Positions 1 to 17,518 of a stretch of 17,518 bases of DNA are shown piece after piece (the stretch's first letter is position 1; the number at the start of each line of letters is the position of its first letter). The notes under the pieces are model-generated. The model did no database searches. It was given only the letters and a program-made list of their open reading frames with translations, and was not told where the DNA came from. A program made the position numbers and the translations under genes. This stretch comes from a virus, in IMG/VR virus record IMGVR_UViG_3300045391_006091, positions 1-17,518 of that record; one strand, given 5' to 3'.

Positions 1-187
1 TGTTGACATAGGCACGGCTGTACCGGATCGTCGACTTCGGGGACGATTGATCCTCGTAGACCGTTTCTCCGGGCTCTGCCTGTGGAGTCAACTCACCGTC
101 GAGATGTCCGACGAATGTCGTGTTCCCGTGCTCTTCACAGCGAACAAAAACCGGAACGCCCTCCAATTTCACCTTCTTGTCACTCAT
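1..187 (-). CDS. hypothetical protein, 5' part only (first 62 codons; continues past the window start)
   Basis: Minus-strand ATG at 185-187 preceded by GAAAGGTAGAG. Hand translation MSDKKVKLEGVPVFVRCEEHGNTTFVGHLDGELTPQAEPGETVYEDQSSPKSTIRYSRAYVN runs to position 1 without a stop. It is not on the ORF track because fewer than 60 codons are visible as a closed ORF. Confidence 0.35.
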   Translation of the reverse strand, partial: MSDKKVKLEGVPVFVRCEEHGNTTFVGHLDGELTPQAEPGETVYEDQSSPKSTIRYSRAYVN

Positions 188-318
188 GGCGTGACTCTAC
201 CTTTCCCACCCGTCCATTGGGAGTGGCGGTTCGACTCTCTTTTCGGGTGGTGATCCAGCCCCTGGGTTGTTGATTGTCGAGCTTGATCCTTTTGTCCTCC
301 TTACAGTTGTTCACGTGC

Positions 319-669
319 TCACGCCCCGATCATCGGAGCGATCGCATCCACGAAGTCCTTGACCAGCATCGGCTTGGAGAGGAGCTTGACGTGGCCCAGA
401 TCGGCGCTCGGCTCGCTGGCCGAGTGGAACACGAACTTCTTGGCCAACTCCGGCTTGCTTGCCTGGAGGCTCTTGAAGAAGTCGACGCCGTTCATCTCCG
501 GCATGTCGATGTCGCTGATGATGAGATCCGGCTCGGCGATGGTGCTGAGGAGATCGAGGGCCTGGCGCCCGTTCTCGGCCTCCACAACATCGTAGCCATG
601 ACGCTTCAGGCTACGGCTGACTGCACGACGAACGATAGCTTGGTCTTCGACGAGAAGAATGGTTGCCAC
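319..669 (-). CDS. single-domain response regulator, CheY-like receiver (REC) domain only
   Basis: 116 aa: MATILLVEDQAIVRR...LIISDIDMPEMNGVDF...HSASEP...KLLSKP. This has the acidic pair, the phospho-acceptor Asp in a hydrophobic strand, the conserved Ser/Thr and the C-terminal Lys of REC domains. Start is GTG, with AGGAGG 5 nt upstream. Confidence 0.85.
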   Translation of the reverse strand: MATILLVEDQAIVRRAVSRSLKRHGYDVVEAENGRQALDLLSTIAEPDLIISDIDMPEMNGVDFFKSLQASKPELAKKFVFHSASEPSADLGHVKLLSKPMLVKDFVDAIAPMIGA

Positions 670-750
670 TGTGACCTCCTGAATCGCCCAAGATAGGTGG
701 GGGCGATCACAGCCTTATCTCGTCGAAAGGGCTGTTATTTCAGGAGTTGG

Positions 751-1197
751 TCACTCGTAGACGATCTTGCCGCCGCGCTCTACCATCGTGTCGCCGTTGA
801 AATACCAGCGCCAATGGCAACCACCTTCATCGGCGCTGTACATGTCGAGGTAGCTACCCTTCTCGACATACTTGGCGATGGTTCTGAGTTGGGGCTCATG
901 CTCTTTCAGAAGCTTGGTTCCGTCGAAGACAAGGTCAGCGATGTTGCCATCATTGTCAACATCGACGTTGAATCCCAGGATACGAAAGTACTCGCACAAC
1001 TTCCGTCCATCAGCGCCAAGCAGCTCCGCCATGCGGTCAGTGGCTTTCTCGTCGCCAGGAAACCCATCGACGTACGAGACGTACTGGATCTCGATCATGG
1101 GAGATCCTCGGTAGCGATCTAGAGCTTCCACGGCGTACCGATAGTTCTCCTTCTTCATCTTGAAGCTGGAGTCCTGGTAGTACATGGAGACTCCCAT
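751..1197 (-). CDS. hypothetical protein (148 aa)
   Basis: ORF whose ATG overlaps the stop of the upstream gene (TGATG at 1195-1199), on the same strand as its neighbours. No recognisable motif. Confidence 0.55.
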   Translation of the reverse strand: MGVSMYYQDSSFKMKKENYRYAVEALDRYRGSPMIEIQYVSYVDGFPGDEKATDRMAELLGADGRKLCEYFRILGFNVDVDNDGNIADLVFDGTKLLKEHEPQLRTIAKYVEKGSYLDMYSADEGGCHWRWYFNGDTMVERGGKIVYE

Positions 1198-1625
1198 CAG
1201 TTCACGTCCTTCTCGGACTTCTCCTTGCCTGGCTTGCTCATCGCGATGATCACGCTGGGAGTCAATCCCGTCCTCACCAGATCCCTGAGCTCGACGAGGA
1301 TCTTGAAGTGGTCCTCGTGAATGCCTTGCAGGAGCAGGAGCTCATGTGGAGTCGGATGAAGGCAGTCTTCGAGATCGACCTCGTGCGTCGAGGAGCAGTA
1401 CTTCCTGATGCAGAAATGGTACTTCCCTGTGCCCTTGCAGAGCTCGCAGTTCTCGGCGTACTGCTTACCAACGCCTCGCCAATCGAGACTGCGCTTCAGC
1501 ATCTCGGATCTCAGATCGCGAAGTCGGACACGGAGCTTCAGGATCTCTTCTTCCCTTGCTGCCACGGCGAAACCGGAGAGTGCCTCGTACTCGTCTCGGA
1601 GTTCGGGCGGAAGTTCGTCTTTCAT
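1197..1625 (-). CDS. hypothetical protein with a Cys cluster (CELCKGTGKYHFCIRKYC), possible metal-binding
   Basis: ORF 1197..1631; the preferred start is the ATG at 1623-1625, with AAGGGGTGAGC upstream, immediately after a terminator hairpin. The C-x2-C-x9-C-x4-C spacing suggests a zinc knuckle. Confidence 0.55.
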   Translation of the reverse strand: MKDELPPELRDEYEALSGFAVAAREEEILKLRVRLRDLRSEMLKRSLDWRGVGKQYAENCELCKGTGKYHFCIRKYCSSTHEVDLEDCLHPTPHELLLLQGIHEDHFKILVELRDLVRTGLTPSVIIAMSKPGKEKSEKDVN

Positions 1626-1635
1626 GCTCACCCCT

Positions 1636-1679
1636 TGAAAAGAAAAATAACCGGTCCAGGTTCTTATCCCTGGACCGGT
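1636..1679 (-). terminator. intrinsic terminator (11-bp perfect stem ACCGGTCCAGG/CCTGGACCGGT, 8-nt loop, then TATTTTTCTTTTCA on the minus strand)
   Basis: Inverted repeat 1650-1660/1669-1679 read directly; the U-rich tract lies 3' on the minus strand; downstream of the 1744..2025 gene. Confidence 0.7.
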
Positions 1680-1743
1680 GCAGGAAGTTTACCGCTCCCG
1701 ACATTTTCTGGCTGCACGGGAGATTGAGTCAGAACACGGGACC

Positions 1744-2025
1744 TTACGGCACTACCTGGCGGCAAATCACCTCGAACCTGTGCATCGATTCGATTACAGC
1801 TCGCGCACCTTGAGCAGCATCAGGATCGTCTTGCCAGCGCTCGGCGATCTTGGTCTCGGTGTCGACCATTCGGCACAGCTCGTCGAAGTGCTGCGCCTTT
1901 CGTTCGGACATTGCCGAAGTTGCTTGGATACGCTCTTCACGACGTTTCCAGCACCAACCCTGAACGACGACCGAGAGCAGCAGAAAGACGATCGCGATTA
2001 GCACGTAGCGGATGGGTATCCTCAC
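1744..2025 (-). CDS. small membrane-anchored protein (N-terminal TM helix YVLIAIVFLLLSVVVQGW)
   Basis: 93 aa. GTG start overlaps the TGA of the upstream 371-aa gene (GTGA). AAGGGG SD lies 5 nt upstream. One N-terminal hydrophobic helix, then a charged soluble tail. Confidence 0.55.
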   Translation of the reverse strand: MRIPIRYVLIAIVFLLLSVVVQGWCWKRREERIQATSAMSERKAQHFDELCRMVDTETKIAERWQDDPDAAQGARAVIESMHRFEVICRQVVP

Positions 2026-3137
2026 TTGGTCCCCTTATAGGGATCAGCAGCCCAGGTATCGATCGGTTCCATGCCGGTCGCTTGAGCCGTAGCGTCCAGG
2101 ACCGGCATATCACCGTAGCGATCCATCTGCGTACCGATCGCGACCGGAGCAAGATCGTTATCGATCCAACTGATGAACTCGGGCTCGTTCCAGTGGGCGG
2201 GACGATCCGTCGTAGTCCGGTGATAGCGCGTGTTGTTGTCGCCGTAGATCGGGTTGTAGAACTCGACGAGGGCATAGCGCTTAGCGCCATTTTTGCCGAG
2301 AACGATGACCGCCTTCTTGTCGCTCATCTTGTCGGTGCCGTTGGATAGCCCATCGCCGATGTCGGCAAGATGCTGATCCTTGAACCGCTGGACGACTTTG
2401 CGCACCACCTCCTCATAGGCTGCGACGGAGTGGTAAGTGGGATCCTTGTACGAGGCGACCATGGCTGAGAGCTCGAAGTCATCAAGCTTGACGGGAACCA
2501 CCTCTCGAATGTGCTGAGCAAGAGGTGAGAGATGCTCTTCGAAAATCGAGCAGAAGTCGGCAGCCGCAGCATTCTCCTTGCTGACGCCGGCGGGGCGATG
2601 CGCCGCGGCGCTGAGCTTGGTTTTGAAGTTTCGGTTGACCTGCGAGATCGTGTTGGTGATGAAGCGTGGGTTGATGTTGGCAATGCCACGTGCGAAAGAC
2701 GCAGGTAATTCATAGCCCAGGCCGACCGTGAGCGCAGTGCCGTTCTTGACCGCTTCCTTCGCACCCGCCTGGAACGCCAACAGGCTACCGGAGAACAAAC
2801 CGAGAGCACCCTCGGCACCGAGCAGAATAGTGGCGACGGTAATCCAGACGCTGTGATTCTGACCGGTAGTAGTGAGCAGTTCGGTGCGGACCTTGCCGAT
2901 CGCAGCGTGGAAGTTGGCCATCGCATCGCCGACAACGTCCCCTAGATCGCCGATCAGGCGGGTGCGCTGGTCCTTGTCGAGCCAGCAATCTTCCTTCTCG
3001 GGGTGACGTTCACACGCTGTGCCTTTATCGACGATCGGAATGCCCGTCGATTTCCCAGGAATGATGTGCTTTTGCGGATCGGATGATGTGCCGGCCGCCT
3101 TGCGTTGGCGGTCGAGTAGATCGTGTCCTCCTCCCAT
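2022..3137 (-). CDS. hypothetical protein (371 aa) with internal Gly-zipper-like hydrophobic segment
   Basis: ATG at 3135-3137 preceded by TAGGAGGACCAC (the stop of the upstream gene lies inside the SD). Segment SVWITVATILLGAEGALGLFSGSLLAFQAGA looks like a glycine-zipper membrane-insertion motif. No family recognised. Confidence 0.65.
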   Translation of the reverse strand: MGGGHDLLDRQRKAAGTSSDPQKHIIPGKSTGIPIVDKGTACERHPEKEDCWLDKDQRTRLIGDLGDVVGDAMANFHAAIGKVRTELLTTTGQNHSVWITVATILLGAEGALGLFSGSLLAFQAGAKEAVKNGTALTVGLGYELPASFARGIANINPRFITNTISQVNRNFKTKLSAAAHRPAGVSKENAAAADFCSIFEEHLSPLAQHIREVVPVKLDDFELSAMVASYKDPTYHSVAAYEEVVRKVVQRFKDQHLADIGDGLSNGTDKMSDKKAVIVLGKNGAKRYALVEFYNPIYGDNNTRYHRTTTDRPAHWNEPEFISWIDNDLAPVAIGTQMDRYGDMPVLDATAQATGMEPIDTWAADPYKGTK

Positions 3138-3146
3138 GTGGTCCTC

Positions 3147-3698
3147 CTAGAGTTGAAGAATGGTGTGGGCCACATCCTTGGGACGCGGCAGGTTGGGAAG
3201 AACGTCGAGGATCGTTCTCAGGAACTCGATCCCACCGGCACGAAGACGGTGAGTGGAACCTCGGATTCTCCTCGGAGAGAGCAGCGTGTACATGAGGTCG
3301 AAGTCGAAGAAGGCCATGTCCTGCATCCATTCCGTGAAGGTGTCTCGCTGCTTGACGAGGAACCGCACGTTCTTGTTGGATACAGTGAGATTCTCTCCTT
3401 CGAGGAGGATCGGAGTTCCGATCATGTTCTCCTTGCCTTCGCGTATGGCAAGAGTACAGAGCTGTTCGAGAACGATGATCTTCTCGAAGCCGAGCAGCTC
3501 GTAATGGTCTTTCGTGATCGAAGAAGAGACCACGCCTTTCATACTGTTCTCTGTTTCGACGGAGGTCGGAACTCCATCGGACTCCGAATCCACGATGCGG
3601 CGGATTTGGACGGTGACCTCTTGATTGTTGACTTCGATCACCTCCCATCCGACTCGAACCGTAGCTTCGTTTGGGCTGGCAGTAGGAATAGCTTCCAT
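3147..3698 (-). CDS. hypothetical protein (183 aa from the internal ATG)
   Basis: The track ORF is 3147..3740. The ATG at 3740 has no SD, whereas the ATG at 3696-3698 (MEAIPTAS...) is preceded by AAGGGGAAAGACC, so the start was moved. Confidence 0.55.
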   Translation of the reverse strand: MEAIPTASPNEATVRVGWEVIEVNNQEVTVQIRRIVDSESDGVPTSVETENSMKGVVSSSITKDHYELLGFEKIIVLEQLCTLAIREGKENMIGTPILLEGENLTVSNKNVRFLVKQRDTFTEWMQDMAFFDFDLMYTLLSPRRIRGSTHRLRAGGIEFLRTILDVLPNLPRPKDVAHTILQL

Positions 3699-3754
3699 GG
3701 TCTTTCCCCTTGTTGAAAGAGATGTCCGAGAAGCGGCCATCTTTGTTCAGTTCC

Positions 3755-4060
3755 TTATCCCGTAGGAGTCTCTCCAATAGCGGGCAGGCCCGTTAGTTTG
3801 TGAATGAGAGACAGAACCCACTGAGGGGGTAGACCGTTCCATTTCAAGCTTTTGCCCTGCGTACGAAATACGTACGCCGCCTCTTCCCCGCCTGGTTGAT
3901 ACACACCATGGGTGATCTTGTTTTCATCTCCTGCTGACAGCAGGAGTATGTAGCCATCGGTCTTGGGCCAGTCACGGATGACATCGAGGGGAACGACGTC
4001 TTTCCTTTGGTAGCGACCCACCGCTATCGTATGCCCTTCGTGCTCGATTACTTCGATCAT
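3755..4060 (-). CDS. hypothetical protein (101 aa)
   Basis: ATG at 4058-4060 preceded by AGAGGAAATC and a hairpin/T-tract module. No motif recognised. Confidence 0.5.
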   Translation of the reverse strand: MIEVIEHEGHTIAVGRYQRKDVVPLDVIRDWPKTDGYILLLSAGDENKITHGVYQPGGEEAAYVFRTQGKSLKWNGLPPQWVLSLIHKLTGLPAIGETPTG

Positions 4061-4068
4061 GATTTCCT

Positions 4069-4107
4069 CTTGGCAAAGAAAGAGGGCACGTGGTTAGACG
4101 TGTCCTC
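4069..4107 (-). terminator. intrinsic terminator-like hairpin (GAGGGCACGT/ACGTGTCCTC, one mismatch) followed by CTTTCTTTGCC on the minus strand
   Basis: Read directly. Lies between the stop of the AAA+ gene (4125) and the start of the next gene (4060). Confidence 0.5.
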
Positions 4108-4124
4108 ACATCCTCTACCGTCGA

Positions 4125-6578
4125 CTAGTGTCCGTTGGACCGGTTCTCGTCGATAGCCTGCTTCGTGACTTCCTGCACCAGCTCCCCGAAGCCCTTCTCC
4201 GCAGCCGCGATGGTGGGAGTGGTGGCGCATCGAACCACCGCCTCTGCGATCTTGGAACCGATCGCATCGCCGAGCACATCCATCGGATGCTCCTCCGTCC
4301 CCTTGTCCGGATTGATGTACTTCACGTGGGCCATCATCTCGATCACCGCTTGCTTGAGATGCTTCGTGGTGATGACCAGATGGTCTGAGTTCGTCTTGCG
4401 TGCGTCACGGATCGCACGGGGCTTCGAACGCTCCACGACTTCGCGGCACACGGCCGGGATCTGACCCGCGAGCATGGCGCCGATCTCGGTGAGATCCGCA
4501 TTCGGCTCGATCAGGTCACGACCGTACATCCGCAGGAGCTGCCTGGTGGCCTCTGCGTCGGGAGGATCGATCGGGATGATCGCATCGATACGTCCAGGAC
4601 GCATCATCGCGGGGTGGATATCATCCGGCGAGTTCGTCGTGAACACCACGATGACCTCGTCCTTCTTGCGATCCACTCCATCCATCGAGTTGAGGTACTT
4701 GTTCATGTCCTCATCCCGCTCACCTTCGAGCACCTCGTCGAGATCCTCGGCGAAGACCACGGCTGGTGCATAGTTCTTCGCGAACTGGAGCGCCTGCGGG
4801 AGATGCTTGATGTTGGTGACGTAGATGAACGTCCAGCCGTGAGCGACTGCCACGTTCGCCGTGACCAAGGCGGTGAGGGTCTTGCCGGTACCGAACGGTC
4901 CTGCGAGCAGGATGCCTCGTCGCAGGGGGAAGCCCATCTTCCGAGCGATGTCGGCGTTCTCGATCGGGACGAACAGGTTCGTATCGACCATCTCGGAGAT
5001 GTCGTGCGAGAGGATCAGATTCTCCTTCGTGGTCCCCGACACGTCCATGAACTTCGGAGCCTTCATCGGATCGAACCCCGGGTCGTCGACCGACAACAGG
5101 GTGAAGTCCGGCCGGATCGCCTTACCCCGGTAGATCGACTCCGTTCGCAGCACCTCACGGGTGAGCTGGATGAGCTGCTCGATCTTGGGATAGTCCCCCT
5201 TGCGGATCAAGCCGGTCAAACGCATGACCGGGAGTCCGTCGACGAGGGCGATCTGCGTCTCGATGTGGCCGGTGACACCATGGAAGGACATCAGACCCCA
5301 CGGGATCTGCACGATCTTGTTGATGTCCGACTCGATCGAGAGCGTGGCCGGCGGGTTGATACCGAAGAAGGTCGCCTTCTCCTCCTGGCTCACGAAGCCG
5401 TAGGTCCGCTCGATCGCCTTGTGCAGCGCCAGTGCGGCGTCGGGCGGATAGTAGCCCGTGAACTTGTGATCGATGGAGATCTCCTTCTCGAGCTCCTCCT
5501 TGTGCTTCCTCAGCCAGTGGATGGCCGTCTTGTGGTTCATCCCAGGAGGGAGATCGATGGTTGGCTTGTCGCTGGCATCCTTGAAGTTGATGCCGACATC
5601 CTTGAACGTCTCGTCGATCTTGTCGTCTGAATCCTTCATATCGGGTTCGTAGTCCTTCCGTTCGTCTTGCCAAGTCTCGAAGGACTCAGCCTTTACTTCG
5701 ACCTCCCCAGCAGGGAGGGCTAGTTGTGCAGTGGGGTTGACAACCTTGCCGGTTTTCTCATGCTCGATTACTGCTTTTGCATTCGGGTCGGCGAGCAGTA
5801 GATGTTCGACGATTGCTTTCGCTGTGGCGTAAGGGACGCCCTCGCTCAACGCAGTCGCCTCGTCGACATCCAGTCCCTTGATGGCCTCATCGACCATTCC
5901 CTTTGCGTCGTACAAGCTCCGTCCGGTTAGTTCACGGACGGCCTTGATGAGGCTGATCGCTCGGGACGAAGTCGCCCCGATCAGCTTAACGGTGAAGTCG
6001 TTCCCAGTCCGGTCGTCACCCATCTCCGTATCGATGGGGTTCCTCGCGTACCTCTCCTCGTCGTTGTAGTACTCACACGAGTGATGGTAGTGGGGGCAGC
6101 CGCAGTCCTCTCGATGCTTGCGTGTTGCCTCCTCGCAGTCGTCTTCTTCACGGGGTTCTCCGATGGTCTTGCATTCCTCACAGGGCTCGATGTGAGGATG
6201 GTTATCGGATTCCGTTCCGTACTGACACCCCCCAACAGGGACATGGATCCACCCGAAGTCGCAGCACCCGGTGCAATCGAACTCCTCGTCGGAGCATTCT
6301 CGACACCAGGCAGAGAACTTCTCGATGAACTCACCAGCGTAGGGAGGGTGATCTCCTCCGCAGTCGGGACAGCGATCCCCGTTGAAGGCTCGAAGGTCCT
6401 TCTCGAGGAACTCGAACTCCTCGAGTTGGAGGAACGTCTTCTGAACTACCGACTTTGGAACCTTGCCCCGATGAGCATCCGGCCCGCCAGCTAGCGCAGA
6501 TATTGCCCTGACACCCACCATCTCCCGGATTGCGTTGAGGTGCGACCGGAACCTCTTTACCTTTTCCTCCCTGTTCAT
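4125..6578 (-). CDS. multi-domain classic-clade AAA+ ATPase: N-terminal Cys/His-rich metal-binding region, ribosomal L7/L12 C-terminal-domain homologue, middle domain, AAA module (Walker A GPFGTGKT, Walker B VVFAEDLDE, SRH/Arg-finger TTNSPDDIHPAMMRPGRID)
   Basis: 817-aa ORF. ATG at 6576-6578 preceded by AAGGAGACGAA. AAA motifs read directly. Residues about 193-278, DFTVKLIGATSSRAISLIKAVRELTGRSLYDAKGMVDEA...LSEGVPYATAKAIVEHL, align almost position for position with E. coli L7/L12 CTD [60 protein letters not shown]. Residues about 69-169 carry roughly 20 Cys/His in CxxC-type spacings. Confidence 0.9.
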   Translation of the reverse strand: MNREEKVKRFRSHLNAIREMVGVRAISALAGGPDAHRGKVPKSVVQKTFLQLEEFEFLEKDLRAFNGDRCPDCGGDHPPYAGEFIEKFSAWCRECSDEEFDCTGCCDFGWIHVPVGGCQYGTESDNHPHIEPCEECKTIGEPREEDDCEEATRKHREDCGCPHYHHSCEYYNDEERYARNPIDTEMGDDRTGNDFTVKLIGATSSRAISLIKAVRELTGRSLYDAKGMVDEAIKGLDVDEATALSEGVPYATAKAIVEHLLLADPNAKAVIEHEKTGKVVNPTAQLALPAGEVEVKAESFETWQDERKDYEPDMKDSDDKIDETFKDVGINFKDASDKPTIDLPPGMNHKTAIHWLRKHKEELEKEISIDHKFTGYYPPDAALALHKAIERTYGFVSQEEKATFFGINPPATLSIESDINKIVQIPWGLMSFHGVTGHIETQIALVDGLPVMRLTGLIRKGDYPKIEQLIQLTREVLRTESIYRGKAIRPDFTLLSVDDPGFDPMKAPKFMDVSGTTKENLILSHDISEMVDTNLFVPIENADIARKMGFPLRRGILLAGPFGTGKTLTALVTANVAVAHGWTFIYVTNIKHLPQALQFAKNYAPAVVFAEDLDEVLEGERDEDMNKYLNSMDGVDRKKDEVIVVFTTNSPDDIHPAMMRPGRIDAIIPIDPPDAEATRQLLRMYGRDLIEPNADLTEIGAMLAGQIPAVCREVVERSKPRAIRDARKTNSDHLVITTKHLKQAVIEMMAHVKYINPDKGTEEHPMDVLGDAIGSKIAEAVVRCATTPTIAAAEKGFGELVQEVTKQAIDENRSNGH

Positions 6579-6587
6579 TTCGTCTCC

Positions 6588-6625
6588 TTGAAAAAGAAAA
6601 CGCGCCCTAGGACGGACGCGTTTCC
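6588..6625 (-). terminator. intrinsic terminator (stem AAACGCG/CGCGTTT, extendable, then TTTCTTTTTCAAG on the minus strand) just upstream of the AAA+ gene RBS
   Basis: Inverted repeat 6600-6606/6619-6625. The U-tract lies 3' on the minus strand. The region 6626-6736 upstream of it is the lowest-GC stretch in the window, so a promoter is possible there. Confidence 0.6.
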
Positions 6626-6736
6626 CAGCCTCGAAAATGATGGTTCGCTACCTGATCGGCTCGCTCTGCATTTGAAGGAGACTTCTGATCAACTTACGTT
6701 CCATCTAACTCTTATCTCGACTGTGCTTTGACTTTT

Positions 6737-6988
6737 TCAGTTGAAGCGAATCGTGCATCCCTTGCACGCATAGCCACAACCTACTGCTCCTTTGACTCTA
6801 TGACCCGTCGGACCGATGGCAGTGAAGCCGGTGCAGGTGTCATCGCTCTTCGAGCATGTGAACGCCGAGTATCCCGTGAGCTCGATGTTGGTGAAACCAG
6901 CATCCTCGAGTGTCTGACGGGCAGCACTCTCATTGGTACAGCTTGGGGCGATTGAAAACAGCACGAGAGCCAGCAGCGCAGATTTCAT
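6737..6988 (-). CDS. small secreted or lipid-anchored Cys-rich protein (83 aa; signal peptide MKSALLALVLFSIAPSC, 6 Cys)
   Basis: The track ORF 6737..7123 overlaps the gyrB 3' end in another frame. The internal ATG at 6986-6988 is preceded by a perfect AGGAGG (6-nt spacer) that overlaps the gyrB TAG. An N-terminal hydrophobic h-region is followed by a Cys-rich mature part (FTC, DTC, VGC, YAC, KGC). Confidence 0.65.
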   Translation of the reverse strand: MKSALLALVLFSIAPSCTNESAARQTLEDAGFTNIELTGYSAFTCSKSDDTCTGFTAIGPTGHRVKGAVGCGYACKGCTIRFN

Positions 6989-6998
6989 ATCGATCCTC

Positions 6999-9131
<2,133 letters not shown>

Positions 9132-9545
9132 TTACCATTCGTTACGATTCGCCCTCTTACTTGAGAACCAAAAGGTCGCTAGGAGGCGACGCCACCAGGT
9201 CCCACGGGCAATTGCTTTAGGAAGGGCGAGGGGATGGGCGTCGTAAAGGCGAGCCCCGCAATGCCTCCACAAGTAGGAATCGAGTGCGTCATCCAGAAGC
9301 TTGACCAGTGCCGAACGATGCTCGTTCCGTTTGAACGTGGTGTCACACCAAGAGGTCCGTTTGTACGTTCTCTCCTCGTTCTCACAGTTAGAACGGAAGA
9401 TGTGCGTTTGATAGGACTCGTAATACGAGTGGGTGTCTGGATGGTGGTCTCTGTGTACTACGACAGTGATGGTGAGCTCAGTGCTGATACCGAGCAGTTC
9501 GTCCATCACGAAAATCTTCGAGGCAAACAGATCTTCTTCAAACAC
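9132..9545 (-). CDS. hypothetical protein (about 137 aa, Trp/His-rich)
   Basis: The track ORF 9132..9557 starts with TTG. The GTG at 9543-9545 is preferred: it follows GGGAGGA directly after a hairpin+TTTTCTTT module, the same layout seen at four other gene starts. GC by codon position (third highest, second lowest) favours this frame over the overlapping plus-strand ORF 9234..9623. The stop lies 9 nt before the gyrB ATG. Confidence 0.45.
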   Translation of the reverse strand: MFEEDLFASKIFVMDELLGISTELTITVVVHRDHHPDTHSYYESYQTHIFRSNCENEERTYKRTSWCDTTFKRNEHRSALVKLLDDALDSYLWRHCGARLYDAHPLALPKAIARGTWWRRLLATFWFSSKRANRNEW

Positions 9546-9552
9546 TGGTCCT

Positions 9553-9580
9553 CCCAAAGAAAAGGGCCATCAAGCCCTCT
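9553..9580 (-). terminator. weak terminator-like hairpin (AGGGC/GCCCT, 6-nt loop) followed by TTTTCTTTGGG on the minus strand
   Basis: Read directly. The stem is short (5 bp) but sits in the same hairpin, T-tract, RBS, start arrangement as the stronger examples. Confidence 0.35.
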
Positions 9581-9588
9581 CCTTCGAT

Positions 9589-9981
9589 TCATGCAGCCTT
9601 GCGCTGCTTCTTGTAGTCCTTGAGCCACTGACGATACATGGGACCAACGATGCGCTCGAGGTGTTCTTCGAACGAGAGCAGGTTTTCGAGGTTGAGCCCG
9701 ACCTGCTTTGCGTAGTCCTTCACCATGAGCGGGTTCCACGTGGCCCCATTCATGAGACGGATCCGCTCCGAGCGAAGGAAGCGAACGTCCTTGTTCCTGA
9801 GCTCGTCCTTCACCACGTAGAAGCCGTGGATGAAGATGATCTGGTCACCTTGCAGGTTCCTGATCAAGACGACGTCCCGCTTGCCGAGAAGCTTGAGTCG
9901 AGGAGTCTTCTTGATGAGCTCGCTGAAATTCGTGAACTCGCTCTTTCGGAAATCCATCGTTTCGATGTGAGTAAGCCGCAT
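9589..9981 (-). CDS. hypothetical protein (130 aa from the internal ATG)
   Basis: The track ORF starts with GTG at 10005 and has GAAGG only 1 nt upstream. The ATG 24 nt downstream (MRLTHIETMDF...) has GGAGGG at a 4-nt spacing, so 9981 is preferred. No family recognised. Confidence 0.5.
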   Translation of the reverse strand: MRLTHIETMDFRKSEFTNFSELIKKTPRLKLLGKRDVVLIRNLQGDQIIFIHGFYVVKDELRNKDVRFLRSERIRLMNGATWNPLMVKDYAKQVGLNLENLLSFEEHLERIVGPMYRQWLKDYKKQRKAA

Positions 9982-10061
9982 CTGCCCTCCAGGAAAGTTG
10001 TCCACCCTTCAAGCCCTTATCCCTGAGGAAAGGCAGGTTCTTCCTGTGCTAAGATGAGGTC

Positions 10062-17518: not shown

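Follow-up and report, generated by a model that had tools for sequence, protein, structure and literature searches.

A single gene in the window, i.e. the whole stretch of 17,518 nucleotides analysed here, encodes a protein in which an AAA+ ATPase is joined to ribosomal protein bL12's C-terminal domain (CTD), which raises the questions of whether this combination is genuine, how it arose and what the ATPase may do with it. The original prediction described the product as an AAA+ unfoldase carrying an L7/L12 CTD and a metal-binding module with roughly 20 Cys/His residues. All three domain calls are right: the AAA domain scores 59.7 bits against PF00004 (gathering threshold 21.2; residues 556-670), the L12-CTD exceeds the PF00542 cut-off of 25.9 bits both in the whole protein (28.9 bits) and as an isolated segment (35.7 bits, E 1e-8), and 22 Cys and His residues were counted in the third module. 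The label of unfoldase and the proposed status of the architecture fared less well. The organisation of the protein is summarised in Table 1.

Table 1. Features of the AAA gene and its product, with positions in the window
Feature	Residues	Position	Strand	Basis
Complete CDS; phage AAA+ ATPase with N-terminal extensions	817 aa	4125..6578	(-)	ATG start, ORF list
N-terminal helical region	1-65	6384..6578	(-)	Alignment; conserved in seven-member subfamily
Cys/His-rich, presumed multi-zinc module	66-181	6036..6383	(-)	14 Cys + 8 His
Lineage-specific in-frame insertion	~182-283 (~100 aa)	5730..6035	(-)	Gap in P0002-P0007
bL12 C-terminal domain	194-259	5802..5999	(-)	PF00542, PDB, exhaustive search, own profile
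Acidic variable linker	284-340	5559..5729	(-)	Poorly conserved, length varies in relatives, low pLDDT
Family-specific alpha/beta N-domain	341-520	5019..5558	(-)	
Single AAA module	521-760	4299..5018	(-)	Pfam, motifs, alignments

The gene, its phage context and its closer relatives

The gene is phage-borne and a genuine phage gene. Its neighbours in the window are phage-type genes, and the surroundings are those of a phage replication/early region instead of a defence island. That bacteria have few classic-clade AAA proteins, as remarked earlier, therefore has no bearing on a gene carried by a phage. The tRNA scan of the window returned zero, no other ribosomal genes were seen and neither a protease partner nor a protease domain was detected within it; a function in translation is suggested by nothing in the window.

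An identical protein (P0001) is present in the public collection, where it is represented by a single JGI contig with one member. Six closer relatives (P0002-P0007) share 47-62% identity with the target and open with the same MNxxER motif in the alignment, which supports the assigned start codon. Synteny is also retained, the order of an MVP-like gene, GyrB and the AAA gene being kept in the relatives. In these relatives, the AAA gene is followed downstream by a small gene homologous to the 101-aa ORF of the window, a homology by which its candidacy as a stand-alone L12-CTD was ruled out. The N-terminal helix, the N-domain, the AAA module and 14 Cys/His positions invariant in 7/7 members (C70, C73, H77, C102, C105, H112, C118, H129, C133, C136, H155, C159, C161 and C168) are common to all six relatives. 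In this small uncultivated phage clade, the AAA protein has acquired a helical region at its N-terminus together with a conserved Cys/His module. Pfam zinc-finger models gave sub-threshold hints only on the latter, a presumed metal-binding module. The AF2 model of residues 1-340, computed from the 7-sequence alignment, has a mean pLDDT of 49.6 and cannot be used for either the presumed zinc module or the L12 segment; its sole moderately confident part comprises helices 3-31 and 42-65 (pLDDT 60-80).

Scans of IMG/VR, for which either the protein or the family alignment served as query, yielded zero further relatives, the metagenome scan recovered the P0007 contig only and the scan of GTDB genomes for relatives returned zero; a second copy of the L12 fusion was absent from all three. 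A word-indexed homology search with residues 1-350 gave no match and missed the six true relatives too, reflecting a limit of the index and not absence.

The AAA module and the phage family phrog_10440

The C-terminal ~440 amino acids (residues 341-783), comprising the N-domain and the AAA module, belong by profile match to the widespread phage AAA+ family phrog_10440, with a full-length match (E 3.1e-111) to profile positions 24-462 of 483. Matches in tblastn searches were found in 73 phage records, with 35-42% identity among the 30 listed, and the phages concerned include Schitoviridae, KPP25-like phages, PhiW-14 and a 595-kb phage. Members such as those of Erwinia phage Ea9-2 (AHI60095), Pseudomonas phage KPP25 and Delftia phage PhiW-14 (gp235) share with the present protein the N-domain followed by a single AAA module, an ED Walker B motif and the absence of pore loops. 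The cultured-phage members are shorter (~480-560 aa), however, and lack both the Cys/His module and the L12 domain. Annotations within phrog_10440 span 'FtsH' to '26S proteasome subunit', with no reported function. An identity of the family with N4 gp24, which is a core gene ('AAA+ ATPase') in N4-like viruses, was considered and rejected, as similarity was not found.

The best sequence relatives of the AAA module in the PDB are Cdc48/VCP (E 1e-37). Walker A (GPFGTGKT, 560-567), the sensor-1 motif TTN (647-649) and MRPGRID (659-665) are invariant in the seven relatives, and the second region of homology is present with the Arg fingers R660 and R663, a set of features held in common with Cdc48/p97/VAT, PAN and FtsH. 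Unlike Cdc48/p97/VAT, the phage protein has one AAA module instead of two and lacks the double-psi-barrel N domain. More consequential differences from Cdc48, PAN and FtsH are found in the pore loops and in Walker B. Alignment with Cdc48 D1/D2 reveals an 8-residue gap at pore loop 1 throughout the family; no aromatic-hydrophobic-Gly motif was found between beta2 and alpha2 in the family-wide alignment, where the target reads TFIYVTNIKHLPQ. A gap of ~10 residues is aligned at pore loop 2, the remainder of which is truncated and acidic. As judged from these alignments, both pore loops are deleted throughout the family. Walker B (VVFAED, 607-612) has the order ED in place of DE and fails the canonical hhhhDE pattern; E611 and D612 do not vary across the family, and ED was read in every member inspected, the homologues from Ea9-2 and LR756511 included. 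With neither pore loop in place and ED in Walker B throughout the family, the ring would probably act without polypeptide threading, and the label 'unfoldase' is doubtful.

The ED motif is also found in mouse Bcs1 (LVLLEDVD), which aligns in this region without a pore-loop-1 insertion and similarly has an alpha/beta N-domain directly ahead of its AAA module. Bcs1 is a mitochondrial AAA translocase that moves the folded Rieske protein, a metal-cluster protein, without threading, and critical pore-loop residues are not conserved in it (PMC7994207). For the phage N-domain, a profile search against PDB sequences gave no match; a Foldseek search of the PDB with its model placed six Bcs1 entries among the best nine (ranks 1-6 and 9), a weak similarity with a TM score of 0.29, while a BFVD search returned viral 'BCS1'-type ATPases. 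The phage protein has no Pfam match to BCS1_N, and no transmembrane anchor, a difference from Bcs1, is evident in the phage protein sequence. By score, the AAA module is nearer to Cdc48 than to Bcs1: the family profile gives 82.6 bits on Cdc48 D2 (73 bits with the single sequence) and 81.5 bits on D1 vs 38.4 bits on the AAA domain of mouse Bcs1. Thus, phrog_10440 may be regarded as a Cdc48-like AAA family without both pore loops and with the ED Walker B seen in Bcs1, a combination that suggests a non-threading action for a family now annotated as 'FtsH' or 'proteasome subunit'.

The L12 domain and its insertion into the linker

The assignment of the inserted domain is supported by several searches. 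The Pfam alignment covers PF00542 positions 1-53 of 67. Searches with phmmer against the PDB returned L12 chains (1ctf, E 0.0027) and one weak uL22c chain (E 0.49), with no others. An exhaustive search of 1.84 billion representatives gave 36 other matches at E <= 1e-3, with alignments reaching query positions 91-96, and inspection of 17 of these, 7 of them by eye and 10 with Pfam, showed L12-CTD proteins without exception. In our own 70-position profile, built from 89 L12-CTD units and the Escherichia coli CTD, positions 3-67 align to residues 194-255 (33.5 bits). By these alignments, the L12-CTD is complete (beta1 to beta3) but divergent. The domain therefore runs from about residue 194 to about 259, short of the predicted end at 278. 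AF2 modelled the segment as all-helical with low confidence (pLDDT ~45-53).

A match 'almost residue for residue' had been claimed; the segment shares 37% of its residues with the E. coli CTD and 45% with the consensus, so that this was an overstatement, although the motif IKAVRELTG is present. In E. coli numbering, L58, L94(I), L106 and L110(V) of the core are kept, as are I69, K70, R73, L80, A83 and K84 of the factor patch. T76 and G77 are retained as well, and V66I, V68L and E82D are conservative. Changes or losses at strongly conserved L12 positions comprise K65A, G62S, L78R, G79S, K81Y, D85G, deletion of P91 (within a deletion of loop residues 91-93) and G114T. The factor-contact regions of bL12 are 66-70 and 80-85 (PMC3505967); here they read ISLIK vs VAVIK and LYDAKG vs LKEAKD, with 5/11 positions identical and 3 conservative. 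A single L12-CTD binds its factors weakly, with a Kd of 0.1-0.4 mM (PMC3505967), and the changes at conserved positions mean that factor binding may be weakened or retargeted. Docking of translational GTPases would be possible, with the factor-contact residues only partly conserved.

Although homologous to the CTD of ribosomal bL12 over its full length, the phage protein differs from bL12 in having neither the hinge nor the N-terminal domain responsible for dimerisation and uL10 binding. Searches of Pfam and NCBIfam gave no match to the L12 N-terminal domain, and the TIGR00855 equivalog model reaches 24.1 bits where its cut-off is 84.4, with only profile positions 57-99 aligned. The protein would therefore be unable to sit on uL10 in the stalk, which excludes a replacement of bL12 on the ribosome.

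The L12 domain is an in-frame insertion, placed in the variable linker that joins the Cys/His module to the N-domain. It is confined to one sequence, as the six relatives all lack it, our L12 profile scoring <=1.8 bits on the five relatives that it reported. The architecture is thus not a family trait: the insertion is known from one 17.5-kb metagenomic contig, i.e. from 1/7 members of the subfamily, and the wider family is without it. This linker is a hot spot for indels, with P0006 and P0007 carrying other insertions there. At 0.69, the GC3 of the insertion already agrees with the values for the N-terminal part beside it (0.70) and for the linker (0.68), so that the insertion is presumably not very recent, and codon fit is slightly poorer within the insert.

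Embedding of L12-CTDs in phage proteins is already known. Mizuno et al. (2019, Nat Commun 10:752) described bL12 domains inside larger phage proteins with homologues lacking them, and interpreted these as repeated independent captures (PMC6375957). Like those cases, in which a CTD ~30-40% identical to cellular L12 is embedded in a far larger polypeptide, the present protein is phage-encoded with an embedded bL12 CTD and has six homologues without the domain; its PF00542 score (28.9-35.7 bits) is comparable to the 28.1 bits of the published Ea9-2 case. We could confirm this last carrier as an rIIB-like protein. It was rejected as an AAA homologue, since the 724-aa carrier is distinct from the AAA homologue of Ea9-2, which is encoded by a separate 482-aa gene and lacks an L12 domain. 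The other carriers are a 418-aa Salmonella phage protein and stand-alone proteins of ~100 aa, none of them an AAA+ ATPase. By sequence, the insert is closest (37-47% identity) to non-ribosomal bacterial proteins with tandem L12-CTDs, in which, as in the phage protein, PF00542 is used as a modular unit away from the ribosome. Their tandem arrays number 2-6 copies and are joined to TIR_2, LRV/HEAT or signal peptides, and none of these proteins has a Walker A motif, whereas the phage protein has a single copy inside an ATPase. The view that no family with this architecture had been described holds for the combination of AAA+ and L12-CTD, which is new and was found nowhere else; it does not extend to embedded phage bL12 domains as such.

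Possible roles of the L12 domain

The reading that we favour, with a probability of about 0.5, is that of a non-threading phage ATPase ring bearing flexibly tethered L12 docking domains, possibly for translational GTPases. The ATPase would assemble into a ring that does not thread polypeptides and more likely acts on folded partners through its N-domains, an action resembling that of Bcs1, with which it has the ED motif and the absence of pore loop 1 in common. As the carrier is a presumed oligomeric ATPase, the L12 domain would be displayed in several copies, six or seven per ring, on flexible tethers of ~80 residues (about residues 260-340). This layout would resemble the multi-copy ribosomal stalk, which in bacteria holds 4, 6 or 8 bL12 copies (PMC10931766), and such tethered display is the geometry by which the ribosome catches translation factors. 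The likeliest role of the L12 domains would be docking, by avidity, onto the G domains of EF-Tu, EF-G, IF2 and RF3, or onto L11, which would place the ATPase at the translation apparatus or keep factors on the ring.

A less probable reading is that the domain is a passenger or has been retargeted: illegitimate recombination would have placed it in a tolerant linker, where it has no function or a target outside translation, the protein working as its L12-less relatives do. The restriction of the insertion to one member and the indel-prone linker fit this reading, as do the slightly poorer codon fit, the change of half of the most conserved L12 positions and the promiscuity of PF00542, a module of many unrelated non-ribosomal proteins (PMC6375957; PMC8283722). 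The insertion may be a recent passenger. However, the frame is undisturbed, the IKAVRxxTG...AK motif in the centre of the domain and its hydrophobic core are kept, GC3 matches that of the flanks and viral ribosomal-protein genes are in general under purifying selection (Mizuno et al.; PMC6375957).

It is rather unlikely that the protein is a free-standing stalk mimic, in which six or seven tethered L12-CTDs capture, by avidity, the GTP forms of EF-Tu, EF-G, IF2 and RF3 and the ATPase cycle, together with the zinc module, holds, releases or remodels them. If this were true, the phage would gain ATP-driven control of the host translation-factor pool, or would concentrate the factors at sites of phage protein synthesis.

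The role first proposed, a threading unfoldase that uses the L12-CTD to feed translational GTPases or ribosome-associated proteins through its pore, is improbable. The overall likeness of the AAA module to Cdc48/PAN/FtsH, with intact Walker A, sensor 1 and Arg fingers, and the partly kept factor patch would suit it, but the family-wide lack of a pore loop 1 motif, the truncated acidic pore loop 2 and the ED Walker B argue against threading, as does the lack of a detectable protease in the window. Its variant, a stalk-mimic toxin or phage-defence effector, is at odds with the genomic surroundings and finds no support in PADLOC and NCBIfam, where the matches are generic to AAA proteins and far below the cut-offs: for IteA the score is 38.5 bits where 510 is required, PADLOC IetA scores 40 bits over the AAA part only, TRIP13 is likewise far below its cut-off and all the NCBIfam family cut-offs lie far above the scores of the AAA protein.

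An inserted domain that selects substrates in the manner of ClpS, here fused to its AAA partner, is highly improbable. ClpS serves as an adaptor of the AAA+ protein ClpA. It is placed with the L7/L12 CTD in one SCOP superfamily, but the two are only ~11% identical (PMC544345) and every sequence match of the inserted domain is to L12, with none to ClpS.

Least probable is an assembly artefact, in the form of a chimeric junction with a bacterial rplL gene between positions 5700 and 6050: derivation of the sequence from one metagenomic contig that has a single collection member would allow for it, but such a chimera is very unlikely, as no L12 N-terminal domain was carried along, no direct or inverted repeats of significance flank the insertion, identity of the segment does not exceed ~47% for any of the 1.84 billion representative proteins, the composition is continuous and the same homologous gene resumes in frame on both sides.

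Domain architecture and extent of the L12 domain

The AAA+ protein is encoded by one long open reading frame in the window (Table), and the public collection contains an identical protein, whose only source there is one JGI contig, the 17,518-bp window itself. Four parts are present in it, namely a Cys/His module, an L12 C-terminal domain, an N-domain and an AAA module. The three domains named in the original prediction were all recovered; in Pfam, AAA (PF00004) matched residues 556-670 with 59.7 bits and Ribosomal_L12 (PF00542) matched residues 195-235 of the whole protein with 28.9 bits (gathering score 25.9 bits), while the Cys/His-rich module holds 14 Cys and 8 His at residues 66-181. Fourteen Cys/His positions are invariant in the alignment of the protein with its six closer relatives (C70, C73, H77, C102, C105, H112, C118, H129, C133, C136, H155, C159, C161 and C168).

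When searched in isolation, the L12 segment scored 35.7 bits (E 1e-8) over positions 1-53 of the 67 in PF00542. With residues 179-296 as query, phmmer retrieved L12 chains from the PDB (1ctf, E 0.0027), the sole non-L12 match being one weak uL22c chain (E 0.49). Exhaustive HMMER searching of 1.84 billion representative proteins returned 36 other matches at E <= 1e-3 (best 1.3e-15), and all 17 matches inspected carry L12 C-terminal domains, as tandem repeats in most. A profile of our own, built from 89 L12 C-terminal domain units and the E. coli domain, aligned with its positions 3-67 (of 70) to residues 194-255, at 33.5 bits. The domain is therefore regarded as complete; it was predicted to span residues 193-278, which is slightly too long, the better estimate being ~194-259. 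A near-repeat (TAKAIVEH ... NAKAVIEH) lies at the end of the domain, at residues 252-275 (window 5754-5825, minus strand), and the exact C-terminal boundary is ambiguous, since either copy could provide the last beta-strand. Identity of the domain is 37% to the E. coli domain and 45% to the consensus.

Table. Coordinates of the AAA+ gene, its L12 domain, the neighbouring genes and a published phage L12-bearing protein
Feature	Position (nt)	Strand	Remarks
AAA+ protein	4125..6578	minus	ATG start; 817 aa
L12 C-terminal domain, residues ~194-259	5802-5999	minus	profile and Pfam matches
GyrB-type topoisomerase II subunit	6999-9122	minus	full-length, 707 aa; phrog_543, E 1e-153; immediately upstream of the AAA gene
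MVP-like ORF	10347-12947	minus	866 aa; MVP_shoulder 2.6e-28, Vault_3 1.2e-10, weak Vault repeat
371-aa ORF	2022-3137	minus	with the 197-aa ORF, between homologues of the relatives' 71-aa and 136-aa genes
197-aa ORF	3147-3740	minus	as for the 371-aa ORF
448-aa ORF	15200-16546	minus	N-terminal phrog_35624 region; C-terminal class II aldolase/adducin domain, E 9e-7
Ea9-2 AHI60108	L005 (comparison phage locus) 4793-6967		PF00542 28.1 bits, residues 146-210

A singleton L12 insertion and its possible role

The six closer relatives (690-856 aa) are 47-62% identical to the AAA+ protein over most of its length and share with it the N-terminal helical region, the Cys/His module, the N-domain and the AAA module; the Cys/His module is thus conserved in a small phage clade. 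Residues ~182-283, in contrast, fall in an alignment gap in all six, and our L12 profile reported five of them, none with more than 1.8 bits. The L12 domain is thus an insertion seen in one sequence only, within a linker whose length also differs between the relatives. In the wider family, the members from cultured phages (~480-560 aa) have neither the Cys/His nor the L12 extension.

The original prediction would have been undone by a chimeric assembly, and the evidence against such a junction is indirect but strong. Both flanks of the insertion continue one homologous gene without a change of frame, GC3 is nearly equal in the insert (0.69), the adjoining N-terminal part (0.70) and the linker (0.68), no repeats were found flanking the insertion, and the L12 N-terminal domain was not brought along. 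The insert segment is at most ~47% identical to any representative protein, so it is no fragment of a sampled rplL gene. The finding of an L12 domain in an AAA+ protein is real, and is based on a single sequence.

Embedding of L12 domains is itself a known phenomenon. bL12 is the second most common virus-encoded ribosomal protein, homologues without the bL12 domain exist, and its acquisition took place independently many times (Mizuno et al. 2019, PMC6375957). The published 724-aa example from Erwinia phage Ea9-2, AHI60108, is an rIIB-like protein (E 1e-133 to N4 gp34); gp34 (phage N4 locus, 9986-12076) aligns through the PF00542 region of AHI60108 and looks similar there, below Pfam significance. 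The AAA homologue of Ea9-2 is a separate gene from AHI60108 and lacks L12. In bacteria, PF00542 occurs outside the ribosome as tandem repeats and in fusions, and one cyanobacterial orthocaspase carries it (PMC8283722). Among the L12-like proteins from the exhaustive search are non-ribosomal ones of bacteria in which the L12 C-terminal domain is repeated 2-6 times in tandem; they include TIR_2 with three copies (P0031), six copies with LRV/HEAT (P0010) and forms resembling lipoproteins. An immune role is hinted at by the TIR fusion, which might detect a stalk-binding molecule. A Walker A motif is absent from all 36 closest L12-like proteins. Thus, the claim that no such family had been described holds for the AAA+ carrier, which is new as far as found, but not for embedded bL12, for which Mizuno et al. 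(2019) provide precedent.

In E. coli L12, translational GTPases contact residues 66-70 and 80-85, L11 contacts K95, the hydrophobic core comprises L58, L94, L106 and L110, and single C-terminal domains bind weakly, with Kd of 0.1-0.4 mM (PMC3505967). The core is retained in the insert (L199, I233, L244, V248), helix 4 reads ISLIK where E. coli has VAVIK, with R73 kept as R215, and helix 5 reads LYDAKG in place of LKEAKD. Twenty positions are conserved in at least 80% of L12 C-terminal domain units, and in the insert ten of them are identical and four conservatively replaced; K65 is changed to Ala, L78 to Arg and G114 to Thr, and loop residues 91-93 are deleted. Judged from these residues, factor binding is plausible, not assured. 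The L12 N-terminal domain was absent in Pfam and NCBIfam profile searches, and the protein therefore cannot replace bL12 on uL10. Most likely, the protein would assemble into a ring whose N-domains and putative zinc module engage folded partners, with the captured L12 domains hanging on ~80-residue tethers; such multi-copy display would resemble the ribosomal stalk with its 4-8 bL12 copies (PMC10931766), and translational GTPases or L11, each bound only weakly at a single site, could then be held by avidity. In the chief alternative to this display of L12 domains on a ring, the insert would be a passenger or a retargeted domain.

AAA module and the Bcs1 lead

In overall sequence the AAA module is closest to Cdc48/VCP, aligning to Cdc48 D2 with 73 bits as a single sequence and 82 bits as a family profile, and it keeps Walker A, sensor 1 and the two arginine fingers intact. 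Pore loops and Walker B are the parts that grip and pull a polypeptide. In comparison with Cdc48 D1/D2, every family member examined, from the clade of this protein to Ea9-2 and a 595-kb phage, has an 8-residue deletion at the pore loop 1 site, a deletion of ~10 residues at pore loop 2, and ED in Walker B (VVFAEDLD) where Cdc48 has DE. The pore-loop-1 region of the protein, TFIYVTNIKHLPQ, lacks the aromatic-hydrophobic-Gly motif. By these alignments both pore loops are missing, which makes the 'unfoldase' label of the original prediction doubtful; for the same reasons, the annotations 'FtsH', 'metalloprotease' and '26S proteasome subunit' given to phrog_10440 proteins are probably misleading. 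Within phrog_10440, the wider phage AAA+ family, the ED Walker B and the loss of both pore loops are seen at window 4299-5018 (minus strand) and in homologues from two comparison phage loci (L004 3926-5374; L008 2815-4497).

No sequence match for the N-domain was found in the PDB. The six best Foldseek matches in the PDB to its model (residues 330-525, 23 sequences, mean pLDDT 86) were all Bcs1 entries (E 1.7e-4 to 5e-3, probability 0.89-1.0), with TM of only ~0.29, and a BFVD search returned viral ATPases, some annotated as 'mitochondrial chaperone BCS1'. Mouse Bcs1 has the Walker B LVLLEDVD, with ED as in the phage family, and its alignment to the family profile shows no pore-loop insertion in the beta2-alpha2 stretch; both thus share the ED motif and lack pore loop 1. 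The substrate that Bcs1 translocates is a folded iron-sulfur protein, and Bcs1 lacks conservation of critical pore-loop residues (PMC7994207). However, the AAA profile of the family scores only 38 bits on Bcs1 against 82 on Cdc48, and BCS1_N had no Pfam match in the protein. The resemblance to Bcs1 is therefore taken as a lead and an analogy of function, without placing the protein in the Bcs1 family.

Phage context and neighbouring genes

Residues 341-783 match phrog_10440 (E 3e-111), and tblastn found the 440-aa core in 73 phage records (35-42% identity in the 30 that were listed), which places the gene in a phage. The core-bearing phages include Schitoviridae such as Erwinia phage Ea9-2, the Pseudomonas phages KPP25, Littlefix and Zuri, Klebsiella, Salmonella, Gordonia and Mycobacterium phages, Delftia phage PhiW-14 and a 595-kb uncultured phage. 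The toxin or defence context also proposed for the protein found no support, as PADLOC and NCBIfam gave only generic AAA matches, far under the family cut-offs.

All sizeable ORFs of the window lie on the minus strand. The contigs of the six relatives (up to 170 kb, with other phage genes) share with it the order MVP-like gene, GyrB, one intervening gene and AAA gene, and the GyrB/AAA adjacency is kept in them; no GyrA-like partner is visible within the window. In the relatives, a 314-370-aa gene with CxxC motifs lies between GyrB and the AAA gene (L001 8634-9746; L003 8779-9723), and the window has no homologue of it, with a gap of ~420 nt (6579-6998) in its place. For the 371-aa and 197-aa ORFs, neither Pfam nor PHROG gave a match and the syntenic relatives carry no counterpart; the pair appears to be an insertion specific to this lineage. 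The 866-aa upstream protein has Major Vault Protein shoulder and repeat domains and is 59-61% identical to its counterparts in the syntenic phage contigs L001/L002 and L003. A single report of viral MVP homologues was found, in gut phages (bioRxiv 10.1101/2023.11.10.566534), from which the MVP-bearing phage clade of the window appears to differ.
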